DNA of 64,000 nt from Eledone cirrhosa (GCA_964016885.1 OZ024740.1:276582001-276646000), one strand, 5' to 3'. Shown: positions 1 to 64,000, counted from the first letter of the stretch. Numbers and translations: made by a program. Notes: generated by a model from the letters alone, not told the origin.

Positions 1-6
1 GTGAGT
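1..6 (+). other. Possible 5' splice donor (window may start at an intron boundary)
   Basis: First six bases are GTGAGT, the consensus GT-AG donor; no exon context is visible. Confidence 0.3.
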
Positions 7-402
7 ATGCGCGTTCATTAGGTACGTTGTTAAATACATACAAATATCTACACATGCATATATATATGTAGCAACTGACCAAAAATGAGGTGAAAAGTTA
101 TGCGTGTATCTGAACGTATTTCTGTGTGTGTCTGTCTTAGTATATGTATGTGAGTGTATGTGAGAGTGTATGTGAGAGTGTATGTGTGTGAATGTGTAGC
201 AACAATTTATTCATTTGGACACAAAAAAAAAAAAAAAAGTGCTTCCAGATTGACAGATTTTCATTTCTAAATTCTATTATCATTACAATTTTTATATTTT
301 TTCTTATAAAATATATATAGAGATAGATATTTTGAAATAATTATGAGAAAAAAAAACATATCTCCATATTTATTGTTTACTAATCTGAATAAGAACAGCA
401 GT

Positions 403-433
403 AACCCGGGCAACGCCGGGTAGTTCAGCTAGT
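403..433 (+). mobile_element. Helitron-type 3' end
   Basis: Hairpin CCCGG-GCAACG-CCGGG (405-420) followed by CTAG-T at 429-433; same motif at 51283-51311. Confidence 0.7.
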
Positions 434-750
434 ACAACATAACGAAAAGTTCTTATATCAACATTATGTTTAAAGATTATTGTTTAAGTAGGAAGCTTTT
501 AAATAAGCGATTGTGTTGCATAGTACAAGAGGGTTTTTTCGATAGGTTGGTATTGAAATGATTTAATGATTTCACGACTACCTTTCTATCTTTGATAATT
601 CTTGACCTTGCTATTTATCTTTCACTACTTCCAACTTTCTATACCAGTGTTGTCCTTTAATACTTTTCTTTCTATCTTCTTGTATCTGTATTATATATAT
701 AATAACACACACACACATACACACACACATTCACACACACACACACACAT

Positions 751-781
<31 letters not shown>

Positions 782-783
782 AT

Positions 784-841
784 AGTCCAGAATTAGCCGT
801 CGAAACGGCTTGAGCTCAGCCGTCGGGGTCTTACTGGTTCC
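784..841 (+). mobile_element. Family A PLE-like terminal fragment in (TA)n (half hammerhead)
   Basis: GTCCAGAATTAGCCGTC-GAAA-CGGC..GCCG-TC-GGGGTC, shared with six other loci in the window. Confidence 0.65.
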
Positions 842-859
842 TATATATATATATATATT

Positions 860-863
860 TCTT

Positions 864-894
<31 letters not shown>

Positions 895-1230
895 TCTTTC
901 CTCTTCTTCTTCTTTGGCCAACTATTCCTGAAAGGGTCATGGGGGTTGAAGTCCTCAAACACTCCTTCCAGCGGGTCTTATCAGCAGCAACCATCTCCAA
1001 CTGATCCGGTTGGAACCCCAAGCGAGACCAGCCAAGCTCATGGATGTTATCCAACCAGTTTGCTCGGAGTCTGCCCCTGGGTCTCTTGCCGGTTAGTTTT
1101 GCCTGTAAAATCTGTCTAGCGATTCTTTCTTGAGACATTCTAACCACATGCCCATCGTATAGGAGCTGTCATCCCTCAATTCGGAGAAGTAGCAGCTCTA
1201 CCTGGAGTAACTCTCTGATCTCCGAGTTAT
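860..1230 (-). mobile_element. RTE-clade LINE 3' fragment with (AAG)n tail
   Basis: Translation ...RMSQERIARQILQAKLTGKRPRGRLRANWLDNI...AADKTRWK matches the RTE C-terminal GKRPRGRP..W.D motif; ends in a trinucleotide tail. Confidence 0.75.
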
Positions 1231-2683
1231 GTACTTTAAATACAAAATACAAAGATATGAAAAGAAACATTTTTCTTCTGAAACAAGTTGATACACTAGA
1301 CCCAGTTTATCAAAATTGGAAATATGTAATGTTGTGAAGCAGAGGTGGATAGAGGTAGACATAGTCTGATCTTTATTGGTAGACATAACATACATCATCG
1401 TTTGTTGATTCTTGAACTATATTTTTATCTCTTGACGTAAACATATACCACATTTCTCCTAGAATTCTAGCAGAGATTATTTTGGATATGATTTTTTAAA
1501 TTCAAATTTTTATTTTTATTTTGACAACTTCATTGTTGCCTCAGAGTGGAAATGATATTTGTACTTTACCCTGCAATCATTTTCATGTATCATAATAAAA
1601 AAAATATTCTTGATGTTCTGGCTTCCATGTTGTCTTCTTTCTTCTTTTTATCTATATTTTTCTTTTGGCATTTTTCCTTGACAGGTTTATCACTATTTTC
1701 TCATTTTCTTTTATACCAATCATATGTTTAAAGAACGAGTTAGAATATTTTTCTCTTTATTTCCTTATATTCTTGTTTATAAGAGCGGTGGATTGGATTG
1801 GCAGTATTGGCAGAGTTTAGAACAAAATGCTTTGAGGTATTTAGTTACAAACTTTTACATTCTGAATTCAAATCTTGCCGACAATAATATAGTTATTTAT
1901 CCTTCCTGCGTCGATACAATAAAGTACCAGCTATGTATGGGATCAATTTAATCGACTCACCCTCTCTCTCCTGAAATTGCCGACCTTGTGCCTATTTTAG
2001 AAAGAATTATATTAATGTTTCTAAATTATATATTATATTATATATATTTTTGATATGATTGATATTCCATTTATTTTTCTTCGGGGTGGAGTTGGGAGTC
2101 GGGTATGTTCCTAAAGAATGAAAGATTCGTAGTGACTCTTATTAATGTTCAGATTAGAGAAAGTAAGTATAGTTACATGCCTTTTCTAAGGACAGTCAGC
2201 TGAAGGCTTATATCTTTGGGCAATCCCCTTTTATTGCTAAACAAAAGACTCAGCCATGAAACAGAAATGGCAACAATCTATCTTCATAAATTGAAACAAT
2301 TTTCAATGCAACTAATCTGCTACGACTTATTGTTGCAGCAAATGTTCAGATACTAAAATGCCAGACTAGAATTATAACAGAGTTTTTTTTGGTATCTCAG
2401 AGATTTTCTTTCAAATCCAGGTGAGAATTTTAATCAGAGAAGGCAAAAAAAAGAAAAGACCAGCTTAAAATTAGGTGGCATGGAACATTTTAGGGGGACC
2501 CCAGATACAGAGATATTAGTGGGAGGAGTGTGGGGAGAACCGTGACAGATCAACGATATTGGTGGAAGCTTGCTCCCTTGCGTGACACCCGGTGTGGGAA
2601 AAAACTAAGACTAAGATTTTAATAAGAATTCACCAATAGTATATATGAGCTTTATAACTCTATATATTTTATTAACATTATTA

Positions 2684-2941
2684 GGGCGGTGGATTGGCAG
2701 AGAGCAGTGGATTGGCAAAGGGCGGTGGATTGGCAGTATCGGTGGAGGGTCGGACGCCATGCTTTGCAGTATAGAGTTACGGCCCTTTACGGTCTGAGTT
2801 CAAATCCCGCCGAGGTTAACTTTGCCTTTCATCCTTACGGGGTCGATAAAATAAAGTACCAGTCGCGCACTGGGGTCGATTTAATCGACTGCCCCCTCCC
2901 CCTAATTGCTGGCCTTGTGCCTATATAAGAAACCATTATTA
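2684..2941 (+). mobile_element. tRNA-derived SINE (Meta/MESC-like core), head triplicated
   Basis: B-box GAGTTCAAATCC and core TTTGCCTTTCATCCTTACGGGGTCGATAAAATAAAGTACCAG; GGCGGTGGATTGGCA head occurs three times; degenerate copies at about 1783-2005 and 2955-3108. Confidence 0.85.
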
Positions 2942-3549
2942 TTAAAACTATTAAGGGCAGTGGAATGTCAGTATCGGACACATGCTTTGTGGCATAGGGT
3001 TACGTTTCTTTACGTTCTGAGTTCAAATCCCGTCGATGTTAGCTTTGTCTTTCATCCGTACGGAGTCGATAAATAAAGTACCGATAATGAATTGGAGTCG
3101 ATTTAATAACCGGATGGTTGGTTATTTGTTGATTGTCAAAGCTCTTTCATCACACATTACGTGACCTCCTCGGTGATAACTTTGTTGTTACTTTGTGTCT
3201 CTCCATTGACCTGTTTTCCACCATCCTATTATTATAAAATATTATTTGAAAAATTTACATGTAATTATCACTACGTCAAATGTTTTTTTTTCTTTTTACT
3301 ACAATATTCATGGCAGATCTACAGGCTAATATACAATACACTTGCTCAAAGGTTGATGCACTGAAATTGAATCCAGAATCATGACTGCAAATTGAACCTT
3401 CTAACTACAAGTTCCTGTACTCATTTCAACTGATTAAATTTCCTTGCCTACCATCCATCATCTACAAAGCTGTAACTTAAAAACCATCATATCTAAAGTC
3501 TGTCTTAAGCCAAAAGGCTCGCGTAAATTGACGAAGAGTACAGGACTTC

Positions 3550-3731
3550 CCCCTGGACAGGATGCCAGTCCATCGCAGTACTGCTAGTACTCATTTTCAT
3601 CTGAGTATACTGGAGCAATGTGAACTGAATTGTTTTTCTCATAAACACAACGCGTAGCCCAGCCGAGGTATCGAATCCACGACATTAAGATCATAAGTCC
3701 AACACCCTTACCACTAGGCCACGCGCCTCCA
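3550..3731 (-). mobile_element. tRNA-derived CORE-type SINE
   Basis: Reverse strand GGAGGCGCGTGGCCTAGTGG (A-box), GGATTCGATACC (B-box) and CORE-like TTCACATTGCTCCAG...AAAATGAGTA; related copy at 20795-20910. Confidence 0.7.
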
Positions 3732-3834
3732 CTAAAAACAACAACAACATAAGAAGTCATTATTTTTGCATTGAAAAGACCAGTGAAATAGTACCAGTAG
3801 TAATGCGTAGTAATGTGCCAGAGTCAGCGCTTAG

Positions 3835-4250
3835 ATATCTGAAGACCAGAGGTAGGCGTAAAAGTTAAACTCACTATCTTTAATTTGGTATTCCTATCTA
3901 TGCTTAATTACGGTCATTCAACCAAGGTAATTATTGAGATAATACAAGCAACTAAAATGGAATTCCTCTTAAGAGTGTATAGCCAAGAGATCTGGATATT
4001 ACGCCAGGTAGAGCTGCTACATCTCCGACTCAAGTGATCACCGCTCTGGTTCTATGGATAAGTTGTTAGAATGTCTCAGGAAAGAATTGCTGGGCATACT
4101 TTACAGGCAGAACCAACGGACAAGAGAACTCGAAGTCAACCACGAGCAAGATGGTTGGATAACATCCATGAGCTTGACTGTTCTTTCTTTAGGATCGAAT
4201 TGGATCAGTTGGAGACAGTTGCTTCTGAAAGAAGATAGAAAGTATCAGGA
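3835..4250 (+). mobile_element. Degenerate RTE LINE 3' fragment
   Basis: Nucleotide similarity to 860-1230 (CCAGGTAGAGCTGCTAC..., AGAATGTCTCA, TGGTTGGATAACATCCATGAGCTTG). Confidence 0.6.
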
Positions 4251-4290
4251 AAATGCCTTGCTCTGTAGTTAATTACTTTTCATTATTTTC

Positions 4291-4720
4291 GGTGGATTGG
4301 CAGTATCGGTAGAGGGTCGGACGCCATGCTTTGCAGCAAAGAGTTACGGCCCTTTATGGTCTGAGTTCAAATCCCGCCGAGGTTAACTTTGCCTTTCATC
4401 CTTACGGGGTCGATAAAATAAAGCACCAGTTAAGCACTAGGATCGATTTAATCGACTTCCCTCTCTCCTAAAATTGCTGGCCTTGTGCCTATATAAAAAA
4501 AAAAACATTATTTTCTTAGTACAGGGTAGTAGTATATTGGCAGTATCGGTAGAGCGTCGGACGCCATGCTATGCCTCATAGAGTTACGCCCCTTTACGGT
4601 CTGAGTTCAAATCCCGCCGAGGTTAACTTTACCTTTCATCCTTACGGGGTCGATAAAATAAAGTACCAGTAATGCACTGGAATAATTGCTGGCCTTATGC
4701 CAAAAATAGAAACAATTATT
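4291..4720 (+). mobile_element. Two tandem Meta-like SINE copies
   Basis: Two near-full copies (4291-4511, 4524-4720) with B-box and core. Confidence 0.85.
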
Positions 4721-4838
4721 TTCTTAAAGATACATCACATAAGGCTTCACTTTGCGTTTTATATATACCTGATAAATACTTGTGTTGTTCTGATGTCACA
4801 AAACTTATGAGCTTGTTTGTGTTTATATTAGAAATCAT

Positions 4839-5005
4839 TGGGGAAACGCCTTCTTCATTCTGTCCGCCGGGGGAGGCCAGCACGTGGGACCCCATTTGCT
4901 CATAATACAGAGAGATGGGGAGAGCGAGGGAGATGGAGGTGATGACAGTGTGAGTTCGGCTCTTCTGCGTTCGGACCTGGTGTGCAGCGTCAGTTGTCCG
5001 TCTTG
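4839..5005 (+). mobile_element. CRE-like non-LTR retrotransposon 3' end
   Basis: Similar to 16582-16750 (GGGGAAACGC...CCAGCACGTGGG..CCATTTGCTCATAATA). Confidence 0.65.
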
Positions 5006-5051
5006 ATGTGTTCTCTCACTCCCTACCTAAAGAGTGTGGAGAAATGCTTAA

Positions 5052-5265
5052 CCCATTAACATTTAAACCGTCTGTATCCGGCCAAAATTCTCTCACCTTT
5101 TTCTGTACAAACTGGTCATAACTAGTGACTCATACTGTTGTAAAGATATTGTTCTCAAAATAAATAATATAAAAACCCAATAGATTCCATATTATGTGGA
5201 ATAATTATTTGAGGTAAAGCCTTACACACAAAAATACAATAGTATATATAAAGTAATGTAAAGGG
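5052..5265. mobile_element. piggyBac-like MITE
   Basis: TTAA-CCC...GGG-TTAA ends; homologous over its length to 62157-62377. Confidence 0.65.
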
Positions 5266-6026
5266 TTAAAGCATCTTTACAGTCATTCTTTACTGAAATC
5301 AATGTAATTCTTCTTGAATCTGCATAAACATAGTGTTAGATATATTTTCTTCTTTCTCTCTCCAATATATTTCTTTTTAGAAAACAAAGAATTTTTTATA
5401 CGATTAAATAAGTTCAAGACTTTCTCCAGCTTAGAATTATATAAGGCCAAATCTTATTCTAATATCAAGTGACTGAGTTGTTGCTGGTACTCATTTTCAT
5501 TTCAGCTGAGTGGATTGGAGCAATGCGAATGAAAGTGCTTAGGTCCGTCTGCTTTAAAAATCGAACCCTCAGCAATGGGACCGTGAAATAAACTCTGTAA
5601 GAATTTCGCTGCATGTCTTTGCATATATATATACAATGGTGGTGGGAGGTGTTAGAGAAATAATCAGGAAATTGAGGACAATGTGAAAAGAACATGCAAA
5701 AATATACAAGTAAATCGAGTATCTCTTTTACTCTCTTTCTTTTAATGTTTTCTCTTTGTCATTCCCCGTTACTTTATTTTCCTTCTTCAGCCTTGTGATT
5801 CGTGCGTGTGTGTTTCAAATTTTTCTTCATATCTTTAAGAAGATTTCTCAGAATATTGAACCAAAAAAACTTAGATTTTTTAAAATTCAAGTGAATCAAG
5901 GTTCAAAGAATAATCCTCTGAGATTAAAATTAAAAGGGAAAACAACATATTATGTGTGACAAAGAAAAATTAAGCAAGGCACAAACATATGTAAATGTGT
6001 AAAACAAGGAATAAACATACCCTCCC

Positions 6027-6070
<44 letters not shown>

Positions 6071-6074
<4 letters not shown>

Positions 6075-6600
6075 GTGGAACACTGGAAGGTAATATCCGT
6101 AGTGGTAGAGCACTCAGTCCATGGGACGAGTTGGGTAGAAGTGGTTACACAACAGTTAGTTCACCATACCGAGAACAATTGTTTCACCTTAGCGGATCCT
6201 CAGCTCGTAATGGGCATGGGTATAGGAACAGGAAACACAACCGTACGAACGTGCATGCGCAGAAACTCGGCCACCTCACACAGGCAATACTAGAATGCAT
6301 GCGAAAGAGATTACGCAATAGTGATTGCCTAAACACGAGGAATGAATTTTTCACACGTTGTCCACACGTCGCCAATCACCTATTGCATTACTACAAAGCT
6401 CCGGATTGATTCCTTGTAATTTTATTTTCAACTAAAAATTTTCGGACTTTCCCAGTTATCTCCCTTACACCTCTCCCACGCATTCTAGTATTGCCTGTGT
6501 GAAGTGACCGGGTTTCTGCGCATGCGCGTTCGTACGGTTGTCCGCTAAGGTGAAACAATTGTTCTCGGTATGGTGAACTAACTGTTGTGTAATCACTTTT
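6071..6600. mobile_element. Fold-back PLE-like element in (TA)n
   Basis: Inverted arms about 6140-6300 and 6480-6598, extra tail 6071-6139, both ends in (TA)n; partial copy at 51789-51933. Confidence 0.75.
6170..6207 (-). ncRNA. Minimal type I hammerhead ribozyme
   Basis: cgag-CUGAGGA-uccgcuaaggu-GAAA-caauu-GUU-cucg; 4-bp stem I, palindromic stem III, weak stem II. Confidence 0.65.
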
Positions 6601-6619
6601 ATATATATATATATATATA

Positions 6620-6724
6620 TAAATTTATAAATTTATAAATTTAATTTATAATAAATTGAAGTGAAAGCAACTGGTGCGTGTGTTTCTTATTGGCAACATG
6701 ACCCCCCCCCCCAAAGTATAACAA
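6620..6724 (+). mobile_element. Family B PLE-like tail in (TA)n
   Basis: GAAAGCAACTGGTGCGTGTGTTTCTTATTGGCAACATGACCC..CAAAGTATAACAA shared with 49254-49440, 58120-58281 and 58888-58912. Confidence 0.7.
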
Positions 6725-8572
6725 TATATATATATATATATCAAAATGAAAATCCGGAGGCAAGGTAAAATTCCAATCATTTAATCACGACACATAAGAG
6801 ATAGATCGATTGTGAAGCCATGATCGATTATCACTGATCTCATCAGGTGAAAATGTATTGTCTTCAAATTCTTGATATGAGCGAGAAAAATATCGATGTT
6901 CTCTCACAGAATTCATTCCCTCATATGGAGACACACCAGTCAGAGACACGGCAACTGCTATTAACTTCAGTTGAGGTCATAAAAGTTGTCAGACTTCTAT
7001 CGCTGCAAAAGGCGCTGGACATCAGTCAAATCTGAGGGATATAGTTAATGTGGGTGGGTACACACACACTCCACACCCACATACACCGGCTCGAGGTCAA
7101 AGAAAAAAATATATACATATATATACACACATCAACACAGTATCAAACCTGTAGAATTATACAAGGTCACAGTTAGTGTGGGTGGGTACACACACACTCT
7201 CACACACACCGAAGCGATGTCAGAGAAAAAAACCAATATAAGAAAACAAATATAAGAATGTACCAACACAGCATTCACGGAAAGTTAGTTCACAAAACAA
7301 CAGGTGCTACTCTGGTCAAATCTCAATTTGACGATGTAAATTGGAAACATTGGGTTAACCAACGCCCCCCCCCCCCCCCCCACACACACATACACACACA
7401 AGCAAGTAATTTCAGTTCAGTGTTCTGCTATGCGTGTATAGATTGAATTGTAACATCCATATCTTCAAGTGTATGTTATGGTATATACACAACCGAATCG
7501 TCTAAAAAAGGGTATGTCTGGGTATATACACATCCATGTGAAGAGCAAGCAATCAGCTCATATCGAACTCAGTATGTACCGCTGTCCCATTGAGAATCCG
7601 AGTCACCAAATCCGTGTGTGCAAGCAACCGCAATGTAGGCCACCAAGGTGCTCCGTGTAGTGTTGGGTATTGGGTAAATGCGTCAGTAAGTGCGATTCCC
7701 GTCATATGGGCAAATTAACTTTTAAGATAGTTGTTTGAGAAGGTGAAGTAAAAAAACACAGGATAGTAAAATCCAGAGGACGTATATAGGCCCATTAATG
7801 GTGTGTAAGTATTATTGTTCAATCCTTAACAGTGAGTCCTCCATGGTTAGATGATCACGGATCAAAACCTAGTGTAGTGTTCAGTCGGTAGGAACGTGAC
7901 AGTCGTAATTGTGGGAGCTCAATGACTAAAGGAAACGGGTACTGTGTGTAGAGTTATATATAGAGAGCGTAATCGGTCCTAATTAAGTGTGTAATACGAC
8001 TAGCTATATCCCAACTGAGAGAACTCAATAGTTAGGGTATCTTAAAGTAAAGGTAGGTGCGCGTAATCGGTCATGCCTGAGTGTGCAATCAATTACTAAC
8101 TAGGTATTCTAAGTGTGTAATCAATCTAACTATTTACTAGCTAGGTATTCTAAAAAGTGCACTCAGCTGTGAGAACTCCGTGGAAACAGGCCGAGTATCG
8201 TTTGTAAGTGCGCAAACAATCTTAGCCATCTAACTACCTGTGTGTGTGACTGTCTGTTTATTGAGAGAACTCTATGGCTAAAGTAGACAGGGAGGAGTTA
8301 GTGGTAGGTTACCTTCCAAAAATCCTGCGGAAGGTTTTCGAGGTTCTATGTTGGCAGTTGCTGAAAAAATCAGCTCTCCTATTAATTAATAGGGGTCGCC
8401 TCTCTCTAAAGGTTTCAGCTATACATAAATTGCAGATGCCAGTGCTGCCGTTATAAGGTTGGGCTGAGCAAACTATGACCAGGATAAGGAGTGCTCTATA
8501 TTCTGATGTTTAAGCTTCCAGACTAATTCAGAAAGTGCAGTGCTATTTTTTTATATCTAATCTATTAAAGGT

Positions 8573-10440
8573 ATGTCTAACATAGTGTCCAACCTTAAGT
8601 TTAGGAAAAACCCACACGGGAGAAAAATGTACCTAAGACGACTGAATGGTGATCTAGTAAAATTAAAGAACTCGACCGGCATTTTGGTGCACGCAGACAA
8701 GACTAACAACCTGTACGATATGGATAGAGTAACTTATGACGATTTGATAACTAGAGAACTTAGGAAAAGCTACAGAAAAACTATACGGGCCAACCTGGAT
8801 TTAATTAACACGGAGGCCAATAGCGTCATGACTCAACTGGGTATTGAGGATAAAACCGAACCCTTCCATCCTAGAACTCCGAGGATTTTGCTGAAAGACC
8901 ACAAATTGGACTTTGAATCACCTAGACCTGTCAGGCTGATAGCCCCTTCGAAGTCGGACATAGGAATCGTAAGTAAAAACATCCTTGATTAAATAATCCC
9001 CACTCTAGTTAGAAGATCGAAGCTCAAATTGTGGTCAGGAACTAGTGAGGTAATTAACTGGTTTGAGAAATCGCAGAATAAGAATAGCACTAAGTTTATA
9101 CAGTTCGATATCTCTAATTACTACTCTTCAATCTCTCCAACTCTTCTAGGTAGGGCCGTAACTTTGCTAGCTTACACACCGACATTACATCCGAAGAAAT
9201 TAACATTATTCTCCTAGCTAGGAAAACCCTAATTGAATTCAACGGTGAATGTGGACCAGGAAGAATTGGCCAGACAATTTCGACATCACCATGGGATCCA
9301 CGGACTCGGCCCAGGTGACGAATCTGGTGGGCCTTTACCTCCTTGACTGTCTCGGAGTGGAAATGCCCCACTTGGGAGGCGGCGCTTACCGTGACGACGT
9401 TTTGTTTACTGTGTCGTTCCATAATAATAGTATGGTAGAGAGGGCGAGGAAAAAAACTAAGCAAATTCTTCAAGAACATATACCTAAGTATAGTGTTTGA
9501 AGAGAGACTTAAAGATAGTTAATTTTCTAGATGTTACACTTAACCTCAATTCAGGACTCTTCAACCCTACCACAAACCCAACGAGAATTTAAACTATGTC
9601 AACGCAAAATCGAACGACCCTAGAATAGTCACTAACGGTATTACCAAAAGCGTCTCTAGTAGAATTTCAGAACTATCTTCCAATGAAGATACCTTTAATA
9701 AGATCTCGAATTACTATAATAGCGCCCTAGAACGCGCGGGGCATAGCGAGGGAATCTCATTCAAACGTCCATTAAATAGTAGAAGCAACATTACCTGCGA
9801 TAGCTTAGGCCTAAATAGTGACACTCTAGATAACAGCAGGCGTGATACGAGGGAGGATTTATATAGACTTCATGTTGTATTGCCGCCTAGTCCCAATGCT
9901 GTTGGTACCAATAGAAACAAGGTACTAACACGAGGTCTGAGCAACGTAACGCCAGCGGAAACTCTAATGGTAACCTTAATTGTGGAACCGATAAAACTAC
10001 CGTTGAACGCAGTATGGAACGAGGGTCGAGTAAGGGGAATAGGGACAGGTGTAGCAGACGCATATTGGATACAACCCCGGCTATCGAGGGTAATCCCAAT
10101 GGCCGCACGGGGCTACACCGCCCTGGAGACTTCGGACGATTCCGAACACAATCGTGACACCCCAGGACGCCATCGACCCACAGGCAATTTCCAGTTACAA
10201 TAGACCAGTACTAGGGAGACAGGTAATTCTAATATAGTTAGTAAGAACAAGGGGCATCGGACCAGAAAATTCCTGTGGTATAATCCCCCTTACTCAACTG
10301 GCCTGACTACTAGTATAGCTAAGCTTTTCTTTAGGGCCTTAGACAAATGCTTCCCTAGATCGCACAGATATTATAAAATATTCAATAGGAATACCATCAA
10401 GCTGTCCTACTCCACAACTAGTAACATTGTAAAGATTTTT
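8573..10440 (+). pseudogene. Penelope-like element reverse transcriptase, disrupted and 3'-truncated
   Basis: Motifs across stops/frameshifts: ADKTNNLY, LKDHK..F...RLIAPSKSDIG..SK.ILD, FIQFDISNYYSSIS, FDITMGS.D.A, YRDD (about 9387), NFLDVTLNL, PYHKPN, RISELSS, WYNPPYS...IFNRNTIKLSYS; GIY-YIG endonuclease not reached. Confidence 0.85.
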
Positions 10441-10680
10441 TATACGAAATCGTGTGTTGAGACAGATATTGTTATATCTGATGGTGTCACAGATATGTGA
10501 GACAAAATAACTCTGGGAAACTATATTTATATTTACATCTTTCAACTGTGAGTCAATCAATGATAAACATTGATTGCCATTTATAAAAATATAAAAATAT
10601 ACTGAAGCGAAAACCAAAACAAACAGAGTGTGTTTTATTATATTTTTCTGGCAATATTAGAACTTGACCCTCCCGTAATA

Positions 10681-10875
10681 TAATGGTTTCTTATATAGGC
10701 ACAATGCCAGCAATTTTGGGGGAGAGGAAAGTTGATTTAATCAACCCCAGTGCGTGACTGGTACTTTATTTTATCGACCCCGTAAGGATGAAAAGCAAAG
10801 TTAACCTCGGCGGGAATTGAACTTAGACTGTAAAGGGCCGCAATTCTATACTGCAAAGCATAGTGTCCGACGTAC
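10681..10875 (-). mobile_element. Meta-like SINE
   Basis: Reverse complement of the core and B-box. Confidence 0.8.
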
Positions 10876-11219
10876 CAGCCCGAATATAATAATATAAATG
10901 TCATATCATAACTGCAGTTTTTGAATTAGAATCCCACTCACCCTACAAACACCATGAAAAATTGAAGAGCAAATACTTTTTTTTATATTCACACTATATA
11001 CAGAAAAAACATAAGAAATTATCTTTACAGGTTTTAGAGAGTATCGTCTCTTCATCAGATGACTACTACTCTGATGATTCTGTCTCCAGAGGGATCTTAT
11101 GCCAAGCAGGATATAGAACATATCTGAAGGGGCCTGTTTAATTTGCATAACGTACATTCATACAATATTTACGTGGAACACATCGGGTATATTGAGATAC
11201 AAAATAAATGTATTGTAGA

Positions 11220-11380
11220 TACGAGGGTCGGCCTGATCAAGATATCCTCCTAGAACAACCAAATGAGGTTTATTTTCAACATGGCACCTGGGAAGAGTTG
11301 AAATTAATGCATGCTAGATATTACAGCTCTAACATCACCCCTTCGTAGTCAGTTTATGAACTTTTCAGCCAACCGTCGTA
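11220..11380. mobile_element. Mariner-type MITE remnant
   Basis: TACGAGGGTCGGC... and ...TTCAGCCAACCGTCGTA inverted ends; related end at 36044-36125. Confidence 0.6.
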
Positions 11381-11904
11381 TAGCTACACGTTTCAAATCA
11401 GAAGATTCGCTGGGGGGAAATGAAGTGCAAAACCTTCATATGTTCTACTACACACCCTCTATATACCGTGAGGATTCTGCTTAAACGTCTAACGGAGGTT
11501 ATAGCAGAAAATATTAACCCTTTAGTATTTTCACAGCAACGTTTCTAGGTGAAAAGAACTATAGTTAATTTTAGATTAAATTTATCTTAAATCTTCCAAT
11601 ATACGGTGTGTTCTGCTTAAATATTTAGATTTTTTTTCTTAGATTTTTACGATATTTGGTAGAGTATCGTAGTGGGTTACGGAGTGCATAAAAATTAGTT
11701 ATTTCTAATTAGATTATTTGTAAAAGTCTTTTGAGATTAAAAGAAATTTGTCTGCTCCTTATGTTACATTGGAATTATCAGAAAAAAACATTCTGACGTC
11801 TTTGATGATATAATATGAAATGCGTAGGTTTCTTAATGTCTTAGTGTTGCTGTTTGTTATTTTTTTTTATATTATCAAAGGATGCCCTCCTGGATTTGAA
11901 GCGA

Positions 11905-12787
<883 letters not shown>

Positions 12788-12790
12788 GGT

Positions 12791-12890
12791 AACAAAAGAA
12801 ATGTGGTAAGGAACCAGATGGACCATAAGCATTTAGTCCAGAAATAACCGTCGAAACGGGTTGAGCTCTGCCGTCGGGGTAATACTTTTT

Positions 12891-12892
<2 letters not shown>
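12791..12892. mobile_element. Family A inverted PLE-like element in (TA)n
   Basis: Tail in - orientation joined to the half-HHR arm in + orientation. Confidence 0.7.
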
Positions 12893-12931
<39 letters not shown>

Positions 12932-15336
12932 ATACATATTCACATATACATATATACATATACATACATATATATATACATACACACACACACGCAAACA
13001 TACATATATATATATATATATTTATATTTACACTCTACGTTTCCCTTTGACGGTAATAAAGTTAATATTGGATTCAAAGAGCTGCAGGTTAGTAGGAATA
13101 GATACAACAAATTAATTGGGAATGAGGAAGCTGTGAAAATGATGCACATTTGGGAGGAGGTAAATCTTTTTGTAGTTTTTCTCCTCTTCTAAAAATTAAT
13201 TGGCGAATAGGCAAGAGATATCAAGTTGGAAATTACAAGCTGTGGATATTCATGTTCTTAAACAAAATGCTGTTAGGCAACATGTTAAAATTTTAACTGT
13301 TATATTAAGTATTTATTTTATCGTCTTTACCATTGCGAAAAATGGCTGTGTGATTAGGAAGATCACTTTGCAACCATGTGATTTTGGGTTTGGTCCCCTG
13401 CGTGGCACTTTGGAGATGTTTTCTGTTATAGCTTAGGATTGAACAACGCTTTAATTCTAGCCAATCACACGAACCCTTTTTCGAAAAGCGGGTCGTATGA
13501 GACATGGTTCATCATCAGGCGGGCTGCAAACACTAATTTACATTCGTACCTACATTTAAAAAAAGGGTGGAAACTCAAGTTGTTTTGAATTGTTTCTTCA
13601 GAATTCGTACACGTTGTTTTCCCCGATCGTAAAAGTGATAGAAAGATAAATTACGACTGAAAAGTTGGGGTAAAAAAATCAGAAAGGTTTCACTTAGTTG
13701 ACTTAGGTGAGCCATTCAGTAAGCTTCGCTGGCTGCAGGTTGCCTATGACTGCTATAGATGGAAAAAGTGAACAGCAGCCGTTACGAAGAATCGAACTCC
13801 GTATCGTGTCTAAATTAGAAACCAATATTGAGCTGTTGTTGCTGTTTGTTTGAGCAACAAGTTACACCCATCTTCTTTCATTTAAGTAGACTGAGTTTTT
13901 TGAAAATTGTCTTGGTCACGGAAAAACATTGACTGCTAGTGTTAATTCATGAACAACGAATCTTTCGACTGGTTGTTCATCAGTACTCTCGTTAAAATAA
14001 ACATCAATTGCAACCACACTATATCTAATCTAGTTCTCGTTTAGTTCAACATGTAGACATAAACAAGAACATGTACATTTTTATTCTATTTGTAATTTCC
14101 TTTGCCAGCTTTGTTTCTTACGTCTACTTAGTTGCAAGAACTTTATTGGGAATGGTTGATTGCCTGGTTATTGTTTAGACAGTTTGTCAGATAATCAAAG
14201 CTAAGACACTAGAATTCAAGAAGGCGAATGATAGTCGGAAGTAGCTAAATAAACAACAAAAAACAACAACAACAGTTCAATAAGGAGCAAAATATAGATA
14301 ATATTAGCGTCTCATGAGAAGGTTCTAACGATTCAGACAGAGCCCTTCTTTGAGGAATGCCAGTTAACACGATTGCTAATTTATTAAAAGAACTCGAGTG
14401 AATAACATTGAGTGATAAATGAAGATAAAGAGAAAGAAGATGTGAAGGCCAATCTATAAAACAGAGACTGTTTTATTGACAACGACAAAACAATGTGTAT
14501 GTGTGTAGTGGGAAGCAGTGTAGCGATCGAGTAACCTGTTGAGGTGATGCCAAAATAAATAACGAGGGTGAGGAAGATGAAGATGATGGTGCAGGAGAAA
14601 GGAGTAGAGAATAGGAGAGAATTATATTGATATATAACGACCAAAGTCAAAGTGTCTTAAAGGGTTAAGACTGAAAATTTTTTCTTGAATTGAGGTCAAA
14701 GTTTGAACGTATATCAGAATAAAATTCTTGAATGGCGTTAGGCTTCCAAATAAATAGACTAAACGTGTATGTGTTTGTGCATCAATTTGTCTTGGTATTT
14801 TATTGCATTAAACAAGGTTGAGATTCAAACTAGATACTTTGTATTGATTCTTCAATTAAATTAATTCTTATATAAAATTAGACCAATAAAATTAACATAG
14901 TAATATTCTGAGGCAACTCTATTTCCGCTCCAGTTATGCTTAGTAAAAATAACATCAGTACTTAAAATTATATTGACACATAGTGGCTACAGAAGCAAAA
15001 CCATTTGACGTATGAATATCGCTACTAAGAAAGATACATGTTACTCATCTAGTTACATATATGAAGCTTTAAAGAGAATAAAACCGAAGAATATTTTCCT
15101 TCTTTAAATACATTTATTCAGAAAAAAAAACTCCATTTTATCAAAGGTAGTTATCGTTGTTCGTTTGGCTCCTGGTCAATCGTGATGTAACAAAGCTATA
15201 ATACGTAGGTAGTTCGTTCCATAGATAGCATTTCCTTCCCTAGCTGAGAATCACACTGCACACCCCAACATGCGATGAATCGTGCCGGGTGGGAGTGTAA
15301 CATTTTTATGTAGATATGATGTATGTTTGTATAACA

Positions 15337-15649
15337 CAGGGGTGTGCAATATATTCCATTGGCGGGCCACGTTTGAACATTGGAACAACTATTAGGGACA
15401 TTAATATTTATTAAACACTATTCAAAAGATTCACCACAACTTCTTTCCATGGAACTGGGAAATTATAACACACATAACCCTATCAGTGAAGCCCTTTAGT
15501 ATAGGTCAACTAACAGAAAATTATATTACGGTTACGAAAAAATTCTAAATAAGTCTACAAGGTAAAATTAAAACACGGTCATCACGGGCCACTCTGACTG
15601 GTCTGGTGGGCCGGATTGTGGCCCGCAGGCCGCCTGTTGCATGCCCCTA
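15337..15649. mobile_element. hAT (Charlie-like) MITE
   Basis: TIRs CAGGGGTGTGCAA / TTGCATGCCCCTA, perfect 8-bp TSD GTATAACA, subterminal GGGCCG motifs. Confidence 0.85.
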
Positions 15650-16126
15650 GTATAACATATAGGTATATCATAAAGTAGCAATACGTTTGCAAAATAGCTT
15701 ATGCTAATCAAATTATAGTCATGAATAACATAAACTGAAATATTTTAACTAGAAAGGGACTTGGTTTCAGTCTGGATTCTCAAGTTAAGCGTTAATCATA
15801 TAGTGGTGAATGGGTTTAAAATGATTAAAAACATATCAGAAGTATATCAGCTAAGCCTGGAAATGGCCGTTGCAGTCAAGCGGGTAAAGGAGGATGTAGC
15901 CAGAATAGGAGAAGTCATAATTAGAAGAGCAGTATTGATGTTTCCCCCTAAGGCTTCAAAACAATATAGGTTATCAAGTCAATATTTACTCTCAGCTTAC
16001 AAAGTTTTGATGATAAAATAACTACCACATTACATTGAGCTAGACATGTGCCAATTTGTTTGCCTATATCAGAAATAAAGTTTTCCGCATTAACTTTGCA
16101 AAGGCTAACTCCGATAGAATATATAT

Positions 16127-16760
16127 ATGGTTGTGCACGGCCGCCTTCAATGTCATGGTGCCCTCAACAAGGTCATAAAGCATGGCTTGGATGCTGCAGG
16201 CTTCCTCTCCCAGATCGAGCCGATGGGGCTGGACCGAGGAGACGGCAAAAGGCCAGACGGTATGACCATCTTCCCGTTCCACGGTGGTAAACCTCTCGTC
16301 TGGGATGCCACTTGCAGCGACACATTCTCCAGCCGCAACCTGGTGCAGTTTGCGACTAACCCAGGTTCTGCTGCACTTCGGGCTGACGAGGGAAAACTCT
16401 CCAAGTATCGGACGCTCTCCGACAGGTTTCCGGTCGTGCCCCTAGCAGTGGAGACTTCTGGTGTCCTTGGCCCTAGGACTACATCCCTACTCACCACCAT
16501 AGGACCTGAGCTGGCTAGTCGCAGGTGTGAGCCTCACGAGATGGAATGGCTCTTCCAGCGCATGTCCCTTACCATCCTCCGGGGAAACGCTTTCTCCATT
16601 CTGTCCGCCGGGGCTGTGGGGTGGCCAGCACGTGGGGTTCCATTTGCTCATAATAGTGAGAGATGGGGAGGGCGAGAGAGATGGAGGCAATGACAGTGGT
16701 AGTTCGACTCCTCCATGTTCAACCTGGTATGCAATGTCAGTTGTCTGTAGGGAGGTAGTG
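16127..16760 (+). mobile_element. CRE-like non-LTR retrotransposon 3' fragment (restriction-like endonuclease domain)
   Basis: H..LN.VI...EP.GL.RGDGKRPDG.T..P...GK.LVWDATC.DT...K..KY...P.AVET.G..G...FQR.S..I.RGNA; flanked by (TA)n and (CA)n. Confidence 0.85.
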
Positions 16761-17206
16761 ATTCATACACACACACACCCGACACACACACATATATATA
16801 TATATAAGTATTATGAGAGGCAGCAAACTATTAATAGTTATATGAATGATTAGTATATTTCGATAGATAGATGGACTGGTTAAGATATTCAGTGCATTTG
16901 TTCGGCCCTAGATTACCCTCCATACAGAATCAAAGACATGACCATGTATAATTAAATTAACATAAGGTTTGAAATATTATGATTCCTACGCCAAAAAGAA
17001 AGTAAGGGTACAGATAGATAGAGGGAGTTCTTGCACTTGAGTGAATTTGATATCAGTTCCGTAAAGGTGGAACAAGTATATAGGTAAATTGTTATAACTT
17101 AGCTCGACCGAGTCAGTCTTTATCAGGCAGTCATATGTTTAAAGATGTTCCATGCGCCATCGTCTATCCCGTTTTGTATTCGGACAGTATATACATTTAT
17201 GTCTGC

Positions 17207-17311
17207 AGCCGAGGTTAACTTTGCCTTTCATCCTTACGGGGTCGATAAAATAAAGTACCAGTAATACACTGGGTAATTGCTGGCCTTGTGCCAAAAGTAG
17301 AAACAATTATT
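17207..17311 (+). mobile_element. Meta-like SINE 3' half
   Basis: Core and tail match; another degenerate copy at about 18800-18950. Confidence 0.75.
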
Positions 17312-17865
17312 TAATGTTACCTTCCTTTTGAAGTCGGCTGCATTATGAATTAAGATAGATTTAGCTGCTATTTCTAGCAGGTCAAGGCTTCCTTGTGGAC
17401 TCGTGGGTGAATGCTTTCACTATTCAGAATCATCTGCAGTTTACAATGAAGTCTGTCTTTTCAGATGATGTCTTAGACTTCACCAAATCGCCATTCTAAT
17501 ATGTTTTGGTATTGTTGGCAATCCAAGTAGTTATATTTCTTTATTTTTAGCAACACCTCATTACTGAAGACTGGCTCTTTTTATTCCAATATACCACTTT
17601 CAATATTGTATTGTTTCTTTCTTTCTTTTCATTGTTTAGAACACTCTCTCTGCCAAAACATAGCCTGCTTTACCAATCACCATATAAACATGCTTTCCTG
17701 GCCAGGTAACTCATCTAACTTGTACCTCATAAAAACCAATGGGATATAGTTAAAAAGAATACGGCCAGCTTTAGTCTAAATATCGCGACCACCTGTGTTT
17801 CATATCACACCTGAGCAGTAGCACAGTCTCTGTCATGTAACATCCAAGGACTCATTGTATGTATA

Positions 17866-18735
17866 TACGAGGACTGATGTCACAAAAGATTTATTTCAAA
17901 CCCAAACTTCACACTAAGGGTTTTCTCCTTCAAAGTAATCCCCCTGGAGTCTAATGCACTTTTCCATCCTTTTCTGCCACGCTTGCATGCACTCCTGGAA
18001 GGATTCTTCCGGGATCCTTCGCAGTTCCGTCGTCACGGCCTCTTTGATGTCGTCCACGTCTTCAAAACGGGTCCCCTCCGGGTCGTACTCGAAGATCCAT
18101 GACTCATCACCGGTGATGACTGTCCCTAGCAAGTCTGGTTCGGTTTCAAGACGCTCGAGGATGTCCTGGCACACTTGCATGCGTCGACCCTTCTGGTCAT
18201 CGTTCAGCAGTGTTGGCACTATCTTCGCGCAGACTTTCCGCATGTCCAAATCTTCAGTGAGAATCTTCCAGACGCTGTCCCGATTCATGCCCAGCCGATT
18301 TGCCATCAGTCGAACAGTCAGCCGACGATCGCTATGCACCATCTGCCTGACGCGCTCAACGTTGACCTCAGTCCTGGTTGTTGAGGGCCTTCCGCTCCTG
18401 GGGTCATCCTGCACCACTCAAAAACACGTGAGCGTGACATCGTCTCATCTCCATACACTTGCTGCAGTAATCCCAGTGCTTCTGACGGAGTTTTCCCCGA
18501 CCGTACAAGAAACTTCAAGTTTGTTCGTTGCTCTGTGCTCATTGCTTGACGACCCGAAACAGAGGACATGTATATCAAATTATGAAGAAAAAAGTTTGAT
18601 CGCTGCAGAGAGCTAAGATTACAGTTACATACTCCAGGGGGATTACTTTGAAGGAGAAAACTCTTAGTGTGAAGTTTGGGTTTGAAATAAATCTTTTGTG
18701 ACATCAGTCCTGGAACTTTTCTGACACACCTCGTA
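17866..18735 (-). mobile_element. Internally deleted mariner transposon
   Basis: TA-flanked TACGAG ends; long inverted repeats (17871-17950 vs 18631-18710); transposase pieces EQRTNLKF..GKT..E, DDPRSGRP, ITGDESW, W..R..KCI...GDYFE; second and third catalytic Asp regions deleted. Confidence 0.9.
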
Positions 18736-20077
18736 TATATGTATATATTAACAATTTGATTAAGATCTGCATTGCATCGAACACCCTGCTTTGTGACAGA
18801 GAGTTAAGGCCCTTTACGTTCTGAGTTCAACTCCCGACGAGGTTAGATTTGCTTTTCATCCTTACGGGTGTCGATAAAACAAATCACTAGTAACGAACTA
18901 GAATCGATTTAATCGAATTTCCTCCTTCCCCCAAATTGCTGGCCATGTTAGAGTATCATAGACAAAGCAAGCACCTATGATAGTTCACATGTGATTATAC
19001 TTATGGGTGCGGCAGCCTCGGCTTCTAGATGAAGCTTTTTCTTAATAGACAGTTCGGGTATAACACTTAACAGTAGTTGAATTAGCAGCTCTATCACATC
19101 ATCCAATGGTAATTTGCCTTATTTACATATCACAACTAACTCACCACTCTGTTATCAAATTCGAATAATCAGACGTTCCTTTTGAGATCTACATTTACTA
19201 ATGTAGATCTGAATCTACTCTCGGGTCCCAAATAATGGGTGGGGGTAGAATAAGCGGGGTGGAAAATCGATAGTTTTCTAGGTTGTCTCCCTTGAGTTTT
19301 TTTTTTTTAAACCAGAGTTAGTTGCTTAGTTTACATATTGGGACTCCAAAACATTTTATTTATTACACAACATATGAGAATTCTTGTAATGTTCTTTTCT
19401 TTTGTCGTGTATAATGTTTTTTTTTAAATTCCTAAAAAAAAAAAATGAATTGTCCCAAGAATGCTACCACTTGAAATAAAATTTTGCCCGAGATAGATTA
19501 TCAAAATTTAATAAGTGAGGGCTGGGATAAGAGTTGGGGACAAAGTTTAGAAAAATCTGACAAATTAATAAGTGTGGGAGGGATTAATCAAGACCCGAAA
19601 GTAGTTATTAACTGAATCAAATATTTAACACAAATTCTTTGCATTGAGCCTGGTTTTCTTTCCTTCTTACCGCTTCATATATAAAGGTTCAACCTTTAAA
19701 TCCACTTAAATTTCATGTGGTGCAATCTTAATTAGAGCTCAGGTTATAAAGAATAATTTACAAAAGAGCAGTATCAGCAAAATCAACAAACCGATTGAAA
19801 ATTATATTCGAACATATTTATTCATATTTGCAGTTATATCTATTTTATTCGCGTTCCCTTACTCTCATCTACACTTCTGTTCTATTACCCATCCCTCTTC
19901 CGATGTAGAACTAATGTCGGAACGTTAAGACCCTATTGTTATTATTTCAAGCGTTAAGCATATATTACCAGTGAACTGACTGTTCGTTGATTTTTCGTAT
20001 ATATTCACATAAATGAATGTAAGTATGCGCATGCGTGTGTGCGTGTGTATGTGTGTGTATGTATGTATGTATGTATG

Positions 20078-20151
<74 letters not shown>

Positions 20152-20237
20152 AAAATGGAACGGGAACAAAACAGAGAGGCAGTACGAACAAAGGTTTATT
20201 AGTTTCACGCTCTTGAGGGTGGGCTGGTGGTGGGGAA

Positions 20238-20270
20238 CGACGTTTCGGGCATAAGCCCTTCTTCAGGCGA
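20238..20270 (-). ncRNA. Minimal hammerhead motif in a PLE-like 3' fragment (20147-20720)
   Basis: CUGAAGA-a-gggc-uuau-gccc-GAAA-c-GUC; palindromic ACGU stem III; weak stem I. Confidence 0.6.
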
Positions 20271-20726
20271 AAAGTGTGTGGGAAGAGAGTTCCAAGGGTG
20301 TGTAGGGGAGTGGGAGAGAGACATTTAGAAAAAAGGGATGAGAGGAAACGGTACAAATGAAAATAAATATATAACCATAATAAAAACAAAAATAAACATG
20401 AAGATAAACAAGTGGTGGAAGGGTGTGGGTCGTGTAGGGGTGGTGGCGGGTAGAGTGGGGAGAGGGAGGCGGGGTGTCCAAGGGGGGAGGGCTGAAGGTG
20501 GTGTGTGTGTAGGTGTACGTGTGTGTGTGTGTGTGTGTGAATGTGAGAGTTGGGGGAAGAACGAGGTTCCATGTTCAGGAAAAGGTGTGTGTAGGGTGGG
20601 GTGTAGGTCGGTGTGTGTGTGCGTGTGTGGATGGGGAGGGGTCAGAGAGGTGGGGGAGGATTCCGGAGGCTGAGTGTGTAAATATGTGGTGGTACGCACG
20701 TGTGTATTAGTAGAGGTGTTAGTGGG

Positions 20727-20794
<68 letters not shown>

Positions 20795-20910
20795 GAAGGC
20801 GCGTGGCCAAATGGTTAGAGAATTGGATTCACAATCGTGAGGTGATGAGTTCGATTCCTGAACCGGGCGATGCGTTATGTCCTTGAGCAAGACACTTTAT
20901 TTCACGTTGA
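20795..20910 (+). mobile_element. CORE-type SINE 5' part
   Basis: A-box TGGCCAAATGG, B-box GAGTTCGATTCC, GTCCTTGAGCAAGACACTT. Confidence 0.7.
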
Positions 20911-20999
20911 TCTTTCTACCTAGTATTAGCAATTGGAAAGACCAACGGAAACATTGTTTCCTCGGTCCGATTTGATGAAAATCGATCGACTGTCGATAT

Positions 21000-21094
<95 letters not shown>

Positions 21095-21098
<4 letters not shown>

Positions 21099-21400
21099 TG
21101 ATAGTCGTTAGATCCTCGGATAGAGTGGTTTGTGGTATTCGTTCCAGCTTTCTGCTTTCGGTGTTCAAATCTGACCGAGATCAACTTTGCCTTTCATCCT
21201 TTCGAGGTCGATAAAAAAAGTACCAATCTAGTAATGGGGTCATTTTGTCCTCTATATCGCTTTCTCACTTCCATTCTCGCTACTCTGTATCTGACTCTGG
21301 AAGAAATCTAGAGATGGATGGGCTCAGCCAGGTTTTAAAATGTCCCAAAACGCCGTATGTCAATACGGTGTCCCTACGACTCTATTAGGAGTTACCACAC
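21095..21400 (+). mobile_element. Older Meta-like SINE subfamily with long tail
   Basis: Core plus tail GGAAGAAATCT..GGATGGGCTC..CCAGG shared with 35694-36013, 41043-41360 and 31245-31531 (-). Confidence 0.65.
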
Positions 21401-21401
21401 C

Positions 21402-21503
<102 letters not shown>

Positions 21504-21734
21504 TTATGTGTATATGTGTATGTAAAAGTAATAACATAACAAACTGCATAGTACATGGACAAACAATAGCAGGAAGAGAGTGATAACGTTTCGGACAATA
21601 GTCCTGCATCAGAATATAGAGTTAGAAACAGAAGATAAATAGGAAATACAGAGTGATGAGAGGAAGGAACGGGGAAAATGAGGAAAAAAAATTGGCGAGA
21701 TAAAAAAACACGTGCGTTTTCAGTCAGCGATCTT

Positions 21735-21781
<47 letters not shown>

Positions 21782-21997
21782 TATGTATACGTACATACAC
21801 ATATGTATACAGACGTACAGTAGTATGTATATATATATATATATATACATACATACATGCACACATATATATATGTACGTATGGATTCACCGAACATTTA
21901 TTATAATGCTCGGTGTGTTTGTAAACAAACATCCCTAATTAAGCCGTACAGTGTCTAGCAACCATCGTTGCTCATTTGTTCAACACTGACAAAGGAA

Positions 21998-22038
21998 CGC
22001 TGTACTAGTTTCAAGCTTATTAGCTCTCGTCAGCAACG
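21998..22038 (-). ncRNA. Minimal type I hammerhead ribozyme
   Basis: cguug-CUGACGA-gagc-uaauaa-gcuu-GAAA-cua-GUA-cagcg; 5-bp stem I, 4-bp stem II, palindromic ACUAGU stem III. Confidence 0.8.
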
Positions 22039-22229
22039 TATACCTTCCTGTCAGTAAAATTGAACGTCTGAAAGTATATACTCTCCTTATGCATATTAAT
22101 GGCTTTCCGTTTATTATTTTCGGTACCCCGGCCGATTAACTCACTCGATATGCAAATTAGGCTGCTCAGCCATTAATATGCATAAGGAAAGTATATACTT
22201 TCAGACGTTCAATCTGTCAGGAAGGTATA

Positions 22230-22270
22230 CGTTGCTGACGATAGCTAATAAGCTTGAAACTAGTACAGCG
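22230..22270 (+). ncRNA. Hammerhead, mirror copy with U-U mismatch at the base of stem II
   Basis: cguug-CUGACGA-uagc-uaauaa-gcuu-GAAA-cua-GUA-cagcg. Confidence 0.7.
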
Positions 22271-22713
22271 TTCCTTTGTCAGGGTTGAACAAATGAAAAA
22301 CGATGGTTGCTAGACACTGTACGGCTTAATTAGGGATGTTTGTTTACAAACACACCGAACATTATAATAAATGTTCGGTGAATCCATACGTACATATATA
22401 TATGTGTGCATGTATGTATATATATATATATACATACTACTGTACGTCTGTATACATATATGTATGTACGTATACATACTTATATTTAAGTAACAGCCGT
22501 ACTAAGAGTGAGAAATGAAATTTCGTTTCATTTTTTCCGTTTATATATATATATATATATATATATAAATTTTGAGTATATGTTGGTTGTTTACCGATAT
22601 GATTCCAGTTCCTCAGAGAAATAACAACCCAACCAGGAGCTGGACATATCGGAGTATTGACGGAGTAAAACACTTCAACAACATGTGTACCTGTCTCTAC
22701 CACACGAATTCGG

Positions 22714-22770
22714 ACTGCCTGAAGAGGTCACAGCCAATGATGGCTGCCACCGAAATATATATATTCTAGT
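22714..22770 (+). ncRNA. Hammerhead-like motif
   Basis: CUGAAGA-ggu(cagcca/uggcug)acc-GAAA-uauauaua-UUC; stem I offset by one base. Confidence 0.55.
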
Positions 22771-22854
22771 ACATCTTTAATAAACGAAGCCAAATTTTAA
22801 ATATTTGACTTAATTACTTTATTATATATATATATATATATATATACAGACATA

Positions 22855-23710
<856 letters not shown>

Positions 23711-23802
23711 AGGGAGAGAGGGAGAGAGAAAGAGACAGACAGACAGACACATATTTTTATGTTTATTTTTATATTTTTCCTGATATTATTTTCTATATTG
23801 TA

Positions 23803-23993
23803 TGGGCGGTGGATTGGCAGTATGGGTAGAGGGTCGGACGCCCTGCTTTCCAGCATAGTTACGTCCCTTTACGATCTGAGTTCAAATCCCGCCGAGGTTG
23901 ACTTTGCCTTTCATCCTTACGGGGTCGATAAAATGAAGTACCAGTAATGCACTAGGTAATTGCTGGCCTTGTGCCTAAAGTAGAAACAATTAT
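23803..23993 (+). mobile_element. Full-length young Meta-like SINE with TSD
   Basis: Flanking direct repeat ATTATTTTCTATATTGTA on both sides. Confidence 0.9.
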
Positions 23994-24239
23994 TTTCTAT
24001 ATTGTAGACTATGACACCTACTTGTTCTTATCCAAGTAATATCTGTTTTCTTTCCTGCTTTTGTTGTTGTAGCAATGGTACCGTTGTTTCTAAAGTAGTA
24101 AACAGAAATAATTATTTATTCCAGTTCGTATTTGTAGTAACCTTAATGGAGTGTTTTGTGTTCCATCCACGAAATAACGAAATACAATGTGAACTATCGC
24201 TACTCATCATACATATTATTTCTCACGATTTTTCGGTTT

Positions 24240-24480
24240 TTTGTTTGTTTCTTCCTTCTTACCTTTCTTTCTTTCTTTCTTTTTTATCTTTCTTTCTCTT
24301 TTCTTTCTTCTTTCTTTCTTTTTTTCTTTTTTTCTTTTTTTCTTTTTTCTTTCTTTTCCCTTTTTCTTTCTTTCTTTTTCTTCTTTCTTTTTCCTTTTTT
24401 CTTTTTTCTTTTTTCTTTCTTTTTTCTTTCTTTTTTTCTATGTTTCTTACTTATTTTTTACTTTGTTTTCTTTTTAATCC
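24240..24480. repeat. Polypyrimidine (TTTC-like) tract
   Basis: Direct reading; similar tract at 50320-50770. Confidence 0.9.
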
Positions 24481-24832
24481 TTTAAAAAAATTTCTTTTTC
24501 CTTCTGTTTTTTCTTCCTGTTTCGTTCTTTATATTCTTTCTTTGTACTTTCTTCCAGTGTCTGATGCCATATTTATATATATATATATATATATATTTTT
24601 CAGAAGACGAAAGAGTGAGAATGAAGAAGAGGGAAAAGAAGAAAGAGACAGGGAGAGAGAAAAAGAGAGAGATAGGGAGTAAATGAAGAAAGAGAGAGGG
24701 TGAGCAGAGATTGAATTCTCAAGAGATAAACTAGACTTAAACTCGTACACATTTCTCCTCGTATGCTTGCTCACCGACAACATATTGGAACGAATTCTTT
24801 TACTGATTTCATTTGGAGACCAAATAGAAGTA

Positions 24833-25401
24833 ACACACACACACACATATACACGCACGCACACACAGACACATGCACACACAAACAGACACACGCACAC
24901 ACACACATACATACATACACACACAAACAGACATACACACGCACACACACACATACACACACAACATACACACACACACACACAAACAGACACACGCACA
25001 CACACACATACACACACACACACACACATACACACACATACACACACACACACACACACATACACACATACACACATACACACATACACACATACACACA
25101 CACACATACACACACATACACACACACACAATGTGTGTATGTGGTTATATCTATATATGTATGTGTTTGTATGTATGTATGAACATATGTGTGTATATAA
25201 ACACACACACACACACGTGTTAATATGTGTATGAATATAAATATGTGTGTATGTAGATATATGTATATATGTGTGTATGCATGTATGTTTGAACACATGT
25301 GTGTATATAAACACACACATATATATGTATATATATGTATATATGTATATATGTATATGTACGTATATATATGTATATGTGTATATATGTATATATATAT
25401 G

Positions 25402-25476
<75 letters not shown>

Positions 25477-25485
25477 ATATATATT
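24833..25485. repeat. Compound (CA)n/(TA)n microsatellite
   Basis: Direct reading. Confidence 0.9.
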
Positions 25486-25632
25486 ACTAAATATTGAAAT
25501 AAAGCAAAAATATATAAACAATGAAAAGAAATAAACAATACAATATTCACGAATGTTGGTCACAATAAGTCTCATCCCTTTCGCAGCCCTTTTTGACCTC
25601 TACATCTACTCACTTCTCCCGTGAATATAAAC

Positions 25633-26460
25633 GTGTATGTATGTATGTATGTATGTATGTATGTATGTATGTATGTATGTATGTATGTGTGTGTGTATGT
25701 ATGTATGTATGTATGTATGTATGTATGTGTGTATGTATGTATGTATGTGTGTATGTATGTGTGTATGTGTGTATGTATGTATGTATGTATGTATGTATGT
25801 ATGTATGTGTGTATTTATGTATGTATGTATGTATGTATGTATGTATGTATGTATGTATGTATGTATGTATGTATGTATATGTGTATGTATGTATGTGTGT
25901 ATGTATGTATGTATGTATGTGTGTATGTGTGTATGTATGTATGTATGTATGTATGTATGTATGTGTGTATGTATGTATGCATGTATGTATGTATGTATGT
26001 ATGTATGTATGTATGTATGTATGTGTGTATGTATGTGTGTATGTATGTATGTATGTATGTATGTATGTATGTATGTGTGTATGTATGTGTGTATGTATGT
26101 ATGTATGTATGTGTGTATGTATGTGTGTATGTATGTATGTATGTGTGTATGTATGTATGTATGTATGTATGTGTGTATGTATGTATGTGTGTATGTATGT
26201 ATGTATGTATGTGTGTGTGTGTATGTGTGTGTGTGTGTGTATGTATGTGTGTATGTATGTATGCATGTATGTATGTATGTATGTATGTATGTATGTATGT
26301 ATGTATGTATGTGTGTATGTATGTGTGTATGTATGTATGTATGTACGTATGTATGTATGTATTTATGTATTATGTATGTATGTATGTAGTATGTATTTAC
26401 GTATGTATGTATGCATATATGTATGTATGAATGTATGTATGTATGCATGTATGTATAGGT
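25633..26460. repeat. (TATG)n microsatellite
   Basis: Direct reading. Confidence 0.95.
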
Positions 26461-26875
26461 ATATAAACGTGTATATATATATATACGTGCTAGTATAAAA
26501 ACGTGTATTTGTACACGGTATATAAATGCAACTGTATAAAATGGTATTTTGTTTAGGAACCACAATTCTAAATAAGCTCCCTTCGCCACTTCAGTTCATT
26601 TAACACAGAGGTTCTGAATCTTTTAGTGCCACCGGCCTCCTTACGGCCAGGTAATACTCTCAGCGCCTCCACCATCAGTCTGTGATGACACATCTAAACC
26701 TTACTAGCAGAGAAAGTGGACATTAAACAATGATGGTGATGATGTTAGTTTATCATTAGTAACCTAGATGTAAAAAGAATGTGATTTTGCCAATAAGAAT
26801 AAAGACATCTATGAGATTGTGTAGAATCTACACAATCTCATAGATGTCTTTATTATAGATGTCTATATGTCATTA

Positions 26876-27850
26876 TTATAAATGGAGTTTAAGCGACATC
26901 CTGCATCCCTTGGCGCCAAAAGCCTTTATCAGATCCTGCACCAGTTGCTGGTAGTTTTCAGCTCTGTAGTTGCCCAGGAAGCCCTTAACAACTGCCTTGA
27001 CACAGTTCCATGCTGTTCTCTCAATCCTATTGAGCTTATTGGAGAACTCGGTAGACTCAAACACTTCTTTATCTGAGGTCCAACAAAAATTTCACCTTTG
27101 ATTTTGGCCTCAGATAACTTGGGGAAGAACTCAAGAAGGTAGTTAAAAGTGGCTGATTCTTGGTTGAGAGCCTTCACAAACTGCTTCATCAACCCCAACT
27201 TAATGTGCAGTGGCGGCATGAACACAATCCTGGGATCAACCAGTGGCTGCCACATGACATTCCGGGTCCCAACTACAAATTCTGTTCGCTGTTCCCAGTT
27301 CTTTTTTTGTAGTGGTCAGAGGTGGCTTGCTGTCCCAAAGGTAGAGGAAGCATTGGAATTTGATAAAGCCTCCTTGGAGTCCAAGCAGGAAAGCCACCAT
27401 CTTGAAGTCTCCAATGATTTCCCAATTCTACTAGTTGTGTTGCAGAGCTTACAAGAGGACTTTCACACTTTAGTAATCTTCCTTCAGGCAGACTGAATGA
27501 GCTAGGGGCATTGTCGGGAACTTGTTACAATTGTGGAGGAGGACAGCTTCAAACTTGTGGTGGAGCTGTCTATAAATAGCCGGCACTCCTTGGGCACAAA
27601 CGTCAATAACGTTAAACAGTCCAGGCACGTCATAGCAGAAGCAGAGGCCATCCCCAAGAGTGTAAAAGCCCGAGAAAGGTTCGTATCAACTTCTCTGACT
27701 TGTCACCTGCACTTCTTCCTTGACCAAGTTCCACTGCTTCATCCTGGAGACCAATAGCTCTGCATTGGACTTGGTCAGACCCATATCCCTGACCAAGTCA
27801 TTGACTTCTTTTTGGTTTGGGAAGTGAGGAACTTTTTCTGGTACCGCAGT
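26876..27850 (-). pseudogene. Chapaev3 (CMC)-like DNA transposase fragment
   Basis: NDLVRD.GL.K..AELL.SR.K.WN, LFIDSS..SLK, PPLHIKLGLMKQFVKAL, FP.LSEAKIK..IFVGPQI, GFLGN.RA.NY, GC.MSLK.H; frameshifted and 3'-truncated; family assignment from recalled motifs. Confidence 0.75.
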
Positions 27851-28520
27851 ATCAATAAATCTCTTTAATCCATTTATTAACAATTTTATACTTTATTGCA
27901 CTTTTATAATTTTCTTTAGGTATTACTCTTTATTTTATAATTTTAATTTAACCTGAAACATATATAAAAAATCATTTAACAAAAGCAAATTAAACTTTCA
28001 TACAACGTAAAATCCAGCATTCAAATAATTTTAGTGAATAGCTTAGAAATTTTACCAACCAAAACTATTAACTGTTTAATAGCACTTTTTTAATTTATTT
28101 CGGACCTAAGCAACACATAAAAAGTGATTACAAGCCAGGAACAGAGAACAAATGTTTTTGTTATAATCCCGGCAGGGATACCAAACTTTAAGGTTTTCAG
28201 GTTTATGGTACTTATGCATAACTGGAAAGTGGTGTCTAATAAGATTATCGGAAGCTTCTAGCTATATATGCTTTGTATGTATGTGTGCGAAGAAAAAAAA
28301 AAGAAAGTACTCAATGCTTGGAATAGAGTAAAATATCAGATTTGATTAGAGGCTGAAACATTTACAAGTCTGTATTCCGATTTTCACACTTCCGATTTTC
28401 GGACGAAGATATAAACCACGAAAGTTGGGTGTAACTATTGGTGAAATAGTCTCTTCTGTGAGATTTAATATATATATACGTTTCATGTGCATACACGCAC
28501 GTAAGCACACACACACACAC

Positions 28521-28629
<109 letters not shown>

Positions 28630-28665
28630 CACATGCACGCACAAACGTATATATACATATATACA

Positions 28666-28715
<50 letters not shown>

Positions 28716-29487
28716 CAAAAACTCTCAGTCGACGGTAAGTAATTTATTCACGAAACACCTGAAGGAAAGCAAAATCAATAAACTTACAAAAAAAGGGAAA
28801 AAAAAACGACTCAATATATCAATTTGAATCAATAGACTTGGAGAAAATCCATCATTTGCTTGAGCTCCGAGTCGGCGAAAGGCCAAGCTTGTTTATAATG
28901 TATCCCTGGCAACAGTCCATTTTTGCTTGCCTTTTTGACCCAGTCGGAAGTTTTTTTGGACAGACTTTTGGGAATATTTACGAAAAAAAAAAAAAAAAAA
29001 AAATGTAGAACAAAAACAAAAACAACAACAGCAAAAAAACAAACAAACAAACAAAAACCAATACGAACAAAGAACAACAAACAAAAACAGACTGGTTGGT
29101 TACTTTGGGAAAATGCTTAGATTGCAATGTGCGGAAAATAACATTTACATGTGTATACATATATGTGTTACAGTTAGCATGTCTTAATGTTTGTGTGAGA
29201 TAGATAGATGCGAGCTAGCTAGTGTTATGAATGTATGAGTATGCACGCATTTTCCTAAATTTGCGTGTCACTAAATTGCACACTGTGTATGTATGAATGT
29301 AAATATGTATCTAAATATATACATTCTATCGCCATAACACAATGTCAGATGCATGCAGCATACAAATGCTTCATACAAAGTAGTAGATTGTTTTGTCAAG
29401 CTGTTATAATTTCGTCGTCGATAGAGTTATTGACATCCGTCAGAATGTATGAGCGTGTATACATACGCACCTATACATACATGCATA

Positions 29488-29605
29488 CATCATCATCATC
29501 ACTCGTCGACTACTGTCGAGATGATGGATCTCATTTTCATGCCCCAGAATTCCCTGTCCTCCATCGCTGCCCCCAGGTCCTGTCTACTGATTCCCGTATC
29601 CCTAG
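29488..29605 (-). mobile_element. RTE LINE extreme 3' end with (TGA)n tail
   Basis: Translation SRDTGISRQDLGAAMEDREFW...* then TGATGATGATG. Confidence 0.6.
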
Positions 29606-29996
29606 ATACATACATACATACATACATACATACATACATACATACATACATACATACATACATACATACATACATACACACATATACATACATACATGCA
29701 TGCATACACACATACATACATACATACATACGCACGTACATACATACATACACACATATACATACATAGATACATGCATCCATACACACATAAACACATA
29801 CATACGCACATACATACATGCATGCATACATACATACGTACATGCATACATACACACATATACATACATACATGCATGCATACACACATACACACATACA
29901 TACGCACATACATACATGCATACATACACACATAGATACATACATACATACATGCATGCATACGTGCATACATACACATATACATACATACACACA
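29606..29996. repeat. (TACA)n microsatellite
   Basis: Direct reading. Confidence 0.95.
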
Positions 29997-30480
29997 TGAT
30001 GGCTGCCCCCTCGTTGTCGAGTATGGCCATTGTGCGATATAGCATTAATAATTATTAATTATTTCTATCGTGCAATGCCTGTGCGTGAAGATATTTTTTA
30101 AAGTGAGGAAAGACTGTACACTGAGCCAATCCCACTCTCTGAACGACAGTAGCTATAACCCGAAAAGAAGAAAAGATCAACATCATCGGTAACTACTGAG
30201 CCGCAGGTTTTATATCGGAGTTATCCCAGTTTCCTGAGTTGCCTTCTCCTACAAGAATGCCCTGACAAAGGCTAGGGGTCCTTTACTCCCAGTGGTTTAA
30301 CCGCGTGGTACATGTGTACATACATATTTACACACTTTTGGATGGCCGTTGACTCTTATGAGTTCTTCCGCCCTTTGTCAGGTTTTGTTTTTTGTCCTGC
30401 AGGGTGTCCAAAATCACTCTCCCCACCAAGTTTATGTGGTGGGGTTGCCGGTTTAGTCGCCGGCGACCCGACCATGCGAC
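29995..30480 (-). mobile_element. Family D non-coding element associated with (TATG)n
   Basis: Near-identical reverse complement of 56525-57022; RTE 5'UTR-like motifs GGCGACTAAAC and TAGGAGAAGGCAACTC. Confidence 0.75.
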
Positions 30481-32001
30481 CATGCGACATACACACATAC
30501 ATACAGACATACACACATACATACATACATAAACTGATCCAGTTGTCTATTACTCTGAAGTTTCCTCGACGTATACGCGCTTCCTCAGACAGGAAAACAC
30601 AGTTTTTCCCTAAAAACCTTGTTTCAGACATCAGGGAAACTTCAAAGAAAGAATCTACTGGATCAGTGGAAAAATAATAACCCCTACAATATTGCACTTG
30701 TTTATGACACATTTTTCTATTATCTGTTAAAACCAATGTGTGTGTGTGAAAAAATACCTATGTAAGTTATAGCATACAGAGAACTATCGGTATTGGCTGA
30801 TAATCAAGATTACATATCACACATGGGATTAAAGCTTTCTCAATACTGGAAATCTTTCTATCTCCATAGCTTAACTATTGAATTCCTTGTCATTCGTTAA
30901 TGAGGCAGAATTGAAACCTTGTAAATCATTTTCTAAATATCACAGACGCCAACCACAAATTAGCGTTATTGAGTGTGGACGTGTTAAACATTTAATACGC
31001 TCTGCAGAGTCAGATATTAGTTGTTGGCTTGTTATGAGTCCACGACACAGCTTCAAATCCTGGCAAAATGTTCGTAGAAGAGTCCATAAGTGATTAGCTG
31101 CGAGGAATGAATATTCTAACGTTTCGATCACTTCAAAGTTGAGGCGATAGTGGTACTGTCTTGGTGGCAATATGACATATGAGGAAGAGAATTTATATAC
31201 AGTTCTGTAAATCCTGAGGAAATCATAGGGATGCAGTATTGACATACGGCGTTTCTAGGGTATTTTAAAACCTAGCACAGCCCATCTCCTATTCAGGTCT
31301 GAACACAGCAGATTTATTCCAGAGAAGGATAGAAGGATAGAGAGCTAAGGAATGGAAGTGAGAACGAGATATAGAAGAATCGACTCCAGTACTTGATTGG
31401 TACTTTTTTTATAGACCTTGAACGGATGAAAGGCAAAGTGAACCCCGGCGGGATTTGAACTCAGAGAACCGAAACGAATACCACAAAACACTCTATCCGA
31501 CGTTCTAACCACTCTGCTAATTCCCTGCCCCCCGAAGAAGAAAATAGGTAAATAATACTATATGGTGCAGTAGTATGGTGAGAGGTAGGAGGATACAAAC
31601 CGGTGAAAGGTGCTGTAAAGAGTCGTAGTCTACTAGGTAAACGATAAGGATGGGAGAGAATAATGAGCGACGTTTATTAGTGGGGATCAATACAGTGGAC
31701 TAGAGTTCAGTTGATATAACAGATTTGGTGAAGGTTAAATCAAATGTGGATGGTGAAAAGCTGTGAAGATTGCGCAAACAAGGAAATGCAGTAGTAAGCG
31801 TCTCATCTGAAACATGACACGCAGTGATACTTCAACTGGTTTCCTTCTCTCTCTCATCCCTGACACAAAGACCTCCAAAGCAGGCTTAATCTCTTTTTCA
31901 CCCTTAAACCCATCATCTACGAAACTACTATGATGTACCTTTCTGGTCATGCGACCAATATTTCTTTCTCACACTCTTACAGTATCATATCCGTTTCTTT
32001 C

Positions 32002-32002
32002 T

Positions 32003-32085
<83 letters not shown>

Positions 32086-32107
32086 GTTGCTGCTGCTGCT
32101 GCTGTTG

Positions 32108-32181
<74 letters not shown>

Positions 32182-32188
32182 GTGGATG

Positions 32189-32237
<49 letters not shown>
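32002..32237. repeat. (CTA)n trinucleotide repeat
   Basis: Direct reading. Confidence 0.95.
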
Positions 32238-32340
32238 AGTGGTTATTACACTTAGGAACTGACTGGTCTAGTACTATCTCTATTCGGGTATTCTCAGCTC
32301 CCTGGTCTTTTTACCTCTTCACCATCCCAGGCTTCTCACT

Positions 32341-32462
32341 AAATAATTGTTTCTACTTTTGGCACAAGGCCAGCAATCAACCAGTGTATTACTGGTACTT
32401 TATTTTATCGACCCCGTAAGGATGAAAGGCAAAGTTAATCTCGGCGGGATTTGAACTCAGAA
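32341..32462 (-). mobile_element. Meta-like SINE 3' half
   Basis: Reverse complement of the core. Confidence 0.8.
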
Positions 32463-32566
32463 TGGCCGTAATAATGCTAGTTCTTATCCATCTCCAGAAC
32501 ATTGCCCCACCGAGTTCCCTCCCTACAAATGTTTTTCTATAGCGGATGACTTGCAATTGTTTAAGT

Positions 32567-32771
32567 CTGGCATGTCAAACATGCGGCCCGCGGGCCTTAT
32601 GCGGCCCTTTGCAAGTACACCTGCGGCCCGCACAAAGGTTTTTACAGCGCGAGCATGTTTTAACTTCGTAAAAGTAGTTGTAATGTGCGCAATTAGTTGT
32701 CGTGTGTGGCCCTCAGACAACACATATGTGACCCATGTGGCTCTCGTAGGACCCTCAGTTTGACATGCCTG
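32567..32771. mobile_element. hAT (Charlie-like) MITE
   Basis: TIRs C(T)GGCATGTCAAAC / GTTTGACATGCCTG, perfect 8-bp TSD GTTTAAGT, GCGGCCC motifs. Confidence 0.85.
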
Positions 32772-33171
32772 GTTTAAGTGGCAAGTTAACCGATCTGGGA
32801 TGGGGTGGGGAAGGTGAAAGTCGTGGGCACAACTTCTGTTTCAGACAAACTTAATAAAGATTCCCTGGAACTCCATGACAGAAGCACATACAATCAAAGA
32901 TGGGAGAGAGGAAAAATAGAAAGGAATAGAAGAGAGTTTACATCTTTATGTTTGCTAACGCTAAAATTAGAGAAGTAAGTGTTACTGAGGGCGTCTCCGT
33001 GTGGTCGTTCCATTTGCTAGAATAAGCAACCAAATATCCTTCATATTACTTCAAACAGTCTAAAAAAAAGAGGAGGATGTATAGTATATTAGGCATTAAA
33101 AAGACGGGGCTGGTCTCTTTTAGAATTCACTTGATATATATCCGTTAAATCAAGATTAATCTGTTTTTCTG

Positions 33172-33230
<59 letters not shown>

Positions 33231-33687
33231 TAGATTTACATATACATAAACTAGACAGAGCCATAGATATATATATGTGTTTTTGGCAACTAGCCACGGT
33301 GTGGCTCAATGACGAATTAATTAATTAAATAATCAACAATCAGAGCAATATATAAGAAAGTAAGTCCATAGAATCATTTGATAAAATATATACAGTATTT
33401 CTTCTCCCAATCAGCATAATTAACCACACAAAAAATCAATTAAACGAGGCAATAAGTTTAAAATGTACCTATAAAGGAAAAACAGATAAATAAATGATAG
33501 CTATCTTATCCGCGATCAACAGCCACAGAAGATTTACCTAGTATTTCTAATAGCACGTAGAAATTGATTAGACATATAGCCAACCATACACAATTAGGTA
33601 CAAAATCAAAGTTAGAAGAAAAAATGTACATAAACATGCCAAAATTATGTCAAAATATTTTATCAAATGATTCTATGGACTTACTTT

Positions 33688-34110
<423 letters not shown>

Positions 34111-34678
34111 GTACAACCTGTCTCATGGTCGGGTCGTTGGCGACTAAACTGGCAACCCCACCAAGGTTTCTTGGTGAGGAGGGTGACTGGACATCCTGCA
34201 GGACTAAAAACAAAACCTGTCAAAGGGCAAAGGAGCTCTAAAGAGTCAATGGCCATCCAACATCACCGGGAGAGATGAATTCTTAGCCTTCGTCAAGGCA
34301 GAATTCTAGGAGAAGGAAATCTCTGATATAACACCTGCAATCCTGATGGTATCCAATGATGTTGACTTGTTCTTCTTTTTGGTAAATATCATCTTGGTTA
34401 AGAGAGTGGGACTGGCTTTGTGCAGTGCCTTTGCTCACTATAAAAGCTTCACGGCACAGGCATTGCTTTATATCTGGAGATCTCTCTGCACTTGTCGTCA
34501 CATGGTACCATGGGCCCAGCACTATGTGTCAATAATTGTCACAAGTTTAGTGTTTGTACCAGAGTTTCCAAGTCGCTGGCTGGACTAAAAAGTCACACTC
34601 GTTCAGCGTATCGGTAGGGGTTCTCCTACATGGATATAAAGTAGTGGCCGTACTCGAAAACGAGTTGGCAGCCACCAT
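34111..34678 (+). mobile_element. Family D element (second subfamily)
   Basis: 5' part matches 54801-55185 and 56525 onward; 3' part nearly identical to 55525-55825; flanked by ATGT repeats. Confidence 0.75.
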
Positions 34679-35324
34679 GTATATGTACGTATGTATGTAT
34701 CAGAGTTTGTGCTTTAAGAATAATTAGTTATTGATTAGGTCAAGCCTTGCCATGATCATGCAGACCTATAATGAAAAACGTATTTAGGTCTACATTATCC
34801 TATGATTTGATGGCATGTTATGATTTGATAATTTTAACACGTGGACTGATAATAGTAGAAGCTCCCTATTCAGTTCATATCAACAATTTTGGCATGGAAA
34901 ATAGTGGCACTAAATTAGGCGATAAATAGTCCACTGTTTGATCATTGAGGGTCAATGCTATTAATCAACATTTGATCATCCCTATTGAATTTAGTTTGGG
35001 GAATGGGATGAGAATTAAAAGGTTTTTATCGAAGTGAATTAACTACGACTGCTAATTGAACCTATGTTATTACCACTGTTCTTTGATATACCGCACAACA
35101 GATTTCTATAGATTTGTAGCGAACAGTGTATAATCAAATGTAAACATCTTTACAATATCTTCATGGAGAGAAAAAGATTGATCAGTCTGACTAGTTTCAC
35201 GTAGATGTAAATAAAAGACAAGCTCTTTGCATTTGTCTAACCATATAGCTTTGATTAAAAGTATCTAGTCTGTAGTACACTATCACATTGAAAGAAATCA
35301 CTGTTACTTTATCAATATTTTATT

Positions 35325-36013
35325 TTGGCAGTATCGGTAGAGGGTCGGACGCCATGCTTTGACGTATAGAGTTGCGGCCCTTACCATTCTGAGTTCAAAT
35401 CCCGCCGAGGTTGACTTTGCCTTTCATCCTTACGGGGGTCGATAAAACAATTGCAAGTCATCCGCTACAGAAAAACATTTGTAGGGAGGGAACTCGGAGG
35501 GGCAATGTTCTGGAGATGGATAAGAACTAGCATTATTACGGCCATTCTGAGTTCAAATCCCGCCGAGGTTAACTTTGCCTTTCATCCTTACGGGGGTCGA
35601 TAAAATAAAGTACCAGTAATACACTGGGGTAATTGCTGGCCTTGTGCCAAAAGTAGAAACAAATATTTTATTAGTCCTTTTACGTTGCTCGTTTGGCGGG
35701 GAATTGGCAGAGTTGCCAATAAAATGCTTTATGGTATTTGTACCGGCTCTTTGCTCTCTGAGTTCCAATCCTGCCGAGGTAAACTGCCTTTCATCCTTTC
35801 GAGGTCGATAAAAAAGTACCATTCTAGTACTGATGTCGATTCTTCCTCTATATCTCTTTCTCATTTCCTCTCTCTCATTTCCTATTTTTCTTTGGAAGAA
35901 ATCTGCTGTATTCAGGCCTGGAGAGGGATGGGCTCCGCCAGGCTTAAAAATACCCAAGAAACGCTGTATGTCAATACAGCGCCCCTGCAACTCATCAGTA
36001 GTTACTGGACCAT
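35325..36013 (+). mobile_element. Cluster of three Meta-like SINE pieces
   Basis: 35325-35449, 35545-35665 and 35694-36013. Confidence 0.8.
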
Positions 36014-36189
36014 ACATATATACATACATAAAGTAAGATATCATACGAGGGTCGGCTGAAAGTTCATAGGCTGACCAAGATACTCTCATGGAATAACCAA
36101 ATGAGGTTTATTTTTCAATATAGTCACTGTAAAGAAACAATGCAGTTATTAATGAGTTGAAACTAAATTATTGCATGCGGGTACTGTCA

Positions 36190-36860
36190 GAAGCAACCGT
36201 CTCCTTCTAGCGAGAACAGTCAAGCTAATGGATCTTATGCAACCATTTTGCTTGGGGTCTACCTCTGGGTATCCTACCGGCTGGTTTTGCCCGTAAAATT
36301 TGTCCACTAATTCTTTCCGGAGACATTCTAACCACATACCCATGGTATCGGAGCTGTGATTTCTCAATTAGGAGAAGTAGCGTCTATACCTGGAGAGACT
36401 CTCTGATCTCCGAGCTACGCACTCTATCGATTAATATTACTCTAATGACCCGTTGGAGAAAATCTATTTCGCCCGCTTGTATTTGCGATCGTTTTTTTTT
36501 TCGGTCATTACCCAAGATTCATTATTATAGTTAAGGGTTGGCACGAATACCGAATTAAAGATAGCCAGTTTGGCTTTTACACCTAACTCCCTTCTTCTCA
36601 TTATCAAATGATGAAGCTGGTGCATTACTACAACAGCTCCTGCAATTATTGCACTTAAATCACCTGCCTTCCATCACTCGTGAACACAGCACCGAGAAAC
36701 TTGAACTTCTCTACCGGTTTCAGTGGAACTCCATTCACATGTAGTGCACAGCTCAGGCTTCCTTGGAAGGACGAGTGCCTCAGTTTTCGCAGTACTGATT
36801 TTCATTCCAGCATGCAGCACTCGGTATCAAAACTATCGAGTTCAAGTCGGAGATCACCTT
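36190..36860 (-). mobile_element. Degenerate RTE LINE fragment
   Basis: Shares GAGACATTCTAACCACAT...GGAGAAGTAGC..TATACCTGGAG..ACTCTCTGATCTCCGAG with 1130-1230. Confidence 0.65.
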
Positions 36861-38330
36861 CTGTAGAATTTTAATGTGAATCAACTACGTCATATCTGTC
36901 TGACTATCATTCTTAGCTATATTTCTTAAGACCTAAATGTTACACATTTCGCGTTACTTCCACTCGTAAATGTATTGTTTTATGTTCCCTCTAATATTGT
37001 GAACTACAAGGAAAGTGTAAGCCTAGAGAGCCTCAACATGCTTGTTCGACTAGGTAGAAGTAACTGTGAAATCTTCTTTAAATCCCATCTTTTGTCTTAA
37101 AATGGTGAAAGATACATTAGATAATGGTGTCCTTGGTATACGGAAAGATGTCAATGTCATGGCTATAATGCTTTTGATTATAGGTCAGCTCAACCAAGGC
37201 TGAGGTATAACAACCTCTATACAGTATTGGTTTTTATTGACTACGTTCTATAGTTTAAGGAAGAAAAATTGTGGGTAGTTAACGACTTTCGTAGCTTTCC
37301 CTAATCTTTTAACAGCCTAAGTGAAGCAGTTCCAACCAGGTGTTAAAATCTCCATAGCAGTCATGATTTGGAGGAAGCTTAATTCTTGTCACGCTCTACA
37401 TAAAAAAGAAAAATACATTCTTGACACTAATCTGAAATAATTACACTTCAAGTAGAACAAATGGTATTGACTGCGAATTATAAAGCGAGAGAAGGAATTG
37501 AATATTTTGAAAGTAGGAACTTTATATTCATCTAAATTCTATTACTTCTGCAATGAAAGTTGAAATTAAATCAATCTTGTATGAACACAGTTACTCTGAC
37601 GTAACACTTTGGCATTCGTCTTAACTAAATGGGAAAATAAACAAAATTGAAGTGGTTTATTTGCGAGCGTACGTGTGTGCGGATGTGTGCCTGTATGCAT
37701 GTGCGCATGTTATTGTTACATTAGAAAAATATGTATGTAATGTAAAAACTTGTTTTCGATCAAATAAAAAAGGAAAAAAATACTATGAATACTTATAATG
37801 TTTTAACTAACAGAATTGAATCATTACAAAATATTAATTGGTGTAACAATTCTCAAGTTGTTTTCTACAATTTGACATGATTATTTGGTATAGATGCATG
37901 TAATTTAACAACTGATAGTGTTTGCATAAGTTACCAAAGGTCTAAAGTACGAAATATTTTCTGAAAATATATTTTCGAAAACGTGTGACATGATATTGTT
38001 TTAATGATTTATCATGATTCAGTTTTGACAATGAGCATCCCTTTGTTCAACCAAAGGAATTATTTACTCATTAAGTTTATATGTTAATTGCCTGAATATT
38101 CTACCAATACTGAGAGCAATCCTCATGCCAACTAAATGTGACACAATATGTGGCATGGCTGAACGTTTGAATTAGATATTCATTCAACAGTCTTCCATAC
38201 AATTTCCGTTTATTTAGTTTCACATCAAAAGCTTGGATCAGTATGTACGGGAGAGGGCACTGGATGTTTCCATCTTATTACCATCTCATCATTGACGCAT
38301 CAACTTCATTGTACTTACCATAGTATTAAA

Positions 38331-38516
38331 TAACTGTTTCTACTTTAGGCACAAGGCCAGCAATTACCCAGTGCATTACTGGTACTTTATTTTATCGACC
38401 CCGTAAGGATGAAAGGCAAAGTCAACCTCGGCGGGATTTGAACTCAGATCGTAAAGGGACGTAACTATGCTGGAAAGCATGGTGTCCGACTCTCTACCGA
38501 TACTGCCAATCCACCA
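38331..38516 (-). mobile_element. Full-length young Meta-like SINE with TSD
   Basis: Direct repeat ACCATAGTATTAAATAAC on both sides; nearly identical to 23803-23993. Confidence 0.9.
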
Positions 38517-39005
38517 CCATAGTATTAAATAACGAATCATTAATTAAATGTAAATGTCTGTATAGAAGTTCACGTAAAAAAAAAGCACAAGAATTCTTTA
38601 GTGAATAAATAAATCAAGATTGTTATTCGCATGAAAAACAAGTTACATTTAAGACAGTGAAAGTTTAAGCTGAAGAGAGAATTATGTGGTGAGGAAAAAC
38701 AATACCCGTCATATTTAGGTTACACTTGACCAGCCGTGACCCCTTGGGCCACGTTCGCTTCAAAATATTTTAAAAAAAATCATGTTCAGTTAAAAATAAT
38801 TTAAAAATAATTAAAATATACACAGACATATATATAATGTGAAATGAAACTGGAAGGCCCATATATGTACGTGTGCGTATATATATACATAAATTTGTGT
38901 GTGTGTGTATACATATATGTATATATATATATATATGTGTGTGTGTGTATGTGGGTGTCTGTGATCTATATACACTGTGATCATAGACACACACACACAC
39001 TCACA

Positions 39006-39316
<311 letters not shown>

Positions 39317-39347
39317 TATATATATCTATATATCTATACAACTCCAC

Positions 39348-39429
<82 letters not shown>

Positions 39430-40559
39430 CCATTCCCATTCTCTGTCTCCCTCTGTCTATGTCTCTCTTTCAATCTACTCTTTCACAAACACTATCTCTT
39501 TCTCTCTATCCTTCTCTCTCGCTATTTATGGAGGTACCCAGAAAACCCCATATCTTGTTTTATTCCATTTGTATTCCCATTTCAGGGTCAACTTCCTTTC
39601 AAAGTATTTCCCATTATGCGCCCCTGCGGCTGTATTACATTACAGACAAGCAAGCAAGCAATCACAGACTTTTAGTATTATATAGATAGATGACCACATC
39701 AGCGAAGCCTAATATTTCTTCTTATTGTTTTTTTCTGTTTCTGGTATCGAGTTGAAAGACTAAGATTACAGCTAATGTGAATTATTTACTTTTGTAGTTT
39801 TACAGTTACCAGCATTACATTTCTTTTACTGTTTAGCCAAGGAGGGAAGAGCAATGACTATGACTCTTTCTAGTGCTTCTGGAGCGGTTCGGAAAAAGGA
39901 AGACATTTTGAAATCGTGGACTTAGTTCGAAAGCTTGAGCAGAATAGACTTCGCTAAAGGTACACAAGAGCCAGGTGGTGGCGTTAAATCAAGTTACCGT
40001 TGACGTCTTCAATTCAAGATGAGATCTACCACAATATAACATTTAAAAAAATCTACAATATGGTCTCCTTGTTTTCCCCAACTTAATTTCCATTACTCAT
40101 CGATCAAGTTCTTTCTAATCATTTTCTAATTATCGTTATAAATGATTATCGTAATAAATTGACAATTTAGTACAATTTGCGTTATATAAAGTAAGAAACT
40201 GAGACTCAGAAAATAACTGTAAACACAGTCGGCTGCTATAAATAATAGTTTTATTGACAGTAACAAACTGTGTCTAATCATTTTCTATGTTGGAGCTTCT
40301 CAACAGAGCTGTTCTGCTAGAGGACGGGTGGCAGGTGGCGGATAGCGATACGGCCACTAGATATGATGGCTAGTTGCGATATAAGCGGGCAGCTGCCTGA
40401 CGAATGAGCAACGCCAGGCCAAAAGTGGTAAACTACTAGGAGAGATGGAGCAATGGGTGACACCTGTGGCTCCCAAGAAAACTCTCACGACCCAGTGACG
40501 TAGCTATGACGAAGTGAGTAAAGGCTGCCTAAAAATTAAAAAAAGCCTAGTCTTCGTGG

Positions 40560-40795
40560 GTTTGACAAAGTACCAGATTGGTGACTGGCGTGAACGAGAC
40601 CCAGGGGTAAACCCAAAGCAAGAGGGTTGAATAAAATCCATGAGATTGGTTGGTCATCCTTGGGGATCCAGCTGTATCAGTTGGAGATGGATAACTCTGA
40701 CAGGACGTGCTGGAAGGAGTGTTTGAGGACTCTGCCCACACGACCCTCTCAGGAATGAGTGGGCGAAGAAAATAAGAAACAAAAAAGAAGAGGAG
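40560..40795 (+). mobile_element. RTE LINE 3' end
   Basis: Similar to 897-1100 (GAGACCCAGGGG, ATCCATGAG, GATCAGTTGGAGATGG, GACCCTCTCAGGAAT). Confidence 0.6.
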
Positions 40796-41572
40796 ATTCC
40801 AAGATTTTCTATGAACTTCATAACCCCTCACCCCTTCAAATGTTAGAACTTTGCATGAAATGTTCATATTTGTATATGCATATATCTTGTCAATTACCAT
40901 TCTAATGATAAATGATTTATACGTGTTTTATTTTAAAACTTATGTAAATATATTTATTTGCTTATTTCATATGGCTCTGTTCCATTTGTTTTCACAGCTA
41001 TGTAATATATTACAATTTGTGTGTTTGTATGTAATATACTCGCCGGCGAATTGGCAGAGTTATTAGAACGTCGGATAGAAAGCATTTCGGTATTTGTTTC
41101 GGCTCTGCTCTCTGAATCCAAATCCCACCGAGGTTAAATTTCGAGGTTAATAAGGAAGTACATGTCTAGTACTGGGGTCGACTCGCCCTCTATATCTCTT
41201 TCGCACTTCCTTTCTTTCACTTTCTATCATTCTTTGGAAGAAATCTGTTGTATTATAACATGGAGAGGAGATGGGCTCCGACAGGTTTAAAAAAACGCCC
41301 TAGAAACTCCGTGTGTCATTATGATGCCCCGACGACTCCATCAGTAGTCACGGGGCCGTACATGTCATGTAATATATTATAGTAGGAGAATGCTGTTGAT
41401 TCTTAACATTAGTATACAACGCCTCTTCATGTGTTATATATTTTTTGAAGAAATGTGTTAACCACTATTACATTACACAATTCATCCTCAACTACATAAT
41501 GAATCACAACTTTATTCATAAGTTAAACAAATTTATAATTCATGAATGTGTGCATAAGGATTTCTAGTATCA

Positions 41573-41763
41573 AATAATTGTTTCTACTTTTGGCACAAGG
41601 CCAGCAATTATCTAGTACATTACTGGTACTTTATTTTATCGACCCCGTAAGGATGAAAGGCAAAGTTGACCACGGCGGAATTTGAACTCAGAATTCAAAG
41701 GGCCGTAACTCTATGCGTCAAAGCAGGACGTCCAACCCTCTACCGATACTGCCAATCCACCGC
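41573..41763 (-). mobile_element. Full-length Meta-like SINE with TSD
   Basis: Direct repeat ATTTCTAGTATCAAATAAT on both sides. Confidence 0.88.
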
Positions 41764-42157
41764 ATTTCTAGTATCAAATAATGATTTCTAGTATCAAGTG
41801 TGCATAATAAAAGAAACGAAAGAGAAAGGGAAATCATTAAATAACAAAAATAAAAGGAAGGAACATCAGACTCAACACTCCAATCTAGACAGGATATCAC
41901 GGCTATACACCGCAGATAAAGTGGTGAAGACATTGCTGTGGAGAACAGTCAGTAACACACGTTACAGCAGTCACTTTACCTCATGGCTCTCTTTCCTCAG
42001 GTGGAATGCACTGCCCCCTATTTTACGGAAAGTGACCGGTACAAAAAGGAAGTGGTTGGTCAAATCCCGGTACTTAGCTAACTTCCTCTCTGTCATGTTA
42101 CGACATTGAACCGACAGTTGCTAGGATAGGAAAAAATAATTTATGGTATTTATTTCA

Positions 42158-42351
42158 CAGACCTGCCAACCTCTAAAAACCCAAACGCGGAGTACCATGA
42201 ACAAAAGAATAGCAAAACGGGAAGAACTGAGGCAAAATGGGGAGATTTTTACATAATGAAAGCTATACCCATTTTCACAAGAGAAGACAATTCTCACCTA
42301 CCCCACGTGGGTGGGAGATCTCCCCGTTCGACGGGAGAGTTGACAGGTCTA
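42158..42351. mobile_element. hAT-like MITE
   Basis: TIRs CAGACCTGCCAAC / GTTGACAGGTCTA; second copy at 43296-43475, extra right end at 42670-42697; no clear TSD. Confidence 0.6.
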
Positions 42352-43742
42352 GAGTAGGGTGATATAGGGTCTTACTTCAGAATACATTTGTGTAAGTGCT
42401 AGAAAGCATGTTCATGCTTATTAAATAAAAACACGGAATTAAGTGAAAGTAAAAATAATTGATTTTTGTCTTGAAATACTTTAATTCTTAAAATATTTTT
42501 AAAATTAGTCAAAACCGTAATGGTGTTATGTAAACTCACATTGGAAATGAAATCTTGTTTATAACATGTAAAACCCGATTACCCAGATGTAACCCACACA
42601 TCTAAATATTGTAACTGGCCAGGAGTATTATTGGAAACAATAAAACCGTGTCACCGTCGAGACATTAGGCGTCAGACGGGGAGAACTGACAGGTCTGGTT
42701 TCGGTTCTCTACACTCTGAATTCAAATCTCACCTAAGTTTTTCATCATTATAGGGTCGACTAAATAAAACTCCAGTTCAGGGTGGTGGACTGGGTGAATT
42801 GTTAGAGCATCGGATGAGATGCCTTGTGGTTCCTATTCCAGCTCTTTGCCATCCGAGTTGTTGCATGCTCGCGTGTGTGTAGAGAAGTAGAAATAATCTG
42901 TCGTTTGGTTTAACACTACCACATGTTCCATGGGTGTCTTTAGTGAATTTCAATCTGTTGCAGATATCCTGGCCAGGACTCTGGTTAGAGGATAGCGCCA
43001 TTCCTTCCTTTCATCCATTCTTCAAGGCTATGAAAAAAATAAATAAAAGGTTATAACGAATCTTCTTTCCTTCTTGACTAAGCGGTAAAATAAAACAAAA
43101 TTTAATTCTCACTAATTTCATTCTCAATAACCAATCTACTCCTGTATCATCATTTTCCCTGCATTTCCTTGCAATTTACTTATTGGTTCTTGCATTTCTT
43201 GCATCACTTACATCTATTAATCGCTATCAAAATATGTCTAAATACCCCCCCACACACACACAAAAGAAAACCCTTTGAACTTATTGAGAGAAAGGCAGAC
43301 CTACCAATCCCCAAAAACCCAAACGAGGAGTACCATGAAAAGAAGTGCCCCCAAACGAGGAGAAATGAAGCAAAAGTGGGATATTTTACATAATAAAAGC
43401 TGTAACAATTTTCACAAGAGAAAACATCTCTCACTCTCCCCAAAGTGAATGGGAGTTCTCCCCGTGAGACGGAAGATACCCTTCAGCCTCTGGCATATAG
43501 ATGTGCTGTTTCCTCCCAATGCCTCTTCAACCGTTGCTACAAAGGTTTCTGCTCCTCAGAGCTTACTAATCCCATGTCACCTCCACTCCCAAGTAGTCCT
43601 CCCTACCCACTTGTCTCCCACTTTTCTCTTTATCATCCATATTATCAGATTGTCAGCCCTGAGGGATTCTCTCGCTGTTCATGTTGTTTTCAAAATGTGT
43701 GGATTTGGATCAGATAAGGCGAAATAACGACGGCATTGATCT

Positions 43743-43867
43743 CTCTGCTTTCGAAGGGCCAATGAAGGACATGGAAAGAAAAACATATTTCTACGTGACT
43801 GTTCTCTGCTTTCGAAGGGCCAATGAAGGACATAGAAAGAAAAACATATTTCTACGTGACTGTTCTC
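43743..43867. repeat. 60-bp tandem duplication
   Basis: CTCTGCTTTCGAAGGGCCAATGAAGGACAT..AAAACATATTTCTACGTGACTGTTCTC present twice. Confidence 0.85.
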
Positions 43868-46280
43868 CCCAATCCTAATCCATTCTCATACTTCGCTCAA
43901 ATTTATGTCTTCCTACCATCGGCTGTTTTGATTCTGTCTGTTGAATCATAATACCTCCTCAAATTGTATCATTAATTCCATATTCGCACCCACACCATTA
44001 ACTACTCGTTTCAAAGAGTCACACTATGTGTGTAAGCCTCTTCATGCATCACTCACGTTCCATCTTATGCTCTTCCACTGTCCTCGGTTGTTGCTCATCA
44101 TAGTTCACTCATTATTTAGAACTTCTAAACCACGAACTGTTTGTGTTAGTTTTTCCACTTATTGCTCTCGATAAAGCTTCACTTCATCATTTAATCTCTT
44201 CTCTCATACACTACCTTCTTTCCTCCACTTTTGTTTTCTCTTTTCTTTATCCTTTAATTTTTTTTTTATATCCCGATTTCAGTCTAACAAACCCCTTTAC
44301 TTTAATTAGTTGTACTTCTCGCCAACTACAGCTTTATATAAACACTTACACCTTGTGTAACAGTCCCACTTCCAATAGTTTTTAACGACGCTAATTTTTT
44401 TTTTTTGTGAGTTTTATTGTATGATTAAAAATTGTGATTCATTATCTCTCTTTTTATCTCATCCATATGATTTTAAAAAATCAATGTTACTATTCTCAAT
44501 GAGATTAGACATGAAAAAGTTACACTGATATATGTTCTGGTTTACAATCAAAGCTGATTTATATCTCCAAACAGTGAAATAAATACCAGTGATCTACTGG
44601 TTTCAAAGCAGTCGAACATACATCACTATCAAAATAGGGAGCCATATAATGCCGATTATTGATCGGTAAGTGTCGACCAAATTGCGTTGTTTGTCGTTAC
44701 GACTATTTGCGTTCTGAGTTCAAATCCTGCTGAGGGGAATATTGTCTTTTACCCTTTCGGGGTTGATAAAATAAAGTTCTAGTCAAGTAGTGGTGATTCG
44801 ATTCATTCGACTCTCTCCGTTAATAAAATTAGACAAATTACTAACCTCGTTCCGAAATCAGAAAACATTAATATAATCGTAAATAAAAATTGTTGCCTCA
44901 AGAAGCATCGAGAAGAAGCGTGAGTGTATTTGAAATTCATAGGAATAATTTAGAACCTTGAACAAGAGATAGCTGTTAAAAGAGCTGAATGCCGTTATTG
45001 ACAGCATCATATAATATAATCATAATTCAACTAAAGCTATTGTGGATGTAGGTATTGCTAATTGGTTAAGGAGTCGGTTTCCCAAGATGCCACAAAATGA
45101 AATTGAATCCGGGACCCTCTGATGGCGAAGCGAACTTCTTAACCATACGGTAATGGCTGTCGACTCGTTATGGAATATAATTCTGATTGGCGCACCTCTT
45201 CCTCCTTTCATTCAAAGATGCAGTGCTTGTCCATTATGAGCTCTCAAGATGAGAGTTCGATTCCTCATGTCTGTCATTTTGGACAAATATTTTTTTTTAC
45301 CTTAGGTCGATCAAATCGATGTGTTAGTAAACGGAAACTATGTGGAAGCTCATCCATTGGGTTAACTACAAATAACTCAAAAGATAAATGTTGTCATATA
45401 CCTTGTGTGGAAAACAGAACCTTTTAAACCAAAGCTCAGCGTGCAGATAATCTAATTGATAAAACAACGACTCCAGTATATATTTCTATGTCTGGTACTT
45501 ATTTCATCTATTATATTTGTCGAGCTACTTATTAACAGGATTAAAACTTAAACTCTAACATCGGCTGTTAAGACATAAACGTGGACACTCACAAATATAT
45601 TTCACTCATAAGGGACTCTTCAACCTGAGGCTATAGTAGCAGTGGGTCTAAACTTGTGATTGCGAAGCAAATTTCGTAACTGCATGTGTGTGTGTGTATT
45701 TGTGTGTGTATGTGTGTGAGAGAGAGCGGTAAGAGCGTTCTATATCCGTAGCGTTATAGTGATATACGGCGTGTCCTGGGTATTTTAAACCTGCCAGAGC
45801 ACATCTCACCTCCAGTCTATATCAGTAGAAGAGCTATATAATTACTTATCGATACGACACAACAATATAGTGAAGACTTTTTATTGGCGATAATATATCA
45901 AATGTGCTTGGCGTTTTCTTCAGACATTAAAGGTAGGTTATCTAAAAAAAACACTGGTCCTAGCACGAAACAAGCTGTTATGTATGTATCTGTCTGTTTA
46001 CCTATCTATACATTCATCCCAGCATGGCTGATTGGATAAGGAGTTCGATTTTCGGCTAGTTGGTCTTAGATTCAGTCCTGCTGAGAGGAACTTTGGGCAA
46101 GTGTCTATTACAGCCTGGAGCTGACCAATTCCTTATATATATGCATATATAATGTATATATCGACATAGAATATATAAGAAACGCAGACGCAGAAAATAA
46201 CTGTAAACACAGTTGGTTGCTATAAATAATAGCTTTGAAAATCGTGTAAAATACCCCTGTGGACAGAAAAAGGGGCCAGC

Positions 46281-46353
46281 GGGCGTTACAAGGAATCGAA
46301 CAAAGTTTCTTTCGGATTCCAGCTGACTGCTATAACCATTTAGCTAAACGTCC
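46281..46353 (-). ncRNA. Degenerate tRNA-like Pol III unit
   Basis: GGACGTT/AACGCCC acceptor stem (6 of 7 pairs), perfect D-stem GCTA/TAGC, A-box TAGCTAAATGG, B-box GTTCGATTCC, TTTTT about 10 nt downstream; anticodon and T stems mismatched. Confidence 0.6.
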
Positions 46354-46525
46354 ATAGTCATCGTTCTCCGTCTTAGTTAGAAAGTTAAATCGAATTGAAA
46401 GGATCGAACTTTCAAAGTGCTGAGGGGTTATGAATTTCATAGAAATACGGTTTTAGGAAGCCGTAGCTATGTAAACACCGGGGCTAACGCCCTCTGGTGG
46501 TGTCCAGCAGAAGCAAGGGGGGACA

Positions 46526-46569
46526 ACCGTCTATGCATTTCAGGCTTGACTGGCCTTCGTCAGGACGGT
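46526..46569 (-). ncRNA. Canonical minimal type I hammerhead ribozyme
   Basis: accguc-CUGACGA-aggc-cagucaa-gccu-GAAA-ugc-AUA-gacggu; perfect 6-bp stem I, 4-bp stem II, palindromic AUGCAU stem III. Confidence 0.85.
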
Positions 46570-46717
46570 CCCTCCCACCGCTTGTACTGCTGGACTTGTA
46601 AACAGTCGAGAATATATAGTTTTCTCGTCTGTGTAAATTTCTATACATATTGTATAAAGTTATGCTTGAAGCGAAATCTTATTTCTCTTATATATATATA
46701 TACAACACACACACACA

Positions 46718-46764
<47 letters not shown>

Positions 46765-46769
46765 TAAAT

Positions 46770-46870
46770 AACAGATCTGTTTTTTAATAAATATTTGCTC
46801 TACGGTTCTTATATATTTGATATATATTTATCCTTATCGAGCCCTCTTTGGATTTTAGTCTTCAATTTTA
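46770..46870 (+). mobile_element. Family C tail in (TA)n
   Basis: Reverse complement of 59565-59663. Confidence 0.7.
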
Positions 46871-46877
46871 TTATTAT

Positions 46878-46929
<52 letters not shown>

Positions 46930-46931
<2 letters not shown>

Positions 46932-47024
46932 CGAAGGAAATGTGGTAAGGAACCAGGTGGACTAGGAGTACAGAATTAGCCGTCGAAACGGCTTGAGCTC
47001 AGCCGTCGGGGTCTTACTTGTTCC

Positions 47025-47057
<33 letters not shown>

Positions 47058-47256
47058 AAGTATAGAATGTTCCTCTGCCTCGTATATATCTATATCTATA
47101 TCTATATATAACAAAGAGGCTGTGGTAAGCTACCAGGTGGACCATAACGCACCAGAGTACTCAATACTTAGGGTAGTAGAGTGGGTAATAGGAAAAGAGT
47201 CCAAACTGTCGGATCTAGCTGTCGAAACGGCCGGAGCTCAGCCGTCGGCTCCTGAC
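46930..47256. mobile_element. Two family A inverted elements in (TA)n
   Basis: 46930-47024 and 47110-47256. Confidence 0.7.
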
Positions 47257-47285
47257 TACCCCCCCCCTCTCTCTCTATATATATC

Positions 47286-47316
<31 letters not shown>

Positions 47317-47749
47317 GCGTATGTGTGTGTGTGTGCGTGTATGTATGTGTATATACGCATGTATGTGTGTATGTATATATATATATATATGTATATATAT
47401 TTATAAGTGTGTGTGTAGTTGAGAGAAAGACAACGACAGTGGTACCACAGTAGTAAAAAAAGTATTATTAGCAAAGGAAAGCCGGCTAGAGAAGGGGGTG
47501 GTTCATAAAAAAGAGATATTGGAAAAAGAAACAAACACACACTCACAAACAGAAATGAGAAAGAGAGAGAGAGAGAGTAGAGAGGAGGCTAGAGAAATAG
47601 TTCTAGTCCTGTAGAAGTCACTTCTATATATAATAAAGATGTCTATATTTTACCAATGTATTGAGTACCTGTGATTACCCCTGGCACAACTCGAGAATCT
47701 ACACACACACACACACACAAACAAACAAACACTCTCTCTCACACACACT

Positions 47750-47795
<46 letters not shown>

Positions 47796-47892
47796 AGAGA
47801 GAGAGAGAGAGGGGGGGGGTCATTCAGCGGTAGAAAGTGAGTTTGTCATAGCGAGAATACAGAAGTTGTGAGATGGAGAGAGATAAAGATAG

Positions 47893-47929
<37 letters not shown>

Positions 47930-48589
47930 GGTATGTCTGAGAAGCAGAGTATGAAATAGAAGAAGAAAGAATCAGTGAGAAATGGATCTAGATAGAAAAG
48001 GGTGGAAAGAGTGCCAATATAGAGTGACAGTGATTTTCATTACTTTCTCTTCAACGATCTGACAAGACACAAGTTCATTCATTTATGCTCTACTTCACAC
48101 ACAACCATCAATGATGCCATATTGAAAAACGGTGCGTATGTATGTTTGTGCGCTTCTGCAGGGATGTTTTATCTGTGTTTATATAAACAAGTGATGTTTA
48201 TGTGTATATGTATATGTTTGTGTGGATGTGGCAATATAATTCAGAAATAAGACGATGATTCATTCTATTGCTACTCAGAGTTTTACGCATGCGTAGAGGT
48301 TCACGTACATTCATTCTAGCAAATTTTGGTAAATCAAACTATTGCCTGAATATGTGTATATGTAATTCTACGAATGTGTGCAACTCTGAGTTGTAATGGA
48401 GTCAATGATCAACTGATTCTTAATCAACAATATAAACTCTACAACACGTATCGGGTACATTTTCGTTTGTTTGTAAACAAATCCGCATGTAGGTTTTACA
48501 TGTTCGCATACATATTTGAGGCCACCTATTGCTATCTAAGACTTCGTCCCTAAGTGATCACAAATGGTTTACATTGGGATATATGTATA

Positions 48590-50120
<1,531 letters not shown>

Positions 50121-51049
50121 ACATACAAACAGACATTTATGTTTGTGTGTGTTTTCCTATCATCTTACTTTCTCGACGCTGATCTGTAAAAACAATAACA
50201 CAAATATATTAAACTAAAGACGCAGTAATCTCTCACTGAGACAAACAGCCATGATGAAATCTTGTCACTAGCTTTACTACTCCCACCCCAACCTTCGCAC
50301 CTAACATTCCTTCAATTAATTTCTTCTCTTTTTTCTTCTTCCTTATTTCTGTCGTTCTTCTAACTTTCATAATTTCTTCCTTGTTCTATTTTTCTTTCAT
50401 GTTTCTTGTGTTTTTTTTTTTGTTTTTTTTCTCGTTTACATTTTCCATTTTTATTTCTGAAGTTTTTCTTCCATCTATCTTTCTGAATTTTCTTCTTTCC
50501 CTATTTCCTTCCTTCTTTCTTTTTTCTTGTGATTTTTTTTTTGTTTTCTTTTTCATTCTTTGCGTCTTACTTTCTTCCCAACTTTCTTGTTTCATTTCCG
50601 GTTTTCTTCCTTTCTCTTTTCTTTGTTTCTTTCATTTTTTTTTGTTTCTTTCTTTTTTCGTTCTTCCCTTATATTTCTTTCTCTTTTCTTTCTTTCTTTA
50701 CCTTTTTCTTTCTTTTTCCTTTTCCTTTCTTTCTTTGTTTCTTTCTTTCCATATCTTTTTCCTTTTGTGTTAATACTCTATAAGATATTTGTATGAATAG
50801 TTATTTGTCGTAAGTATATACGTTTTTACAAGTGTGTGTATTGTGTGTTTGTGTGTGTGTGTGTACGTGTGTGTATCTCCGTATATATGTGTGTACGTAT
50901 GTGTCTCCAAATATATATGTTTGTGTGTCTCAAATATTTACACACAAACAGAAATGATTAAGCAAAAACTGATTTCAGTATTATGGTGTTGTATACATAA
51001 TGCACACAGAGAAACTTAACCCTCCTCTTTCTGATGTTCATGTATTTCC

Positions 51050-51069
<20 letters not shown>

Positions 51070-51080
<11 letters not shown>

Positions 51081-51311
51081 CAAGTCGGTCTGTGTGTGTG
51101 TGTGTCTGTCTGTGTACAAATACTAGGCTCCTTTTAACTTTTGAAGTACTAGGCCGATTTGGCACGTGCTATTGAGGCGACCTCTCATTGGCTAGCCAAT
51201 TAGCTGACATAAGCTGACATGCACTCAGAAATTGCTAGCTAAGCCATAAACGACCTTGAACAATTCAGGCTGTCATTCATTTCCCGAGCAACGCCGGGTA
51301 CATCTGCTAGT
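51070..51311 (+). mobile_element. Non-autonomous Helitron-like element
   Basis: 5' TATATAAAAG..GTCTGT microsatellite, 3' hairpin CCCGAGCAACGCCGGG and CTAG-T. Confidence 0.7.
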
Positions 51312-51381
51312 ATATATATATATATATACAAGGGCGGTGCCGTACCATGGCCTCAGCCGGATGGCTGAAAGAGGTAAAAGA

Positions 51382-51469
<88 letters not shown>

Positions 51470-51887
51470 GTGTGCGTGTGTGTGTTCAAAGTCCACAAAG
51501 AATAAACAACATAGGAGAAGAAAAAAGTACAATGATGATGTATATTAGTTTAAATTTTTATATAGTATTATTAGCGTTTCGGATGTTAGTCCTTCAACGG
51601 AAGATAGAATGAGTGATAGAAGAAAAAGATAGATGAGAGTAAAAAGAGGAAGAAACAACAACAACAAAAAAAAAAAGATACGAAAGGAAAGCATGCTTAT
51701 GTTTAGTCAATATTTGCATCACTACACATGCATGCATAAAACATATATACATGTACTCCCCCCCACACACACTTGTATATATATATATAGTGGTAGAACA
51801 CTGGAAGGTAATATCCGTAGTGGTAGAGCACTCAGTCCATGGGACGAGTTAGGTAGCAGTGGTTACACAACAGCTAGTTCACCATAC

Positions 51888-51925
51888 CAAGAACAACTGT
51901 TTCACCTTAGCGGATCCTCAGCTCG
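51888..51925 (-). ncRNA. Hammerhead motif, same family as 6170-6207
   Basis: cgag-CUGAGGA-uccgcuaaggu-GAAA-caguu-GUU-cuug. Confidence 0.55.
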
Positions 51926-51933
51926 TAATGGCA

Positions 51934-51972
<39 letters not shown>

Positions 51973-52554
51973 AATATCTATAAGTCGTTTGGAAGCCTCG
52001 ACAAAGCAAATGGGTAAATCTCCGGGTAACAAGGTCCGGTGGTGGAGAGAGAGATGTAAGTGGGTGTACGTTGAGATGCGTGGTGTGTATAAGATGTGTG
52101 AGATGTGTAGAATGAAGGGAAGAGTAAAAGGATAAAAATAATAATAACAACACGAGAGAGAGTTACCTTGGGAGAGATTTAATAGTCCCTATATATTTCG
52201 GATTCACATCCATCAACTGGGGTTTTTTTCCGGGGTGGGGGAAAAGGTTGTCTGTCGGACATATATATGTCGGACATATATATAAACAAATAGTAGAAAG
52301 GAAAAAGATTTTTTCATTAGAACATTTTGAAGAGATTCTTTCAGTATAATATCGAAACATTTATTTACAAAGTGGATATTTCTTTATTTAGTAATGGTAC
52401 CAGTTTCAGCATTATATGCTTTTTCAACTGCGGATATGCATAATGTAGATATGTTGCATATTTATACAAAAGAGGAAGACAAATTATTAGTTTTTACATA
52501 CATATTTAGAGAGGAAAGTTCATATCTCTGTCGGTTGTTCTCTGTCAGCCAACT

Positions 52555-52690
52555 AAGTTTATCCCTGGTTCAATCGGGCGTAACCACAGTAAGTAAGGTA
52601 CTCAATACAAGGCAGAGTATAAATATTTAATATAGAAATGGCCTCTACACGACTAGAACTGTTTCATTCGGGATAAATCATCGGGAAATA
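52555..52690 (-). mobile_element. Family F PLE-like end with decayed hammerhead
   Basis: GTAACCACAGTAAGTAAGGTACT..GACTAGAACTGTTTCATTCG shared with 63880-64000, 53415-53465 and 47598-47700 (+). Confidence 0.6.
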
Positions 52691-53098
52691 TATATATATA
52701 CGTGAAAACGTATATATATATATATATCTGTATTACCATGTATGACCACAACTATGGTGTGTGTATAACCTAAAATGCAAGTACCATATAAATACTCCCT
52801 AAATATTGACCAGTTGCCATTTCAGAGTAAGTGATGAAATGCAAAGAAAATGATATCCGTTTTCAACTATTTAATATTTTGAAAGAATCCCTAGATGTAA
52901 TCGTTGATACCATCAGTAATTTAATTGAAAACAGACAGTATCCATTCCAGTTTGATGAAAGATTTGGCGAAGTTGCTGTTATATTTGCTCCTCACTCTCT
53001 CTACCTCGCACACAGCCACACATATTTAAATCTTGTTGTTACAGAGAAGCAAAGATACAAGAGTCTAACCATGCTCTTTACTATCTTTTCCTCTCCCC

Positions 53099-53182
<84 letters not shown>

Positions 53183-53184
<2 letters not shown>

Positions 53185-53378
53185 AACAAGTAAGACCCCG
53201 ACGGCTGAGCTCAAGCCGTTTCGACGGCTAATTCTGGACTGAGTCCAGAATTAGCCGTCGAAACGGCTTGAGCTCAGCCGTCGGGGTCTTACTTGTTCGT
53301 ATTACCCACTCTACTACCCTAAGTATTGAGTACTTTGGTGCGTTATGGTCCACCTGGTTCCTTACCACATTTCCTTCG

Positions 53379-53380
<2 letters not shown>
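53183..53380. mobile_element. Family A element with perfect 57-bp palindrome
   Basis: 53184-53240 is the exact reverse complement of 53242-53298; tail to 53380; (TA)n on both sides. Confidence 0.85.
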
Positions 53381-53415
<35 letters not shown>

Positions 53416-53952
53416 AGTTTATCCCGGGCTCAACCGGGAGTAACCACAGTAAGGTACTCAATACATATTATGTCCTAGGTAATTGCTTTTCATCAGACGA
53501 GTTGATAAGATGGGTGACATTACTTCGTAATGAGAAATTTAGCTATTACTTTTAGCAAGTCGCGCGATCAATTAAAATCTTTGCCATTGGGTCGTTGCTC
53601 TTTGGGAAATCACAAGAGACCTATATAAAATGACATGGCTTCAACCAAAAATAGAAATTGCATCAAGGTGTTGAATACCTTTTATTTTGCGTCACATCCA
53701 TTCAATATAAATATTTATAAAAGATTTTACTCAAAACTTTTGCTTAAATTCAGCAGAATATGCTTGATAATAGTATTGGGAACATCAAAAGGAAAGGCAT
53801 TCGTTGTTGCGAACATCATTTGCCAGGAAAAAATCATCTATGCAAAATCAGAAATCAAGAGAATTTCCAATATGTATACGTTTAAAGTAAGTTCACTTTT
53901 GTATTTCTAATCATCGCAGCTTACGATATATAAAATGCTAGACACTGTCATT

Positions 53953-54068
53953 GAAATAATGATTTCTACTATAGGCACAAGGCCAGTAATTCGGGGGGAG
54001 GGGAAAGTCGATTAAATCGACCCAGTATGTTACTGGTGCTTTATTTTATCGACCCCATAAGGATGAAA
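53953..54068 (-). mobile_element. 5'-truncated Meta-like SINE with TSD
   Basis: TGTCATTGAAATAAT direct repeat flanks. Confidence 0.8.
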
Positions 54069-54800
54069 GATTGTCATTGAAATAATACTAAAAAGCAAAT
54101 ATCCACAATCAAAAAGAAAACAATTAAAAATACAAAACAATTATTACTGTGACACCTGTGCATTTATTTTGTAATTGGGACTTTGAAAAGGAAAACCTAT
54201 GCAAAACTTTTCTAAAGTCAGTAGTCACACCTTCTCTTCACGATGTCTAATTTTAAATGTAACCACTTGGTTGATAAGCTGGAGACAGACCGGTTTAGAG
54301 AATCAAAAAGAAAACGTTGTGTAATTAAATACCCACAAAAAAACAACCAAAATATCTGTTTGTAGTCTATTGCAAACCAGACATTTAAATAAATACTTTC
54401 TTCATTTGATTGGGCACTAACTCCAGCGTTTATTGACGGAAAAAGTGCATAATCAATTAATCAATACATTGAAGATACAACCCCTACCCACATCAAAATA
54501 TAGATAGATACACAAACTGACATACCTATCAGTTAGACAAAATAAGGGGAACCGAGCCAATAAGTGTTTAAGAGCTTCTTAGACTGAGATTGGAGATAAT
54601 GATAATTAACATTGATACGGTTGATAGTCAAATCTAACTTCATTTAAGTTGATGTTTTAGAGGAAAGACATAATGCGGGAAGGAATGAATATCATCCCAA
54701 ACTAAAGGATTTAGCTAAATGGTTCATTATCTATGCAAAAGCTAGAAAGTATTATAACAGTACAACTATCGTTTGCTCATGTATGCATGTGTGTATGTAT

Positions 54801-55185
54801 GTACAACCTGTCTCGTGGTCGGGTCGTCGGCGACTAAACTGGTAACCCCACTAAGCTCTCTTGGTGAGGAGGGTGATATTTTGACACCCTGCGAGATGAA
54901 ATGAAAGACCCGACAAAGGGCGGAGGAACTCAACAGAGTCAACGGCCATCCAAATTGTACTTTTTTTTCACCTGGGAGTGAAAGGCTCCAAGTTGTCACA
55001 ACACCTTTCTAGGTGAGGGAAACTCTGAAAAAAAAAAACCCCAAAAAAACCTGTGGGTTCGGAAGCATCCGATGATGTTGACCAGTTCTCCTTTTCGGGA
55101 AGTGTTTTCGATGCTCAGAGAGTGGGCTTGGTCGAGTGCAAGGCCTTTCCCCCACTTAAAAAAACTTTCAAAGCACAGGCATTGT
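54801..55185 (+). mobile_element. Family D element (diverged)
   Basis: GTACAACCTGTCTCGTGGTCGGGTCGTCGGCGACTAAACTGG start after ATGT repeats. Confidence 0.7.
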
Positions 55186-55859
55186 TTGTTTAGGTTCTGT
55201 TACAAGCGATTGCAATACTCTTAGCAGAGTTTGCAGCCTTCATGTATGTTTGTATGTATGCATGTATGTATGTATGCATGTATGTATTTATGTATGCATG
55301 TATGTATGTATGAGTGTGTTTATGTATGTATGTATGTTTGTGTTTAAGTATGTATGCATATATGTATGTATGACCAAAACGAAACAGGAATCGGTGGAAG
55401 TCAACCATCGAGGTGTTCATCCAACAGGAGGGAGAAGGCCCTGGTTTGTATTATGTTCGTATGTATGTATGTGTGTATGTATGTATGTATGTATGTATGT
55501 ATGTATGTATGTATGTATGTACGTTTGGTAAATATTATCTTGGTTAAGAGAGTGGGACTGGCTTTGTGCAGTGCCTTTGCTCACTATAAAAGCTTCACGG
55601 CACTGGCATTGCTTTATATCTGGAGATCTCTCTGCACTTGTCATCACATGGTACCATGGGCCCAGCACTATGTGTCAATAATTGTCACAAGTGTAGTGTT
55701 TGTACCAGAGTTTTCAAGTCGCTGGCTGGACTAAAAAGTCACACTCGTTCAGCGCATTGGTAGGGGTTCTCCTACATGGATATAAAGTAGTGGCCGTACT
55801 CGAAAACGAGTTGGCAGCCACCATGCATGTATGTATGTTTGTATGTATGAATGAATGTC

Positions 55860-56250
55860 TCTCTTTCTCTTAATTTCGAGTACATATTTGACCAGCCACC
55901 TTCCTGGTAGCATGGTAGCAAGGTTGTAAAAGAAAAGAAATTATCATCCCTTTAATCGCAAGAATGCTTTGCAAGTTTTGAAGGTGCCAGCTATCGCAGT
56001 CATTTGTAGTTTATGAATTAGGGAGCTGCGCTCTTTGTCCACAAATCTAAGTTCAGTCATACTTTGGTCCAAGCGGGTTGGTATATAACCTATAGCTCCA
56101 ATAATGATGGGTATGAAGCTGATGGTGTATCTTGGATACTGGATCTGCAAACTCTTCATCAATGACCCGTAGATGCCCTCCTTCTCTTGTATTTTTCTTA
56201 CAACGTTGACACAAGTGGGCAGCTGATCTTTACAACAGAGCACGTTTTCA
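55860..56250 (-). mobile_element. R4/Dong-like non-LTR retrotransposon 3' end (restriction-like endonuclease tail)
   Basis: N...K..EK...Y..L...LQ..YP.Y.I.FIPIIIGA.G.IP...LQ..AI.GT.K..K.F then stop; short 3' UTR ending in (TACA)n. Confidence 0.7.
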
Positions 56251-56483
56251 ATGTGTGGTCCCAAACAACAATATCATGTATGTATGTATATATGTACGTA
56301 TGTACGTATGTATGTATTTATGTATTCATATATGTATGTACCTATCTATGACCAAAACCAAACAGAAAACGGTGGAGGTCAATCAAGTGTTCCTCCAACA
56401 TGAGAGAGAACGCCCTACATTGTATGTATGTATGTATGTATGTATGTATGTATGTATGTATGTATGTATGTATGTATGTATGC

Positions 56484-57022
56484 ATAATGGGTCACTCTTG
56501 AGTGCTACTGGTAACATGTAACCCAGTACAACCTGTCGCATGGTTGGGTCGCCGGCGACTAAACCGGCAACCCAACCAAGTTTACTCAGTGAGGTGGGTG
56601 ATTTTAGACACCCTGCAGGACAAAAAACAAAACCTGACAGAGGGCGGAAAAACTCATAAGAGTCACCGGCCATCCAAAAGTGTATAAATATGTATATACA
56701 CATATACCGCGTGGTTAAACCACTGGGAGTGAAGGACCCCTAGCCTTTGTCAGGGCATTCTTCTAGGAGAAGGCAACTCAGGAAACTGGTATAACTCCGA
56801 AATAAAACCTGCGGCTCAGTAGTTACCGATGATGTTGATCTTTTCTTCTTTTCGGGTTATAGCTACTGTCGCTCAGAGAGTGGGATTGGCTCAGTGCACA
56901 GTCTTTCCTCACATTAAAAAATATCTTGACGCACAGGCATTGCACGATAGAATTAATTAATAATTATTAATAATGGTATATCGTGCAATCGCCATACTCG
57001 ATAACGAGGGCGCAGACATCAT
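56484..57022 (+). mobile_element. Family D element, longest 5' end
   Basis: Inverted near-identical partner of 29995-30480. Confidence 0.75.
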
Positions 57023-57494
57023 GTATGCATGCATGTAATTTCCAGGAAAAAAAGGGTGTCAATGTCATTAAATTATGGACAGTAGTGCCTCTCCCAAAGG
57101 TTATTTTTTTGGTCTGTCTATATTTTTATTTATAATACCTGGGTATGGTATTGTATCTGGTTACTTGGTGAGCTTAGAAATCATAACGAGTTTATTTCCA
57201 ATATGTAATCTACATGTATAACCTTTCGTTGTTCTAGTAGGACTTTCTAATATTTCCTCTTCAAGAAGTAATTCTAACTTTGGTTCGTTATAGTCTGTTA
57301 TTTACACTGGCAGAGATAGGTACACTGCAGATCGATATTCACCAGTCTTAATCATTTCTTTTTGAATCTAAAATATAGTTTAAGCTAGAGTCACCAATTT
57401 TGCATCAGCGAAATGTACGACATACATTTTTGCTAAATTTATATATTAAAGTGTTTGTGTGTATACATACATACATACATTAATACATACATAG

Positions 57495-58706
<1,212 letters not shown>

Positions 58707-59424
58707 TAGCGAGAATCGCATTTCGGCTATTGGAAATTAGCGAAAAACAACTTCCGAGATGTGAGGCAAGCGCTCCACAGAAACTAGTGAACTAGAGCAA
58801 CAACGTAAGTTAAAAGGCCAAACACTCTGAGACGATGGTTAAACCATTATCCGCAAATATATATACAATGTGTAGAAAGGATAACACACATGACCCTCCC
58901 AAAGCATAACAATATATATATATATATTTGTTGTTAGACCGATTACATCCATTTTCCCATGTATCACTATCTTTCATTGAGTTTTTGGCTCGTCAATTTA
59001 TTGCGTTAGTCTAAACCGGCGTTTGGCCATTAACATAACTGCCAATAGTCCTACAACATATTACTGCAACATGACCAGTATCTTATGTGTGTATGATTTC
59101 ACTATGTGCTTCTCAGCATGACGGTTGCGTTGGACATTGCTATGGATATTGGCAAGTATATTGTCTTATTTACCATCTTCATTCTATATATCTCTTAGGA
59201 TGGTGAGACAAACACCTCTGAGTCTCATGTGGTTCGATTATAATCGATAGTTTGTCTTCGATGATCGATTATGTTGATTAATTTTTTCGATTATCGATTA
59301 CATAAATTGACTTTGATCTACACTCTCAGGTATGAAATAGTGCTATAAGGTTTCTCTTATGATTTCACATGTGTACATATTCTTTTATAGAATATGTATT
59401 TGGTATATATACAATATACTGTGA

Positions 59425-59465
<41 letters not shown>

Positions 59466-59510
59466 CCTGATAATGGGGTTTAGAACCCTCAGATAAATGG
59501 AAAAAGATGA

Positions 59511-59555
<45 letters not shown>

Positions 59556-59710
59556 TAGTAATAAGAATAAATTTGAAGACTAAAATCCAAAGAGGGCTCG
59601 ATAAGGATAAATATATATCGAATATATAAGAACCGTAGAGCAAATATTTATTAAAATAACAGATTAAAGTTTAAGCAAAGAATCGCTGCTTTCACCCTTA
59701 ACGGGGTCTT

Positions 59711-59788
<78 letters not shown>

Positions 59789-59838
59789 GTTTCCGTAGGA
59801 AAGGTAAAGGAAGGGATAGTGCTCTATGTAGGCTACAC

Positions 59839-59997
59839 CAGGGCCGTCTTAACCTATGGGCACGCTGGGCAGTTGCCCGGGTGCCCCACGAGCATAGGGG
59901 GCCCATTTGTATTTTTATTCCTGTGAGTGGTTGTGTAGGTAGGAGCCCTAGGGCTCTGCTTTGCCCTGGGGCCTATAATGCTGTTAAGACGGCCCTG
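59839..59997. mobile_element. hAT MITE nested in a family G tail
   Basis: 15-bp TIR CAGGGCCGTCTTAAC, 8-bp TSD GGCTACAC/GGCTACAG; the sister copy at 60591-60650 lacks the insert. Confidence 0.85.
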
Positions 59998-60042
59998 GGC
60001 TACAGAGCTATTTATTTATGTAATAAACAACATAAGACAATT

Positions 60043-60117
60043 ATTCCATTTACCAAAGGTTTCACGAAGACAGACGAGCTCGACAGAGACGTCTGAAATC
60101 GTTCGTCAGAATGAAAT
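60043..60117 (-). ncRNA. Type I hammerhead ribozyme with extended stem II
   Basis: auuucauu-CUGACGA-acga...(cagacg/cgucug)...ucgu-GAAA-cc-uuu-g-GUA-aauggaau; 8-bp stem I, closed stem III. Confidence 0.8.
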
Positions 60118-60382
60118 TTTATTTTTTTTATTTTATTTTCTTATTTTATTTTTATCATCCACTTCAAATAAAATTTCATTCTGTCGAACGATTTCAGAGG
60201 TCTGTGTCGCGCTCGTCTGTCTTCGTGAAACCTTTGGCAAATGGAATAATTGTCTTATGTTGTTTATTACATAACTATATGGTTAGGTGGTGAGTCTTGT
60301 TAATCTGGTGTTTCACCTGTGCACTCGCAGTTAACCATGTTGAACATTTAAACACTACTTCGCTATTGTCCATCAATAATAC

Positions 60383-60516
<134 letters not shown>

Positions 60517-60590
60517 ATGCGTATGTGTGTGTAAAAGGTAAACAGAAATAACAACACAATCGGTACAGTATATGGAAGGGATATATATAT

Positions 60591-60856
60591 AAAGTATTTC
60601 CGTGGAAAAGGTAAAGGAAAGAAGAGTGCTCTATGTGTAGTATAGAGCTATTTAATTATATAATAAACAACACAATATAATTATTCCATTACCCAAGGTT
60701 TCACGAAGTCAGACGATTCTAACAGACGCGACTGAATTCTTTCATCTGATGAACGAATGGACGGATGAACGGATTCAGACGCTCGCTCTGTTAAAATCGC
60801 CTGACTACGTGAAACCTTGAGTAATGGAATAATTATATTGTGTTGTTTATTTTATA
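60591..60856. mobile_element. Second family G fold-back element, hammerhead-like motif on + at 60741-60828
   Basis: Arms 60659-60738 and 60773-60856; uucau-CUGAUGA-acg...cgu-GAAA-ccuuga-GUA-augga. Confidence 0.75.
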
Positions 60857-62156
60857 TATATATATATTGTGTATACGTATGTTTCTTTTTCCTAGGAACC
60901 CACTGTACCTTTCCATATTGTTGAAATCATGAATTAACGTTAGCCTTTTATTGGAACTCACAATTTCAATTAACTACTTTCACTAATGTTTGAAAGGTGA
61001 CGTATAATATTTGGTTTTCGTTTGGTTGGTTGATTTTCTTGACACACCCATAAACACAACGCTAACGTTTGAAATTTAAGTAAAAATTAAGATAAGTTCA
61101 AATTATAATTTTCTACTGAAGTAACCGAGCATTTAGGAAAAGTCAGTGAGGGGTAAAATTATATGAAGTGTTGTGAAGTTGGAGAAGAGAGAGAGAGAGA
61201 GAGGGGGTGGGAGGGGGTTCAGTTTTCTGGCTATAGTTTTCTACTGAACAGACAACTTTTTTAGGAAGTGAGTGTACCGAAAACAATTTTAGCTGAATGG
61301 TGAAAATGATTCACTATATAAAAAAGTAACGCGTCATTTTCCAAACTAAACGACTTGAAACGACGAAAATGTAACAAACAAAATGTAAAGTTAATTCAAT
61401 TAAAAAACAATATTTCTGTTATATTATCGTAGGAAGAGGATTATCCGTGACACTTTCCGGTCCTCCAAGACTTGTGAAAGGAAGGATGGTTGGTATCCTC
61501 AAACGTGGGACCTAGCCCAAGTGTTTGCAAAAGAATATATTCCGCTAAAGTGAGCAACGGCGGGGTTAAAACTGGTGGTGGATCAAGTTTACAGCCTAAG
61601 CAGGCCACGGTGAGATTTGAATTCAGGAAGCAAAGGTAAAAGGCATATTCCACCAGCTATCTCGTCTGAACCTCTAACAAATCCACCAATCTATTGCTAT
61701 AGTTTGGTACATTTTATTTCACTGACCCCAAAATGGTAAAAAGCTTGGTAGAATTTGAATTCAAAGAACTGAGTGCTGGACTATATTATGCAGTACGTTT
61801 CCAATTCCATTATTTCAGACGTTGAAATGGCATTTGGTTGCTATTTCGAGCGACCATGTAGCAGCTTCATATTAATTTTATTTGTTGCTGTTGTTTGGGT
61901 CTTTGTCAGCTGTAATCAGACCAATGATAAAAATCAGTCTAACATATGAGCATTCCGACCTTTTAAGGATGCGCATAACTGCATTACCTAGAATGTGCAG
62001 AACATTTTAATTCTCCCCGTCAAATGACGAGTAGCTATGATAGTGTTGTTCTGTTTTTTTTTTGGCACTTTTCGACAATATCCTTCTTTCCATCTCTGGA
62101 TAACAGCCAGTAGCTTCGTGAGACTGACTTGGATTCAGAAGGCATGTATTTTTTAA

Positions 62157-62377
62157 CCCTTTAGCATTTAAACCGGCCATATCTGACCAGAATACTCTCA
62201 TCCATTTCTGTTCAAACTGGCTGTAATCAGCCACCCATACTAATGTTAAGGTATTGTTCTCAAAATAAAAAATACCCAAATCTCATAGAGTCAATATTAT
62301 GTGAGATAATTATGGGAGATAAAGCCTTTACCACAAAAATACAATAGTAAATATAGATTAATGTAAATGCTTAAGGG
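62157..62377. mobile_element. piggyBac-like MITE
   Basis: TTAA TSD, TIR CCCTTTAGCATTTA / TAAATGCTTAAGGG. Confidence 0.75.
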
Positions 62378-62926
62378 TTAAAGGAACTCTGTACAGGACT
62401 AATAACAATTTTCAAAGTTTAAAGAAGCGTTGATGCTGTATACATTAGTAAACTATATACTACATACGAAACCAAGCATTCCCTATAATACTTTAATTAT
62501 GATCTATTTTTATGTACTTTTATCCTAGAATTATATTTGAGTGTTATCAAATAACATTTTAAATATGTAAAATAAAATAAAAAAATTCAAGGACGGTGAT
62601 AAACAGAAGCGCCACGTATACGTAATCTTTTGTAAAGCAGTTAAATAAAGTCAAGGACTAAAACATAAAGATCCCCACATTAAATATGTAAATATATAAG
62701 AATAATAACATAGATATTAATAATAAACATAATTGTCTCCATGTATGTTTAAAAGAAGAACAACAAATATTGTTTTGGTTATTGCTTGTTTAATTTTTCG
62801 TTAAAATTTATTGCTGACATATTATAGCAATTGGCAGAGGAAATCCTGTTGGTTCAATTTAACGTGTATGTGAGTATGTGTGTGTGTATGCATGTGTATA
62901 TATGTATATGCACATACACTCACACA

Positions 62927-62968
<42 letters not shown>

Positions 62969-63015
62969 CACACACATATATATATATACACATACACATA
63001 CATATATATACACAC

Positions 63016-63090
<75 letters not shown>

Positions 63091-63744
63091 CGTATACGTA
63101 CATGGGCACACAAGCACATAGATATAAATACTTGCTAAATATTAAAATCATATTTCTTAATATTTCTGTTATTTTTATTATATTATTTATTTCTATTTTC
63201 TTGGCTGATCAAGAATGTCGTGCTGGAACAATGCTATGAAGCATCTTACGTTACAGCTAATTAACCCAACATATTTAAATGTTATCTTTATTTTATATTT
63301 GTACATGTTAGTGTGTTTTTATTATTTTTTTTTTTTTTTTGCTGTTTGTTCTGGTTTGAAGTCTGATGTTTTATTTCTGTTTCATATTTACCTCAAATTT
63401 TGTTCATTTTTATAAATATATTTTTTCTTCGTTTCTTCATAAATTATCTTTCTGATTTCTTGATAACGACGCCTCATGATGTTTATATAAATCTTTTCGT
63501 CATAATTTATACAAATCTTTTCACCATAATTTTCTGTTTTGTATGTTTAACCCAGATCCTCCCTCTTCTTTGATGAGGTTTGAATTTGTGGTATTCTTTT
63601 TTGCACTGGTTTCAATGATTATCGGCGGCCACGTAGGTGGCGGTTTACCACATTAAAGTCGATCACATCAATCCTAGTATTTACTTGTTTTATGTCTGGT
63701 TCTTATTTTATCGCTACATTACGGGACATAAGCACACACAAACG

Positions 63745-63789
<45 letters not shown>

Positions 63790-63793
63790 AGCG

Positions 63794-63869
<76 letters not shown>

Positions 63870-63877
63870 CTGTATGT

Positions 63878-64000
63878 ATCACGGGTTCAATTGGGGGTAA
63901 CCACAGTAAGTAAGGTACTTAATACATAGCAGAGTATAATTATTTAATACAGAAATGACTTCTACAGGACTAGAACTGTTTCATTCGAAGGAAATCATCA
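63878..64000 (-). mobile_element. Family F PLE-like end, hammerhead cut by the window edge
   Basis: Reverse strand begins UGAUGA-uuuccuucgaau-GAAA-caguuc-uaguc. Confidence 0.6.

What the first reader, a model, noticed from the sequence alone, without database searches (positions are those of the whole stretch)
46190..46690. Composite element: perfect hammerhead ribozyme plus tRNA-like Pol III unit with terminator
Seen: read on the - strand from a (TA)n tract, there is first a textbook hammerhead (46526-46569). It is enclosed by an outer imperfect stem (GTCCAGCAGAAGC at 46502-46514 vs GCTTGTACTGCTGGAC at 46580-46595). About 170 nt further on is a 73-nt cloverleaf-like unit (46281-46353) with A-box, B-box and TTTTT directly after. 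Decayed pieces of the same element lie at about 40207-40250 and 40805-40835. Established: animal non-LTR retrozymes and schistosome SM-alpha combine Pol III promoters with hammerheads, and PLE termini carry minimal hammerheads. Inference: here the ribozyme is upstream of a self-terminated tRNA-like unit, so it is not a simple SINE. It could be a retrozyme/PLE-type family carrying its own tRNA-like cassette, where ribozyme cleavage and RNase P/Z-type processing define the RNA ends.
Basis: partly seen in the sequence, partly recalled or inferred. Interest (0 to 1): 0.8.

Follow-up and report, generated by a model that had tools for sequence, protein, structure and literature searches.

The report
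Two unrelated mobile repeats, chance neighbours
The self-cutting RNA motif and the tRNA-like unit belong to two separate repeat families that were found joined only at this one spot in the genome; the first is a likely member of a known class of ribozyme retroelements, and the second is an older, ribozyme-free, tRNA-bearing repeat that was likely spread by the same Penelope-type copying machinery.

Summary
Both motifs are real, but they do not form one element. The hammerhead (46526-46569, minus strand) is a minimal type I motif inside family A. A is a young 322-bp head-to-tail unit: 1,471 exact 18-mer hits genome-wide, about 3% diverged, with (TA)n ends and 5' inversions. It is a likely non-LTR retrozyme. 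The cloverleaf belongs to family B, an older ~301-bp permuted unit (about 16% diverged) with no hammerhead. Two genome-wide patterns for the joined form each returned only this window. 0 of 59 A loci held B and 0 of 85 B loci held young A; roughly 0.1-0.6 such contacts are expected by chance. The 'decayed pieces' near 40.2 and 40.8 kb are B only. What remains of interest is B: a ribozyme-free, tRNA-bearing unit with Penelope-type insertion marks, whose 5' ends lean towards the tRNA start. Five paper searches did not find it described. The scan noted similar elements on other DNA before. No autonomous partner and no RNA data were found.

The parts
46635..46698 (+). Family A: 3' tail of the 322-bp unit, inverted relative to the core; runs into the (TA)n/(CA)n tract
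   Evidence: Matches unit positions 261-332 at 88% in the opposite orientation; in other copies this tail follows the core directly
46441..46638 (-). Family A core (unit positions ~50-250), truncated at its 3' end
   Evidence: 93-97% identity to most of the best genomic hits; 2.5-5% from the column majority
46526..46569 (-). Minimal type I hammerhead with palindromic stem III; predicted cut between 46532 and 46531, likely as a dimer
   Evidence: Core intact in 58 of 72 copies and palindrome in 68 of 72; stems I and II covary across older subfamilies
46502..46595 (-). Outer imperfect stem enclosing the hammerhead (arms 46580-46595 and 46502-46514), part of family A
   Evidence: MFE fold, z = -3.83
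46439..46445 (.). A|B junction; 5 nt shared with canonical A, 7 nt with the A variant seen in L017
   Evidence: Side-by-side sequences; junction pattern has 1 hit genome-wide
46165..46445 (-). Family B: about one permuted monomer (tail piece, leader with a 27-nt deletion, tRNA-like unit, body, tail)
   Evidence: Profile positions 8-301, E 6.9e-55; alignment; 11.7% from the column majority, 18% from the nearest copy
46281..46353 (-). Decayed tRNA-derived cloverleaf with A and B boxes, part of family B
   Evidence: Rfam RF00005 19.8 bits, below cut-off; 75% of cells paired across 33 copies against 38-46% for slid controls, no covariation
46267..46271 (-). T5 run at +83 from the tRNA start (T7 in the family majority)
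40197..40251 (-). Family B tail fragment, no hammerhead
   Evidence: Profile positions 247-301
40799..40864 (+). Family B tail fragment, opposite strand, no hammerhead
   Evidence: Profile positions 2-68
13749..13807 (-). Further family B fragment (T arm and trailer)
   Evidence: Profile positions 170-229

Best explanation
The hammerhead and the tRNA-like unit belong to two separate repeat families that were found joined only here, where a young copy of the 322-bp hammerhead repeat (A) likely inserted at the edge of an older ~301-bp tRNA-bearing repeat (B) through 5-7 shared bases. A likely works as a non-LTR retrozyme. Read-through transcripts of tandem copies would be cut by paired minimal hammerheads into monomers and closed into circles. 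A Penelope-like element's reverse transcriptase and endonuclease would then copy them into (TA)n tracts, giving permuted, more-than-one-unit inserts with inverted 5' pieces. B shows the same insertion marks without a ribozyme and was likely moved by the same machinery long ago. The most likely active role of its cloverleaf is to mark the monomer's 5' end as an RNase P site in read-through RNA (about 0.4); it may instead be a passenger (0.4) or a Pol III start (0.2). Shown: two families, their units, ages, tandem joints, inversions, single junction, hammerhead covariation. Inferred: order of insertion, cleavage, circles, PLE mobilisation, role of the cloverleaf.
For: The composite pattern has 1 hit and the junction pattern 1 hit, both the window itself, against 1,471 exact hits of the hammerhead 18-mer and 396 hits of a B 24-mer. 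0 of 59 A loci (55 distinct places) hold B, and 0 of 85 B loci (83 distinct) hold young A within about 1.5 kb. Median divergence is 3.4% for A (n=25) and 15.9% for B (n=43). Expected chance contacts in this geometry: 0.06-0.59. A, read: head-to-tail joints in 13 of 28 distinct pattern-picked loci, inverted pieces in 12 of 28, mostly (TA)n flanks; direct hammerhead spacings of 311-322 bp. Hammerhead stems covary across 20 distinct sequences: 18 double-sided changes against 7.0 +/- 2.3, 0 of 500 shuffles. B: adjacent inversions in 7 of 29 and adjacent tandem joints in 5 of 29 tail-picked loci; 3' ends mostly at unit positions 12-25, microsatellite directly after in 11 of 27. RT plus C-terminal GIY-YIG ORFs exist in the genome. 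In one public sample, contigs matching this B copy stop fitting at 46445 and run on for 33 and 19 other letters.
Against: No autonomous PLE sharing sequence with A or B was found in 30 + 19 GIY-YIG loci or in the flanks of A and B loci, so PLE mobilisation rests on insertion anatomy only. The composite pattern is exact, and only 12 of 31 B copies keep its 10-mer, so a family of two or three composite copies could be missed. No target-site duplication and no remnant of B lie on the far side of A. The run-on letters of the public contigs were not displayed, so an empty-site allele is not shown. The pile-up of B 5' ends at the tRNA start is 16 of 25 in a set picked with a tRNA-containing query, but only 4 of 8 (P = 0.13) in the tail-picked set. 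The B cloverleaf shows no covariation. One of 20 old A relatives has a B fragment about 300 nt upstream, in the reverse order and separated by other repeats.
Confidence: 0.88

Rival explanations
1. One composite retrozyme/SINE family carries the hammerhead upstream of a tRNA-like cassette, with ribozyme and RNase P/Z defining its RNA ends.
For: Same strand, 172 nt apart, no microsatellite between them. Both parts show Penelope-type insertion marks. Schistosome SINE-like repeats combine a Pol III promoter and a hammerhead (PMC6765202, passages).
Against: Single hit for both joined-form patterns; no co-occurrence in 59 and 85 loci; 4-5-fold difference in divergence; each family has its own complete permuted unit without the other.
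Confidence: 0.03
2. The joint is a one-off chimera made during a single insertion, when the reverse transcriptase switched from a B RNA to an A RNA at the shared bases, or by a later deletion that brought two separate inserts together.
For: 5-7 shared bases at the joint; 3' ends of both families often fall at a similar short T-rich motif; no target-site duplication.
Against: The B copy is 11.7% from its family majority and 18% from its nearest copy, while the A copy is 2.5-5% and 3-4%, so they were not made at the same time. This argues against a template switch but not against a later deletion.
Confidence: 0.09
3. Family B is an ordinary tRNA-derived SINE made by Pol III and a LINE; its tandem and inverted forms are secondary.
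For: A and B boxes, 5' truncation gradient, 5' ends leaning to the tRNA start.
Against: The tail runs on into a conserved ~70-nt leader and then into the next tRNA in many unrelated loci. A T7 run at +82 and five T4 runs would stop Pol III long before the 3' ends seen at about +185 to +240. Inverted tail pieces abut the 5' end in 7 of 29 loci.
Confidence: 0.15
4. Family A is not a free-standing retrozyme but solo pLTRs (truncated 3' ends) of an autonomous Penelope-like element.
For: Minimal, palindromic type I hammerheads are typical of pLTRs (PMC7761336, PMC6765202, passages).
Against: The tail joins straight back to the unit start with no ORF between in 13 of 28 loci. No PLE ORF adjoined A in a pLTR-like position in 59 young and 20 old loci.
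Confidence: 0.12

Closest known systems
Animal non-LTR retrozymes (Cervera & de la Pena 2020, PMC7229834; Li, Clavereau & Pollet 2026 preprint 10.64898/2026.07.22.740005)
   Same: Family A: non-coding ~322-bp unit (within the ~170-400 nt range), type I hammerhead, direct tandem copies, strongly self-paired, co-existing with PLEs.
   Different: A has the minimal, palindromic hammerhead typical of PLE pLTRs and amphibian retrozymes rather than the stable helix III of most invertebrate retrozymes. It is dispersed mostly as 1-2 unit inserts with 5' inversions. circRNA was not tested. Family B has the architecture but no ribozyme.
Penelope-like elements, EN+ clades (Craig et al. 2021, PMC8557442)
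   Same: 5' truncation, partial tandems, inverted 5' copies, microsatellite targets, unclear TSDs. Seen in both A and B.
   Different: Neither family encodes RT or GIY-YIG, and no shared sequence with the sampled PLEs was found.
Schistosome SM-alpha/Sj-alpha (via review PMC6765202; original paper not held)
   Same: Precedent for Pol III promoter plus hammerhead in one tandem unit.
   Different: There both lie in one repeat unit, promoter first. Here they belong to two families and were found together once.
Cassandra, Helenus and Ajax: small-RNA-derived non-autonomous LTR elements (Kojima 2024, PMC10886601)
   Same: A small-RNA-gene-like module inside a non-autonomous retroelement that is not a plain SINE, as in B.
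   Different: Those have LTRs and depend on LTR retrotransposons. B has no LTR pair and shows permuted tandems and 5' inversions.
tRNA-derived SINEs
   Same: B has a tRNA-derived part with A and B boxes and is 5'-truncated.
   Different: B is circularly permuted, has a terminator-like run right behind the tRNA and inverted 5' pieces, and no LINE tail was identified.

Membership tests
   1 hit each for two patterns; 0 of 59 and 0 of 85 loci
Non-LTR retrozyme (family A) | Type I hammerhead in the repeat unit, under selection | tested here: met
   Core intact in 58 of 72 copies; covariation, 0 of 500 shuffles
Non-LTR retrozyme (family A) | Non-coding unit of about 170-400 nt in direct tandem copies | tested here: met
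   322-bp unit with head-to-tail joints; hammerhead spacings 311-334 bp
Non-LTR retrozyme (family A) | Highly self-paired monomer | tested here: met
   Circular fold of one natural copy -98.5 kcal/mol, z = -5.6 against 60 shuffles
Non-LTR retrozyme (family A) | Self-cleavage in vitro | not testable with these tools
   Needs an assay; only 1 of 9 Xenopus dimers cleaved in the 2026 preprint
Non-LTR retrozyme (family A) | Expressed as linear and circular monomer RNA | tested here: inconclusive
   No RNA holder listed
Non-LTR retrozyme (family B) | Hammerhead in the unit | tested here: not met
   No CUGANGA on the sense strand of the unit; no hammerhead in 29 B loci
PLE-mobilised non-autonomous element (A and B) | Partial tandems, inverted 5' pieces, microsatellite targets | tested here: met
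   A: 13 and 12 of 28. B: 5 and 7 of 29; microsatellite after 3' end in 11 of 27
PLE-mobilised non-autonomous element (A and B) | Sequence shared with the pLTR or 3' end of an autonomous PLE | tested here: inconclusive
   None in 49 sampled GIY-YIG loci out of more than 10,000 candidates
Autonomous PLE | RT and GIY-YIG ORF | tested here: not met
   Units close on themselves without an ORF; no PLE protein match in the window
tRNA-derived SINE (family B) | tRNA-derived part with A and B boxes | tested here: met
   ARAGORN at a relaxed threshold of 40 B copies (four rows of another family left out)
tRNA-derived SINE (family B) | Element begins at the tRNA and has no strong terminator inside | tested here: not met
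   Leader upstream in 9 of 25 and 4 of 8 copies that reach the tRNA start; T7 at +82
tRNA-derived SINE (family B) | 3' tail shared with a LINE; target-site duplications | not tested
   No LINE library search; TSDs hard to read in microsatellites
Functional tRNA gene | Passes tRNA models | tested here: not met
   19.8 bits against 29; ARAGORN 0

The most novel reading that the evidence does not exclude
Family B is a ribozyme-free counterpart of retrozymes: a Penelope-mobilised non-autonomous element in which a tRNA cloverleaf replaces the hammerhead, so that host RNase P cuts read-through multimers into ~301-nt monomers that a Penelope-type RT copies into microsatellites. It would be a tRNA-derived, SINE-like partner of Penelope-like elements.
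Probability: 0.3. Interest if true: 0.72.

Novelty: new variant of a known kind. Interest (0 to 1): 0.42.

Why it matters
The composite as reported is not a family, so that claim should be dropped. Family A adds a young retrozyme family with a long series of older subfamilies whose hammerhead stems covary; a natural dimer is available for a cleavage test. Family B matters more. SINE-LINE partnerships are well known, but my five searches found no tRNA-derived element moved by Penelope-like elements. If the cloverleaf replaces the ribozyme as the cutting signal, it would bear on the open question of what hammerheads do for PLEs and retrozymes. B is old, so tests would need younger analogues; the scan's notes point to some in other genomes.

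Tried and rejected
Rfam at gathering score and ARAGORN on the window: nothing. Search for an autonomous partner: 30 GIY-YIG loci with 1.5-kb flanks and 19 of 10 kb shared no sequence with A or B. PLE protein matches in A and B loci were scattered fragments at no fixed position. Twenty diverged hammerheads with the same palindrome turned out to be older A subfamilies, not PLE ends. RNA runs: no RNA holder listed; this is no evidence on expression. Empty-site allele: I first read a joint row as one. I withdrew it because its depth differs from the long contigs and its letters match another B copy (L057). What stands is only that two contigs of one sample stop fitting at 46445. Cloverleaf covariation: one search used a mis-registered structure and is void; the corrected one search shows pairing kept but no covariation (148 of 500 shuffles reach the score). 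An antisense hammerhead-like core in the B majority lacks proper stems and is absent from the window copy; rejected. Identity of the source tRNA: relaxed ARAGORN calls mostly Thr, also Ile and Ala; not settled. Two papers were not held. A search for earlier octopus SINE names returned nothing, so an existing Repbase or Dfam entry for A or B cannot be excluded; supplementary repeat libraries of PMC13282606 were not opened.

Full report
Observation. On the minus strand 46569-46526 is a type I hammerhead: 6-bp stem I, CUGACGA, 4-bp stem II, GAAA, then UGCA-UA. The enclosing stem is real (111-nt fold, z = -3.83). It is the minimal kind. Stem III is the self-complementary hexamer AUGCAU; closing one pair in the monomer raises the energy from -11.2 to -5.8 kcal/mol, while two copies pair at -4.7. 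Rfam found no hammerhead. The cloverleaf at 46353-46281 scores 19.8 bits against a cut-off of 29 and is missed by ARAGORN. Its T5 run begins 9 nt after the discriminator. Hammerhead cores are frequent in this window: 18 matches at 11 places against 2.15 expected.

Two families. A search of the 3.0-Gb own genome with 46240-46680 gave hits that end at or before query position 254, short of the tRNA part (40 of 3,009 candidates scored). A search with 46185-46432 gave a different set at 73-89% identity for the main hits (40 of 1,320 scored). Cross-checks: 0 of 29 top A loci held the spacer, tRNA or tail, and 0 of 29 top B loci held the hammerhead. With the full B profile, 0 of 59 A loci (55 distinct places) held B, and 0 of 85 B loci (83 distinct) held young A. 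One weak hit of an earlier, tRNA-headed profile in L103 was another SINE 260 nt away. Genome-wide, the hammerhead 18-mer has 1,471 exact hits. The hammerhead-plus-D-arm pattern at the window's spacing +/-15 has 1 hit, and the junction pattern has 1, both the window. These patterns are exact and only 12 of 31 B copies keep the D-arm 10-mer, so two or three further copies could be missed, but not a family. A rough estimate of chance contacts in this geometry is 0.06-0.59. The pieces at 40197-40251 and 40799-40864 are B tail only.

Family A. It is a 322-bp unit whose tail joins back to its start. Reading (30 pattern-picked loci, 28 distinct), 13 show a head-to-tail joint and 12 an inverted piece; most are flanked by (TA)n. 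Direct hammerhead pairs lie 311-334 bp apart. The window holds an inverted tail (46635-46698, +) and a truncated core (46638-46441, -). Median divergence from the column majority is 3.4% (n=25) and the window copy's is 2.5-5%. A relaxed pattern gave 411 hits. Twenty diverged ones that I fetched were older subfamilies at 68-82% identity (best match each), with compensatory changes in stems I and II: 18 double-sided changes against 7.0 +/- 2.3, 0 of 500 shuffles (the tool warns that related sequences can beat shuffles, and these were picked for an intact core). This fits the non-LTR retrozymes of Cervera & de la Pena 2020 (PMC7229834; abstract, sections 14 and 17 read) and Li et al. 2026 (10.64898/2026.07.22.740005; parts 1-3 of 5 read). 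Minimal palindromic hammerheads are reported to cleave as dimers (PMC6765202 and PMC7761336, passages). Cleavage, circles and PLE-driven insertion are inferred, not shown. The window's lone hammerhead would not be expected to cut efficiently in cis.

Family B. It is a ~301-bp unit: tail, ~70-nt leader, cloverleaf, trailer with a T7 run at +82, body, tail. A tail-leader-tRNA query hit many unrelated loci over most of its length, so the unit is permuted like A. In 29 loci picked by a tail 24-mer alone, 7 have an adjacent inverted piece and 5 an adjacent tandem joint. 3' ends fall mostly at unit positions 12-25, with a microsatellite directly after in 11 of 27; 5' ends are staggered. These are the marks that Craig et al. 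2021 describe for PLE insertions (PMC8557442, passages). The 24-mer has 396 hits with at most one mismatch, pointing to roughly 1,300-6,000 copies. Median divergence is 15.9% (n=43); the window copy is 11.7% from the majority and 18% from its nearest copy. There is no hammerhead core on the sense strand. The cloverleaf pairs in 75% of cells against 38-46% when slid, but shows no covariation (33 of 44 extracted rows used; four rows of another family and seven partial or gapped ones left out, the window copy counted among the 33). 5' ends stop within -14 to +16 of the tRNA start in 16 of 25 copies that reach it in a set picked with a tRNA-containing query. In the tail-picked set they do so in 4 of 8 (expected 26%, P = 0.13). 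This is suggestive only.

The junction. A and B overlap by 5 bases, or 7 with the A variant seen in L017. Given the age gap, A most likely arrived later and joined B through these bases. There is no target-site duplication and no B remnant beyond A, so a deletion may have contributed. In one public sample (three runs, contigs only), two contigs match this B copy (one with 0 differences over 46220-46445), stop fitting at 46445 and run on for 33 and 19 letters that were not displayed. No listed contig bridged the junction. This hints at a version of the locus without A but does not show it.

Mechanism for B (inferred). Pol III starting at the cloverleaf would meet T7 at +82 and five T4 runs, well before the observed 3' ends. 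Full-length templates therefore more likely came from read-through RNA. RNase P cutting at each cloverleaf would give monomers that begin at the tRNA, the role the hammerhead plays in A (0.4). The tRNA may equally be a passenger (0.4) or a leaky Pol III start (0.2). The role of RNase P in cutting tRNA-like structures is recalled, not from a call.

Partner. The genome holds many GIY-YIG frames (150 scored of 10,595 candidates). Two long ORFs scanned both carry RT, and one also matches GIY-YIG at its C-terminus; a cysteine-rich linker suggests the Neptune clade (recalled motif). None of 49 sampled loci shared sequence with A or B.

Literature and earlier notes. Five searches (listings, plus passages of PMC10886601 and PMC6765202) found no tRNA-bearing, ribozyme-free element moved by PLEs. 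Subscription papers, Repbase and Dfam were not searchable. Passages of an octopus repeat annotation (PMC13282606) do not mention ribozymes; its supplements were not opened. After I had reached this reading (stated), two unchecked scan notes on other genomes turned out to describe similar tRNA-bearing Penelope-type units. They are not independent support.

Verdict. The composite element is not a family. A is a new member of a known kind. B is a likely new variant of non-autonomous PLE-type elements, with an open role for its tRNA. Interest 0.42.

Noticed in passing
window 21871-22397: A ~530-bp inverted repeat (89% identity) carrying two minimal hammerheads (22003-22033 minus, 22235-22265 plus) with a different palindromic stem III; likely another retrozyme or pLTR insert with a 5' inversion.
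   Followed up: partly
window 49203-49530: Hammerhead-bearing repeat (core 49399-49434, minus) that is 82-92% identical to stretches near GIY-YIG ORFs in L158, L173 and L176; possibly a PLE end or another retrozyme family.
   Followed up: partly
window 6173-6203, 51891-51921, 20235-20266, 23058-23086, 13955-13983: Further hammerhead-like cores; 6173 and 51891 are two copies of one family.
   Followed up: no
window 46958-47000 and 47199-47260; also 784-817, 39235-39291, 53207-53275: A short GC-rich repeat found in direct and inverted pieces beside (TA)n tracts, also in flanks of several A loci; may be another microsatellite-targeting element.
   Followed up: no
window 46020-46135: A decayed SINE-like piece of another family lies just beyond the B copy, on the plus strand (read; family assignment recalled, not tested).
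   Followed up: no
window 40280-40800: A GC-richer insert separates two oppositely oriented B tail pieces; a similar sequence precedes the B copy in L127. The two pieces may be one inverted B insertion split later.
   Followed up: no
G000:C1:143348625-143966373: Eight A hammerhead hits on the same strand, mostly about 60 kb apart, suggesting a segmental tandem duplication that carries one A copy.
   Followed up: no
L158:1775-5065: A 1,096-codon open frame with an RT match that ends at a GIY-YIG hit; looks like an intact Penelope-like element.
   Followed up: partly
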